Source of the DNA: an uncultured Gammaproteobacteria bacterium
Lineage (GTDB): Bacteria > Patescibacteriota > Microgenomatia > UBA12405
Length of the DNA stretch: 53,639 nt
Assembly: GCA_964516665.1 (NCBI GenBank)
Contig: CAZEXG010000002.1
Span: 1 to 53,639, forward strand
Direction of reading: 5' to 3'
Below the pieces are notes generated by a model, which saw nothing but the letters and a program-made list of their open reading frames with translations, was not told the origin of the DNA and searched no databases. Below, piece by piece: positions 1 through 53,639 of this stretch. Position 1 is the stretch's first letter. Every line of letters begins with the position of its first letter. The position numbers and the translations under genes were made by a program.

Positions 1-173
1 GGGTTTGGTTCCACCACTATTCCCTGCCAACCATTTTTATAAAATCGGTAAGTATTACTTAATCTTTTTGGTTGATAAGCCCCAATCTCTAAATATCTAC
101 CTCTATATTTTTTCCCAAAAATCTTTTCTATTTCTATATCCTCATAGTTTTGAGCATAGGAATTTCTTACCAT
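1..173 (-). CDS. FkbM-type / class I SAM-dependent methyltransferase, N-terminal part only (continues beyond window start)
   Basis: Hand translation of the minus strand from ATG at 173-171 gives MVRNSYAQNYEDIEIEKIFGKKYRGRYLEIGAYQPKRLSNTYRFYKNGWQGIVVEPN. The YLEIGA...GWxGIxxEPN pattern is typical of the FkbM methyltransferase SAM-binding region. It is absent from the ORF track because no stop lies inside the window. The start could also be an upstream TTG (230 or 248). Confidence 0.45.
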   Translation of the reverse strand, partial: MVRNSYAQNYEDIEIEKIFGKKYRGRYLEIGAYQPKRLSNTYRFYKNGWQGIVVEPN

Positions 174-249
174 TTCCCGCCACAGCTTTCGTTCCAATTC
201 TAAAAAAACCGCCTTTGTTAAAGTCCACAAATTATAATTTTTAATCAAT

Positions 250-1326
250 TTATAAAATTTTTTCATATTCTTTTACGGTTATCTTGTAATCAAATTTCTC
301 TAAATTTTTTGCTCTCTTCTGATAAAACTTTTTTCCTTTTTTTAAAACTAGGTTGATTTTTTTTGCCAAATCTTCGGTATTTTTTATTTGGCAAATTTCT
401 CCCATTTTACTCATCCGCACCGGTACTCTTACTCCGGGTAAATTACTGGCCACCACCGGAGTTCCGCATTTCATTGCCTCCGCCTGGACAATGCCAAATG
501 TTTCCAAATTATTAGTACTCGGTAAAACCAAACAATCAATACTCTTATAAAAATTCTCTAAATTTTTATGCTCAATTGCCCCGGTCAATATTATTCTTTC
601 ATTTAAATTTTTCTTTATTACTTCGTAAGTTTTGTCTCCTACCACTTCCTTATATGGCCCGGCCAATATTAGTTTTGCCTCAACATTTTTCATCGCCTCA
701 ACCAAATAATCCAATCCTTTTTCCCAGCCGATCCTACCCACATAAGCCACCACTTTTCCTTTACCCCACCCAAATTTTTTATCACTTCTTTCCATTTTTA
801 TTGGCGGCAAAATATAAATTAATTTTTTCTTAAACATCCTTAAAAACATCGAGTTTTCTGCATAATCCTTAGTATAGGTCACTATTTTATCCGCCCAAAG
901 ATAGGTAAAAAAATGAATCGGGAATGACAATAGGGCAATCATTTGGTTACTTAATTTTCCGTTAAATCCAAACTCGCAATGATGAGTAATAATTATTTTT
1001 TTACCAAATATTTTTCCCCATAATGCTAACCAAAATGATTCAATTGAGGGTAAGTGACAATTAATAAGATCACACTTTTTGACCGCCTTAAAACTATCTA
1101 TTGGGTAATGCCACATCAAAAATCCTTTTCCGATTTGCCACCCCGGAACCCTCTTAATTTTTATTCCTTTATTGTTTTCTTCCACCCTCAATTCATTTTT
1201 AAATTTTGCTGTCAACACCTTTACTTCATATTTTTTTGCTAATTCTTCCGCCAAAATTTGGGCATAAACACTCACCCCGGATATATTTGGCCAATAATAG
1301 GTGATACCTACAAGGATTCTTTTCAT
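250..1326 (-). CDS. Glycosyltransferase, GT4 / group 1 family
   Basis: 358 aa. The C-terminal half has the GT4 signature ...VGRIGWEKGLDYLVEA...LVLPS..ETFGIVQAEAMKCGTPVVAS. Confidence 0.85.
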   Translation of the reverse strand: MKRILVGITYYWPNISGVSVYAQILAEELAKKYEVKVLTAKFKNELRVEENNKGIKIKRVPGWQIGKGFLMWHYPIDSFKAVKKCDLINCHLPSIESFWLALWGKIFGKKIIITHHCEFGFNGKLSNQMIALLSFPIHFFTYLWADKIVTYTKDYAENSMFLRMFKKKLIYILPPIKMERSDKKFGWGKGKVVAYVGRIGWEKGLDYLVEAMKNVEAKLILAGPYKEVVGDKTYEVIKKNLNERIILTGAIEHKNLENFYKSIDCLVLPSTNNLETFGIVQAEAMKCGTPVVASNLPGVRVPVRMSKMGEICQIKNTEDLAKKINLVLKKGKKFYQKRAKNLEKFDYKITVKEYEKIL

Positions 1327-1331
1327 AAAGC

Positions 1332-1340
1332 TGATACAAT
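1332..1340 (+). promoter_or_regulatory. Extended -10 promoter element TGATACAAT, 9 nt upstream of the PAP2 gene ATG
   Basis: TG-n-TACAAT read at 1332-1340 in the 23-nt divergent intergenic region. ATG at 1350. Confidence 0.4.
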
Positions 1341-1349
1341 TATCTCATT

Positions 1350-1925
1350 ATGAAGCCCGAAAATTATTCCTTACTTTTTTGGCAGTCCCGAGTAGATTAT
1401 CTCCGTCTTCTTTCCTCTTTTAAATTTGGCCGTATTCTTCTTGTTTTTCTTAATTATGCTATTTGGCTTTTCTTTTTTTACCTTTCTTATCTTCTGGTCA
1501 AATTCGATGCCAACATTTTTTGGCAACTTCTCTTGGCTACTATTCTTGCCGAACTTATTGAAAAAATATTCAAAAGAAAAAATTTATGGCCTCGGCCAAT
1601 GTTTCTTCGTCACGACCAAACCCCCTTAGGTTTAGTAGATTCCTGGTATCGTTCCGGCTCCTTTCCCTCTGGTCATAGTATTAAAGCTGCTTTTTTCTTT
1701 CTTTTCCTTCTTCAATATCACGTTTTCCCCTTACCTCTCTTTTTCGCCGTAGTTGTTCCCTTGATTCTTTTTCGGGTTCTGGTTTCCTTCCATTATCCTA
1801 TCGATATTCTGGGTGGCATTCTCATTGGCATTCTGATTTGGCTCCCACTCCATTTACTTACTTTTCCTCTTTTTTTACTTAATTTAACTCGTGTTATATT
1901 TAATTTTGTTTTCCATTTAGCTTAA
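1350..1925 (+). CDS. PAP2-superfamily lipid phosphatase (undecaprenyl-diphosphatase-like)
   Basis: 191-aa polytopic membrane protein with three PAP2 motifs: KRKNLWPRP, SFPSGHS, SFHYPIDILGG. Confidence 0.8.
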   Translation: MKPENYSLLFWQSRVDYLRLLSSFKFGRILLVFLNYAIWLFFFYLSYLLVKFDANIFWQLLLATILAELIEKIFKRKNLWPRPMFLRHDQTPLGLVDSWYRSGSFPSGHSIKAAFFFLFLLQYHVFPLPLFFAVVVPLILFRVLVSFHYPIDILGGILIGILIWLPLHLLTFPLFLLNLTRVIFNFVFHLA

Positions 1926-1929
1926 TTTT

Positions 1930-3954
1930 ATGTTCGCCGATCTTAAATTTATTCTCTGGTGGTGGCTTACCATCCTAATCTTATCTTCAGTTTTTTTGCC
2001 CTTAACTTTATTGATTTTTAAAAAATTTTGGGACAAAGGTTATATTTTTGCCAAAACAATTGCCATTTTTACCCTCAGTTATTTTCTTTTAGTTCTTGGC
2101 ATTTTTAAACTTCTTCCTTTCACCTTGGCTTCAATTATTTTTTCTATTTTCCTTTTTGCTGCCTTAAATTTTTATCTCCTCCACCGTTATTCAGCTCATT
2201 TTAAAAATTTATTTTCTACTAAATGGAAAACTTTTCTTGCAGAAGAAATAATTTTCCTTTTAATTTTGACTTTTTGGTCTTATATCCGTGGCTTTGCTCC
2301 AAACATAGAAGGTTTGGAGAAATTTATGGATTGGGGTTTCCTTAATTCTATTCTTCGTTCCCGTTATTTTCCGCCTGCGGATATGTGGTATGCCGGTAGT
2401 CCCATAAATTATTATTACTTCGGCCACCTTGTTTTTGCCTTATTAACCAAAATTTCCGGTATTTCTTCAGCCATCACTTATAACCTTTCCGTCGCCACTC
2501 TTTGTAGTCTTACTTTTGTTTCCGCTTTTTCTCTGGCGTCAAACTTAGTCTTTTTATCACCTCTTAAAAAATCCTTTTTCCCTTGCATTTTAACTGGCTC
2601 TCTAGGCGCCCTACTTTTAACCTTTGGTGGCAATCTACACCCTCTCTATAAAATTACTAAAAACATTATTGTTGAACATCAAACTTTGTCTGAGGCTTCA
2701 AAAGGTTATTGGTATCCTGACGCCACCCGTTTTATTGGTTATGACCCCGATGTTGGCGATAAAACTATCCACGAATTTCCCATTTATAGTTTCGTTGTCG
2801 CTGACCTTCATGGTCACATGAACGATATTCCTTTGGTTATTTTCTTTGTAGCTTTTCTTTTTTCCTTTTTCTTTTCTGCCTCCTCTCCGCTTTCTGCCTC
2901 TTTCATTCTGCCTTCGTCCCTTATCCTTTCCCTGGCTTATATGACCAATGCTTGGGATTTCGCCGTTTATGGTTTACTTTTTGCCATTTCTCTCCTCTTA
3001 ATTACCAAGAATTTTAAAAGCACTCTTATCACCGGTCTACTCACCATATTTTTTTGGTTCCTTTTCACCTTACCCTTTTCTCTCCGTTTCACCCCCATGG
3101 CCGAAGGTCTTCGTCTTTCCGATGTCCATTCTCCTTTTTATCAACTCTTCATCCTCTACGGCGGTTATTGGCTAATTTCCCTGCCCTTACCTCTTCTTTT
3201 TCTTAAGAACTTAATTAAAAAAAATAAGTCAAAACTTTCCAGCGTTGATATCTTTGTTCTTTCATTAATTATTACCGCCACTATTCTGATTATTATTCCG
3301 GAAATTATTTACCTTAAAGATATTTATATTTATGATTACCGTCGGGCCAACACCATGTTCAAACTGGTTTATCAGGCTTTTATCATGTATGCCCTTTGTT
3401 CCGGCTATTTATTTTTTCGTTTCAAAAAATTTTTCTGGTATCGTTTCCTTTTCGCTACCGTTTTTTGTCTTCAGATGATTTATTCCTATTTTGCCATTAA
3501 ATCATATTACTCATTAAAAAATTATCAGGGCCTTTGGGGTTTAAATTTTTTGGAAATTTCCTATCCAGATAACCTGGCTGCTATCAATTGGTTAAATAAA
3601 AATGTCTCTGGCCAGCCAAATATGGTCGAGGCTTCCGGCGACAGTTACACCACTTACAATCAAATCTCTATGGCCACCGGTTTACCCACTATCCAAGGTT
3701 GGCTGGTTCATGAATGGCTTTGGCGTGGTGGTTATGACGCTCCTGCCGCCCGTTTGGCCGACGTCAATCAAATTTACACCTCCCAAAATCCCGACGAAGT
3801 TAAATCTCTCTTAAATAAATATAAAGTGAAATATATTTTTGTTGGGGCCAAAGAATACGAAAAATATCCCGATCTTAACCCGGAAATTTTTTCTACCCTT
3901 GGTGCTCAACCCGTCTTCGAATCCGGTCTAACAAAAATTTATCAACTGCCTTAA
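1930..3954 (+). CDS. DUF2298 / YYY-domain large integral membrane protein (possible GT-C-like glycosyltransferase)
   Basis: 674 aa with many TM segments. It has the SPINYYYFGH motif characteristic of the Chloroflexi/Archaea YYY family and a C-terminal soluble domain. Confidence 0.75.
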   Translation: MFADLKFILWWWLTILILSSVFLPLTLLIFKKFWDKGYIFAKTIAIFTLSYFLLVLGIFKLLPFTLASIIFSIFLFAALNFYLLHRYSAHFKNLFSTKWKTFLAEEIIFLLILTFWSYIRGFAPNIEGLEKFMDWGFLNSILRSRYFPPADMWYAGSPINYYYFGHLVFALLTKISGISSAITYNLSVATLCSLTFVSAFSLASNLVFLSPLKKSFFPCILTGSLGALLLTFGGNLHPLYKITKNIIVEHQTLSEASKGYWYPDATRFIGYDPDVGDKTIHEFPIYSFVVADLHGHMNDIPLVIFFVAFLFSFFFSASSPLSASFILPSSLILSLAYMTNAWDFAVYGLLFAISLLLITKNFKSTLITGLLTIFFWFLFTLPFSLRFTPMAEGLRLSDVHSPFYQLFILYGGYWLISLPLPLLFLKNLIKKNKSKLSSVDIFVLSLIITATILIIIPEIIYLKDIYIYDYRRANTMFKLVYQAFIMYALCSGYLFFRFKKFFWYRFLFATVFCLQMIYSYFAIKSYYSLKNYQGLWGLNFLEISYPDNLAAINWLNKNVSGQPNMVEASGDSYTTYNQISMATGLPTIQGWLVHEWLWRGGYDAPAARLADVNQIYTSQNPDEVKSLLNKYKVKYIFVGAKEYEKYPDLNPEIFSTLGAQPVFESGLTKIYQLP

Positions 3955-4511
3955 TGAAAAACAATTCTGCCCTAAGAACTCTCTTCTTCTACAATTCTAT
4001 TTTTGTTTTCGCTGCCAACATTATCGGACCTTTATTTGCCTTATACGTTCAAAAATTCCAAAGCAACGTTATCACCATTAGTGGAATCTGGGCAATATAT
4101 ACAATCTTCACTACTATTTTTACCTATCTAATCTATAAATTTGGTGATCATATTAAAGAGAAAGAATACTATTTATTAGTGGGCTATCTCATTCGCAGTT
4201 TTTCATGGTTTTTTTATATATTCGCCAAAAACATCAATACGATTCTTTTTATCCAAATACTACTTGCCTTAGGCGAATCTTTTGGTTCTCCTGCTTTTGA
4301 TGCTATTTTTAGCGAACATATAGATTCAAAAAAAAGAATTTCAGAATATTCAGAATGGAAAATAATATCAAATCTAAGTATTGCCTTTGCTGGTCTTTTG
4401 GGCGGTTTTCTTGTTTATAAATTTGGTTTTGAGGTTCTTTTTTTGACAATGTCATTAATTTCTTTGTTTTGCTTTTTTGGTATATTAACTAAGCCTAGAA
4501 AATTACTTTAA
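3954..4511 (+). CDS. Half-size (about 6-TM) MFS-like membrane protein
   Basis: 185 aa. The loop YKFGDHIKEKEY after TM2 resembles the MFS G-x-x-x-D-R/K-x-G-R-R/K motif. The start overlaps the upstream stop (TAATG). No second MFS half follows. Confidence 0.5.
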   Translation: MKNNSALRTLFFYNSIFVFAANIIGPLFALYVQKFQSNVITISGIWAIYTIFTTIFTYLIYKFGDHIKEKEYYLLVGYLIRSFSWFFYIFAKNINTILFIQILLALGESFGSPAFDAIFSEHIDSKKRISEYSEWKIISNLSIAFAGLLGGFLVYKFGFEVLFLTMSLISLFCFFGILTKPRKLL

Positions 4512-4527
4512 GGCATAATCTAAATCA

Positions 4528-6426
4528 ATGTCCGATATTCTTTCCGGTCTCAATGAATTTCAAAAAGAAGCTGTCACCTATCAAGGTTCACCTCTTTTAA
4601 TTTTGGCCGGAGCTGGCTCCGGTAAAACTCGGGTTTTAACCCATCGGGCTGCTTATTTTGTTCAAAATAAATTAGCTACTTCTAGTGAAATTCTCCTGTT
4701 AACCTTTACTAACAAGGCCGCTGGAGAAATGAAAGAACGGATGGCAAAGCTTTTGGGTAAATCTGACTCGGGCGATCTCTTTGCTGGCACTTTTCATTCT
4801 TTTGGTTGTCGTTCCCTTAGAATTTACGGTAAAAATATTGGTATCCTTCCGGATTTTGTCATTTATGACAGTGATGATCAGGAAAACTTAGTTCGCTCCG
4901 TCCTCTCTGAAATGGGGCTCACCACCAAAGAATTTAAGCCCTCTTCAGTTTTGTATTTTATCGAATCAGCCAAAAATTCTTTTCTCACTCCTGATCTGGT
5001 AAAATCCCAAGCTCGCGGTTTTTGGGAGTCAACTGCCGCTAAAATTTATGCCAAATACCAAGCTCGTCTTCTCCAATATCAAGCCCTCGATTTTAATGAT
5101 CTTCTTTTTAAAACTGTTGAACTCTTGCAACAATACCCTGAGGTATTAACAAAATTTTGGGAAAAATATCATTATATTTTAGTTGATGAATATCAGGATA
5201 CCAATCAAATCCAATATTTATTGACCAAACTTCTCGCCGCCAAATATCGTCAAATTACAGCCGTTGGCGACGCCTCCCAATCTATTTACGGCTGGCGCGG
5301 AGCTGACTACAAAAACCTGTCCGCCTTTACTGTTGATTTCTCTGACGCCAAAGTAATCAATTTAGAACAAAATTATCGTTCCACTCAAAACATTTTAGAA
5401 GCTGCTAATTCCGTTATTTCCAAAAACACCAGTCACCCGGTTCTGAAGTTATTCACCACCAAAAATAGTCCTGCCAAAATCAAAGTTTTTGAAGCCGATT
5501 CGGAAATTTCCGAGGCTGATTATCTCTCTCAAAAAATAAAAGAGCTTCACGATACTCTTCATTTTGCCTACAAAGATATTGCCGTTCTTTACCGAATGAA
5601 CGCCCAGTCGCGGGCCATCGAGGAATCTTTTTTAAGAAACGTCATTCCTTATGTTTTAATTGGTGGTTTGCGTTTTTACGATCGGGCCGAAATTAAGGAT
5701 ATTATTGCTATGCTTCGGGTTGCCTCCAATCCGCAGGATGCTCTCTCCGCCGCCAGAGTTGAAAAAGCTCTTGGTAAACGTCGTAAAGCCGTTTTTGATG
5801 AGCATCTAAAAAATATAGACATCAAAAAATTAACTTCAATTCAAATACTGGAGTCTCTGGTGGTAAATTCTGGTTATTTGGCCAAATATAATCCTCAGGA
5901 AGAGGATGATCAGAAAAAAATTGAAAACATTAAAGAATTAAAATCAGTGGCCGCCACTTATCCCAAAATTAATGACTTTTTAGAAAATATCGCTTTAGTT
6001 CAGCAAGAATATTCGCTTCAGGAAAAAAATAAGAAAAAAGAAAACCGCGATGGGGTCCGACTCATGACCTTGCATAGTTCCAAGGGTTTAGAGTTTGAAG
6101 CTGTTTTTCTTGTTGGTTTTGAAGAGGGAATATTACCCCATTCTCGTTCGATGATCGAGGATGCTGACATTGAGGAAGAACGTCGTCTTTGTTATGTCGG
6201 CATCACTCGGGCCAAAGAACTACTCTATATTACTTATGCTTCCCATCGTCTCTTTTTTGGTAAATCTTCCCTCAACGAAGCTTCTCGTTTTCTTTTTGAT
6301 ATCCCCAAAGATCTAATCGAATACGATTCTTCCATAGAAATTACCCGCGATCTTCGTTCTTCTTCTCACCGTTTTACTAAACAAGATTCCTCTTCCGATC
6401 TCATCTACGATCCGGATATATACTAG
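4528..6426 (+). CDS. uvrD: UvrD/PcrA-family ATP-dependent DNA helicase
   Basis: 632 aa. Walker A AGAGSGKTRVLT, DEYQDTN (motif II), VGDASQSIYGWRGA, NYRST, TLHSSKGLEFEAVF, YVGITRAK. Confidence 0.9.
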   Translation: MSDILSGLNEFQKEAVTYQGSPLLILAGAGSGKTRVLTHRAAYFVQNKLATSSEILLLTFTNKAAGEMKERMAKLLGKSDSGDLFAGTFHSFGCRSLRIYGKNIGILPDFVIYDSDDQENLVRSVLSEMGLTTKEFKPSSVLYFIESAKNSFLTPDLVKSQARGFWESTAAKIYAKYQARLLQYQALDFNDLLFKTVELLQQYPEVLTKFWEKYHYILVDEYQDTNQIQYLLTKLLAAKYRQITAVGDASQSIYGWRGADYKNLSAFTVDFSDAKVINLEQNYRSTQNILEAANSVISKNTSHPVLKLFTTKNSPAKIKVFEADSEISEADYLSQKIKELHDTLHFAYKDIAVLYRMNAQSRAIEESFLRNVIPYVLIGGLRFYDRAEIKDIIAMLRVASNPQDALSAARVEKALGKRRKAVFDEHLKNIDIKKLTSIQILESLVVNSGYLAKYNPQEEDDQKKIENIKELKSVAATYPKINDFLENIALVQQEYSLQEKNKKKENRDGVRLMTLHSSKGLEFEAVFLVGFEEGILPHSRSMIEDADIEEERRLCYVGITRAKELLYITYASHRLFFGKSSLNEASRFLFDIPKDLIEYDSSIEITRDLRSSSHRFTKQDSSSDLIYDPDIY

Positions 6427-6439
6427 TATATAAATAATT

Positions 6440-7492
6440 ATGATCACTCGAATTTTATACAACGAAGAGAAAAAAGCCTATTCTAAGGTAGTTACTCATC
6501 CTGTTCAAACTTGGGAATGGGGTGATTTTCAGGCATCCCAAGGTCATAAAGTTTATCGTCTCGGTGTTTTTGACCAACAAAAATTAATTTCTGTCTATTC
6601 TGTTTCTTTCCATAAAATCCCTCACACTAATTTTTCTATCGGCACTCTTCTTCGCGGTCCGGCCATTGACCGGGACATGATCAAAAATGTCCAAAAAATT
6701 GCCCAAAATGAAAACGCAATTTTTGTTAAATTTGAACCGGATATTGTTGAAAAAGTTTATGACAATAAAAATCAACTCATCAAAAATCATCCCTCTCTTC
6801 TTAATTTCCCCAATTTAGTCTCTTCACCCAAAGTTGCTTTTTATCCTCATTCATATGTTATCGATCTGAACAAAAGTGAAGACGAACTCTTGGCAGAAAT
6901 GTCGTCCAAAACCCGTTACAACATCAGATTAGCCAATCGTCATGGGGTAGTTGTCTCCAAAGAAACTCATGATAAGGGTTTTGAAATTTATCTTAAACTT
7001 CTTTTCGATACCACCAAACGACAAGGTTTCTATTTACACTCCGAAAATTACCATCGTCGTCTTTGGTCAGAGTTAAAAAATACTGGCATGGTCGACATTT
7101 TTCTGGCTTCTTACAATGGCGAAGTTTTAGCTGCCTATATGTTATTTAAACTTAAAGATCGTCTTTTTTATCCCTATGGTGCCTCTCTGGACCTTCGTCG
7201 TGAAGTAATGGCCCCCAATCTTCTGATGTGGGAGGTCATTAAATATGGCCAATCATTAGGCTTAAAATCTTTTGATACTTGGGGTTGTCTTGGTCCCGAT
7301 GCTCATGAAGGTGAAAATGGTTACGGCTTTCATCGCTTTAAACAAGGTTATGGTGGTAATTTGGTCCAATTCGTTGGCACTTACGATCTGGTTATTAATC
7401 CTCAACTCTATCAACTCTACAATCTAGTCGATAAAATCCGCTGGAAATTCCTTCGCCTCAAAGCCTCTCTTTTCCGTTCTTCCAAATCCTAA
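6440..7492 (+). CDS. FemAB-family peptidoglycan interpeptide-bridge aminoacyltransferase
   Basis: 350 aa. N-terminal QTWEWGDFQ and C-terminal ...YPYGAS....APNLLMWEVIKY....FDTWG.....GYGFHRFKQGYGG match the FemX/FemAB pattern. Confidence 0.72.
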   Translation: MITRILYNEEKKAYSKVVTHPVQTWEWGDFQASQGHKVYRLGVFDQQKLISVYSVSFHKIPHTNFSIGTLLRGPAIDRDMIKNVQKIAQNENAIFVKFEPDIVEKVYDNKNQLIKNHPSLLNFPNLVSSPKVAFYPHSYVIDLNKSEDELLAEMSSKTRYNIRLANRHGVVVSKETHDKGFEIYLKLLFDTTKRQGFYLHSENYHRRLWSELKNTGMVDIFLASYNGEVLAAYMLFKLKDRLFYPYGASLDLRREVMAPNLLMWEVIKYGQSLGLKSFDTWGCLGPDAHEGENGYGFHRFKQGYGGNLVQFVGTYDLVINPQLYQLYNLVDKIRWKFLRLKASLFRSSKS

Positions 7493-7493
7493 A

Positions 7494-7522
7494 TTGACAT
7501 TTTAGGTTAATAAATTTACTAT
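7494..7522 (+). promoter_or_regulatory. Sigma70-like promoter TTGACA-N17-TACTAT, 7 nt upstream of ATG 7530
   Basis: TTGACA at 7494-7499, a 17-nt spacer, TACTAT at 7517-7522. No SD between the -10 and the ATG. Confidence 0.5.
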
Positions 7523-7529
7523 AAGATCA

Positions 7530-9230
7530 ATGACTATCGATAACCAATCCGAAGCTCTTTCTCCTCCAATATCTGATACTGAAATTTTCAAACAAAAACC
7601 CAGTGAACGCCGTCCCCGCATTATTGAAATGGCTGCCGCTGATGCTGAATCTATTCAGGCCGGTGCTCAGCTTTATCGCGGTCAAAAAGAAGCCTTTCAA
7701 AATCTTAGTCCCTTTTTTGAAGGCTTATCTTATATCTCACTTCAATCTGCCCCTACCGAAATTGCCTCTTCCCTTGATCGAAACCCCAATCTTAATTCCA
7801 AAGGTAAAAAAACCGAATTGGATAAGGGTAAAAAAGATATCCAAACAATTCAAGAATTTAATTTTTTCATAAGTCATTCATCAAGCGCTGACAACATTAG
7901 GCCAGCCACCCCTGACCAAATTTCCTCCACCCCCGCCGAAACACTTATTCAAAACTATCAATCCCATGAGAAAAATGTTGCCCAAAATATTTCTCGGGCA
8001 ATAGGTATTGCTCAAGCTTCTATTGAAGCTGGCGATACTAGGGTGTTAGTTGAAACAATTTCCAGTTTCCCTGATATCGCTTACCATCCTGATCTTAGGC
8101 AAAAAATTAATGATCACCTAACTGCTGCAGCCACTAATCCTGATCAATTAAATTCTATCCAAACACAGGCAAAAAATGAATTACTAATTCCTTTTTCTTC
8201 TTCTCGACTCCCGGAAAATACATCTACAAGTGAAGGAATTAATGATCCTCAGGTGTTAGAGACCATTCAAAATTTATCTGATCTGGTTTATGTTTCGCTT
8301 GGACATCAAACAGAAAAATCCATTGTCGATGCAGTTAATTCTGGAAAAACCGGCGGTTTTGTTTCAGTTAATCAGGAAGGCTTTAGAAGTTTTATAAACC
8401 TTCTTAGCAAAGAGACAGGAGACACAAACACTCAGGAGGCTCTCCGACTTATTTCTATCCCAGATGAAAAATCAGTTAATCCCATTACTGTCCCTGCAAC
8501 TTTAGCCGAATTTGCCGCTTCTTCTGATTTTCAAAAAGTAGATTTAAAAACTCAACGCAAGATTTTTTCTTTTTTAGCCGGCTCCCTTCACACTCTCCCC
8601 ACTTCTGATCAAGGGAAAATTGCTGAAATAATATCGGTTGTTGAGTCAGGCAACTCTCCCCTCGCTGCAGAATTAAGTAAAAATCTTTTACAAAAATTTA
8701 GTCAAAAACCCGAGACCGCTAATATCTCTTCACTTGTCGAATCTCAGAAAGCCTCTAAGCCCAAAATACCTGAAGCCCAACCAGAAACCATATCTCCTCC
8801 TCAAGCCGAAATTCCTCAACCTGAACCAATTATCGAAGCACCTAAATCTGAAACCCCGCAAGTCAGCCGTGAACAGGCTTTGGCTACCGTCAACAGTAAC
8901 GAATATCTTGCTCAAATTAATTCTGGCAACCAGGAATTAACTTCTACCGGCAACCCCGAGGTTGATGACATGGTTAAAGCCGCTGTAACCATGGCTGAAA
9001 CTTTACTTAAAAATTCCCCTCCGGAAAAAAATAATTCTGGATTTTTTGGTTTTGGGAAAAAAGCCAATACTTTTTCCAGTGAACAATTTGCTCAAATTTC
9101 AAAACAAATCAATTCACTTAGCACTCCTTTTTCAGATCCAGAAGCAGAATCGGGTCGCCAGATACAATCACTTTCTTTCAAAATCCTTCAAGCTAAAATG
9201 ATCACTCATAACCAGACCACAAATAAATAA
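7530..9230 (+). CDS. Hypothetical protein, 566 aa, no TM or signal peptide, Ser/Pro/Glu/Gln-rich
   Basis: Long uninterrupted ORF with its own promoter-like sequence. No motif I recognise. Contains a Pro/Glu-rich stretch KPKIPEAQPETISPPQAEIPQPEPIIEAPKSETPQ. Confidence 0.6.
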   Translation: MTIDNQSEALSPPISDTEIFKQKPSERRPRIIEMAAADAESIQAGAQLYRGQKEAFQNLSPFFEGLSYISLQSAPTEIASSLDRNPNLNSKGKKTELDKGKKDIQTIQEFNFFISHSSSADNIRPATPDQISSTPAETLIQNYQSHEKNVAQNISRAIGIAQASIEAGDTRVLVETISSFPDIAYHPDLRQKINDHLTAAATNPDQLNSIQTQAKNELLIPFSSSRLPENTSTSEGINDPQVLETIQNLSDLVYVSLGHQTEKSIVDAVNSGKTGGFVSVNQEGFRSFINLLSKETGDTNTQEALRLISIPDEKSVNPITVPATLAEFAASSDFQKVDLKTQRKIFSFLAGSLHTLPTSDQGKIAEIISVVESGNSPLAAELSKNLLQKFSQKPETANISSLVESQKASKPKIPEAQPETISPPQAEIPQPEPIIEAPKSETPQVSREQALATVNSNEYLAQINSGNQELTSTGNPEVDDMVKAAVTMAETLLKNSPPEKNNSGFFGFGKKANTFSSEQFAQISKQINSLSTPFSDPEAESGRQIQSLSFKILQAKMITHNQTTNK

Positions 9231-9251
9231 TTTTTTGTCGTAAAATACACT

Positions 9252-9554
9252 ATGTCTGATTCTGTGATTACTGATGCTGTTTTTCAACATACCGCCAAAC
9301 TTTCTCGTCTCGAAATCAAACCCGAAGAAAGCTATATCAAAGACCAGCTTTCCCAGGCGGCTGAATATGTCGAAGTGTTAAAGGAATTAAATACGGATAA
9401 TGTTTTACCTACTTATCAGGTAAATCACAAAAAAAATGTTCTTCGCTCTGACGAAGTTCAGGCTTCCTTACCTCAAGATTTAGCCTTATCTCAGGCAGAA
9501 AAAACCAGTAATGGCTATTTTCAAACTGCCGCCACTATCGACAAAAATAAATAA
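9252..9554 (+). CDS. gatC: Asp/Glu-tRNA amidotransferase subunit C
   Basis: 100 aa, directly upstream of gatA with a 1-nt gap. Typical GatC start ....HTAKLSRLEI..EE. Confidence 0.85.
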   Translation: MSDSVITDAVFQHTAKLSRLEIKPEESYIKDQLSQAAEYVEVLKELNTDNVLPTYQVNHKKNVLRSDEVQASLPQDLALSQAEKTSNGYFQTAATIDKNK

Positions 9555-9555
9555 T

Positions 9556-10950
9556 ATGACTCTAAATCAATTAACTCTCAAAGAAGCCCGTGATGGTCTA
9601 AAAGCCAAGAAATTTTCTGCCGCCGAACTGGTTAAAGCTTGTTTTGACCAGATTAAAAAGGTCGACTCAAAACTAAATTGTTTCGTCACTAAATGTGAGA
9701 CAGAAGCCCTAAAACAGGCCGAAACTGCCGATATTTCTCTGCCACTTGGTGGCATTCCTATTGCCATTAAAGATAATTTTTTAACTACAGGTATTAAAAC
9801 CACCGCCTCCTCCAAATTATTGGACAATTATGTTGCTCAATACAATGCCACTACTATCGAAAAGATTAAAAGTGCCGGAGCCATCATTATTGGTAAAACC
9901 AATATGGACGCTTGGGCTCATGGTTCCAGTACTGAAACTTCCGACTACGGTCCCACTTTAAATCCTTGGAACATCGAACATCTTCCTGGTGGTTCCAGTG
10001 GTGGTTCTACTGCTGCCATTGCCGCCGATGAAAGCATTATCGCCACCGGTTCTGAAACAGCCGGTTCCATTCGTCAGCCTGCTTCCTGGTGTGGTGTCGT
10101 TGGCTTTAAACCCACCTATGGTCGCGTTTCTCGTTATGGCGTTATCGCCATGAAATCATCAACCGATTCTCCGGGACCAATTGCTAAAACAGTTGATGAT
10201 GCCGCTGATCTTTTGGAGATTATGTCCGGTTACGATCCTCACGACGCCACTTCTATTGACGATACCTCATGGAAAAAACCTGAGTTAAGGCCAAATTTGA
10301 ACGGTCTCAAAATTGGTTTGCCCGCTTCTTATTTCCCTTCCCAAACTCAAACAGAAGTTAAAAATGCCGTTTTAGCTGCCGCCGATACTCTCAAAAAACT
10401 TGGTGCTGAAATCATCGAATTGCCCGATGTTTTAGATCCAAAATACTCTATTGCTGTTTACACCATTCTCCAGCGTTCCGAAGTTTCCAGTAACCTTGCC
10501 CGTTTTGACGGTGTTCGCTATGGTCACGATCGTTCCTATTTCGGTACCGAGGCCAAGCGTCGCATTATGTTGGGAACCTATTCACTTTCGGCTGGTTATT
10601 ATGATGCTTATTATTTAAAAGCACAGAAAGTTCGCACCCTTATTTGTCAGGATTTTGACAAACAATTTCAAAAAGTTGACGCTATTATCGGTCCCGTTTC
10701 TCCCAGCACCGCTCTAAAAATCGGCGCCTCTGAAGGCCAGGCTATGTTTGGTGAAATTCAGGATATGTTAGTTGAACCTTCAAGTATTGCCGGTTTACCG
10801 GGAATTTCTCTTCCTTGCGGCTTTGACAAAATTGGTCTTCCCATTGGTCTTCAAATTATGGCTCCTCAAAAACGTGAAGATCTTGTCTACCAAATCGCCA
10901 AATTATTTGAAGATAATACCGAATATCATTTACAAAGACCAAAACTATGA
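9556..10950 (+). CDS. gatA: Asp/Glu-tRNA amidotransferase subunit A
   Basis: Amidase signature GGSSGGSTAAIA...GSETAGSIRQPAS. I place the start at ATG 9556 (MTLNQLTLKEARDGL), just after the gatC stop, rather than the track start at 9511. Confidence 0.95.
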   Translation: MTLNQLTLKEARDGLKAKKFSAAELVKACFDQIKKVDSKLNCFVTKCETEALKQAETADISLPLGGIPIAIKDNFLTTGIKTTASSKLLDNYVAQYNATTIEKIKSAGAIIIGKTNMDAWAHGSSTETSDYGPTLNPWNIEHLPGGSSGGSTAAIAADESIIATGSETAGSIRQPASWCGVVGFKPTYGRVSRYGVIAMKSSTDSPGPIAKTVDDAADLLEIMSGYDPHDATSIDDTSWKKPELRPNLNGLKIGLPASYFPSQTQTEVKNAVLAAADTLKKLGAEIIELPDVLDPKYSIAVYTILQRSEVSSNLARFDGVRYGHDRSYFGTEAKRRIMLGTYSLSAGYYDAYYLKAQKVRTLICQDFDKQFQKVDAIIGPVSPSTALKIGASEGQAMFGEIQDMLVEPSSIAGLPGISLPCGFDKIGLPIGLQIMAPQKREDLVYQIAKLFEDNTEYHLQRPKL

Positions 10951-11513
10951 GCAACGTTATTGTCGTCTTAGGTACAGGTATCAAGGAAGATGGTTCTTTG
11001 CCGGCAAGCAGTATCGCCTGTGTTAAAAAAGCAGTTGAACTTCAAAAAGAAAATAAAGTTTTTAAAATTTTATTTTCTGGGAAATGGGCTTGGAATTTGA
11101 ATTACCAACCACCTATTACTGAAGCTAAAGCCATGGAAAAACTGGCCAAAGAATACGGCGCCACCTATATCTCCATTGGTGAAGAAGGGCAAACCACAGT
11201 CCACAACCTATGTTGGGTAAAAATGAGATATTTAAAATGGCACAATTATTTTTCACCAATTTTTATCATAGCTTCACCCATTCTTAAAGATCGATTTGAA
11301 TACAATGTAAAAATGGTTCTCGGTCCAGAGTATCATTACCAAATTATTTGTGCCGATTCCGACTATCCTAAAGAAAAAATTGATCAGCTCAAAGAATTGG
11401 AAAAACAAAAACTGCAAGACTGTATTAAATTTTATGAAGGAATTGTTCCTGGAGACGATCAAAAAATTTATGAATTGTCTCTGAAGGATCTTAAAGAAAA
11501 TTATCAAAAATAA
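10947..11513 (+). CDS. DUF218 / YdcF-family protein
   Basis: 188 aa. N-terminus VIVVLGTGIKEDGSLPASSIACVKKAVEL fits the DUF218 pattern. ATGA overlap with the gatA stop, and 1 nt before the gatB ATG. Confidence 0.65.
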   Translation: MSNVIVVLGTGIKEDGSLPASSIACVKKAVELQKENKVFKILFSGKWAWNLNYQPPITEAKAMEKLAKEYGATYISIGEEGQTTVHNLCWVKMRYLKWHNYFSPIFIIASPILKDRFEYNVKMVLGPEYHYQIICADSDYPKEKIDQLKELEKQKLQDCIKFYEGIVPGDDQKIYELSLKDLKENYQK

Positions 11514-11514
11514 T

Positions 11515-12924
11515 ATGACTACCACTCCCATCATCGGCCTTGAAGTCCATGTTGAACTAAAAACCAAATCAAAAATGTTTTGCGGCTGTAGCGCCGATCA
11601 TTTTCATGTCGAGCCCAACACTCACACTTGTCCTGTCTGTCTCGGTCTCCCTGGCGCCCTGCCGGTTCCCAATCAAAGTGCCTGTGAATGGTGTATCAAA
11701 TTAGGTCTGGCTTTAGGCTGTTCTATTAACGAAGAAACTTTTTTTGAGCGCAAAAATTATTTTTATCCCGACCTTGCCAAGGGCTATCAGATTACTCAAC
11801 TTCAAAAACCTTTTGCTATTAATGGTCATCTAAACATTGATGGTCACGACATCCGCATCAACCGCGCTCACATGGAAGAAGATACTGGTAAATCAGTTCA
11901 TATTGATGCTTCTACTTTATTAGATTTCAACCGTTCTGGCGTCCCTTTGGTTGAAATTGTTTCCGAACCTGATATTCAATCTGCTGAAGAAGCTAAAAAA
12001 TATCTAAACAAATTACAACAAATTATCCGTTATATCGGTATTTCTGATGCTGATATTGAAAAAGGTTCTATGCGCTGTGAACCGACTGTCAATGTCAAAA
12101 TCGAAGATGAATCCGGTACTTATTACACCCCTCTTGCTGAAATCAAAAATGTCGCTTCCTTAACCGGCGTCATGAATGCCATTAATTTCGAAATTAAACG
12201 TCAAATTGATCAGTATCAATCTGACAAAATTGTCAAAAATTCTACTAATAAAACCACTCGCGGTTGGGACGCTGACAAAAATCACACTTTCTTACAACGG
12301 GAAAAAGAGGGGAGTGCCGACTATCGTTATTTCCCAGAGCCCGACATTCCTCCTATAACTTTTACTCCTGATCAAATTGAATCTATTCGGACCACCATTC
12401 CTGAGCTTCCCGACGCCAAAATTGCCAAATATAAATCTCTTGGCCTTTCCGACTACGACGCCAATCTTTTATCCGAGACCAAAGAATCTGCCGCTATTTT
12501 TGATAAAATTATTGCCCTCGACAACTCCGCTGAATTTGCCAAATTCTCGGCTAATTTATTGATTGGTCCCTTAAAAACAATTGATACTGATATCGATAAG
12601 ATCAATCCTGATCATTTCAAAAAATTATTTGATAATAAATCTCAACTTTCTTCCACAGCTATTAAGCAATTAATTCTGGATGCCTGCCAAAGTGGTTCTG
12701 ATCCACTCATTCTCGCCCAAGAACAGCATCTTTTTCAGGTCTCAGATACTGCCGCCATAGAAGAAATTGCCAAAAAAGTTCTAGCTGACAATCCCAAGGC
12801 AGTTGCTGACTATCAAAAGAATCCCATGTCTATTGGCTTTTTAGTTGGCCAGGTGATGAAAGCCTCTCAAGGTTCAGCCAACCCCCAACTTGCTCGGGAA
12901 ATTTTGGAAAAACTGCTCAAATAA
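11515..12924 (+). CDS. gatB: Asp/Glu-tRNA amidotransferase subunit B
   Basis: 469 aa. IGLEVHVELKT.SKMFCGC, CPVCLGLPGALP, NRAHMEEDTGK, C-terminal GatB/YqeY domain. Confidence 0.95.
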   Translation: MTTTPIIGLEVHVELKTKSKMFCGCSADHFHVEPNTHTCPVCLGLPGALPVPNQSACEWCIKLGLALGCSINEETFFERKNYFYPDLAKGYQITQLQKPFAINGHLNIDGHDIRINRAHMEEDTGKSVHIDASTLLDFNRSGVPLVEIVSEPDIQSAEEAKKYLNKLQQIIRYIGISDADIEKGSMRCEPTVNVKIEDESGTYYTPLAEIKNVASLTGVMNAINFEIKRQIDQYQSDKIVKNSTNKTTRGWDADKNHTFLQREKEGSADYRYFPEPDIPPITFTPDQIESIRTTIPELPDAKIAKYKSLGLSDYDANLLSETKESAAIFDKIIALDNSAEFAKFSANLLIGPLKTIDTDIDKINPDHFKKLFDNKSQLSSTAIKQLILDACQSGSDPLILAQEQHLFQVSDTAAIEEIAKKVLADNPKAVADYQKNPMSIGFLVGQVMKASQGSANPQLAREILEKLLK

Positions 12925-13356
12925 TTATCTCGTCTGTGGTAACAGCGATAAAAGTCCTAAAAAATGTTCAGGGATTTTATCAACTCTCCTCTCAAATTCA
13001 TCTCGACTTTGACAAATCTTTGGTAAATTTACAAAATCTAAACCATGTTTTTCCAATTCAAAATTATATTCTATTCCCAATCTTTGACACATCCTTCTGG
13101 AAAATAAATAGCATTCCCTTTCTTCCTCAAAAGTAGAACCTACCCCTAAATATGCATGTCCGACCTCATGAAAAAATAAAGTCCCAAACTCGTTTGTATT
13201 TTCCGATTTACCCATCATCACTTTTTTTTCACGGCAGCCCCAATGGTCGCTAAATTCAGCTCTCCTTACAATTTCTATTAACGCTAAATCTTCTTCCGCC
13301 CCCGACTTATTCAATTTATCAATTACTTCCCGGTAATATTTTTCTTCTTCTCCCAT
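12925..13356 (-). CDS. Small HEXXH metallopeptidase-like protein (ImmA/IrrE-like motif)
   Basis: 143 aa with TLFFHEVGHAYLG. Its stop codon directly abuts the gatB stop. Confidence 0.45.
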   Translation of the reverse strand: MGEEEKYYREVIDKLNKSGAEEDLALIEIVRRAEFSDHWGCREKKVMMGKSENTNEFGTLFFHEVGHAYLGVGSTFEEERECYLFSRRMCQRLGIEYNFELEKHGLDFVNLPKICQSRDEFERRVDKIPEHFLGLLSLLPQTR

Positions 13357-13449
13357 TTGTCATATCATACCAAATACTATTTACCCGCCCTGATAAATTT
13401 ATTTTTTTCTAATCAATCGTTTCTCCCCCAAATCCTGGTAGACTATTTT

Positions 13450-14310
13450 ATGAAATGGTTCTTATCTTCCTTACTTCTTATTTTTATCCTAAGTATAGGT
13501 CTTTTTTGTAAATCATATTTTGACCTTTATCGGGAATTAAATATTCATGCCACGGAAATAAGCAGTAACTCGCCTTTACTCCAAAAAGCCGAACTCAAGT
13601 ATCACCTTGGCCATGATGGTCAAAAAATTGCCTATTATTCCTTTCCGGTAAAAAAACCCAAAGCCGCCATAATTTTAGTTCATGGATACAGTAATCCCGG
13701 TGGTAAAAATCAGATGCTTGATCACGTTGATTATTTAAATAAAGCTGGTTATTCTGCCTATTTACTTGACCTTCGTTCTTTTGGTGACAGTGACGGTAAA
13801 AAAATATCTCTCGGTACCAAAGAATGGTTGGATCTACTTTCTTTTTATGACTACCTTCGTCTCCTTCCCGAAAATAAAAATTTAAAAATCGGTTATTTTG
13901 GTTTTTCCATGGGTGCTTCTGCTTCCATCACTGCTTTGGCTCAAAGTGGCAAGGGCGACTTTTTGATTGCCTCTGTCCCTTTTTCCAGCCCTGAATCGCT
14001 TTATTCTTTTCGCTTAAAACAAAATAAAATTTTATCCTTTTTTACTAAACTTGCTCTTCGGGCCCAGCTAGGCTTTAACTTTCCTCAGTATTCTGCCATT
14101 AACAATATCTCTAAAATTCGTGTTCCCCTTTTGATTTTTCAAGCCACCAAAGATGAATATGTCAACCAAAACGATGCTCAAGATTTGTATAATTTAGCCA
14201 ATTCTCCCAAAGAATTTTGGCAAGCCAACTCCGGCCATGATATCCACTCCGCTTTACCCCAAGATTTTCAGCAACGTGTCCTCAACTTTTTGAACAAAAA
14301 TCTTAACTAG
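13450..14310 (+). CDS. Alpha/beta-hydrolase, membrane-anchored or secreted
   Basis: Nucleophile elbow GFSMGAS, HG oxyanion region VHGYS, late D...H. I prefer ATG 13450 (MKWFLSSLLLIFILSIGLFC, an N-terminal TM segment) over the TTG at 13357 in the track. Confidence 0.8.
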   Translation: MKWFLSSLLLIFILSIGLFCKSYFDLYRELNIHATEISSNSPLLQKAELKYHLGHDGQKIAYYSFPVKKPKAAIILVHGYSNPGGKNQMLDHVDYLNKAGYSAYLLDLRSFGDSDGKKISLGTKEWLDLLSFYDYLRLLPENKNLKIGYFGFSMGASASITALAQSGKGDFLIASVPFSSPESLYSFRLKQNKILSFFTKLALRAQLGFNFPQYSAINNISKIRVPLLIFQATKDEYVNQNDAQDLYNLANSPKEFWQANSGHDIHSALPQDFQQRVLNFLNKNLN

Positions 14311-15043
14311 CTTCTCCGTATAATTTTCCATCGCTTAGACCTAGCTCTTTAGGAATATCTGCTTTTAGTCCACCAATATGACTTTCTCTCCATAATCCCA
14401 AATATGTTTTTAAAGCCTTCATTGCATCCACTTGTTTTTCTTCACTAACTGCCCTTCTTTCCGGCATAATAATTAAATCTAATCCTTCCATCTCCCATTC
14501 TCCCAAATATCTTCTTTGCAGATAAATATCATTGTGTTTGTCTGCCTCGTCGCTTTCAACTAAAATAAATTTTTCTCCTTTATTGGCAAAAATGCTTGGA
14601 TCTTTATAAAAATCTCCTTTATTTATCGCCCATTTACTAAATCTCTCTAAAAAATCATAATTCCTCCCTCCATAAAAACGTTGAATTACCATTTCCGCTC
14701 CGCTGCTGATTTTTCCCTGATCTCGATACCTAGCCAAAGCTACTTTAAAGTATCTGATGGTATCACTGGCAATCACCGGAACGCTTTTTTTCGCAATTAC
14801 TTCTTCTGCTTCAGTTCTTAATCCGGAAAAGGGGATTCTAGAGATTATTTCCGATCTTAGCGACCATTTCTCGCCAAAACCTTTTTCTGCCAGCTTTCGG
14901 TAAACATCTACCGCTCTCCTCCCTTTGGTCCAGAAAATTACTCTGTCGCCTTCTTCTCTCAACCCTTTAACATATTCCGGCATTCCCGGATAGCTAAACA
15001 AGCCGTGAACATCCATTACAATTAATCTTCTTTCCATGCTCAT
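14303..15043 (-). CDS. Hypothetical protein, 246 aa (weak HAD-like pattern)
   Basis: Intact ORF. N-terminal LIVMDVHGLF loosely resembles HAD motif I, but with His replacing the second Asp. Overlaps the hydrolase 3' end by 8 nt, convergently. Confidence 0.45.
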   Translation of the reverse strand: MSMERRLIVMDVHGLFSYPGMPEYVKGLREEGDRVIFWTKGRRAVDVYRKLAEKGFGEKWSLRSEIISRIPFSGLRTEAEEVIAKKSVPVIASDTIRYFKVALARYRDQGKISSGAEMVIQRFYGGRNYDFLERFSKWAINKGDFYKDPSIFANKGEKFILVESDEADKHNDIYLQRRYLGEWEMEGLDLIIMPERRAVSEEKQVDAMKALKTYLGLWRESHIGGLKADIPKELGLSDGKLYGEAS

Positions 15044-15093
15044 TCTTACTACTATTGTAGCAGATTGTTTCTCTCCCCAACAATCAGTAAAAT

Positions 15094-18000
15094 ATGCCAG
15101 TGTCTACCTTTAGTCTAGAGTATCAAAAATTAAATTCCGAACAAAAACTAGCTGTCGATACTATTGAAGGTCCGGTGATGGTTATTGCCGGCGCCGGTAC
15201 TGGAAAAACTCAAACTATTGCCCTTAGAATTGGCAAAATTCTTGAAGAAACCCAAGTTAATCCCAGCAATATTCTCTGTTTAACCTTTACTGAAAATGCT
15301 GCCCTTAATATGAGGGAAAGGCTTCTCAATCTCATTGGCCCCGCCTCTTATTCCGTTCGCATTGCTACCTTTCATGGCTTCTGTAATTCCATTATTAAAG
15401 ATCATCCGGAATATTTCCTTAATTCTGCCCTCGAATCGGAAGCTATTGATGATGTCACTCAAATTGAAATTATCCGTTCTTTAATCGATAAACTTCCTAC
15501 CTCCTCTCCGCTAAAAAATCTGAATTTTACTTATTTTTACCAAAAAGATATTATCTCCTCTCTTTCCACCCTCAAAAAAGAGGACATCACTCCTTCCCGT
15601 TTTTTGGAATTAATCACTTACGCTGCCGATTTTGTATCTCTTGCCATTCCTTTTTCCGAAAAACTCAGCACTATCCGGGCTACTCCCAAAGCCTCGGCTG
15701 AAATTGTTGCTCTAATTTCCGATTTATCCGCCGAGCCTAAATTAAATTCTCTTTATCAAGTCCGTCTTAAATATTTTCTCCAACTTTATCAATCCGAAGC
15801 TCTTAGCCTCTCTGAATTAAAGAAAAATATCAGGGACTTTATCGACAACACCAGTAATAATTTACCCAAACTCAAGGACCTATCTACTATTTATCAATCC
15901 TATCAACAAAGTCTTTTAGACCGGGCTTTATATGACTACGAGGATATGATTCTCTGGGTAATTGCCGCTCTCCAACAACATCCCGAACTCTTAACCCAAT
16001 ATCAAGAACTCTATCAATATCTCCTGGTTGATGAATTTCAGGATACCAATTCTGCTCAAATGGAAATCCTTAATCTTCTTACCCAAAAACAGGACAAGCC
16101 CAATCTTTTTGTTGTCGGCGATGATGACCAGTCTATTTACCGTTTTCAGGGTGCCTCTGTCGAAAACGTTTATACCTTTTATCAAAAATACGAACACGAT
16201 ATTAAATTAATTGTTTTAAAAAACAACTACCGCAGCCACCAGCTAATTTTAGACTCATCGGAAAATGTCATCAGTCATAACCAAAGCCGAATTACCCAAT
16301 ATATCGGCCATTTAGATAAATCATTAAAATCGATTTCCACTTATGATCCTGATCCGATAAATCTTTTTGCCGCTAATTCACAAACTGAAGAAAATTATTG
16401 GATTGTTCAAAAAATTAAAAAATTGGTTGATTCCGGCACTTCTCCTAATAGTATTGCTGTTCTCTACCGCAACAACGCTGACATCAATGATCTTTTGCCC
16501 TACCTTTCCCAAAATGCTCTTCGTTATCTCCGCTCCGACGCTGTCAATATTCTCGACACCTTGGAAATCCAGCAACTTTTAACCCTTCTAAAATACCTGG
16601 CTAATCCTACCGATGACACCCTTCTTTTTCATCTTCTATCCTTTAATTTTATTAACTTTAAGCCCTTAAATCTTTATCAACTTTTCGCTCTTGCCCACAA
16701 AAAACATCTATCCCTTTCTGAACTGATTTCTGATCAGGACACTCTTATCCAAAATAACTTCTCTCCTAAATTTATCAGGCGTCTACGCAATTTCACTCTC
16801 CGTGTCGCCAAAGTTCAAAAGAAAAATCAAAATCTTCCTGCCGATAAATTGTTTGATTATATTATCCGCAAATTTAATTATCTGCCTTATCTTCTCGAAA
16901 GTCGGGACCTTTCTCTTCTCCAGCAACTTAACACCCTTTATTCCCACCTCAAACAATCGCTTAGTGTCGACAAAACCGATCTTTTTACTTGGGTCAAAAA
17001 ACTGGATTTACTTTTCGAAAACAACATTCCTCTCAACTCTTCTCCTCTCCAAAGCGAATTGGAATCTTCTCTTCGTCTCATGACTGTTCACAAGGCCAAA
17101 GGTTTAGAATTCGACCATGTTTTTCTGATTAAAGTTTTATCCGGAAAATGGGATAATTCTTCTTCACGTTCCCTGATTAAATTACCTCTAGGCATTCTTC
17201 GCTACGATATCGCCCTCTCGGATAATCTCGAGGAAGAACGTCGCCTTTTTTACGTCGCCTTAACTCGGGCCAAAAAACAGCTTTACCTTTCCTATTCCCG
17301 TTTCAATGACTCCCGTCGCGAGCAACTTGCTTCCCAATTTATCAGTGAAATTAATCCTCAACTTTTAGAAAAAATTAATTCCGATTCAGAGATAGAAGCT
17401 TCGGCCCTCAAGACTCTTTTTTCTCCTGCCATTCCCAAACTTCAGTCTCCTGATTTAAGCTCTTATCTTCAGAATTATCTTTCCACCCGCTATCGCTTTA
17501 ACATTACTCACCTCAACTCTTACCTCAAATGTCCTCTTTGTTTTTTCTTTAAAACAATTCTCCATTTACCCTATCCTAAGAGTAAATCACTTTCATTTGG
17601 AACCAGTATCCATGGAGCTTTGGCCTATCTCACTGAAGTTTATAAACAGGAAAAACATCTTATTCCTTTGGAAAAATTCATCTATATTTTTGATCAAAAT
17701 CTCAAACGGGAAAATCTTTCCTCAAATGATTACCAAGATTTGCTCCAACACGGTCATCAAGTTTTAACCGACTATTATTCCCATTATCAATCCGACTTTA
17801 ATGGCAATTGTCTCACTGAACACGATTTCAAATTTTATAATGTCCGCCTTAACGATATTCCTCTCACCGGTAAAATCGACAAGATTGAATTTTTATCCGG
17901 AAATACCATTAATGTTGTCGATTACAAAACGGGTAAACCTGATTCCAAATATCAACAACTTGGTCCGGAAGGGGATTATTTCCGCCAACTTGTTTTCTAT

Positions 18001-18249
18001 AAATTACTTTGTTCCGAGGCCAAAGGCTTCCCTTATGAAGTTGTTTCCGGCACCATCGATTTTATTGAAAAAAATAATAAAAATTTATATGTCCGCAAAA
18101 ATTATTCCCTAACCAACGATGATGTTGATAAATTAAAACAACAAATTGCTGAAGTTTTTTCCAAAATCAAATCTCTCGACTTCACCCCCAATCCCAAATG
18201 CGAAGATAAAGACCACCTCCATTACTTATTCGACAAATATTTTAAGTAA
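15094..18249 (+). CDS. UvrD-family helicase fused to a C-terminal PD-(D/E)XK (RecB/AddA-like) nuclease domain
   Basis: 1051 aa. AGAGTGKT, DEFQDTN, VGDDDQSIYRFQGA, NYRS, TVHKAKGLEFDHVF, YVALTRAK. The C-terminal domain then has ...GKIDKIEF....VVDYKTGKP...YFRQLVFYKLL. Confidence 0.85.
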   Translation: MPVSTFSLEYQKLNSEQKLAVDTIEGPVMVIAGAGTGKTQTIALRIGKILEETQVNPSNILCLTFTENAALNMRERLLNLIGPASYSVRIATFHGFCNSIIKDHPEYFLNSALESEAIDDVTQIEIIRSLIDKLPTSSPLKNLNFTYFYQKDIISSLSTLKKEDITPSRFLELITYAADFVSLAIPFSEKLSTIRATPKASAEIVALISDLSAEPKLNSLYQVRLKYFLQLYQSEALSLSELKKNIRDFIDNTSNNLPKLKDLSTIYQSYQQSLLDRALYDYEDMILWVIAALQQHPELLTQYQELYQYLLVDEFQDTNSAQMEILNLLTQKQDKPNLFVVGDDDQSIYRFQGASVENVYTFYQKYEHDIKLIVLKNNYRSHQLILDSSENVISHNQSRITQYIGHLDKSLKSISTYDPDPINLFAANSQTEENYWIVQKIKKLVDSGTSPNSIAVLYRNNADINDLLPYLSQNALRYLRSDAVNILDTLEIQQLLTLLKYLANPTDDTLLFHLLSFNFINFKPLNLYQLFALAHKKHLSLSELISDQDTLIQNNFSPKFIRRLRNFTLRVAKVQKKNQNLPADKLFDYIIRKFNYLPYLLESRDLSLLQQLNTLYSHLKQSLSVDKTDLFTWVKKLDLLFENNIPLNSSPLQSELESSLRLMTVHKAKGLEFDHVFLIKVLSGKWDNSSSRSLIKLPLGILRYDIALSDNLEEERRLFYVALTRAKKQLYLSYSRFNDSRREQLASQFISEINPQLLEKINSDSEIEASALKTLFSPAIPKLQSPDLSSYLQNYLSTRYRFNITHLNSYLKCPLCFFFKTILHLPYPKSKSLSFGTSIHGALAYLTEVYKQEKHLIPLEKFIYIFDQNLKRENLSSNDYQDLLQHGHQVLTDYYSHYQSDFNGNCLTEHDFKFYNVRLNDIPLTGKIDKIEFLSGNTINVVDYKTGKPDSKYQQLGPEGDYFRQLVFYKLLCSEAKGFPYEVVSGTIDFIEKNNKNLYVRKNYSLTNDDVDKLKQQIAEVFSKIKSLDFTPNPKCEDKDHLHYLFDKYFK

Positions 18250-18260
18250 TGGAAAACAAA

Positions 18261-18704
18261 TTATTTAATTCCTTCTGATTTCAAAAAAGCCAGAATATCT
18301 TTCTTTTGTTTTCTTTTGGATACGACATCGTAAGCTTTTCTTGCTATTGATTCCATCGGTCTGGCTGCAAATATTCCCAGCCATGTCCCCAAAATTGCTC
18401 CACCAGTTCCAAAAATTGATTTTTCAAACAAATTTTTACCGACCATACTTCCAGCTATTCCTCCGCTTATCATTCCTGTTGCCACGCTAACATCCATTAC
18501 TCCTCCATTAATTTTTTTTGCTCTTTGCTTATTAATGTTTTTGTATTGAGCTCTAATATTAGCCAACAGGTCATTGTTTTCGCTGAGGATTAACTTTGTT
18601 TCAATTTCGCCTTTTGTTGGATCAAGCGCAGCTACCGGCTCAATTTGCCTTCGAAGATTAGCATATACATTAGGATAATTCGCTTCAATACTGTTTTCAA
18701 TCAT
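18261..18704 (-). CDS. Hypothetical protein with glycine-zipper membrane segments
   Basis: 147 aa. GMISGGIAGSMVG and GTGGAILGTWLGIFA repeats. Confidence 0.45.
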   Translation of the reverse strand: MIENSIEANYPNVYANLRRQIEPVAALDPTKGEIETKLILSENNDLLANIRAQYKNINKQRAKKINGGVMDVSVATGMISGGIAGSMVGKNLFEKSIFGTGGAILGTWLGIFAARPMESIARKAYDVVSKRKQKKDILAFLKSEGIK

Positions 18705-18760
18705 ATCCTATATTATAACAAAAAGTATACATTTTGTCAATTTATTATTCCCAAAAGTAA

Positions 18761-19300
18761 CTAGACCTGTTTTTCTTCTTTATTTGTTACCACCCGACCG
18801 CCTTGCCATTGACCCCGATAAAGATTGGTTTTTCCTTTTACTTCGTAAAACATCATGTGAACAATCCTTGCTCCCATTTCAATTTTTACCGGACATTTAC
18901 CACTGTTAAATAGAGTAAAACTTATTTCCCCACTATAACCAGGAGCTACATTTCCACCTGAAAGAATTACTCCTCCCCGATATAAAGTGCTTCTTAACCA
19001 AAAATTGGCCGTTAAATTTTCTTGTAAATTAACTTTTTCTATTATTGTTACTAATACTTGTTGTCCCGCTTTTAGTTCAAAAATCTTACTTTTCTTTTCG
19101 TCATATTCCATCAGTAATTTTGCTTCCACCGTTTTTCTATCAGTAACTCCTAAGAATGTTTCTCCCGATATCTCCCATACCTTGCCTAATCTTAGGTCAA
19201 AACCACAACCTTCCGGATTTGTTAATTCTCTTTCCGACAGCCTTTCTACTAAATTTTTTTCTTTAACTAATTTTAATAATTCATCAACTCCCAGAATCAT
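18761..19300 (-). CDS. dcd: dCTP deaminase / dUTPase-superfamily protein
   Basis: 179 aa. ...NPEGCGFDLRLG... and GNVAPGYSGEISFTLFN match the dCTP deaminase/dUTPase fold pattern. Confidence 0.75.
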   Translation of the reverse strand: MILGVDELLKLVKEKNLVERLSERELTNPEGCGFDLRLGKVWEISGETFLGVTDRKTVEAKLLMEYDEKKSKIFELKAGQQVLVTIIEKVNLQENLTANFWLRSTLYRGGVILSGGNVAPGYSGEISFTLFNSGKCPVKIEMGARIVHMMFYEVKGKTNLYRGQWQGGRVVTNKEEKQV

Positions 19301-19316
19301 GAGAAAATAATACCAT

Positions 19317-20369
19317 ATGACCTTTGTTTACATCCTCTTAATTTTAATTTTCTTTGCCGTTCTTTATTTCATCTATCTTCAAAAAACGAGTAAGCCGAGT
19401 GAAATTGATTTATCCAAAGCCATTGATACTTTGGTCAAACAATCCAACGATAAATTAAACGACAAAAATCTTCAAATTCAAACCGATCTTTCCAACAAAA
19501 AAGATGCTATCGAGAGAATGATTAAACAGGTGCAGGAGCAGCTGACCACTGTGGAAAAAGAAAGAATCGGCACCTTTACCAATCTTCGTGATGCTATCGA
19601 AAATAATGTCAAATTAACCAAAGAATTATCCGATACCACTGAAGGTTTAAAAAGAGTTTTAAGCAACAATCAACAACGTGGCGCCTTTGGCGAAAAAGTG
19701 GCCGAAGATTTATTAAAAATGTCCGGTTTTGTTATCGGTACCGACTACACCCGCCAGGAAAGTACCGGCGAAGCCCGTCCCGATTTTACCCTCTACCTTC
19801 CCGACAAAACTAAAATCAACATCGACTCTAAATTTCCCTACGCCAACATTGTCAAAATGAGCGAGGCCAATACTGCTGATCAAAAAACTCAGTTTAAAAA
19901 ACTTTTCGAACAGGATATTAAAAAGAAAATTTCTGATGTTACCTCCCGAAATTACATTAATCCCGAAGACAACACTGTTGATTTTGTCATTCTATTTATT
20001 CCCAACGAAATGATTTTTTCCTTCATCTACGAATCTTTCCCAGATGTATGGCAGGATGCTCTCAATCGCAAGGTGGTCATGACCGGTCCTTTTTCTTTTA
20101 CCGCCATTTTACGTATGGTCAAACAAGCTTACGAAAATTTCCGTTTTCAAAAAAATGTTCAGGGGATAATTACTCAAATTAAAATCTTTGGTACCGAGTT
20201 TGAAAAATATAACGAAGAATTCACTAAAATCGGCGATCGCATTGAATCTCTCCATAAACAATACGATGAAGTCAACAATACCCGTTCCAAAAAACTTCAA
20301 AAAGTTGTCGACAAAATTAATATTGAAGACAAATCTTCATCTTCTCATTTACCCCTTGACACTAATTAG
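19317..20369 (+). CDS. rmuC: DNA recombination protein RmuC
   Basis: 350 aa. N-terminal TM, coiled coil, then RPDFTLYLPD...INIDSKFP...VDFVILFIPNE, typical of RmuC. Confidence 0.85.
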   Translation: MTFVYILLILIFFAVLYFIYLQKTSKPSEIDLSKAIDTLVKQSNDKLNDKNLQIQTDLSNKKDAIERMIKQVQEQLTTVEKERIGTFTNLRDAIENNVKLTKELSDTTEGLKRVLSNNQQRGAFGEKVAEDLLKMSGFVIGTDYTRQESTGEARPDFTLYLPDKTKINIDSKFPYANIVKMSEANTADQKTQFKKLFEQDIKKKISDVTSRNYINPEDNTVDFVILFIPNEMIFSFIYESFPDVWQDALNRKVVMTGPFSFTAILRMVKQAYENFRFQKNVQGIITQIKIFGTEFEKYNEEFTKIGDRIESLHKQYDEVNNTRSKKLQKVVDKINIEDKSSSSHLPLDTN

Positions 20370-20384
20370 CAGTCAGCATATTAT
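20356..20384 (+). promoter_or_regulatory. Sigma70-like promoter TTGACA-N17-TATTAT for the hrcA operon
   Basis: TTGACA at 20356-20361 (inside the last codons of rmuC), an exact 17-nt spacer, TATTAT at 20379-20384. ATG at 20394. Confidence 0.55.
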
Positions 20385-20392
20385 ACTGCTAA
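20366..20392 (+). promoter_or_regulatory. CIRCE-like HrcA operator (9-N9-9 inverted repeat)
   Basis: TTAGCAGTC-AGCATATTA-TACTGCTAA versus the consensus TTAGCACTC-N9-GAGTGCTAA. TTAGCAGT and ACTGCTAA are perfect reverse complements. Confidence 0.7.
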
Positions 20393-20393
20393 T

Positions 20394-21134
20394 ATGGCTG
20401 ACCTAACTCAACGTCAAATCAAACTTCTTAAGTGTATTACTGAAGAATTCATTGAATCCGCCGCTCCTGTAGGTTCAGAAACTTTGGAACGAAAATACAA
20501 TCTCGGTATTTCCTCTGCCACTATCAGAAATGAAATGGCTGCCCTTACTCAATTAGGTTTCCTCAAAAAAGGCCATCTTTCTGCTGGCCGTTGCCCCACT
20601 TCTATGGGTCTCAAATACTACGTTCGTAACCTTATTACCCCCAAAAATATGTCGGTTAGCGAGGAAATTGGGGTCAAAGAAAAAGTTTGGAACTACCGCA
20701 ACGAATTTGAAAAACTTCTCAAAGAAACCACTCGTGAATTAGCTCAAAAAACCCGTTCTCTGGCTATTTCTACTACCGACCAGGGTTCTATTTACAGCTA
20801 CGGTGCTTCAAATTTGCTTGAAGAACCCGAATTTTACAATATCGACGTTACTAAAACCGTCCTCTCCTTGCTCGATAACCCTAATTTTTGGTTTGAAATC
20901 GTCAATAAAGCCGGTCTCAACAATGAAGAAGTTACTTCTCAAACCATTCATCTTTTAGTTGGTGAAGATTTGGGTATGGAACATCTTGAACCTTGTGGTT
21001 TTGTTTATCAAAGTTATCAAGCCGGTCCTCATCGCGGTATTGTCGGCGTCATTGGCCCTGCCCGCGTCCACTATCAAGTGGTCATTCCGGTCGTTGATTA
21101 TTTTGCCGAGCTAATCTCCACCATTACCCGTTAA
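20394..21134 (+). CDS. hrcA: Heat-inducible transcription repressor HrcA (short form, 246 aa)
   Basis: N-terminal winged-helix pattern ...PVGSETL.....LGISSATIRNEMAALTQLGFL.K.H.SAGR.PT. Sits in the canonical hrcA-grpE-dnaK position. Confidence 0.85.
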   Translation: MADLTQRQIKLLKCITEEFIESAAPVGSETLERKYNLGISSATIRNEMAALTQLGFLKKGHLSAGRCPTSMGLKYYVRNLITPKNMSVSEEIGVKEKVWNYRNEFEKLLKETTRELAQKTRSLAISTTDQGSIYSYGASNLLEEPEFYNIDVTKTVLSLLDNPNFWFEIVNKAGLNNEEVTSQTIHLLVGEDLGMEHLEPCGFVYQSYQAGPHRGIVGVIGPARVHYQVVIPVVDYFAELISTITR

Positions 21135-21141
21135 TTTCTTT

Positions 21142-21609
21142 ATGACTCATTCAAAAAACACTAAAAAGAAAGAAAACTTTGGTCTCGAAAAGGCCAAACT
21201 TGAACAACGAATTAAAGAATTAGAAGACAAATTAGCCCGTTCTTTGGCTGATTATGCTAATCTTGAAAAAAGACACGGTGAACAGCACCAACTTTTTGCC
21301 ACTCTAGCAATTACCTCTTTCATTACTCAAATGCTCGAGGTTCTTGATGATTTACTCCTAGCTTATCAACACTTACCTGATCCCGGTTTGAAGATGGCTC
21401 TTGACCATTTTCTTTCTGTCCTTAAAAATCAGGGCTTAGAGGAAGTCAAAGCCAAAGACGAATCCTTTAATCCGGAATGTATGGAATGCGTTGCCTCCGT
21501 TGACGGCGACAACAATAAAGTTATCGAAGTAAAACGGCCTGGCTATTTACTTAACGGTCAGTGTCTTCGTCCGGCCCAAGTTTTTGTCGGAAAAACAGTT
21601 AAAAATTAA
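21142..21609 (+). CDS. grpE: Nucleotide exchange factor GrpE (short, 155 aa)
   Basis: Coiled-coil N-terminus, LEVLDDL..A motif, and position between hrcA and dnaK. Confidence 0.85.
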   Translation: MTHSKNTKKKENFGLEKAKLEQRIKELEDKLARSLADYANLEKRHGEQHQLFATLAITSFITQMLEVLDDLLLAYQHLPDPGLKMALDHFLSVLKNQGLEEVKAKDESFNPECMECVASVDGDNNKVIEVKRPGYLLNGQCLRPAQVFVGKTVKN

Positions 21610-21646
21610 TCATTTATAAATTATTTTTTAAAAATTACACACCCAT

Positions 21647-23563
21647 ATGTCAAACAAAATTATCGGCATTGATTTAGGTACTACCAATTCCTGCGTCGCT
21701 GTTATGGAGGCGGGAAATCCCAAAGTTATTTTAACCAGCGAAGGTCGCAATACCATTCCTTCTATTGTTGAACCGGTCAAAAAATTGGTCGGTGATTTGG
21801 CCAAAAGACAAATGGTTCTTAACCCTGGCAACACCATTTACAGCATTAAACGTCTTATGGGTCGCCGTATCGACGATCCTGAAGTTGAAAAAACCAAAAA
21901 GATTGCTCCTTACAAAATTGTCGCCGGTAAAGACAATATGGCTGCTGTTGAAATTGAGGGTAAAATCTATACCCCTCAAGAAATTTCAGCCATGATTCTG
22001 CAAAAAGCCAAAGCTGATGCCGAAAGATATTTAGGTGAAAAAATCACTGAAGCTGTTATTACTGTTCCTGCCTATTTCGACGACTCTCAGCGTCAGGCCA
22101 CTAAACAAGCTGGAGAAATTGCCGGTCTTACCGTTAAAAGAATTGTTAACGAACCGACCGCTTCCGCCTTAGCCTATGGTTTAGACAAAAAGAAAAAAGG
22201 AATTGTCGCCGTTTATGATCTTGGCGGTGGCACTTTTGATATTTCCATTTTGGAAATTGGTGATGGTGTTTTCGAAGTTAAAGCCACCAATGGTAATACT
22301 TTCCTTGGCGGTGACGATTTTGATCATCGTATCGCCGATTGGCTTTTAGAAAATTTCCAAAAAGAACAAGGTGTCGATCTGAGCAAAGACCCTCAAGCTT
22401 TACAGCGTGTCCGCGAGGCAGCCGAAAAAGCTAAGATCGAGCTTTCTTCTACTCTCGAAACGGAAATTAATTTGCCCTTTATTACCCAGAAAAACAATGA
22501 ACCTCTTCATTTGACTGCCAAATTAACCCGTTCTGAACTGGAAAAAATGGTTGATGATCTTATCCAGGACAGCATTAAACCGGTAGAAAAATGTTTGAAA
22601 GATGCTGGACTATCCAAAGATGAAGTCACTGATGTGGTTATGGTCGGCGGTATGACCCGTATGCCCAAAGTCGTTGAAGTGGTTAAAAATTTCTTTGGCA
22701 AAGAGCCCAATACTACCGTTAATCCTGATGAAGTAGTCGCTATTGGTGCTGCCGTCCAGGGTGCTGTTTTAACCGGTGAAGTCAAAGACATCGTCCTTCT
22801 GGACGTTACTCCTCTGACCCTGGGTATCGAAACTGCCGGTGGTGTCCGCACTCCTTTAATTGATCGCAATACCACTGTTCCTACCAAAAAATCCCAAATT
22901 TTTACCACTTACTCTGACAATCAGCCCCAGGTGGAAATTAATGTTTTACAGGGTGAACGGCCCATGGCTGCCGACAATAAATCCCTTGGTCGTTTCATTT
23001 TAGATGGTATTGCCCCGGCTTCCCGTGGCACTCCTCAAATCGAGGTTACCTTCGATATTGATACCAACGGTATTCTTAGTGTTTCCGCTAAGGATAAAGG
23101 CACCAGTAAAGAACAAAAAATTACCATTCAAAATGCCACCAATTTATCTGAAGAGGAAGTTAAAAAGATGCAGGCCGATGCTGAAATGCACGCCCGTGAA
23201 GACGAAGAAAAACATTCTTTGGTTGAATCCAAAAACCGTCTCGATACTGCTCTCTTTAGCGGCGAAAAAAGCCTCAAAGATTTTGGTGACAAAGTAAAAG
23301 CCGAAGATAAGGCAAAAATCGAGGAAAAAATTAAAGCAGGTAAAGAACTTCTAGCCAAAGCTGACGCCAAAAAAGATGAATATGATAAATTCATCGAAGA
23401 ATTTAATCAAATCCTTCAGGTCGTCGGCCAAGCCGTTTATGGGCAACAAGCTCAAGCAGGCCAGCCCGGTCAACCCGGTCCCGAAACCACCGAAGCTCCC
23501 AAATCCGAAGACAAGAAATCTGAGGACAACAAGGATGCTGAAGAAGGGGAAATCGTTAAATAA
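21647..23563 (+). CDS. dnaK: Chaperone DnaK (Hsp70)
   Basis: [37 protein letters not shown], and an acidic C-terminal tail. Confidence 0.98.
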
Positions 23564-23577
23564 AAACTATTAAAGAT

Positions 23578-23605
23578 GTAGAGACGCGATTAATCGCGTC
23601 TCTAC
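23578..23605 (+). promoter_or_regulatory. 28-bp perfect palindrome (dnaK 3' hairpin and/or operator)
   Basis: GTAGAGACGCGATTAATCGCGTCTCTAC equals its own reverse complement. No T-tract follows. TATAAT lies at 23615-23620, 10 nt downstream. Confidence 0.55.
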
Positions 23606-23631
23606 CTCTCGCGATATAATACACAAATATC

Positions 23632-24018
23632 ATGGCCACTCCAGAAAATAAAAGAAATCCTGATTTAGTTCGCGTTGAGCCTAAAAAACTCACAAGCAAT
23701 GAAAAAGCTGCCTTTTTTGGTCAGAAAGCTTGGGAGATGTCTGTCCGAACCTTAGTTTATTATGGCGAAGATGGGGAAAAACTTGCTTCATTCCATGCCG
23801 CTGCCATTAATAATTTTATTCCTCTTCTGGAAGGGATTCCTGGCGAACTAGAAGTGTTTGGAAACGGAGATAAAAGGTTTCTAATTGGATTTAAAGCTGT
23901 GTATACACACCTGGACCAGGTTATTACCCTGGCTAATGATTGGTTAAAAGAGCAAGCAATTCAGGAAATTCCTCAACTACCATCCATCGATGACATGATT
24001 CCTGATTGGTTAAAATAA
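23632..24018 (+). CDS. Hypothetical protein, 128 aa, between dnaK and dnaJ
   Basis: Intact ORF. Its stop is 2 nt before the dnaJ ATG. No recognisable motif. Confidence 0.55.
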
Positions 24019-24020
24019 AC

Positions 24021-24881
24021 ATGAAACACGATTATTACGAAACTTTGGGTGTCAGTAAAGGTGCTTCGAAAGAGGAGATCAAATCCGCCTACCGCAAAAA
24101 GGCCCTAGAATGGCACCCAGATCGTAATAAATCTCCCGATGCTGAGGAAAAATTTAAAGAAATTAACGAAGCTTACGAAATCCTCAGTAATGAACAAAAG
24201 AAAAGTGCCTACGATCAATTTGGCCATGCCGCTTTTGATCCTAACGCCGGCGGCTTTGGTGGCCATACTTACACCCAGCAAAATGGCCCCTTTAACTTTA
24301 CCTGGCAATCTTCCAATGGTGGTCAGGGTGCTGATTTTGATTTTGGCGGTTTTTCCAATCCTTTTGACATTTTTGAACAATTTTTTGGCGGTGCCGGTTC
24401 TTTTAATTTTGGGGCTCAATCTCGTCGTCAGCTTCCAACTTATAAAATTAGCCTTAGCTTTTTAGATGCCGCCCTAGGTTGTGAAAAAGAAGTCGACATT
24501 GATGGTCACCGCCAAAAAATCAAAATTCCCGCCGGGGTTGACGATGGTCAGAGGATCAAATTTACCAATTTTTATCTCTATATCGACGTTCAACCTGATA
24601 AAACCTTTAAACGTGATGGCAATGATGTCTATCTTATTCAAAATATTTCCTTAACTCAGGCAATTTTAGGTGATGTCATTGAAGTTCCTACCTTAGATGG
24701 AAAATTAAAAGTTCGGGTTAAATCGGGCACTCAACCCAACACTCTTGTTCGTCTTCGTGGCCAGGGTATCAAAGATGTTACCGGTTACGGCCGTGGTGAT
24801 TTTTATATTCGTCTTAATGTTGTCATTCCCTCCCGCCTTTCTCTTAAACAAAAACAATTGATCAAAGAATTGGGATTATAA
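24021..24881 (+). CDS. dnaJ: DnaJ-family co-chaperone lacking the Cys-rich zinc-finger domain (class B / CbpA-like architecture)
   Basis: J domain (DYYETLGV...[13 protein letters not shown]), a G/F-rich region, then directly the beta-sandwich C-terminal domains. No CxxCxGxG repeats. Start placed at ATG 24021 (MKHDYY). Confidence 0.85.
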
Positions 24882-25346
24882 AACCCTCTTCCCTCTCCCG
24901 ATAAATCGTGATCGGGCATTCTCCCTTGAAAAGGGAGAAAATACTAACTCATTTTCTCGATCTTTAATTATTATTAATAATTCCCTAAAGATTTCATCGA
25001 TTTCATTTAAAACCTGTGCATTTGTGAATCTAACTGTTTTTATGCCTCTAACTTCCATATACCAATCACGATTTTTATCTTGCCAATACTTTTTATCATG
25101 AGAATCCCCATCAATTTCAATTGCTAATAATAATTTAGAACAATAAAAATCAAGAATATATTTTCCTATTGGTTTTTGTCTTAAAAATTTTTGTTTGATT
25201 TTTCGATTTTTTAATATCATTTTCCACATTTTATATTCGCCATCAGTTGGATTTTTCCGGTTATTTCTCGATAGAATTCTTAATTCTTCTAAATATTTAA
25301 TATTTTTTCTTTGAGTTCTAACTTCAACTGGAGTAATATATTTCAC
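24876..25346 (-). CDS. DUF559 (Vsr-like) endonuclease-domain protein
   Basis: 156 aa. ...[31 protein letters not shown]...[17 protein letters not shown] fits the DUF559 pattern. Overlaps the dnaJ 3' end by 6 nt, convergently. Confidence 0.8.
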
Positions 25347-25415
25347 ACACTAATTATCTTGGTATTTTTCCCATTTTCAAGGGGAGATTCGGCGAAGCCG
25401 AGTGGGGTTTAAACG

Positions 25416-25424
25416 TGTTATAAT
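25416..25424 (+). promoter_or_regulatory. Extended -10 promoter TGTTATAAT upstream of nusA
   Basis: TG-n-TATAAT at 25416-25424, 72 nt before the nusA ATG. Confidence 0.45.
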
Positions 25425-25453
25425 AGCCAAGTTAAATCTGTGGTATTCGGAAT

Positions 25454-25482
25454 GGGGACCGGCGTGTCCCCCTTTTTGTTTT
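25454..25482 (+). terminator. Intrinsic-terminator-like hairpin in the nusA leader (candidate attenuator)
   Basis: GGGGAC-CGGCGT-GTCCCC followed by CTTTTTGTTTT. It lies between the TGTTATAAT promoter and the nusA ATG (25497). Confidence 0.55.
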
Positions 25483-25496
25483 ACCAAAAGGAAAAT

Positions 25497-26486
25497 ATGG
25501 ATATAAAAAGACTACCAAAAACTGAATTTGCCGCTGCCGTGGCTCAAATTGCTGGAGAGCGCAACATTGACCCTCAAGAGATCATTGACGCCATTCAGGA
25601 AGGTTTAGTTTCTGCCTATAAACGGGATCAAAAAGAACATGGCATTATAGTTCCGGAAGAAGCCGAATTCGATGTCGAATTAGCTCCTGAATCCGGTTCC
25701 TTTGCTATTTTTGAATTGGATGGCGACAAAAAGAAAAATGTTACCCCTCCTGGTTTCGGTCGCATTGCCGCCCAAACTGCCAAACAGGTCATTGATCAAA
25801 AAATCCACGAAGTTGAAAGAGATACAATCATTGCTGAATATCAGCAAAAAACCGGTACTCTCATCCCCGGTGTCATTCTCAGAATTGATCCTTATAAAAT
25901 GACCGTTGGTATCGGTAAAACTGAAGGTATTCTTCCCAAAGAAGAACAAATTAAAAACGAAGCTCTCTTTTTGGGTGCTAAAAAATTGTTCTTAATTAAG
26001 GAAATTAACGAAGATCAAGTCACTGGCCGCAAGGATATTATCCTTTCCCGTCGTGATCCTGAATTTATCAGACAACTTTTTATTCGCGAAGTTCCCGAAG
26101 TCGGTAATCGTACCGTTATTGTCGAAAAAGTTGCCAGAAGTGCCGGAGAAAGAACCAAAGTTGCCGTTAGCAGTTCTCAGAGCGGAATTGACCCTGTCGG
26201 TTCCTGTATTGGTCAAAAAGGTTCCCGGATTCAATCTGTTTTAAATGAACTTCCTTCTGAAGAAAAAGTTGACGTTGTTGCTTTTGCTAAAAACAAAACT
26301 CAGTTCATCGTTAATGCCCTTTCCCCAGCTCAAGGAGTCAATGTCACTTCTCTTAAAGACACTTTAGCTCTGGTTGAAGTTCCGGAAGATCAGCTAGCCC
26401 TGGCAATTGGTGCCGGTGGCGAAAATGTTCGCTTGGCTGGAATCCTCACTGACACTGACATCAAAGTTAGTGCTGCCAAACAATAA
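25497..26486 (+). CDS. nusA: Transcription termination/antitermination factor NusA
   Basis: N-terminal domain, S1 and two KH domains (GSCIGQKGSRIQ, AIGAGGENVRLA). Start placed at ATG 25497 (MDIKRLPK), not the GTG at 25440 that would run through the leader hairpin. Confidence 0.9.
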   Translation: MDIKRLPKTEFAAAVAQIAGERNIDPQEIIDAIQEGLVSAYKRDQKEHGIIVPEEAEFDVELAPESGSFAIFELDGDKKKNVTPPGFGRIAAQTAKQVIDQKIHEVERDTIIAEYQQKTGTLIPGVILRIDPYKMTVGIGKTEGILPKEEQIKNEALFLGAKKLFLIKEINEDQVTGRKDIILSRRDPEFIRQLFIREVPEVGNRTVIVEKVARSAGERTKVAVSSSQSGIDPVGSCIGQKGSRIQSVLNELPSEEKVDVVAFAKNKTQFIVNALSPAQGVNVTSLKDTLALVEVPEDQLALAIGAGGENVRLAGILTDTDIKVSAAKQ

Positions 26487-26495
26487 TTACTTTTT

Positions 26496-26526
26496 CAGAG
26501 GCCAAATTTAAACGGGCCTCTGTTTT
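26496..26526 (+). terminator. Hairpin plus short T-run between nusA and infB
   Basis: CAGAGGCC-N11-GGCCTCTG followed by TTTT. Confidence 0.5.
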
Positions 26527-26540
26527 ACTAAAATAAAAAT

Positions 26541-27986
26541 ATGACCGCAAATTCGGCAAATAAATATCGTCCACCCATTGTCGCCGTTATGGGTCATATT
26601 GACCATGGCAAAACTACTCTTTTAGATCGAATCCGCAATGCCAACGTGGCTAAAAAGGAATCCGGTGGTATTACCCAACATATTTCTTCATATCAATGTG
26701 AAGTTAAATTAAAAAACGGCAAAATAGCTCCCATTACTTTTATCGATACTCCCGGCCATGCTGCTTTTTGTTCCATGCGGGCTCGGGGTGCCAATGTTAC
26801 TGATATTGCCGTTTTGGTCATTTCCGCCGTCGATGGCGTTATGGCTCAAACCAAAGAATGCATTAAAGAAATAAAAGATGCCAATATTCCGGTTATTGTT
26901 GCCCTAACTAAATACGATCTAGACAGTCGTCAGCCGGAAATGGTCAAGGGTCAGTTGGTTGAAATGGATTTAACTCCCGAGGAATATGGTGGTCAAACCG
27001 CCGTCGTCCCCCTTTCTGCCAAAACCGGGCAGGGGATTGATGACCTTTTAGATCTAATTGCTCTTAATGCCGAAATCATGGAATTAACAGACGACAGGGA
27101 TGCTCCTCTTGAAGCCGTCGTTATCGAATCAAAGCTGGATAAAAACCGTGGTCCTTTGGCTTCAGTTATCGTCAAAAAAGGTACTCTCAAAATTGGTGAT
27201 CAAATTTTTGCCGAAACTATCCCAGCCAAAGTAAAAGCCTTAGTTGGCAGCAATGGTCTTAATCTTTCCCAAGCCCTTCCCAGTACTCCGGTAGAAATCC
27301 TCGGTTTTGAAAAAGTACCTACAGTTGGGTCAATTATCACCAATCGCCCCGCCGAAGCACCGTCTTTAGCCGCCCCTCTCTCTGAAGCCGCTTCTCTCGA
27401 TCCCGACTCACCTCGTCTCAATGTTGTTCTTAAAGCCGATGTTGAAGGAACTTTGGAAGCAATCAAAAATAGCCTAAGTAATGATGTTAATCTTATTTTT
27501 GCCGGCGTTGGTCCTGTTACCGACAATGATGTCGTCGCTGCCAAAACTTCTCAGGCTAAAATTTACGCCTTCAATGTTCCGGTCAACAAAAGTATTAAAA
27601 ACTTGGCCGATAATGAACAGGTCAAAATTTTTGAATCTAAAATTATCTACGAAATCATTGAAGATATCCAATCTCGGGTACTAAAAATGCTCGATCCAAC
27701 CATTGAAGAAACTATTTTAGGCGAGGCCTCTATCATTGCCGAATTCAAAATCGAAAAAGTCCGTATTGCTGGCTTAAAAATCACCAAAGGTGAAATGAGC
27801 AAAGGCGATCTGGTTCATCTCCTTCGTGATGGCAAAATCATCAAAAATACCACTATCGAAGGCATCCATCAGGCGAAAAACATAATTGACAAAATTAAGC
27901 TCGGCAACGAGTGTGGTATGACCTTCCGCCCTTATGTTGACTTTAAGTTAAATGATGTTATAATAGCCTATAAGAATTCAAAATGA
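26541..27986 (+). CDS. infB: Translation initiation factor IF-2 (short form without the long N-terminal region)
   Basis: [31 protein letters not shown]. 481 aa starting almost at the G domain. Confidence 0.95.
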
Positions 27987-28804
27987 ACAGGTTAAATACC
28001 TCTTTATTCGAATCAAATACAAATAATAATTCATTTGTAAGCAGGACAAATATGAAAAATTATAACGTTTCTGAAATCAAACCTTTAATCGACAACGCCA
28101 AATCTGCCTTAATTGCCGTTCCTACCCTTTCTGTTGATAGTTTGGGTGCTGCTTTGGCTTTAGCTTTAACCCTCAAAAAACAAGGTAAAGACGTTAAAGT
28201 TTTTTGTCCTCAAAAACCCGATCAAAATTATCAAAAACTTAGCGGTTTGGAGCTTTTAAGCGATAATTATTCCAATTCTGATTTAATCCTTTCTTTAGAC
28301 TATCCTATCGATCAAATCGAAGCTGTTTCCTACAATGACGACGGTGGCCACCTGAATCTGGTTGTTAAAACCAAATCCGGTGCCTCCAAAGTCGAATCTA
28401 ACCAGATTTTGATTAACAATAATGGTGGCTCTGCTGATGTTAATTTCATGCTTGGTGACGAATCAGGCTTGGCTTTAGCTGCTTCCATGGTCAATCAAGG
28501 TAATTGGATTTTTGTCACTCCGGCTCAAGTCACTAAAAGCTGGGCTAAAGCTACTCTTTTTGACCCTGATGCCCCTTTTTCTGAAATGTTTACATTCTTA
28601 TTACCTATGCTTGGGTTAAATCTTGATATGGATTCCGCCAAAGACCTTTTAATCGGTCTTCGTGTGGCTACTCAGTCCTTTTCTGTTAATGTTTCCCCGG
28701 AAACTTTTGAAGCTGGTGCCCTTTGTCTTCGGGCTACTCAACCTGAAGAGAGCCTAGCTCAAAACCCTGAGCCTCTTCAAGCTAATCCCACTCCGACCGT
28801 TTAA
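27983..28804 (+). CDS. DHH/NrnA-like protein with degenerate catalytic motifs
   Basis: ALIAVPTLSVDSLGAALALALTLKKQGKDVKVF resembles the NrnA N-terminus (H..PDGDA.GS..AL...L...GK.V). I see no DGD or DHH motifs. ATGA overlap with the infB stop. Alternative start at ATG 28052. Confidence 0.45.
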   Translation: MNRLNTSLFESNTNNNSFVSRTNMKNYNVSEIKPLIDNAKSALIAVPTLSVDSLGAALALALTLKKQGKDVKVFCPQKPDQNYQKLSGLELLSDNYSNSDLILSLDYPIDQIEAVSYNDDGGHLNLVVKTKSGASKVESNQILINNNGGSADVNFMLGDESGLALAASMVNQGNWIFVTPAQVTKSWAKATLFDPDAPFSEMFTFLLPMLGLNLDMDSAKDLLIGLRVATQSFSVNVSPETFEAGALCLRATQPEESLAQNPEPLQANPTPTV

Positions 28805-28815
28805 GTAAACCTGCT

Positions 28816-29010
28816 ATGAAATATATCTGTGAACAATGTCCCTTTTTTTGCGCCAAAAATACCTTGGGGGATAAAAACGACGTTCACAATTTTTCCCCCA
28901 AAAGGGATACCCTCGAGTCTCTTTTCGCTTTTCTTAACCCTCCTTCTCCAAAAGATTGTCCTTTAACCCGTGAATCTAAACCAAGACGTGCTATAATTCC
29001 TCAGCACTAA
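28816..29010 (+). CDS. Doubtful small ORF (64 aa, 4 Cys) in the rpsO upstream region
   Basis: ORF only, with no motif. The same DNA has several nested hairpins, so it may be a structured leader instead. Confidence 0.2.
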   Translation: MKYICEQCPFFCAKNTLGDKNDVHNFSPKRDTLESLFAFLNPPSPKDCPLTRESKPRRAIIPQH

Positions 29011-29072
29011 GTTTGGTTTTTTGGTAGCCATTCCAAAATATTATATTTTACCGATCTTAGCGTTTTAATCCT

Positions 29073-29342
29073 ATGGCATTAACCAAAGATGAAAAAGGTG
29101 AGATTATCACCAAGTATGCTCAAGCAAAAGGGGACACTGGTTCTCCCGAGATTCAAGTCTCGATTCTTAGTAAAGAAATCGAAAAACTCCAAGCTCATTT
29201 GAACGAGAATAAACACGATTCTCCCGCTAAAAGAGGACTTTTAAGTAAAATTGCTAAACGTCGTCGTTTACTCCGCTATCTTTCTATTCACAACGAAGAT
29301 CGCTACACTAAAATCATCAAGTCTCTTAACCTCAAAAAATAA
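29073..29342 (+). CDS. rpsO: 30S ribosomal protein S15
   Basis: 89 aa. GDTGSPEIQV, HLNENKHD, RGLL....RRRLLRYL. Confidence 0.96.
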   Translation: MALTKDEKGEIITKYAQAKGDTGSPEIQVSILSKEIEKLQAHLNENKHDSPAKRGLLSKIAKRRRLLRYLSIHNEDRYTKIIKSLNLKK

Positions 29343-29388
29343 GTCTTTGGTGACAGTTTATAATTAATTCATATTCATTTAATTCTAC

Positions 29389-31611
29389 ATGGCTAAAAAT
29401 TCTTGCGACATTGTTATTGGTGATAAAAAAATTACCTTATCTACGGGTCAATTAGCTCCACAAGCTAATGCTTCTGTTCTGGTCCAAATGGGTAAAACTG
29501 TGGTTTTGGCTACGGTTGTTTTAGGCGCTGTTGATAAAAGCAAGGATTATTTTCCTCTTTCGGTTGAATTTGTCGACAAACTTTACGCCGGCGGTTTAAT
29601 CAAAGGTGGTAAATGGATCAAGCGTGAAGGTGCTCCTTCAGATACTGCTATCCTTTTTGGCCGTATTATTGACCGTTCTATCCGTCCTCTTTTTCCTGCT
29701 GATTTTAAAAACGAGGTCCAGGTTATCGCTACCGTTTTAAGCAACGACAAGAATAATGATGTGGTTATTCCCGCATTTACCGCTGTTTCTGCTGCTTTAA
29801 TGCTTTCCGATATTCCTTTTAATGGTCCAGTTTCAGCCATCAGATTGGGCTTGGAAAACGGTAAAATTACCCTATTTCCCACCATTTCTGATCAATTAAA
29901 ATCCTCTCTTGATCTTTTAGTTTGTAAAGATCCTAAAGGTATCAATATGATCGAAGCTGACGCTAATATTGTTGATAACGACACCATTCTCCAGGCCATG
30001 AAACTTGGCTTTGAGACCGGCGAATCAATCAATCAGCAGCTCAGTGATTTTGCCCAAAAATACGGTAAAAAGAAAATTGAATATTTGCCTTTAACTCCTT
30101 CCCAGGAACTTTTAAGTGAAGTCGAGACTCTGATTAAAGATGACATTGCCCAATTTTTGGCTACCGGCGCCGATGGTGCCCATATTGCCGCTGAAGAAAT
30201 CATTAAAGATAAGGTCAAAACTGCCTACGAAGCTAAAATAGAATCAAAAGAAGTTGAAGAAAACCTTTTAATCGAAGCTGTCGATATTTTGATTCGCAAG
30301 TATTTCCGTCAATATACTCTGGCAGGTACCCGCTACGACAAAAGAGCCTTTGATGAAATCAGACCTCTTTCTGCTGAAGTTGGACTTTTACCCTGCACCC
30401 ATGGTTCCGCTCTTTTTCAACGCGGTCTAACCCAAGCTTTAACTATAACCACCCTTGGCTCCCTGGCAGAACAACAATATCTTCAGGATAGTAACGGTGA
30501 AGTAACCAAGCGCTATATTCACTACTATTCCGCCGCTCCTTTTTCCACCGGTCAAACCGGTCGAGTTGGTCGCCCTGGTCGTCGTGAAGTTGGTCATGGT
30601 GCTTTAGCTGAAAAAGCCTTAGTTCCCGTGATTCCTTCAGTTGAAGATTTTCCTTATACCATCACTTTAACCTCTGAGGTTATGTCTCAAAACGGTTCCT
30701 CTTCTATGGCTTCTACCTGTGGTTCCACCCTGTCTTTAATGGACGCCGGTGTTCCCATTAAAGATAAAGTTGCTGGTATTTCTGTTGGCATGATTTCTGA
30801 TGATTCAGACAAATATGTTTTACTCACCGACATTGCCGGCATCGAAGATCATTGTGGTGACATGGATTTCAAAATCACTGGTACCAGAAATGGTATTACT
30901 GCCATCCAATTGGATATCAAAAGAATGGGTCTTTCCCTTCAAATGATCGCTGACACTTTTGTCGCCTCCACCAAAGCCCGTCTCCAGATTTTAGATAAAA
31001 TTGATTCTGTCCTTTCTGCTCCTCGTGCCGAACTTTCCTCTTACGCTCCCAAGATCAAAATGATCACTCTACCGGAAGATAAAATTGGCGAAGTTATTGG
31101 CTCTGGTGGTAAAACCATCAAAGCTTTAATGGAAAAATACTCTGTCCAAATTGATATCGACGATGATGGTCGTGCTTCAATTTGTGCCATAGATAAGGAT
31201 AAAATAGATGCCTGTGCCGAAGAAATTGAAGCCATGATCAAAGAAGTTCAGGTTGGCGAAGAATACGACGGTGTGGTTACTCGGGTTGAAAATTATGGTG
31301 CCTTTGTCGAATTCCTTCCCGGTCGCGAAGCCTTACTCCACGTTTCTGAAATGAGCGGTGGCTTCCTTTCCGATCCTTCCTCAATTATCAAAATCGGTGA
31401 TCAGATTCACGTCAAAGTTTCTGGTTTCAACGAGAACCATCAAATTAAATTAAGCGCTCCCGAATTTAAAGCAGCCCATCCCGCTCCGCCCGCCGAAGCT
31501 TCAGCGGAGGCAGGGAACCCCCGATTGGGTGGTCGTCCTCAATTCCGAAATTTTGGTTCTGGCTCTCACCGCGCCTCTTTTGGAAACAGAGATAGAAACC
31601 GAGGCAGATAA
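29389..31611 (+). CDS. pnp: Polyribonucleotide nucleotidyltransferase (PNPase) with an Arg/Gly-rich C-terminal tail
   Basis: Two RNase PH domains, a KH domain (GKTIKAL) and an S1 domain (GAFVEFLPGREALLHVSE), then a tail about 46 aa long: ...GNPRLGGRPQFRNFGSGSHRASFGNRDRNRGR. Confidence 0.97.
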   Translation: MAKNSCDIVIGDKKITLSTGQLAPQANASVLVQMGKTVVLATVVLGAVDKSKDYFPLSVEFVDKLYAGGLIKGGKWIKREGAPSDTAILFGRIIDRSIRPLFPADFKNEVQVIATVLSNDKNNDVVIPAFTAVSAALMLSDIPFNGPVSAIRLGLENGKITLFPTISDQLKSSLDLLVCKDPKGINMIEADANIVDNDTILQAMKLGFETGESINQQLSDFAQKYGKKKIEYLPLTPSQELLSEVETLIKDDIAQFLATGADGAHIAAEEIIKDKVKTAYEAKIESKEVEENLLIEAVDILIRKYFRQYTLAGTRYDKRAFDEIRPLSAEVGLLPCTHGSALFQRGLTQALTITTLGSLAEQQYLQDSNGEVTKRYIHYYSAAPFSTGQTGRVGRPGRREVGHGALAEKALVPVIPSVEDFPYTITLTSEVMSQNGSSSMASTCGSTLSLMDAGVPIKDKVAGISVGMISDDSDKYVLLTDIAGIEDHCGDMDFKITGTRNGITAIQLDIKRMGLSLQMIADTFVASTKARLQILDKIDSVLSAPRAELSSYAPKIKMITLPEDKIGEVIGSGGKTIKALMEKYSVQIDIDDDGRASICAIDKDKIDACAEEIEAMIKEVQVGEEYDGVVTRVENYGAFVEFLPGREALLHVSEMSGGFLSDPSSIIKIGDQIHVKVSGFNENHQIKLSAPEFKAAHPAPPAEASAEAGNPRLGGRPQFRNFGSGSHRASFGNRDRNRGR

Positions 31612-31637
31612 TACCCGATAATTGTTTTTATCAACTA

Positions 31638-31670
31638 TTGGCTGCAGCAATGCAGCCAATTTTGTTTTTT
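31638..31670 (+). terminator. Rho-independent terminator of pnp
   Basis: TTGGCTGCA-GCAA-TGCAGCCAA (9-bp stem) followed by TTTTGTTTTTT. Confidence 0.85.
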
Positions 31671-31726
31671 ATTCCCTCGAACCCGTTTTAATATATTTGA
31701 TCTGGGCGCCTAAAGATCTCAATCTT
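31669..31726 (-). repeat. Displaced murA 3'-end fragment (left direct repeat of the insert)
   Basis: The minus-strand reading gives ...RLRSLGAQIKYIKTGSRE-TAA. It matches 33976-34033 at 51 of 58 positions by hand alignment. Confidence 0.8.
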
Positions 31727-31732
31727 AATACT

Positions 31733-31761
31733 TTGATAAAACAAGTAAAAAATACTACAAT
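31733..31761 (+). promoter_or_regulatory. Sigma70-like promoter TTGATA-N17-TACAAT at the left edge of the insert
   Basis: TTGATA at 31733-31738, a 17-nt spacer, TACAAT at 31756-31761, and 11 nt to ATG 31773. Confidence 0.5.
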
Positions 31762-31772
31762 ACACTTGCAAA

Positions 31773-32558
31773 ATGTTTGAAACAGAAAAAATAGATTTTA
31801 GCTTTACCGGAGAGACAAAAATACATTATAGTGATTCTATTGAATGTAGAATTATTAATAATCCAAACAAATATTTAGACACAATTCGAAAAAATAATTT
31901 GATAGCTCAAGCAACCGACATCTTAAAAAGGACAACAAGTTTAAATTTCATTGAAAAATCATCAAATTTAGAAACATACAATTCTCTATTTGGTATTTCA
32001 GATCGAGGAAAGGTACTATGTACTTTTGAGGATAAAACTACTTTAGTAGGTTTTATCTCCATGCAACTATTAAATGACGGCAATTACTATTTTCTTTATG
32101 ACAATTCAACTGTTCTACACCTAAGTTCCGGCCATATTCTTCCAGAATTTCAAGGTAATGACTTTATATATAAAACAATAATTAATTATTCAAATACACT
32201 TGAAAATAAATATGTACCCAAATACATAAGTGGGTACACTCAAAGTCCAAGATTGCTCAGATTAATGAGTTTTTTGATGCACAATAAAATAATCCCTAAC
32301 ATGACAGTTACTGACATTGATTTAGAACAAGGTCAACAGAAAGTTTTAGCCTTAATAGAGGGAAAAAACTATAATGAAAAAATAAAAAATAAATATGTAG
32401 TCATCGGAAAAGCCGGAATAAATATCTATAACTCAAAACTGACAAGCGGAAATCTTGAGTTTGATAATTATTTTTATGAAAAGTTGATGGTTGAGCCAGA
32501 AAAAGGAGATCTTGTCCACTATTTTGGTTTAATCCCAAAAAATTTACACAATAAATAG
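31773..32558 (+). CDS. Hypothetical protein, 261 aa (weak GNAT-like hint only)
   Basis: Intact ORF. ...LHLSSGHILPEFQGNDFIYKTI loosely resembles GNAT motif A. Asn/Lys/Ile-rich composition. Confidence 0.55.
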   Translation: MFETEKIDFSFTGETKIHYSDSIECRIINNPNKYLDTIRKNNLIAQATDILKRTTSLNFIEKSSNLETYNSLFGISDRGKVLCTFEDKTTLVGFISMQLLNDGNYYFLYDNSTVLHLSSGHILPEFQGNDFIYKTIINYSNTLENKYVPKYISGYTQSPRLLRLMSFLMHNKIIPNMTVTDIDLEQGQQKVLALIEGKNYNEKIKNKYVVIGKAGINIYNSKLTSGNLEFDNYFYEKLMVEPEKGDLVHYFGLIPKNLHNK

Positions 32559-33335
32559 ATGATAATTGGCATCAATCAACCATATTATTTACCGTATATA
32601 GGGGTCTTTGAAAGAATGAAGGCATGTGATTATTTTGTTATTAATCCATATACACCAGTAAATAGAAACCGGACAAAAGTTTTTCACCGCAGTGTCAAAA
32701 TTATTCAAACAAATCCTGAAGCAAAATTGGATAGTTTATATATTACTCAGTATGTTTCAAAAAATGATGACTTAGTATTTTATTCAGACATAAAACTCAA
32801 GACAGAATTCTGGGAGCGACAAAAAAATCATATTAAAACAATTTACTTTACGCATAAAAAATCAAAATACTTTTGCTATTTGGAAGAATTACTTAACTTA
32901 ATGAATGATACAAATATTAGTAATTTAGGGGAATACAATATTCGCCTTATAAAACATCTTGCGTTAATTCTGGGTTTAGAAGAAAAAATTATAGACGCTA
33001 GTAAAGACAAACGATTAGCAAAAATTGATTATCGTAAATGTCCAGGTGGTTTCAAAAATAAAAGTACCTATCTTGCTTATTCTATTTGTCATTCCCTAAA
33101 AGGTACAAAGCACATCACTGGTCCAATGGGTCCAAAATGGTTAGACATAAATTTTTTTAAACAGAATAATATAAAAATTAGCTATCAAAACAACAATCTG
33201 CAACCATATAAACAATATTGTCCTAAGAAAAAATTTGTTCCCGCTCTTAGTGTTATTGATTTAATTGCCAATCTTGGACCAAATGCAAGAGATTTCATTG
33301 GTCAAAATTCATCTTATATTGACGATAGTACATAA
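32559..33335 (+). CDS. WbqC-like family protein
   Basis: 258 aa. N-terminus MIIGINQPYYLPYIGVFERMKACDYFVI matches the characteristic WbqC-family start (QP.Y.PY.GYF....D.FV). Starts immediately after the upstream stop. Confidence 0.6.
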   Translation: MIIGINQPYYLPYIGVFERMKACDYFVINPYTPVNRNRTKVFHRSVKIIQTNPEAKLDSLYITQYVSKNDDLVFYSDIKLKTEFWERQKNHIKTIYFTHKKSKYFCYLEELLNLMNDTNISNLGEYNIRLIKHLALILGLEEKIIDASKDKRLAKIDYRKCPGGFKNKSTYLAYSICHSLKGTKHITGPMGPKWLDINFFKQNNIKISYQNNNLQPYKQYCPKKKFVPALSVIDLIANLGPNARDFIGQNSSYIDDST

Positions 33336-33380
33336 ACCGTAAATCTCCGTTTAGTTTACGTTAAAATTAATTAAAAAATA

Positions 33381-33875
33381 ATGCAAAATGGTTCTTTTTT
33401 AATACTATTGAACAAATCCAGAGACAAGGTATTTTTAATACTGAGATCGGATTTTCCAGTTTGGGTGTTAACTGGTGGTGGAATTGAACCAAAAGAAAGC
33501 CCTAAAAGTGCTGCTTTACGTGAAACTTATGAGGAAAGCAAATTTAAAGTAAAATTAATTAAATCTATTGGTTGTTATCGTCAATTAGACCGTCAAAATC
33601 GAGTTATAAAAACGGATCACATATTTGAAGGGCGGATAATTTCTGGAAATTATCAGCCGGAATATGACGGATGCCAAGGCAGATGGTTTCATCTGAATCA
33701 TCTGCCGCCTAATATGATTTTATTCACTAAAAAAATAATTGACGATACCATCAACTCAAAAAAAGTTTTTAATAAATATTATTACCATTCGTTTAGTTTT
33801 GTCGATATAAAACTCTTATTATTAGGTTTTACAAAAGCCTTTCGTTATTTTAAGCAAAAATATTTTATTAGGTAA
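33381..33875 (+). CDS. NUDIX hydrolase
   Basis: 164 aa. Nudix box GGGIEPKESPKSAALRETYEESKF fits GX5EX7REUXEEXGU. Confidence 0.8.
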   Translation: MQNGSFLILLNKSRDKVFLILRSDFPVWVLTGGGIEPKESPKSAALRETYEESKFKVKLIKSIGCYRQLDRQNRVIKTDHIFEGRIISGNYQPEYDGCQGRWFHLNHLPPNMILFTKKIIDDTINSKKVFNKYYYHSFSFVDIKLLLLGFTKAFRYFKQKYFIR

Positions 33876-33975
33876 CTTCTGCACACCCTTCCAGTTTACA
33901 ACTAAATTTTCAGTTAACAGAACGAGTATGAATCAAATTCTTTAGATTAAATTAACTATGCAATTTTTATAAAAA

Positions 33976-34033
33976 CTATTCCCTCGAAGCAGTCTTTATG
34001 TATTTGATCTGGGCACCTAAAGATCTCAATCTT
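33976..34033 (-). repeat. Right direct repeat, which is the functional 3' end of murA
   Basis: Encodes ...RLRSLGAQIKYIKTASRE-TAG. Partner of 31669-31726. Confidence 0.8.
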
Positions 34034-35319
34034 TCGGCTAATTTTTCATAACCTCTCTCAATATATTCCACCCCTTCAATTGTTGATTCTCCTTCCGCTG
34101 TTAGTGCCGCCAAAGTGGTGGTAGCCCCGGCTCTCAAATCGGCTACTTTTAAATTTGCCGCCTTTAATTTGCTAGGCCCGTAAATTTTTACTCCGTGAAA
34201 ATATTCTGCCTTATCGCTTTCCGGGTTAAAGTAGTAATAAGTTGCCGGGTCCTCTACCTCCGGTTGGAAAAATTTAGTTTTTGCTCCCATTTGATTTAAT
34301 AATCCAATATGCTGGAAACGGCTGGGAAAAACTCTTTCTACTACACTGCTCACTCCTACAGCCTGGGTTAAAACCAGACTAAAAACTGCCTGCCAATCAG
34401 TCATAAAACCCGGTTCTGGTTCAGTTTCTATCCCAATTGCTTTTAATGGTTTATTCCAGGAAACAAATACTTCATCTTTTCCCCATTTAGTCTCGGCTCC
34501 CATTTTTTCTACTGTTTTCAAAAAAGTGCCAATAATTTGGGGTTTAATTCTAAGAATACTAATTGATCCTTGGGTACTCAAAGCCGCGCAGGCAAAAGTC
34601 ACCGCTTCATTTCTATCAGAAATTATTTGATGCGAGGCTCCGTGTAGTTCTTTCACTCCTGAAACATAAATTGTGGCTGCATCTTCACTATCTCTTCTGA
34701 TTTTTCCGCCCATTAAATTTAACAATTCAATCAAATCGTCGATTTCCGGTTCGCAGGCCGCATTGTGAATTACAGTTTCTCCTTTTGCTGTTACTGCTGT
34801 CATCAAAATTACTTCTGTGGAAGTGTGCGACGGCTTATTAAAAGTATATTCAGTTCCCACTAAACCGCTTGTTTTTAAAGTGTAAGTACCATTTTCATTC
34901 TGAGTCACTTTGACATTCATTTGTTCTAGGCAGGCAAAAAGTCTATCTAAAGGTCTTTCTCCTAATTTATCTCCTCCAGGCGAGGGGAATGTGATCTCGC
35001 CAGCTCTGGCCAACAGTGGCCCGGTAAAAATAAATGAAGTTCTTGATTTTTCTCCAGCCCCATTAGGAATTTCACATCCTTTAATATTATCTGTTTTTAC
35101 GGTCAAACCATGTTCTCCAAATTCCGCAATTTCTGCTCCTAAACAAGTAGCAATACTTTCCGTTATTCTCACATCCGAAATCTGGGGCATGTTGGTTAGT
35201 TCAACCGTTTCTTTACTCAGCATCGAAGCGATTATTTGTTTGTAACTGGCATTTTTTGCCCCCCTAATAAACACCTCACCGCTAAGTGCCTTACCGCCAT
35301 TGATTATGTACTTTGACAT
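33976..35319 (-). CDS. murA: UDP-N-acetylglucosamine 1-carboxyvinyltransferase (MurA), Asp at the active-site Cys position
   Basis: 447 aa. IRGAKNA, SPGGDKLGERPLD (E. coli has LPGGCTIGARPVD), and conserved C-terminal DLRAGA...AAL.A.G. Confidence 0.95.
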   Translation of the reverse strand: MSKYIINGGKALSGEVFIRGAKNASYKQIIASMLSKETVELTNMPQISDVRITESIATCLGAEIAEFGEHGLTVKTDNIKGCEIPNGAGEKSRTSFIFTGPLLARAGEITFPSPGGDKLGERPLDRLFACLEQMNVKVTQNENGTYTLKTSGLVGTEYTFNKPSHTSTEVILMTAVTAKGETVIHNAACEPEIDDLIELLNLMGGKIRRDSEDAATIYVSGVKELHGASHQIISDRNEAVTFACAALSTQGSISILRIKPQIIGTFLKTVEKMGAETKWGKDEVFVSWNKPLKAIGIETEPEPGFMTDWQAVFSLVLTQAVGVSSVVERVFPSRFQHIGLLNQMGAKTKFFQPEVEDPATYYYFNPESDKAEYFHGVKIYGPSKLKAANLKVADLRAGATTTLAALTAEGESTIEGVEYIERGYEKLAERLRSLGAQIKYIKTASRE

Positions 35320-36446
35320 ATGTAATTATCACTCTACTACAAAATCACTCACTTTGCACCCCTCATCCCGATTTCCTGTATACTTTTTTTGTGGATTCTA
35401 AACTTACTACTAGCGATGCCATTATCAAACTTAGGACCAAGGCCGAAGGTGTCGAATTACCTCCCACCCTTCAGGACAAGCTTAATGAAATTTTCTCAGA
35501 ACTAGAGGTAAATTCTCACTCGGAAGATACCTTTTGGTCCCATTATCAAAGTGCCTCAAAATACCTTGACTGGATTATTTCTTTACCCTGGAATACTCGT
35601 TCCCAGGATATTCTCGACCTTCGTTTTGCCAAAGAAAAACTTGATGAAAATCACTATGGTTTGACCGAAGTTAAAGACCGTATTTTGGAATACATTTCTG
35701 TTTTATCTCTTCAAAAAACCCGTTCTCCCGACATTGTTCCTCGGGCTCCGATTTTACTTTTTGTTGGATTGGTCGGTACCGGTAAAACCACCATGGCCAA
35801 ATCCGTTGCTGATGTCATGGGACGCAAATTAATTCGTATTCCTTTTGGTGGCTTGGGTGATCCCCTTTATCTTCGCGGTCAATCCCGCCTTCATCCCGAA
35901 GCTGAACCTGGTGCTATCATCCGGGCTTTAGCCCAATGTCAAACCAAAAATCCGGTCATTCTTCTCGATGAAATCGATCGTGTCGCCGACGATGCCCTGA
36001 ATACCATTATGGGTGTTTTGGTCGAGCTTCTTGATCCCGAACAGAATTCCCGTTTTACCGATCATTATTTAGATTATCCCTTCGATTTATCCGAGGCTTT
36101 TTTTGTCGCCACCTGCAACAACACCAATCGCATTGCCACTGCTGTTATGGATCGTTTAGAGGTAATTCAAATGCCTTCCTATACTGATGAAGAAAAAATT
36201 GCTATTGGTCGTGATTATATTTTACCCAAAGCTATTAAAGAATCCGGTCTTAACCCTTCGGAACTTAAAATCAGCGATGCTGTTTGGTCCAATATTGTTC
36301 GCCCTCTTGGTTTTGACGCCGGTGTCCGTACTTTGAAAAGAAATATCGAGGGACTCTGTCGCAAAAGTGCCGCCTTAATTCTTACCGGCACTAAACAAAT
36401 TGTTATCGACGAATCGAATGTTAAGAAATTCATTCCCCAATGGTAA
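35313..36446 (+). CDS. Lon-like AAA+ ATPase module without an N-terminal substrate domain or a protease domain
   Basis: LDENHYGLTEVKDRILEYISV, Walker A GLVGTGKTTMAKS, FGGLGDPLYLRGQSR, Walker B ILLDEIDRV, all collinear with the central part of Lon. The ORF ends after the AAA+ lid. The track start (TTG 35313) overlaps the murA start, so GTG 35391 is a plausible alternative. Confidence 0.7.
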   Translation: MTYVIITLLQNHSLCTPHPDFLYTFFVDSKLTTSDAIIKLRTKAEGVELPPTLQDKLNEIFSELEVNSHSEDTFWSHYQSASKYLDWIISLPWNTRSQDILDLRFAKEKLDENHYGLTEVKDRILEYISVLSLQKTRSPDIVPRAPILLFVGLVGTGKTTMAKSVADVMGRKLIRIPFGGLGDPLYLRGQSRLHPEAEPGAIIRALAQCQTKNPVILLDEIDRVADDALNTIMGVLVELLDPEQNSRFTDHYLDYPFDLSEAFFVATCNNTNRIATAVMDRLEVIQMPSYTDEEKIAIGRDYILPKAIKESGLNPSELKISDAVWSNIVRPLGFDAGVRTLKRNIEGLCRKSAALILTGTKQIVIDESNVKKFIPQW

Positions 36447-36721
36447 AGTCCCAAAAAATTGAAAAAATACCTTATTTTTACCTATTTTTGACTGCCACTG
36501 CCTTTGTTGTTTTATTACTTACTCTGTACCCTTATAAACCAGATTTTTCCAAACTTTCCGCCCTTCCCACCCCAACTCCCACTATCTCCAAATATATCTG
36601 TCCCGCCTCTGAATGGGTCGATTGCATGCCCGGTCCTGGTCCGCTTAAAACTCAGTGTCAACCAGATTATTTGAATTGGGCTAAAATTAATTGTTCCAAT
36701 TTTAAGGGCGCTGCCCTTTAA
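36440..36721 (+). CDS. Small membrane-anchored Cys-containing protein
   Basis: 93 aa. One TM segment (YFYLFLTATAFVVLLLTLY), a Pro/Thr linker and 4 Cys in the C-terminal part. Confidence 0.4.
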   Translation: MVKSQKIEKIPYFYLFLTATAFVVLLLTLYPYKPDFSKLSALPTPTPTISKYICPASEWVDCMPGPGPLKTQCQPDYLNWAKINCSNFKGAAL

Positions 36722-36725
36722 TCAT

Positions 36726-37571
36726 ATGAACTTCAAAAAAAAGATTTTTCTTTTTCCTCTATCATTAGCCGTTATTCTTTTCGCTTCCATTATCATTATC
36801 TTTTCTCCCGTTGGTCAAAAGAACATTGTCGATATTTCTGAATATCAACCGCTAGTTATTTCCTCGCCCGATTTTTCCCAACCTCTCAGCAGTCCATTAA
36901 TTATCACTGGGAAAGTCGACCCTTCCTGGGTTTTTGAGGCTTCCTTTCCTCTCGAACTTTTTGATGATCAGGGAAAATCTCTCTTTTTGGGTACTGCTTC
37001 AGCCCCTGATTGGACTGAATCCAATAATGCTTTTATCGGTTTTACTGCTGAAGTTAATTTTTCTACCTCTGCTACTTCCGGTTCTTTGGAATTTAGAAAG
37101 GACAACCCAAGCGGCCTTCCAGAAAACAACCAAAGCTTTAAAATTCCAGTAATCTTTAATTCTCCATCAACCAAATCTCCTTCCAATTTTAAAGTATCCT
37201 CTACCGAGGCAATCGAAAAAGTATCCAAACTACCTGAGGTTGTTACTGAAAGCAAATGTTTAGATTATCCAGGATCAAAAGCTGTCATCAGGGTTGCATT
37301 TGAGCCAAATGATAAAAGTTCTAATTATCAAATATATTTTGAAGAATCACATCCTAATGATGTCAAATTGTTGGCTATATTTTTCGTCGATGCCAATACT
37401 GGTCTTATTACTACACATGACAACAATAAAACAATTAGCTATCAACAGTGGCAACAGTCTCATCAGATCAAAGGATGTAATTTTAAACCGCTACTCTGTG
37501 ATGATGATAATCTTGAATGCCCGCAAGGTTATGCCTGCAGTATATCTGAGGGAACTTGCTTTTTAATATAG
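36726..37571 (+). CDS. Secreted or membrane-anchored protein with a Gmad2-like Ig-fold region and a Cys-rich C-terminus
   Basis: 281 aa with an N-terminal TM or signal segment. SSPLIITGKVDPSWVFEASFPLELFDDQGKSL resembles the Gmad2 immunoglobulin-like domain pattern. The C-terminal 45 aa contain 6 Cys. Confidence 0.45.
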   Translation: MNFKKKIFLFPLSLAVILFASIIIIFSPVGQKNIVDISEYQPLVISSPDFSQPLSSPLIITGKVDPSWVFEASFPLELFDDQGKSLFLGTASAPDWTESNNAFIGFTAEVNFSTSATSGSLEFRKDNPSGLPENNQSFKIPVIFNSPSTKSPSNFKVSSTEAIEKVSKLPEVVTESKCLDYPGSKAVIRVAFEPNDKSSNYQIYFEESHPNDVKLLAIFFVDANTGLITTHDNNKTISYQQWQQSHQIKGCNFKPLLCDDDNLECPQGYACSISEGTCFLI

Positions 37572-37578
37572 CCACAAT

Positions 37579-38151
37579 ATGCCCTTAACTAAAGATCAAC
37601 AATTGCAATATATTGCCCATTTAGTAGGAGAATGTCATAAGTGCGATTTGTATAAAACCGCTACCAATCACGTTCCCGGTTCCGGTAATCCTAATGCCCA
37701 AATTGTTTTCATTGGCGAAGCTCCGGGGCAACAAGAAGATTTGCAGGCTTTGCCTTTTGTTGGCAATTCTGGTAAACTATTAGACAAGCTTCTGAATACG
37801 ATCCGTGTGCCGCGATCCGACGTTTTCATTTGTAACATCTTAAAACATCGTCCGCCCGGAAACCGAGACCCTTTACCTGAAGAAATAAAAGTCTGTGTTC
37901 CCTATTTAAAAGCTCAATTAAAAATTATTCAACCGAAAATCGTTATCACTTTGGGCCGTTTTGCCATGAACTATTTCTTTCCTCAAGAATCAATTAGTCG
38001 GATTCATGGGCAAATTATAAATATTACTTGGCAGGATTTACCTTTAACCATTATTCCTGTTTACCATCCTTCGGCTGGCCTCAGAAACGGTGCTATGTTA
38101 AAAACCCTTCAAGACGATTTTCTAAAAATTGGCCAATTATTGGGCAATTAA
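37579..38151 (+). CDS. Uracil-DNA glycosylase, family 4
   Basis: CHKCDLY, FIGEAPGQQED, PFVGNSGKLL, HPS. 190 aa. Confidence 0.85.
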   Translation: MPLTKDQQLQYIAHLVGECHKCDLYKTATNHVPGSGNPNAQIVFIGEAPGQQEDLQALPFVGNSGKLLDKLLNTIRVPRSDVFICNILKHRPPGNRDPLPEEIKVCVPYLKAQLKIIQPKIVITLGRFAMNYFFPQESISRIHGQIINITWQDLPLTIIPVYHPSAGLRNGAMLKTLQDDFLKIGQLLGN

Positions 38152-38165
38152 TTATCAAAAAAATT

Positions 38166-39920
38166 ATGATTACAAATCAAAAAACAATAAAAAAAACAGT
38201 TTTTAGTCCACCTGTTCAAAAAGACTTTACTCATCCTATTAGTCAAGATGCCGTACGCATTTCTTCTTTAGGTGGTTTTGGGGATGTCACTCAAAACATG
38301 TTCGTTTATGAATTTGCTCCTCGTGGTGATTTTTCCAAGTCGGAAATCATCATTGTTGATTGTGGTGTTGGTTTTCCGGAAGAAGACGCCTTTGGTGTCG
38401 ACCTCCAAATTCCCGATACTACTTATCTTAACGATAAAAAAGACCGAATTTTAGGTATTTTTATTACTCATGGTCACGAAGATCATATCGGTGCCGTTCG
38501 TTATATTTTGCCTATTCTGGGAAACAAAATTCCGGTTTACGCCCCCAAATTGGCGGCTGCCTTTATTGAAGCCCGTTTAGCCGAGAATCAAATTCGGGCC
38601 TCAGTTAATGTTTATCAGTCCGGCGATGTTTTCACCAAAGGTCATTTTACCGTTGAACCTATTCGGGTGACTCACTCCATCCCTGACACTCATCATTTTG
38701 CCATCACTACTCCTATTGGTACTTTTTACCATGGTTCCGATTTCAAATTTGATGTTTTCCCTCTCGACAATAAACCAGCAGAGCTTAAAAAAATTGCCAA
38801 TATCGGCAATCGTAAAGTTGTTGCCTTGATGTCCGATTCTCTTGGTGCTGACCATGAAGGTTATTCACCTTCAGAAAGAGATATTGCAGAAAATTTCAAA
38901 CATCAGATCGTTAATGCCCAAGGTCGGGTTTTTGTGACTTCAATCAGTAGTAATATTGTTCGTTGGTCTCAGGCTATTGAATATGGTAAATCTACCGGCC
39001 GTAAAATTTGTGTCGTTGGTTATTCTGTGGATAAAGCTATTAATATTGCCAAAGAGTTGAGCTATATTAAATTAGCCGACAGTGACATAATTGCTCCGGA
39101 ACGTTCCAAAAATTTTCCCGACAATAAACTTCTCTTTTTAGTTGCTGGTTTTGCTGGTCAGCCGGATTCGGCTTTAAGCAAAATGGTGATGGGCAAGCAT
39201 CGGATTAAAATTAAGTCCGGTGATAAGGTCATTTTTTCCTCACCAGACTATATTCCAGGAACCTCAGGTAATATTTACGAAATGATCGACACCCTTTCCA
39301 AAATGGGTGCCGAAGTGGCCTATGGCGAAAAAGAAGAGCTTCATGTTTCCGGTCATGGTTATCAAAAGGAACACGCCCTCTTAATTTCCTTAGTAAATCC
39401 ACGCTATTTATTACCCATTGGTGGTAACTATCGTCATATCAAAAGCTATTTTTCCATGGCCAAAACGATGGGTTATCAGGATGATCAGTTCATTACTCCT
39501 GATTTTGACTCTTCAGTTACCTTTTATGCCAATGGCAAGGTTGACACTAATTTCCATATTCCGATGCATAAAGTTTTAATCGATGGTCTTGGTATCGGTG
39601 ATGTTGGTGCTACCGTTCTTCGCGATCGTAAAACTTTGGCCGAAGATGGTATGTTTAGCGTTGTTATGCTGGTTAACAAGGAAAGTGGTGCCCTTTTCAA
39701 GGAACCAACTATTCTTTCCCGCGGTTTTGTCTTTATGAAAGAAAATACCGATCTTATCGACTATTTAAAAGGGGAAGTTGTTAAAAAATTCGCTGAAGTA
39801 ACTAGTAAGCCAGCCAATTTCGACTATATCCGTACCGAAATTCAGGCTTATTTGGAAATTATCATTAAAGAAAAAACCGGCCGCGAACCTATGGTTCTAC
39901 CTTTGGTCATCGAGATCTAA
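38166..39920 (+). CDS. rnj: Ribonuclease J (metallo-beta-lactamase / beta-CASP)
   Basis: ITHGHEDHIGA, beta-CASP motifs and HVSGHG. Start placed at ATG 38166 (MITNQK) after the UDG stop, not the overlapping track start at 38028. Confidence 0.9.
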   Translation: MITNQKTIKKTVFSPPVQKDFTHPISQDAVRISSLGGFGDVTQNMFVYEFAPRGDFSKSEIIIVDCGVGFPEEDAFGVDLQIPDTTYLNDKKDRILGIFITHGHEDHIGAVRYILPILGNKIPVYAPKLAAAFIEARLAENQIRASVNVYQSGDVFTKGHFTVEPIRVTHSIPDTHHFAITTPIGTFYHGSDFKFDVFPLDNKPAELKKIANIGNRKVVALMSDSLGADHEGYSPSERDIAENFKHQIVNAQGRVFVTSISSNIVRWSQAIEYGKSTGRKICVVGYSVDKAINIAKELSYIKLADSDIIAPERSKNFPDNKLLFLVAGFAGQPDSALSKMVMGKHRIKIKSGDKVIFSSPDYIPGTSGNIYEMIDTLSKMGAEVAYGEKEELHVSGHGYQKEHALLISLVNPRYLLPIGGNYRHIKSYFSMAKTMGYQDDQFITPDFDSSVTFYANGKVDTNFHIPMHKVLIDGLGIGDVGATVLRDRKTLAEDGMFSVVMLVNKESGALFKEPTILSRGFVFMKENTDLIDYLKGEVVKKFAEVTSKPANFDYIRTEIQAYLEIIIKEKTGREPMVLPLVIEI

Positions 39921-40147
39921 AAAGAATATCTCGGTAAAACCAAAGTGTAGTCGTTGTGCTTATTGCAGCCTCTTTCTCTGGCTGCAATATGCGCTTCCGA
40001 TTCTTCCAATATCAATTCACCTACAAGTTTAAATTCCTCATCGCTTTCGACTTGTTTTGGCACCTTTCGCTGCAATTCAGCAATTCTTGTTTCGATTGGA
40101 CAAATGTTCAATCCCTCAAGTCGACAAGATAAACATAATTTCTCCAT
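39917..40147 (-). CDS. Doubtful small ORF, 76 aa
   Basis: ORF only. Overlaps the RNase J stop by 4 nt, convergently. Contains 4 Cys (CLSC...C...C). Confidence 0.3.
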   Translation of the reverse strand: MEKLCLSCRLEGLNICPIETRIAELQRKVPKQVESDEEFKLVGELILEESEAHIAARERGCNKHNDYTLVLPRYSF

Positions 40148-40170
40148 AGTTCGGAATTATATCAATATGT

Positions 40171-40200
40171 TTGTTAAAATCCAAAATTTTCCGCTAAAAT
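40171..40200 (+). promoter_or_regulatory. Promoter-like TTGTTA-N18-TAAAAT, 5 nt upstream of the proS ATG
   Basis: Read directly from the sequence. ATG at 40206, with no SD. Confidence 0.4.
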
Positions 40201-40205
40201 AAGCC

Positions 40206-41627
40206 ATGGCTAAATCACAATTGAAAGATTTCAACACCAATCTTTCTGAATGGTATAACGATATTGTTTTAAAAGCCGAACTGGCTGATTATGCTCCGGT
40301 CAAAGGTTGTATGGTTATCCGCCCTTACGGCTACGCCATTTGGGAAGCCATCCAAAATTTTATGGACCCCTTGATCAAAGAACATGGTGTCAAAAATGCC
40401 TATTTCCCCCTTTTTATCCCCATGCACTTTTTAGAAAAAGAAAAAGAGCATGTTGCCGGTTTTGCTCCCGAATTGGCCGTTGTTACCCATGGTGGTGGTG
40501 AAAAATTAACTGAAAATTTGGCTGTCCGTCCTACCTCCGAAACCATTATGTATGAAATGTACCGTCAATGGACTCACAGTTGGCGCGATTTACCAATTCT
40601 CATCAACCAATGGTGCAATGTTGTTCGTTGGGAAAAAAGAACCTATTTATTTTTGCGTACCTCAGAATTTTTATGGCAGGAAGGCCATTGTGCTCATTTA
40701 AGCCAGGAAGAAAATTTAGCTACAGTCCACTGGGCCATGGATTTATATCAAAAAACTTACCGGGATCTTTTAGCTATGTACGGCATTGCCGGTTATAAAA
40801 GTGAAAGCGAAAAATTTGCCGGTGCTGGTAAAACTATTACTTTTGAAGCATTAATGCCCAACGGCAAATCGCTTCAGGCTTGTACTTCTCACGATCTTGG
40901 TCAAAATTTTTCTCAGTCTTTTAATTGGACCTTTCAAGACAAAGACGGCCATAACGTTTTTCCTTGGCAAAATTCCTGGGGTCTGTCTACTCGGGCTATC
41001 GGCGGTCTGATTATGGCTCACGGCGATGAAAATGGCCTCAAACTTCCGCCTAATCTTGCTCCGATTCAAATCATAATTATTCCTATTCCTGGACACCAAA
41101 AAGCCCAGAATAAAGCTAAAGAAATTTTTGAAATCCTTAAAAAAGATTTCCGCGTAGAAATAGATGACAGAGAAGGGGAGACTGCTGGTTTTAAATTTAA
41201 TAAATGGGAATTAAAAGGTATTCCTCTCCGTCTTGAATTGGGTGATCGCGACGTCGAATCTAATTCTGTCGTACTCGTCCGTCGTGATAGTGGAGAAAAA
41301 CAAAGTCTTAATCTCGATAATTTGTCTTCTTCGATCTCCACCTTGCTCAACGAAATTCAGGGTAATCTTTTTCAAAAGCACAAAAAATTCACTGAAGATA
41401 ATACTTTTATTGTTGATTTTTACGAAGATTTTAAAAAGATTATGTCAAGTACTCGTGGTTTTCTCAAAGCTCATTGGTGTGAAAATACCGAATGTGAGGC
41501 AAAAATAAAAGAAGAAACCAAGGCTACCACTCGCTGTTTGCCTCTGGATGCCATCGAGGAAGAAGGAAAATGTGTTCGTTGCGGCGCTCCCTCTCATCGC
41601 CGCTGGATCTTCGGATTGTCATATTAA
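40206..41627 (+). CDS. proS: Prolyl-tRNA synthetase, archaeal/eukaryotic-like type
   Basis: 473 aa. N-terminus ...WYNDIVLKAELADYAPVKGCMVIRPYGYAIWE, no bacterial INS editing insertion, a C-terminal Zn-binding domain (C..TECEAKIKEE...CVRCG) and a terminal Tyr. Confidence 0.92.
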   Translation: MAKSQLKDFNTNLSEWYNDIVLKAELADYAPVKGCMVIRPYGYAIWEAIQNFMDPLIKEHGVKNAYFPLFIPMHFLEKEKEHVAGFAPELAVVTHGGGEKLTENLAVRPTSETIMYEMYRQWTHSWRDLPILINQWCNVVRWEKRTYLFLRTSEFLWQEGHCAHLSQEENLATVHWAMDLYQKTYRDLLAMYGIAGYKSESEKFAGAGKTITFEALMPNGKSLQACTSHDLGQNFSQSFNWTFQDKDGHNVFPWQNSWGLSTRAIGGLIMAHGDENGLKLPPNLAPIQIIIIPIPGHQKAQNKAKEIFEILKKDFRVEIDDREGETAGFKFNKWELKGIPLRLELGDRDVESNSVVLVRRDSGEKQSLNLDNLSSSISTLLNEIQGNLFQKHKKFTEDNTFIVDFYEDFKKIMSSTRGFLKAHWCENTECEAKIKEETKATTRCLPLDAIEEEGKCVRCGAPSHRRWIFGLSY

Positions 41628-41632
41628 TCTAT

Positions 41633-42286
41633 ATGGATCTCTCTCCTTCTATATCCCTAATTTCCCTTCGGCGTCGTTTGGCTCGCAGCTTGCCTCCACT
41701 TATCTTTGTTAGTGGTAAGGCCTGTAGTGGCAAAAGCACCTTTGCTAAAAGGTTGGAAAAGTATGGTTACCGTCATCTTTCCTTTGACGATTTTGTTTAC
41801 GAGTCGGTTATTAAAAAATATGATGTTCGTGATAAAGGTTTGGCTTATGGTGTCTATCGCGGCCAAGCTCCATCTTCTTGGCAACAATCTTTCGAGCAAG
41901 AAGCTCACGAACTAATTCTTTCTTCCCTAAAAAAGTCACGGGTTGTAGTTGATGCCGCCATCGGCAATCCTCAAATTTTGAAACGTATTTTTTCAAAAAA
42001 ATTGTCAGATTTCCTCTTTATTTATCTTCATCCTTTCGATCGGGAATATTATTATCGTTCTATGTTCAAGCGTTTTCAGGAGGATTATCAAAAGCAACAA
42101 CCTTCATGCTATCTTTGGGATTTTGTCACTCCAGAGATTTTAGCCGATTACCGTCTTCATCGTACCCGCAGTCAACTAACTTTGGATTTAATAAAAAGCT
42201 ACGCCGACGAAAGTATTCGCCGCTCAAGCATCCGCTTATCTAAATTTCGGCGTCATTATCCAGACCTCATTCTCACCGGTCATTAA
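41633..42286 (+). CDS. P-loop NTPase / kinase-like protein
   Basis: Walker A SGKACSGKST. Start placed at ATG 41633 after the proS stop. Confidence 0.5.
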   Translation: MDLSPSISLISLRRRLARSLPPLIFVSGKACSGKSTFAKRLEKYGYRHLSFDDFVYESVIKKYDVRDKGLAYGVYRGQAPSSWQQSFEQEAHELILSSLKKSRVVVDAAIGNPQILKRIFSKKLSDFLFIYLHPFDREYYYRSMFKRFQEDYQKQQPSCYLWDFVTPEILADYRLHRTRSQLTLDLIKSYADESIRRSSIRLSKFRRHYPDLILTGH

Positions 42287-42314
42287 AATTATTTAAATAA
42301 GTTATACTCTATAT

Positions 42315-44441
42315 ATGCCCCGCGGTCGTAAAAAAAATAAAATCTTACCCAGCCTTAAGCTGAAACCAGACACTGTCAAATCGATATTTTTTATTTTCTT
42401 TTTGATTTTATCCATTATTTCGGTCTTTTCTTTCTTACAGCAGGGGACCATCGCCACCGAATTTAACCTTTTACTTAATAAATATTTCGGTTTCGGCTCG
42501 GTCATGCTGCCTTTCCTTTTACTCCTGATTTCTTTTCTCTTCACCAAAATTAAATCTCCTCTCCGGGAAACCAATGTTTTTTTTGGTTTCTCCATTATGT
42601 TCGTTTCACTTTTATCCCTTTTCAAGCAAGGGGTTGTTGGTGCCTTCCTTTGGGATCAATTTTTGGTTCTTTTCTCTGAAGCCCCAACCTTTATTATTTT
42701 CTTTTTTACCCTTATCGTCGGTTTTGTCGTCCTTTTTGATACCAATGTTGCCCAAATTTTCAAATTCCTTATCCGCGTTTTTCAATTAATTAAAAAATAT
42801 TCTGTCGGCCAGGCCAATAAAATCAAAGAAAAAAAATCCAAAGAATCGGCCAAAAATCCTTTATATCAATCAGAAATTCACGCCACTTCGGAATCGCCTT
42901 TTTCCGACAAATCTTCAGGCAAAAGTTCTTCCCGCGAGGATATGGCTGTCGCCAACATTCCTCCCCTTTTCAAAAACGACTCTTCACCTCTAACTTCTTC
43001 CGGCAACCAAAGTTGGCAATATCCTTCACTTTCCATTTTTGACGACACCCCCGGTGCCAAAGCTGACCGCGGCAACGTTAGTAAAAATGCTCAAATTATC
43101 GAGCAAACTCTTGATTCTTTTGGCATCACTGCCCGGGTCGCCGAAGTCAATAATAGTCCCTCGGTTACTCAATATGCTCTTGAAGTTGCCTTGGGCACTA
43201 AATTAGCCAAGATTTTATCTTTAAGTAATGATTTAGCTATGGCTTTGGCTGCTCCCGGTGGTCAAATCCGTGTCGAAGCCCCTATTCCCGGTCGTTCTTT
43301 AGTTGGTATCGAGGTTCCTAACCGCTCTCTGGAAGTAGTTCCTATCAGAGCTATTTTGGAGTCCGACGCCATGAAAAATGCGAAAAGTAAAATTTCCGTC
43401 CCCCTGGGTTTGGATGTTTCCGGTCAACCCAAAGTTGCCGATATTTCCAAAATGCCTCACGTTTTAATTGCCGGTCAAACCGGTTCCGGAAAGTCAGTTT
43501 GTGTTAATTCCTGGATTTCCACTCTTCTTTTCCGTGCTTCTCCCGACGAGGTCCGTTTGATTATGGTTGATCCTAAACGTGTCGAACTTACTCCCTACAA
43601 CGGTATTCCTCATCTTTTAACTCCTGTCATTGTTGAACCGGAAAAAGTTGTTTCTGCCTTAAAATGGGCAGTTGGTGAAATGGAACGCCGTTATAAACTT
43701 TTTACCGAAGTTGGCGCTAAAAATATCGAAAGCTACAACAATATGTCCGGTTTTCAGGCCGTACCTTATATTGTCATTGTTATTGATGAATTAGCCGAAA
43801 TTATGCTTTTTTCTCCAGCTGAAGTCGAAGATAATATTTGTCGTATCGCCCAAATGGCCCGTGCTGTCGGTATTCATTTAGTTTTGGCCACTCAGCGTCC
43901 CTCAGTCAACATCATCACCGGTTTGATCAAAGCCAACATTCCTACCAGAATTGCCTTTGCCGTTGCTTCTATGACCGATTCCCGGGTTATTCTTGACTCT
44001 CCGGGAGCCGAAAAATTATTAGGTCGTGGTGACATGCTCTATATTCCCCCGGATTTAGCTAAACCTGTTCGGGTTCAGGGCTGTTTTGTTTCCGACAAAG
44101 AAGTCAATCGTCTTATCGACTTCCTTAAAACTCAACGTTCCGGTGACTACAACGATGAAATTGTTAAACAACCTGTAAATAGTCCCAATTCTTCAAGTAA
44201 AAACATCATGGTTAGTGATGGCGAAGAGCGCGATGCTATGTTTAACGACGCAGTTAAGCTAATCCAGGAAAGTGGTAAAGCCTCGGCTTCTTTACTTCAA
44301 CGTCGTCTCAAACTAGGTTATGCCCGGGCAGCTCGTGTTCTTGATGAACTAGAGCAAGCTGGTATCGTTGGTCCGGTCAATGGGGCCAAACCCAGAGAAA
44401 TATTGATTGCCCATAATAATCCTTCAGATTCTTCTGAATAA
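42315..44441 (+). CDS. ftsK: DNA translocase FtsK/SpoIIIE
   Basis: N-terminal TM segments, a linker, LIAGQTGSGKS, VIVIDELAE, and a C-terminal gamma winged-helix domain (ASASLLQRRLKLGYARAARVLDELE). Confidence 0.92.
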   Translation: MPRGRKKNKILPSLKLKPDTVKSIFFIFFLILSIISVFSFLQQGTIATEFNLLLNKYFGFGSVMLPFLLLLISFLFTKIKSPLRETNVFFGFSIMFVSLLSLFKQGVVGAFLWDQFLVLFSEAPTFIIFFFTLIVGFVVLFDTNVAQIFKFLIRVFQLIKKYSVGQANKIKEKKSKESAKNPLYQSEIHATSESPFSDKSSGKSSSREDMAVANIPPLFKNDSSPLTSSGNQSWQYPSLSIFDDTPGAKADRGNVSKNAQIIEQTLDSFGITARVAEVNNSPSVTQYALEVALGTKLAKILSLSNDLAMALAAPGGQIRVEAPIPGRSLVGIEVPNRSLEVVPIRAILESDAMKNAKSKISVPLGLDVSGQPKVADISKMPHVLIAGQTGSGKSVCVNSWISTLLFRASPDEVRLIMVDPKRVELTPYNGIPHLLTPVIVEPEKVVSALKWAVGEMERRYKLFTEVGAKNIESYNNMSGFQAVPYIVIVIDELAEIMLFSPAEVEDNICRIAQMARAVGIHLVLATQRPSVNIITGLIKANIPTRIAFAVASMTDSRVILDSPGAEKLLGRGDMLYIPPDLAKPVRVQGCFVSDKEVNRLIDFLKTQRSGDYNDEIVKQPVNSPNSSSKNIMVSDGEERDAMFNDAVKLIQESGKASASLLQRRLKLGYARAARVLDELEQAGIVGPVNGAKPREILIAHNNPSDSSE

Positions 44442-44447
44442 GCCTTT

Positions 44448-45044
44448 ATGAAGCGCGCCTCAACTATCCTCGAATCTGCACGTCTTGATCGGGAACTGGA
44501 TTATTCGGAAATTAGCAAGAAAACCAAAATACCTGTCCGTTATCTAATTGCCTTTGAAAATGAAAGTTGTAAGGACTTTCCTGAAGAGCCTTATTGTTCT
44601 TTAATGCTCAAAGATTATGCCGATTTTTTGGGTCTAAATGGTGAAAATATTCTTTCTCTCTTCCGCCGTGATTACGATACCAAATCTCATTCCTCTCCTT
44701 CACGCCGTCTTTTCTTTTCCCTTACCCCCCAATATACTTTTTCCGTTTTTATTGTCCTTTCCGTTTTAGTCTTTGCGATCTATCTTTTTTCCGAATATTC
44801 AAAATTCAACCGCCCCCCGCCGCTTAAAGTGAACTGGCCCCAAGACTTGTCTTCTAAAACAGTTGAAATTACCGGAGTTACTAATCCCGAATCTACTGTC
44901 AAAATTAATGATTCTTTGGTTATTGTCGATTCTAATGGAAATTTCAGTAAAAGCATTGAAATTTCCACCCCTGAAGCCAAAATTATTGTTGAAGCTAAAT
45001 CTCCCGCTGGTGTTGTTACTTCTGATGAAAAATTTTTTAAATAG
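44448..45044 (+). CDS. RodZ-like HTH / single-TM protein
   Basis: N-terminal HTH-like region (LDYSEISKKTKIPVRYLIAFE), one central TM segment and a beta-rich C-terminal domain. Confidence 0.55.
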   Translation: MKRASTILESARLDRELDYSEISKKTKIPVRYLIAFENESCKDFPEEPYCSLMLKDYADFLGLNGENILSLFRRDYDTKSHSSPSRRLFFSLTPQYTFSVFIVLSVLVFAIYLFSEYSKFNRPPPLKVNWPQDLSSKTVEITGVTNPESTVKINDSLVIVDSNGNFSKSIEISTPEAKIIVEAKSPAGVVTSDEKFFK

Positions 45045-45058
45045 TTTATAATTTTTTT

Positions 45059-45304
45059 ATGGACCTTACCCAAATTGTGATCGTCATCAGCTTGCTGTCA
45101 ATTACTACCATCGTTGTTATTTCCGGCATCTATCTCATCAGACTTCTTAAAGAGCTTCAAAACACGGTTATCGAAACAAATCACATCATTTCCTCTATTT
45201 CTCGACCTGTCGACTCCTTTTCTGAATTTATCATGGGCTTCAAAAATGGCTTTTCCCTACTTAGTTCCTTCTTTAAAAAAGATAAAAAAGAGGCAGAAAA
45301 ATAA
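45059..45304 (+). CDS. Small membrane protein (DUF948-like pattern)
   Basis: 81 aa. An N-terminal TM segment followed by a helical segment. Confidence 0.4.
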   Translation: MDLTQIVIVISLLSITTIVVISGIYLIRLLKELQNTVIETNHIISSISRPVDSFSEFIMGFKNGFSLLSSFFKKDKKEAEK

Positions 45305-45624
45305 TGTCTTGTCATTGTTCTAAAGAATGCGATGCTCACCAGAATAGTAGTTTTGTTTTTGGCCTTATTTTAGGTCTGATTATCGGTGCCGTTGTTGCCA
45401 TTATTATTTATCGGAACAACAAAAGTAAAGTTTTTGAAGATCTAAAAAAACAATTAACTAATTTTTTCGACTCTCTTTTTCCTACTCCAGATAATCATAA
45501 TCCTACTCCTAAAAAATCATCCGCTCCTACCAGAAAAGACGTCACTATTCCCTCAACCCTAATCGCTGCCAAAACTGAGACCAAAACCCCGCCCAAATCC
45601 AAACCCCGGGTCTTCAAAAAATAA
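45304..45624 (+). CDS. Small membrane protein (YtxH-like pattern)
   Basis: 106 aa. GLILGLIIGAVVAIIIY TM segment, then a basic Pro-rich tail. TAATG overlap with the upstream gene. Confidence 0.4.
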   Translation: MSCHCSKECDAHQNSSFVFGLILGLIIGAVVAIIIYRNNKSKVFEDLKKQLTNFFDSLFPTPDNHNPTPKKSSAPTRKDVTIPSTLIAAKTETKTPPKSKPRVFKK

Positions 45625-45654
45625 TTTTCCCTGACCTTATTGTATAATTCCTCT

Positions 45655-47415
45655 ATGAATGCGAGGGAACTTAAACAACTTTTTGTCTCTTTTTTTGTCA
45701 GTAAAAAACATGTCGAAATTCCTTCCGCCTCTCTTCTTCCCGAAAACGATCCCACCACTCTTTTTATCTCCGCGGGCATGCAACCATTGGTACCCTATTT
45801 TACCGGGCAAAAACATCCTGCGGGTAAAAGAGTTGTTGATGTTCAAAAATGTGTTAGAACCGGTGATATTGACGAGGTGGGTGATACCTACCATCATACT
45901 TTTTTTGAAATGCTGGGTAATTGGTCATTGGGTGACTATTTTAAGAAAGAGGCTATTGCCTGGAGTTTTGAATTTTTAACCAAAAAATTAAATCTCCCCA
46001 TCGATCGTTTAGCGGTCACAGTTTTTGCCGGGAGTAAGGATTCACCCAAGGATAGTGATAGTGAAAAATATTGGTTGGATCAAGGAATTCTCCCAGATAG
46101 AATTAAACTTCTGGAAGACAATTGGTGGGGCCCTGCCGGACTTACCGGTCCTTGTGGTCCAGACTCGGAAATGTTTTATTGGACTGGAGAAGGGGAGGCT
46201 CCTCAAGTTTTTGACCCCAAAGATTGTCGTTGGTTAGAAATTTGGAACGATGTTTTTCTTCAGTATTATAAAAAGGCCGATACTACCTTTGAACCTTTAT
46301 CACAAATTAATGTCGATACCGGCATGGGTGTTGAAAGAACCACGGCAGTTTTATCCGGTTTTTCGGATAATTATATGACCGATATTTGGCAACCAATTAT
46401 TAAAAAAATTGAAGAAATCTCTGGTAAAAAATATTCCGACAATTTAGTTGCTATGAGAATTATTGCCGATCATATTAGAGCCTCTGTCTTTATTGTCGCC
46501 GACGGTCTTGAGCCTTCCAATAAAGAGGCTGGTTACGTCCTTCGCCGTCTTATTCGCCGGGCTATTAGACAAGGAAAAATTATTGGCATTGAAAATAATT
46601 TTCTAAAAATTATTGCCCTTGCCTTTTTGGATAATCAAGACAATTATGCCGGAATTTATCCCGAATTAAACAATAATCGAGATCATATTTTAGAAATTCT
46701 CGACACTGAAGAAACTAAATTTCGTCGTACCCTCGATAAAGGTCTCAATGAAATTACAAAATTAATCGATCGTCAAAAAAGCCTTTCCGGCAAAGAGGCT
46801 TTTGATCTCTACCAATCTTTCGGTTTTCCTGTCGAAATGATCGATGAAGAATTAAAAAAGAATAATCTAACCTTAGATTTAGCTGAATTTAATCGTCTCA
46901 AAGATGAACATATTAAACAGTCACAGACTCTTTCTGCTGGCAAATTCAAATCCGGTCTAGCTGATCACAGTGAAATTATCACTAAATATCACACCACCAC
47001 TCATCTTTTGCACGCTGCTCTAAGAAATATTTTAGGTGAACATGTCCAGCAATCCGGTTCCAATATTACCGCTGAGAGATTACGTTTCGACTTTTCTCAT
47101 CCTGAAAAAGTTACTGATGCTCAACTTAAACAGATTACTGAAATTGTTAATCAACAAATTTCTTTAAAATTACCAGTCACTGTCGAATCTATGAAGTTCA
47201 CCGATGCTAAAAATTCCGGTGCCTTAGCCTTTTTTGGCGCTAAATATCCGGAAATTGTTACTGTATATACCATCGGGGATCCTCAAAATTATTTTTCCAA
47301 AGAAGTCTGTACCGGCCCTCATGTTGAAAATACCGGTATTTTAGGTAAATTTGAAATCCTCAAAGAAGAATCAGCCGGCTCCGGTAAACGCCGGATTTAT
47401 GCTATCCTTAAATGA
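45655..47415 (+). CDS. alaS: Alanyl-tRNA synthetase, short form ending after the editing domain (no C-Ala/DHHA1 domain)
   Basis: FISAGMQPLVPYF, WGPAGLTGPCGPDSE, the editing-domain HTTTHLLHAAL motif, ending ...SGKRRIYAILK. Start placed at ATG 45655 (MNARELKQLF). Confidence 0.92.
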   Translation: MNARELKQLFVSFFVSKKHVEIPSASLLPENDPTTLFISAGMQPLVPYFTGQKHPAGKRVVDVQKCVRTGDIDEVGDTYHHTFFEMLGNWSLGDYFKKEAIAWSFEFLTKKLNLPIDRLAVTVFAGSKDSPKDSDSEKYWLDQGILPDRIKLLEDNWWGPAGLTGPCGPDSEMFYWTGEGEAPQVFDPKDCRWLEIWNDVFLQYYKKADTTFEPLSQINVDTGMGVERTTAVLSGFSDNYMTDIWQPIIKKIEEISGKKYSDNLVAMRIIADHIRASVFIVADGLEPSNKEAGYVLRRLIRRAIRQGKIIGIENNFLKIIALAFLDNQDNYAGIYPELNNNRDHILEILDTEETKFRRTLDKGLNEITKLIDRQKSLSGKEAFDLYQSFGFPVEMIDEELKKNNLTLDLAEFNRLKDEHIKQSQTLSAGKFKSGLADHSEIITKYHTTTHLLHAALRNILGEHVQQSGSNITAERLRFDFSHPEKVTDAQLKQITEIVNQQISLKLPVTVESMKFTDAKNSGALAFFGAKYPEIVTVYTIGDPQNYFSKEVCTGPHVENTGILGKFEILKEESAGSGKRRIYAILK

Positions 47416-49505
47416 TGGAGGCGTCCTATTATTGGCTCATTTCTATAACTACCGAGGCTATTACTGTCGGCCTAATCAAGCGTGATTCGCCTGATCAGCT
47501 TTTATCTCTCGGTCCCGAAACCGCTTGGGAATCCGGTTCCGAAGATTCTTTCCTTCATTCGGTTGATATTTCCCTTTCGGAAGCCGCTCAAAAAGCCGCT
47601 TTAGACCCGGAAATGGAGCCAGAAAGTACCGCTTTTATTCTCCCTCCCAAATGGATAGGTAACGACGGTAAAATCAACTCCAACTACCTCAAACTTCTGG
47701 AAACTTTGTGTCATTCTCTAAAATTAAAACCTCTTGGTTTTATCAGCAATGACGAGGCTTTTATCGAATCCGTTAGCCAAAAAGATTCTTTCCCTTCCAG
47801 TTTTATTTTGCTTTATTTGGGTCAGCACGAGTTTTCCCTTTCTTTAATTTATTTAGGCGAAGTAAAAAAACGCTATTACCAGAATTTAGAGAATGATTTC
47901 ACTCCTGAAGATTTAGAAAATGCCTTAGTTACCATTCGTTTGGATTCCGCCCTCCCACCGCGCATTCTACTTTTTGGTCATCTTTCTCCCTCTTTGGTCG
48001 ACGACATTAAAAATTATTCCTGGATTGGTAAAAAAAGCGTCGAAACTTTCCTTCATCTTCCTGACGTTGAAGTTTATCAACCTGAAGATCTTTTCAATCT
48101 TTACTGTAGAACCGTCGCTTCTCAATTATCTCCCTCTTTAAGCACTTCTCCCTCTCCTTCTCTTCCCAATCAGGAAATTACTGAGGCAGAAACGGATACT
48201 GAAGCCGCCACTAATCCCGAGCCAATTATCACTGAAGCTCCAATTAACGAAGTCTCTTCTGAAGATTTAGGTTTTACCGAAATTGTCGATACCCCACTGC
48301 CACCGCCACCGGCGCCAAAAGCGCCTCTTGCCTTACCAAAAATCAAATTGCCTTCTTTCAGTTTGCCAAAACTTTCCTTACCCCACATTCATTTTAAATC
48401 AATTTACGCCATTCCTTTGGGTCTTTTCCCACTTTTATTTTTATTACCTTATTACCTCATCTCCTCAGAACTCACTATAAATTACACCCCCATTGAATTT
48501 GATCAAAATTTTAATGTTACTCTGGATTCCACTATTTCCGACCCCTCAAGCACCAAAATTCCTGTTCTTAAAAAAACCTATGATCTCAGTTTTACTGAAT
48601 CATTGCCCGCCTCCGGTCAAAAGGAAACCGGTGACAAGTCCAAAGGAGAAATCACCATTTTTAACAAGTCAGACAAAATTCAAAATGTAGCCAAAGGGGC
48701 TATCTTACTGGACTCTGCCGGTAAAAAATATGAGTTATTAACCTCAGTCCAGGCTCCTGCCAGTACTTTTAATCTCGGCACCGGTACCATCACTATGGGC
48801 CAAACCAAAACCAATATTATCGCTGCCGACATTGGTCCCGAATTCAATCAAAACAAAGACGCCCAATTTTCATTTAAAGATAACGCCAATCTGTTGGCAA
48901 AAGTAAATGATTCTATCACCGGTGGTACCCGGCGCCAGGTTCAGGTGGTTTCTGCTCAGGACAAACAGGATTTAGCCAAACAGGTCGAAACTTCTATTCA
49001 AAACCAAATTGCCGAAAAAAATAAAAATATAGGTGCTGACATTTTTGCCAGTACCAGTAATCTCGACCACAAGCGTTTAGACTACAATCGCGAAGTCGGG
49101 GAAGAATCAGACACCCTCTCGGTTAAAGTTGATATTACCGTTTCCCAGTTCCAAATCGATCAGGCTAAAAAAGAAGCAGTTTTGACTACTCTTTTTTCCG
49201 GAAATAATAATTTCTCCCAATCTACCTCCTCCCTTTCTGATTTTTCCTTCACTTTTTCTGCCGATACCACTGATTCCCAGAAATCTACCGGAAAACTAAG
49301 TATTAAGGGCCGTTCCTTACCTAAGGTTGATATTGATCTTCTTCGTCGTCAACTTGCCGGCAAATCACTGGCTAATGCCAAAAAGCTAATAATTTCCCAG
49401 CCAAAAGTATACAATTACGACATTAAAATTATGCCTTCTCTCTTTAGCTTTATTGGTCGTTTACCTCCGACCCCAGAGAAAATTACTATCATCCAAAAAT
49501 ACTAA
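47412..49505 (+). CDS. Hypothetical 697-aa bitopic protein: cytoplasmic actin-fold-like N-domain, Pro-rich linker, TM, and an extracytoplasmic beta-rich domain
   Basis: ATGA overlap with the alaS stop. N-terminal strand pattern YWLISITTEAITVGLI ... LKLKPLGFISNDEAF ... FILLYLGQHEFSLSLIYLGEV resembles FtsA/PilM-type ATPase cores. TM segment IYAIPLGLFPLLFLLPYYLI. The C-terminal part (GEITIFNKSDK...) is only loosely baseplate-J-like. Confidence 0.6.
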   Translation: MMEASYYWLISITTEAITVGLIKRDSPDQLLSLGPETAWESGSEDSFLHSVDISLSEAAQKAALDPEMEPESTAFILPPKWIGNDGKINSNYLKLLETLCHSLKLKPLGFISNDEAFIESVSQKDSFPSSFILLYLGQHEFSLSLIYLGEVKKRYYQNLENDFTPEDLENALVTIRLDSALPPRILLFGHLSPSLVDDIKNYSWIGKKSVETFLHLPDVEVYQPEDLFNLYCRTVASQLSPSLSTSPSPSLPNQEITEAETDTEAATNPEPIITEAPINEVSSEDLGFTEIVDTPLPPPPAPKAPLALPKIKLPSFSLPKLSLPHIHFKSIYAIPLGLFPLLFLLPYYLISSELTINYTPIEFDQNFNVTLDSTISDPSSTKIPVLKKTYDLSFTESLPASGQKETGDKSKGEITIFNKSDKIQNVAKGAILLDSAGKKYELLTSVQAPASTFNLGTGTITMGQTKTNIIAADIGPEFNQNKDAQFSFKDNANLLAKVNDSITGGTRRQVQVVSAQDKQDLAKQVETSIQNQIAEKNKNIGADIFASTSNLDHKRLDYNREVGEESDTLSVKVDITVSQFQIDQAKKEAVLTTLFSGNNNFSQSTSSLSDFSFTFSADTTDSQKSTGKLSIKGRSLPKVDIDLLRRQLAGKSLANAKKLIISQPKVYNYDIKIMPSLFSFIGRLPPTPEKITIIQKY

Positions 49506-49506
49506 T

Positions 49507-50235
49507 ATGTCCTATATCTACGTTAAAAACGTACCTAAGCCCCGTCGTAATCTTCCCCGCCTAGCACCCAAATATAAACGGGCTTTAGCGCTTTTTTTTA
49601 TGCTCTCAGGAATTACTCTCTTCCTTTCTGTTGTTTTTCCTATTCTCCATTTCCAAGTAGAATATTCCTCAAAATTTAATCAAATTTTAAGTCCTCTTTC
49701 TTCCCATTTTGATCGCTCTGACTCTGTTTTAGGTGCCCTGAGTAGTCAGGATTACACCCAACTTTCCAACTGGTTTGTTAGTGGTACCGACACCACCTTG
49801 CCTTCAAATAGCGATTCTCTTGCCAGTATTTATCAACTTTCTGTTCCTAAACTAAACATTAATGATGCCACTGTTATCGTTGGTAGTAGTGACCTTAAAA
49901 AAAGTCTGATTCAATATCCTCAAACCGCTCTTCCGGGACAACTTGGCAGTCCGGTTATTTTTGGCCACTCGGTTTTACCCCAGTTTTTTAACCCCAAGTC
50001 ATATTTAACTATTTTTTCTACTCTCTATAAACTAAAAACCGGTGATGAAATTTATGTTAATTTTGACCGGGTCAGCTATAAATATTTGGTTTCCGATATG
50101 TACGAAGTTCAACCCACCGATCTTTCCGTCTTAGAACAACATTTTGATGGTCGTTATCTTACCTTGATTACCTGTTCTCCCCCCGGAACTTATCTTCGCC
50201 GTTTAGTAATTAAAGCCCAACTTACCGACATATGA
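49507..50235 (+). CDS. Sortase (transpeptidase)
   Basis: N-terminal TM segment, catalytic His (VIFGHSV), TLITC active-site motif and a conserved Arg (YLRRLVI). Start placed at ATG 49507, 1 nt after the upstream stop. Confidence 0.8.
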   Translation: MSYIYVKNVPKPRRNLPRLAPKYKRALALFFMLSGITLFLSVVFPILHFQVEYSSKFNQILSPLSSHFDRSDSVLGALSSQDYTQLSNWFVSGTDTTLPSNSDSLASIYQLSVPKLNINDATVIVGSSDLKKSLIQYPQTALPGQLGSPVIFGHSVLPQFFNPKSYLTIFSTLYKLKTGDEIYVNFDRVSYKYLVSDMYEVQPTDLSVLEQHFDGRYLTLITCSPPGTYLRRLVIKAQLTDI

Positions 50236-50603
50236 ATTGCCTCGCTATCGACTACGGCAGCAAAAGAATTGGTTTAGCCTATTCCATTGATAGCTTAATT
50301 TCTACCTTACCCATGGTAAAAAACGATAAACATCTCATCACTACTCTCCAGCAATTAATTATTGACCATAAGATAGGTAAAATTTATGTAGGTATCTCCG
50401 AGGGTAACTTTGCCATTGTCACTCAAAAATTTGTGGACTACCTTCGCTCCGTGGTAAAATTACCTATCGAAACAGTGGAAGAAGCCATCAGTACTTTGGA
50501 GGCAGAAGACATTTTTCGAGACAATAAAAAAAAGTCGAAAGATTACAAAAAAAAGATCGACTCCATCGCTGCAGCTGTAATCCTGAACCGAGTTATAAAT
50601 TAA
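50232..50603 (+). CDS. ruvX: YqgF/RuvX-family putative pre-16S rRNA nuclease / Holliday junction resolvase-like protein
   Basis: MNCLAIDYGSKRIGLAYS, 123 aa. ATGA overlap with the sortase stop. Confidence 0.85.
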   Translation: MNCLAIDYGSKRIGLAYSIDSLISTLPMVKNDKHLITTLQQLIIDHKIGKIYVGISEGNFAIVTQKFVDYLRSVVKLPIETVEEAISTLEAEDIFRDNKKKSKDYKKKIDSIAAAVILNRVIN

Positions 50604-50611
50604 ATAAAAAA

Positions 50612-50809
50612 ATGATTAAAGATCTCATCGCCCCTATTCAGGCTTGGCTTCTCTCCCAGCGTCGTTGTGTTGGTTGTGGCGAAAATTTAGTTAAAGGTGA
50701 ACGTCGTCAAATTCGTGGTCAAACTACCGTTACTTGTCGCTGTCGCCGCATTTTTATTCACGATTCCAAGAAAAACACTTACCGTCGCGCCCTTTTTAAC
50801 GAAATCTGA
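50612..50809 (+). CDS. Small zinc-ribbon-like protein
   Basis: 65 aa with CVGCG....CRCRR. Its stop overlaps the mltG start (TGATG). Confidence 0.45.
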   Translation: MIKDLIAPIQAWLLSQRRCVGCGENLVKGERRQIRGQTTVTCRCRRIFIHDSKKNTYRRALFNEI

Positions 50810-51732
50810 TGAAAAAATTTCTTCTGCTTTTTCTTTTCCTCCTCATCCTAGTTCCGGGGCTGATCTTTTATTTCTCTCTCTCTGCCCCTACCACCAATAC
50901 TTCTAAAAAAATTTTTGTCATCAAAAGTGGCGAGAACCTTATGGAGATTGCTTCCCGCCTTGAAGCCGCTAATTTTATCCGCAGCCGTTATTCTTTTGTT
51001 ATTTATTCCTATTATTTGGGCTTAAGTCCAAGAATCCAGGCAGGCAATTATTATCTGAGTAGCTCTCAATCTTTGCCTGATTTAATCAAAAAAATTGCCG
51101 AAGGTGGCAGTACTGATTATTGGTTTAAGATTATTCCCGGTACCAGGCTGGAACAATTTTCTCCCGATTCTGAATTTAGCGCCGCTGCTAAAAAATTCGA
51201 AGGCCAACTTTTTCCTGACAGTTATCTCATTCCGGAAAATTATTCTTCTTCTCAAATTATCTCCATTATTACCAATAATTTTGAAAACAAACTTGCTGAA
51301 GCTAAAGTCTCGGCCACTACCAAACTTAATGATTCTCAAAGCCTAATCTTAGCCTCTCTTCTAGAACGCGAGGGTAAAAATTTAGCTGAAAAGAAAAATA
51401 TCGCTGGAATTTTACTCAACCGCCTCAATTCCCAAATGCCTCTTCAACTTGATGCCAGTGTTCAATATGCCCGTGATTCGCTTCATCATCCCGACACTTA
51501 TTGGCAGCCTTTATCCAAAGGGGATTTAAACATAGTTTCTCCCTATAATACCTATAAAAATCGTGGTCTTCCTCCTTCTCCAATCTGTAATCCAGGTTTC
51601 GATTCACTTACTGCTGCTTATCATCCTACTGATAATGATTATGTCTATTACCTCCACGACAACTCTGGTCAAATTCACTATGCCAAAACCCTTGCCGAGC
51701 ACAACGCTAACGTGGCTAAATACCTCAGATAA
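50809..51732 (+). CDS. mltG: Endolytic murein transglycosylase MltG (YceG family)
   Basis: N-terminal TM segment, a LysM-like region, ILASLLEREG (catalytic Glu region) and SPYNTYKNRGLPPSPICNPG. Confidence 0.88.
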   Translation: MKKFLLLFLFLLILVPGLIFYFSLSAPTTNTSKKIFVIKSGENLMEIASRLEAANFIRSRYSFVIYSYYLGLSPRIQAGNYYLSSSQSLPDLIKKIAEGGSTDYWFKIIPGTRLEQFSPDSEFSAAAKKFEGQLFPDSYLIPENYSSSQIISIITNNFENKLAEAKVSATTKLNDSQSLILASLLEREGKNLAEKKNIAGILLNRLNSQMPLQLDASVQYARDSLHHPDTYWQPLSKGDLNIVSPYNTYKNRGLPPSPICNPGFDSLTAAYHPTDNDYVYYLHDNSGQIHYAKTLAEHNANVAKYLR

Positions 51733-51734
51733 AC

Positions 51735-52793
51735 TTATTTTTTATTTACTATCTCGTTTAAGACTTGCCATCTCCTCTTCTTTTCATTCATTGGAATCTC
51801 GTCTTTATACAATTTTGCCGACACCGTTCCTCGCCGTGGCGAGTATTTATTGAGATAGGCGATTTCAAACCCAACTTTTTCACAGACTTCTACTGTATTT
51901 TGAAAAGCAGTCTCATCCTCGCCCGGAAAGCCGATGATAATATCTGTCGAAAATCTAACTTCAGGAATTTTAGATTTAATTTTTTCGACCAATTCCAAAT
52001 ATTCCTCTTTGCTGTAACCCCGATTCATCCGCTTTAAAATTTCGTTATCTCCTGCCTGAAAAGGGAGGTGTAATAAACGATCAATATTTGGATATTTTGC
52101 AATTGTTTCAATCAGTTCGTCCGAGAAATCCCAGGGATTGCTACTGACAAAGGAAATTTTTTCCAACGGTTTTTTAGCCACCATCTCCAATAATTTTGGA
52201 AAGGCACTTTTTATTCTTTTTTTACCCATATTAACCACCGACTCTTCACTAAAATCTGCCCCATAACTGTTTACATTTTGCCCAATTAAAACTACTTCTT
52301 TGAAACCATTTTCTATTGCCTTATCCACTTCTTTTAAAATATCATCCATTTTTCGGGAAATTTCTTTACCTCTGGAATAGGGGACAATACAGTAGGAACA
52401 AAAATTATTACAGCCGGAACTGATGGTAATCAAGGCCGCTTTCTTTTTATTTCTTAAAGGTTCCAATTCAAAACTTATCTCACTGATTGGGTGCATCTCA
52501 TCAACTCCCTTAACTTTCTTTTTACTGATTGGAACCAGACATCCGGTTAAAATAATTTTTTTTGCCCCAATCTTATCTGCTTCCCATTTTCTGATTCTGT
52601 CTATCAAGCCATAAACCCGATTTTCTGCTGATTCCCGAATCACACAGCTGTTAATTATAACCGTATCTGCCTCTTTCCAATTATCCACCAAAACATCACC
52701 TTTTTCGGCAAAAAAAGCTTTTATCCTTTCCGAATCTGCTTCGTTTTGAGCGCAACCAAAAGTTTTAATATAAATTTTTTTATTTTTTGACAC
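51735..52793 (-). CDS. MiaB/RimO-family radical-SAM methylthiotransferase, no TRAM domain
   Basis: The UPF0004 N-domain has 3 Cys (FGCAQN, INSCVIRE, TGCL). Radical-SAM motif CNNFCSYC. The 352-aa protein ends right after the radical-SAM core. Confidence 0.85.
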   Translation of the reverse strand: MSKNKKIYIKTFGCAQNEADSERIKAFFAEKGDVLVDNWKEADTVIINSCVIRESAENRVYGLIDRIRKWEADKIGAKKIILTGCLVPISKKKVKGVDEMHPISEISFELEPLRNKKKAALITISSGCNNFCSYCIVPYSRGKEISRKMDDILKEVDKAIENGFKEVVLIGQNVNSYGADFSEESVVNMGKKRIKSAFPKLLEMVAKKPLEKISFVSSNPWDFSDELIETIAKYPNIDRLLHLPFQAGDNEILKRMNRGYSKEEYLELVEKIKSKIPEVRFSTDIIIGFPGEDETAFQNTVEVCEKVGFEIAYLNKYSPRRGTVSAKLYKDEIPMNEKKRRWQVLNEIVNKK

Positions 52794-53283
52794 GAATCAT
52801 TTTACCACCCTTTACTATCCCTCCAATTCCCGCCGCCAGAGCCAATATCCCCGGCCAAATTATACCTGCTGCTGGTAAAGTCTCCCTTCCGCTATCACCG
52901 TTGACTGTTTCCCAGTTAACATTATTAACACCTGTAGTTAGGGTAAAATTAATATTAGATCCACTGCTAGATAGTTTTACTTGATGATCGCCATCTTCTA
53001 ATCCCGCCGCAGCATAGCTCCAATTGCCCGAACTGTCCGCCGTTGTCGTATTTTCACTTCCATCAATTGAAATACTGACACTTGCTCTCGGACTGGCCTC
53101 GCCGATAAAAGTTACTTGAGAACCACTGTACCACCATTGGGAAATTTGTCGGCCACTGGTATCCACTGAACCAATTGATTTCAAGTTAAAAGTTCCTGCT
53201 AGCACTGCTTTTGGACTCAAAAAACAAAATGTAAATAAAAATACCGCCGTCCATATTTTTCTACTCATGATAATTAATATCAT
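52780..53283 (-). CDS. Surface protein with a signal peptide, an Ig-like beta domain and a C-terminal LPAAG sorting signal
   Basis: N-terminal hydrophobic signal (alternative start M6 at 53268). The C-terminus has LPAAG, then the hydrophobic IIWPGILALAAGIGGIV, then the basic KGGKMIRVKK. Confidence 0.6.
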   Translation of the reverse strand: MILIIMSRKIWTAVFLFTFCFLSPKAVLAGTFNLKSIGSVDTSGRQISQWWYSGSQVTFIGEASPRASVSISIDGSENTTTADSSGNWSYAAAGLEDGDHQVKLSSSGSNINFTLTTGVNNVNWETVNGDSGRETLPAAGIIWPGILALAAGIGGIVKGGKMIRVKK

Positions 53284-53308
53284 AGGTGATTTTTTAAAAA
53301 CATCAATG

Positions 53309-53337
53309 TTGCACCCCTTAGTAAAAAATGAGAATAT
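53309..53337 (+). promoter_or_regulatory. Promoter-like TTGCAC-N17-GAATAT (with upstream TG), 6 nt before ATG 53344
   Basis: Read directly from the sequence. TG lies at 53329-53330, one nt before the hexamer. Confidence 0.4.
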
Positions 53338-53343
53338 TATTCT

Positions 53344-53639
53344 ATGTCGGATACATCATCAGAACCAAACTACCAGGATATTTTAAATAAATACGCTGCT
53401 GAATTAAGTCAAAATCCTCCCCAACCCGAAGTCCAACCTGAACCAACTCCCGAAAACCTTGCTTCCTTGCCCCAGCCGGAGCCTCAAGCTCAATTAATCG
53501 AATCTCAGCCAGAACCCCCCCAGCCCCAAGTCGAACCTCAACTAGAACCAATAGCTCCTCCTCCGCCAGCCCCTCCTGCTCCACCGGTAGTTCCTCCCTC
53601 CGACGATCTTTACACTCCCTTAACCTCTGAACCTGCCAC
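53344..53639 (+). CDS. Pro/Glu/Gln-rich protein, N-terminal part (runs off window end)
   Basis: Hand translation: MSDTSSEPNYQDILNKYAAELSQNPPQPEVQPEPTPENLASLPQPEPQAQLIESQPEPPQPQVEPQLEPIAPPPPAPPAPPVVPPSDDLYTPLTSEPA. It is open to the window end and preceded by a promoter-like sequence. The track shows only its antisense shadow. Confidence 0.5.
   Translation, partial: MSDTSSEPNYQDILNKYAAELSQNPPQPEVQPEPTPENLASLPQPEPQAQLIESQPEPPQPQVEPQLEPIAPPPPAPPAPPVVPPSDDLYTPLTSEPA

Follow-up and report, generated by a model that had tools for sequence, protein, structure and literature searches.

Diverged copies of the murA end bracket an AT-rich gene cassette in an uncultured Shapirobacteria bacterium

A three-gene cassette between pnp and murA

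How does a gene cassette come to lie between two copies of the end of an essential gene when no recombinase is found with it? The question is raised by a 53.6-kb stretch of DNA from an uncultured Shapirobacteria (CPR) bacterium, here called the window, in which a three-gene AT-rich cassette separates the convergent genes pnp and murA and has a diverged copy of the final 18 murA codons on either side. The left conserved flank is pnp, encoding polynucleotide phosphorylase (29389..31611, plus strand; precomputed Pfam annotation with RNase_PH, KH and S1), and the right conserved flank is murA, encoding a UDP-N-acetylglucosamine 1-carboxyvinyltransferase of 447 aa (33976..35319, minus strand). The murA gene is intact, with a TIGR01072 score of 408.9 that exceeds the cut-off of 392.7. 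The DNA between the repeats is compositionally foreign: its G+C content is 28.8%, compared to 38–44% in the flanks (about 40%), and it forms the G+C minimum of the whole window. This windowed analysis bears out the first-pass annotation of the DNA, in which the cargo had seemed more AT-rich.

Three ORFs fill the insert, all on the plus strand. Cargo gene 1 (31773..32558) encodes a 261-aa protein of unknown function without a match in Pfam, NCBIfam, PADLOC or PHROG, cargo gene 2 (32559..33335) a WbqC-like protein of 258 aa (PF08889, E = 2e-29) and cargo gene 3 (33381..33875) a NUDIX hydrolase of 164 aa (PF00293, E = 7e-13). The 46-nt gap between the displaced murA end and the first cargo gene holds a sigma-70-like promoter candidate (31733..31761, plus strand; TTGATA, 17 nt, TACAAT), which is a consensus match only, at 10 of 12 positions. 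From the NUDIX stop codon to the live murA stop codon runs an AT-rich spacer of 100 nt (33876..33975), where a search for terminator-like sites and RNA families found neither. Rfam gave no match at gathering score, and a sub-threshold match to an S15 leader inside cargo gene 1 was taken as chance.

Cargo gene 1 belongs to a small family of proteins of about 250 aa that are always encoded just upstream of a WbqC-like gene (19 representatives). It shares 36–42% identity with ORFs upstream of WbqC in three other loci (L098, L103 and L111), and no close relative of the protein was found outside this strain. The WbqC-like cargo protein has homologues at 44–58% identity; its structure model (pLDDT 80) had no significant fold match in the PDB. 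PDB sequence searches with the cargo found nothing, PADLOC returned weak NUDIX matches only, and a literature search for WbqC retrieved no paper with the term in its title or abstract.

No recombinase domain was detected in the three cargo ORFs with Pfam, NCBIfam or PHROGs. At first pass the insert had been said to lack any integrase, transposase or recombinase, and the search of the whole 53.6-kb window was equally negative, covering most long ORFs by Pfam scans and the rest by the precomputed Pfam annotation of matching contigs. Integrases were likewise absent among the ORFs examined in five other loci that hold the cassette family. Scans of viral contigs for the cargo gene 1 family and the tail gave no match, and the BLASTN comparison of the insert with phages and plasmids that had been proposed alongside the first-pass annotation returned none. 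Two familiar kinds of element were rejected. A transposon or insertion sequence would not explain a locus that has no transposase, no terminal inverted repeat listed in a repeat search of 30500–35500, and a 58-nt repeat that is allelic instead of identical. An integron gene cassette was set aside as no integrase was found in the window and the bounding repeats are murA coding ends, not attC-like imperfect palindromes.

The repeated murA end

The displaced (31669..31726) and live (33976..34033) copies of the murA end, both delimited by a repeat search and both read on the minus strand, form the imperfect 58-nt direct repeat that had been noticed at first pass, with 51 of 58 positions identical. 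Identity ends abruptly on both sides, one limit coinciding exactly with the murA stop codon and the other lying 54 nt inside the gene. Translated in the frame of murA, each copy gives RLRSLGAQIKYIKT[A/G]SRE-stop. The live copy provides the final 18 codons of murA and a TAG stop (...KTASRE-stop), and the displaced copy consists of 18 codons and a TAA stop (RLRSLGAQIKYIKTGSRE-stop) that fall outside every ORF of at least 40 aa. Once short low-identity matches and motifs common to two regions are set aside, the window contains no other direct repeat of 30 nt or more whose copies lie within 15 kb. The longest perfectly identical block between the copies measures 18 nt and lies at the gene-proximal end of the repeat. 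The displaced stop codon overlaps the intrinsic terminator of pnp (31637..31670, plus strand), as had been proposed previously; a stem-loop with a 10-bp stem and a 4-nt loop (31637–31660) is followed by a T-tract that extends up to 31670, and the overlap with the stop codon lies in this tract. This terminator is missing from L088, a strain with an alternative cassette.

The seven differences between the copies are distributed over the codon positions as zero at the first, one at the second and six at the third. One of them exchanges Ala and Gly, another distinguishes the TAG and TAA stops, and six of the seven are silent. Random substitutions would yield at most one change with a probability of about 0.0017. 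Because the differences are mostly silent (P about 0.002), the two tails are diverged functional alleles of one coding end that have been shaped by selection, and the 0/1/6 split upholds the earlier preference for this reading over chance similarity. Both tails also share an xSRE extension. Other Shapirobacteria MurA proteins examined end in ...IKYIKT or with a different extension, which implies that both copies derive from close relatives.

The first-pass annotation went further, proposing an ancestral layout of pnp, terminator and murA, with the displaced end as the original one and the live end as the import. Neither proposal was supported by the comparisons. No empty pnp–terminator–murA site was found in 80 related genomes, none of which has pnp beside murA, or in Logan contigs, where the only other state is the alternative cassette. 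A murA-based scan gave 80 other Shapirobacteria loci; in every one of them pnp, the Lon-like gene and the cargo were all missing from the surrounding 8 kb, and the murA end was present without a duplicate. The nearest other MurA is 81% identical, and synteny around murA is lost even at 80% MurA identity. Exact-protein look-ups with MurA, PNPase, S15, the Lon-like ATPase, cargo gene 1 and NUDIX retrieved only the window's arrangement (A) and that of the alternative cassette (B), with no empty site, circle junction or second location. As to the tails themselves, the live one differs from the murA tails of other strains at 2–4 positions, whereas the displaced one is an outlier with seven differences to each other tail (the live copy and the strain B tail). 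No donor genome was found.

An alternative cassette and related loci

In co-occurring strains (L088 and L085), the same pnp–murA slot is held by cassette B, which measures 2561 bp, has a G+C content of 28.3% and extends from the pnp stop codon as far as that of murA. No tail repeats were found around it. Its four genes encode a 77-aa protein, an M48 peptidase and two zinc-ribbon proteins, so the functions of the two cassettes are not equivalent.

The flanks of the slot are mosaic. A 482-nt segment of pnp (31099–31580) is identical between the window and the L088 contig that carries cassette B, and the sequence upstream of it is about 10% diverged. Compared to strain B1 (L085), the window has a single mismatch in 2200 positions from murA to lon (34458–36657), while 33977–34457 is 6% diverged. 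These two identity tracts are bounded by divergence of 6–17%. The murA tail of L088 is a hybrid, B-like in its last 7 nt and A-like beyond. The A and B contigs assembled from the same samples break off at 34011/34012, and position 33983 is where the murA contig common to both begins; beyond 30 nt, the linkage of cassette B to an A-identical murA (2.6 kb of identity) consists of assembly-graph adjacency between the L088 end and the L106 start, not of one contig. The occurrence of alternative cassettes in near-identical flanks points to a swap by homologous recombination.

The cassette family, for which metagenomes were scanned with an alignment of six sequences, also occurs in other uncultured genomes. 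There, too, diverged copies of neighbouring DNA, 38–434 nt in length, lie on both sides of it, and it sometimes forms multi-cassette arrays. In L098, the duplicate comprises the last 31 codons of a 619-aa gene, and its 21 differences cause two amino-acid changes (P < 5e-5). A third copy of 38 nt follows an AbiE cassette, so that nested duplicates with unlike boundaries (96 nt and 38 nt) are present at one locus. Over the final 50 nt or so of tail 2, nine differences (counted by alignment, all silent by eye) separate L098 from L097, and the cassettes that follow also differ, as would be expected from a crossover inside a tail. L111/L128 contain two complete tRNA-Gln genes that are 76–79% identical, with matching base changes on both strands of the acceptor stems (alignment read by eye). 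L118 is a three-cassette array of 10.6 kb, in which partial copies of the locus of a 112-aa gene lie between the cassettes, with repeats of up to 434 nt. Judging from their substitutions, the copies at these other loci are selection-shaped as well. Duplicates of 38–434 nt, whole-gene copies and opposite cassette orientations relative to the tail agree with homology-length-dependent recombination and not with a fixed att core; homologous recombination would thus fit the variable flank duplications better than a fixed att site.

Origin of the insertion

Our best reading, which we consider an even call, is that the repeat is the scar of an insertion anchored by homology, in a cassette slot where recombination drives the exchange, and that it is no att site of a self-mobile element. 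Under this explanation, the interval between the convergent pnp and murA genes would be a variable slot in the Shapirobacteria population, held by alternative AT-rich cassettes. Homologous recombination of the host would exchange these cassettes through crossovers located near the 3' ends, inside both flanking genes. The window's cassette, or its ancestor, would have brought along part of the murA end of a related donor, and this part would have been the recombination anchor. Anchoring could have occurred through a Campbell-type single crossover of a circularised fragment, through homology-facilitated illegitimate recombination (HFIR), or through a double crossover in which an already duplicated tail was the second arm. 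Each of these options would leave murA with a functional end and an allelic copy of that end displaced from it. In that case the 58-nt repeat would be a recombination scar, which could also act as a short homology arm. A RecA-type enzyme system, DNA entry by natural transformation and the order of events are further parts of the explanation that we infer.

One-sided homologous integration leaves foreign DNA flanked by a partial duplication of the anchor, and this is what the feature looks like here and, alike, in L098/L097. A single crossover of circular DNA is known to duplicate 109–950 bp of the homologous anchor (PMC3240628). Two studies report that Patescibacteria retain recombination genes and are naturally competent (PMC12455944; PMC10187176), the latter, a preprint, reporting competence for a Saccharibacterium. 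Several points count against the explanation. Neither a donor nor an empty site turned up, and perfect identity over 18 nt is short for efficient RecA-mediated exchange. The perfect 18-nt block at the gene-proximal end of the repeat also resembles a site-specific core, and homology-anchored transfer alone does not explain the presence of the cassette family beside four different loci. Cassette B is joined to an A-identical murA, beyond 30 nt, by graph adjacency, and a recombinase encoded outside the 53.6-kb window may act in trans.

A less probable origin, though the main rival, is a CIME-like remnant of a site-specific integrative element. A tyrosine-recombinase element that targets the murA 3' end would have brought its own gene end and then lost its integrase module, or would rely on an integrase elsewhere, with attL and attR as the identity of the 58-nt copies. 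In its architecture the locus matches elements at gene 3' ends exactly, a functional end being restored and the other displaced; the identical 18-nt block holds a short inverted repeat (AAGAT..ATCTT, read from the sequence); one related instance has tRNA-Gln genes, a classical target, on its flanks; and integrase-less islands with imperfect direct repeats that still move have been documented (H47 island, PMC3191183). Against this stand the failure to find an integrase in the insert, in the window or among the ORFs examined in five other loci, and the lack of viral, phage or plasmid sequences with the cargo or the tail. Nor does a crossover at a fixed core predict duplicates of 38–434 nt that include complete genes and complete tRNAs with co-adapted acceptor stems. 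Nested duplicates have boundaries that differ at a single locus (96 nt versus 38 nt), the alternative cassette in the same slot is without an att-like repeat, and murA-end duplicates were seen at 0 of 80 other Shapirobacteria murA loci. The data already suggest that the crossover points of the variants are scattered along the flanks and not confined to one core. The analogy with integrase-driven elements at tRNA and tmRNA genes that was drawn at first pass is not favoured, in view of the repeat-less cassette B and the variable length of the duplications.

Very improbable is a duplication in place, by which a 58-nt target-site or local duplication arose and its displaced copy then drifted. The direct repeats do abut the inserted DNA exactly, as such a duplication would have them. 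However, drift would hardly leave six of seven differences silent (P about 0.002), with frame and stop intact, in a copy outside any gene, and the same silent bias recurs in L098 (P < 5e-5). Also opposed to it are the 12% divergence without matching decay, the failure to find a transposase or apparent terminal inverted repeats, and the near-identity of A-type contigs across samples, pointing as it does to recent spread.

An assembly artefact, with contigs chimerically joined or collapsed near 31.7 or 34.0 kb, is negligible: short-read contigs of the population often break at 34011/34012 and at 31456, but contigs from SRR29553506 (7.5 kb), SRR29553507, SRR32380200, SRR32071872 and SRR35580760 span both junctions, and the breaks are explained by the graph bubble that a co-occurring alternative cassette creates. 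The order pnp, repeat, cargo, repeat and murA was assembled independently from these five datasets and from SRR12487046, with 0–3 SNPs. The same layout is present in more than six independent assemblies, with partial coverage by the shorter contigs of SRR35580765 and SRR35580767. For practical purposes these assemblies refute the artefact that the first-pass annotation had listed for checking.

Returning to the homology-anchored slot, among its closest parallels are the replacement flexible genomic islands described in Alteromonas and other aquatic prokaryotes (PMC4033161, PMC4898812). The likeness consists of one position between conserved core genes with different gene sets in close strains, homologous exchange in the flanks, here visible as mosaic identity tracts, and a low-G+C content that is cell-envelope-linked or of unknown function. 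The present slot is unlike them in being very small (2.3–2.6 kb, 3–4 genes) and in the unrelated functions of its variants; moreover, in one variant the end of the flanking gene is present as an allelic duplicate. To our knowledge, such a duplicate is no part of the replacement-island description.

Elements that integrate into an essential protein gene at its 3' end are, for their part, already known and not unusual. ICESt1 and ICESt3 of Streptococcus thermophilus integrate at the 3' end of the fda gene. The locus resembles CIMEs and ICEs at protein-gene 3' ends in that a short segment without recombination or transfer genes lies between direct repeats of a housekeeping-gene end, with the gene intact. 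It is unlike them in that neither the window nor the related loci examined yielded a cognate ICE or integrase, and in that its repeats are 12% diverged alleles, not near-identical att cores, with lengths that vary widely across the family. Single-crossover and HFIR events in E. coli (PMC3240628) likewise give foreign DNA a partial anchor duplication (109–950 bp) with no need for a site-specific recombinase, but those were laboratory plasmid events, whereas the duplication here is 58 nt long, natural and allelic. The microcin H47 island of E. coli (PMC3191183) is also small and integrase-less, with extensive imperfect direct repeats and recombination in identity segments between them; the description of that island does not present its repeats as coding ends belonging to an essential gene on its flank. 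Its mobility was shown experimentally and does not involve homologous recombination, while the window's locus is known from sequence alone.

How CPR bacteria (Patescibacteria), with their tiny genomes, acquire accessory genes is poorly understood. A survey counted more than 100 genomic islands without a mechanism and nowhere mentions integrases (PMC12455944). Were the locus a decayed integrative element, it would be an ordinary small island with murA as an unusual target. Together with the related loci, the window offers a concrete and testable picture, in which AT-rich cassettes at conserved-gene ends are bracketed by selection-shaped allelic copies and may be exchanged between co-occurring strains. 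Tentatively, Patescibacteria might build and reshuffle cassette arrays without a dedicated recombinase, each cassette carrying a short allelic copy of a neighbouring gene or tRNA end as a RecA-type homology arm for insertion, swapping and stacking. Such a system would be integron-like but based on homologous recombination, with the window's murA-tail repeat as one instance and the L097/L098 and L118 arrays as larger ones. If the picture is general, a scan for direct repeats with mostly silent differences would be a simple, annotation-free finder of recent gene gain in uncultured genomes, and could also polarise donor versus recipient.

Allelic murA ends and the insert between them

Two direct repeats at window positions 31669-31726 and 33976-34033 are identical at 51 of 58 bases, and identity is lost abruptly on both sides. 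The right, live copy comprises the last 18 codons and stop of murA (33976-35319, minus strand; TIGR01072 score 408.9, cut-off 392.7). In the murA frame the live copy reads RLRSLGAQIKYIKTASRE and the displaced copy, on the pnp side of the insert, reads RLRSLGAQIKYIKTGSRE, each followed by a stop. The seven differences fall at codon positions 1, 2 and 3 zero, one and six times, and their coding effect is a single Ala/Gly change plus TAG versus TAA; seven random substitutions would yield so few changes with P ~0.0017. This bears out the first-pass annotation, which had read the repeats as diverged alleles of one murA coding end. No ORF of at least 40 aa includes the displaced copy, whose stop codon shares bases with the T-tract of the pnp terminator (stem-loop 31637-31660).

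The insert has a G+C content of 28.8%, the minimum of the whole 53.6-kb window, versus 38-44% in the flanks, as expected from the earlier suggestion of foreign, AT-richer cargo. Three closely spaced genes follow a sigma-70-like promoter (31733-31761). The first (cargo gene 1) encodes a 261-aa protein for which Pfam, NCBIfam, PADLOC and PHROGs gave no match; the other two encode a WbqC-like protein (PF08889) and a NUDIX hydrolase. Cargo gene 1 belongs to a small family, its proteins ~250 aa long, of which a set of 1.8 billion proteins contains 19 representatives, and a member lies directly upstream of a WbqC-like gene in every locus examined. PDB sequence searches for a cargo function found nothing, and a confident model of the WbqC-like protein (pLDDT 80) had no significant fold match. 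As first noted, genes for an integrase, a transposase or any other site-specific recombinase are absent from the insert. The search of the 53.6-kb window likewise found none, using Pfam scans of most long ORFs and, for the rest, precomputed Pfam annotation of matching contigs.

A polymorphic slot in Shapirobacteria

The window derives from an uncultured Candidatus Shapirobacteria bacterium (CPR/Patescibacteria). In a one-genome-per-species collection the closest MurA sequences share 80-81% identity with its own, and in a collection of 5.8 billion proteins it forms a single 99% cluster, with the next matches only at 81%. Among 80 related genomes, none had pnp, a Lon-like gene or the cargo near murA, and none had a duplicated murA end. 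No empty site was found among them; the pnp-terminator-murA layout proposed at first as ancestral is hypothetical. Both murA tails carry an xSRE extension, while other Shapirobacteria MurA proteins examined end in IKYIKT or with a different extension; both copies therefore derive from close relatives. The first-pass annotation took the displaced copy for the resident original, which the tail comparison does not show: the displaced tail is the outlier, with 7 differences from each of the other strains' tails, versus 2-4 for the live tail.

In contigs of co-occurring strains, exactly this pnp-murA interval is filled by an alternative insert, cassette B (2561 bp, 28.3% G+C), encoding a 77-aa protein, an M48 peptidase and two zinc-ribbon proteins. 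One contig (L088) carries S15, pnp and cassette B, another (L085) cassette B, murA and lon, and they are 99.9% identical where they overlap. Homology to the window stops at the pnp stop and at the murA stop; the terminator and the tail repeat are both absent from cassette B. The flanks are mosaic. L088 equals the window across pnp 31099-31580 and is ~10% diverged upstream, and in its 36-nt murA tail the last 7 nt are B-like and the remainder resembles the window's version. L085 has 1 mismatch in 2200 nt at 34458-36657, is 6% diverged in the adjoining 480 nt of murA and ~17% diverged beyond 36658. Contigs of both cassettes from the same samples break at 34011/34012, and a contig identical to the window's murA begins at 33983; such breaks are characteristic of an assembly-graph bubble in which both arms lead into one murA. 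Linkage of cassette B to this murA past 30 nt was drawn from graph adjacency. We take these sequence comparisons to suggest that the whole interval was recently swapped by homologous recombination, with crossovers in the pnp and murA ends.

Other irregularities were seen in the window and in a relative. A hypervariable patch (36440-37100) covers a 93-aa ORF (36440-36721) and the start of a Gmad2-domain protein (36726-37571); here, strains identical over the adjoining 2.2 kb differ by 10-17%, with a length difference in one contig. Two UvrD-type helicase genes lie at 4528-6426 and 15094-18249, the second, like AddA/AddB, with a PD-(D/E)XK nuclease domain; their common conserved motifs appear as 66-78-nt direct repeats ~11 kb apart. 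Between dnaJ and nusA, a gene for a DUF559 endonuclease-like protein (24876-25346) runs against the direction of an otherwise co-directional housekeeping block. In a Shapirobacteria MAG (L001 287-958; JAPLYY010000086.1), a 197-aa ORF of 27% G+C just upstream of murA has on either side a copy of a 49-nt direct repeat (86% identity) in which a perfect terminator-like hairpin, GTAGAGACGTTCTGCAGAACGTCTCTAC, is found.

Related cassettes at other loci

Contigs L097-L102, which are ENA, JGI and NCBI assemblies of one organism, carry a cassette in which a cargo-gene-1 relative and a WbqC-like gene are accompanied by genes for a small kinase-like protein and a NUDIX hydrolase. Both sides of the cassette have a copy of a 92-96-nt repeat of the last 31 codons and stop of the upstream 619-aa gene, where 21 differences cause only 2 amino-acid changes (P < 5e-5). 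A third, 38-nt copy of this gene end follows the next cassette (AbiEii/AbiEi), beside convergent rplL. L098 departs from the remaining contigs over the final ~50 nt of the middle tail, where alignment shows 9 differences that by eye are all silent, and also in the cassette after this tail, which indicates a crossover inside a tail. The protein cluster of the 619-aa Big_2 protein (L098 3391-5250) has 56-aa members, on contigs up to 44.8 kb, which could be additional pieces of displaced tails annotated as small ORFs. The 195-aa kinase-like protein between the WbqC-like and NUDIX genes (L097 1051-1638; also L098 and L100-L102) has weak Zeta_toxin/AAA_33 matches. Zeta toxins phosphorylate UDP-GlcNAc, the MurA substrate; any connection with a cassette beside murA could be fortuitous.

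In contigs L111 and L128-L131, two complete tRNA-Gln(UUG) genes flank the three-gene cassette; they are 76-79% identical, and their two acceptor-stem strands differ in matching fashion as read by eye. The site is the end of a ten-tRNA array (L128 2927-3978; second tRNA-Gln 6337-6408, 76% identical), with no integrase within 10 kb. Past the second tRNA-Gln, low-G+C DNA encodes an S26 peptidase/CAP protein and a 354-aa protein in L128 and a GNAT acetyltransferase in L111, which suggests a further variable slot.

In an 858-kb JGI contig (L118 955-12700; Ga0265292_1000005), three cassettes are arrayed over 10.6 kb and set apart by four copies, partial or complete, of a 112-aa coiled-coil gene locus (repeats up to 434 nt, 75-94% identical). 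The first cassette encodes a methyltransferase, an LD-carboxypeptidase, a decarboxylase and a radical-SAM/SPASM protein, the second a radical-SAM protein and a 274-aa protein, and the third a cargo-gene-1 relative, a WbqC-like protein and a NUDIX protein. No integrase was found among the ORFs scanned. The cassette of a fourth lineage (L113-L117), located downstream of rplL, has neither a bracket nor a dip in G+C.

Probable homologous recombination at gene ends

The brackets are allelic with mostly silent differences, range from 38 to 434 nt and in some cases span whole genes or tRNAs. Their boundaries vary even inside one locus, and either cassette orientation relative to the tail occurs. No recombinase was found at any cassette locus examined, and crossovers between variants are scattered over flanks and tails. 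These traits fit recombination using whatever homology the incoming DNA carries and are at odds with a fixed att core; we favour homology-dependent recombination. Most likely, DNA of a related strain would bring a cassette beside the same gene, and the homologous gene end would anchor it. Either a single crossover, if the fragment had circularised, or an illegitimate join would resolve it and leave a partial allelic duplicate. With copies on both sides, ordinary double crossovers could then insert cassettes before the resident end, stack them or replace them. Which enzymes act, how the DNA enters and in what sequence the steps occur are all inferred. In Escherichia coli, single crossovers of circular DNA gave anchor duplications of 109-950 bp and were commoner than true homology-facilitated illegitimate recombination (PMC3240628). 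Patescibacteria are reported to keep recombination genes and to be naturally competent (PMC12455944; PMC10187176).

The first-pass annotation had likened the insert to integrative elements, an analogy that the variable brackets and the lack of a recombinase at the loci examined do not favour. Protein-gene 3' ends are already known as integration targets, such as fda for ICESt1/3. A decayed or satellite site-specific element resembling a cis-mobilizable element (CIME) would account for the classical architecture, the perfect 18-nt block at the gene-proximal end of the murA repeat and the use of a tRNA in one instance, and the recombinase search in this genome covers 53.6 kb; but no cognate integrase was found there or at the related loci examined, and we consider such an element less likely. 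Duplication in place is disfavoured by the bias towards silent differences. An assembly artefact is excluded, since contigs obtained independently from at least six sequencing runs cross the whole repeat-insert structure with 0-3 SNPs.

The pnp-murA locus has the behaviour of a replacement flexible genomic island in miniature (PMC4033161), and the scar in one slot variant, that of the window, resembles what one-sided homologous integration produces. The locus is also similar to CIMEs, but with no cognate integrase found in the window or at the related loci examined, and to the integrase-less H47 island (PMC3191183). A limited literature search turned up no account of integrase-free patescibacterial cassettes that are repeatedly flanked by allelic duplicates of gene ends. 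As a single locus, pnp-murA is of modest significance; the recurrence of the pattern at unrelated loci merits systematic follow-up.
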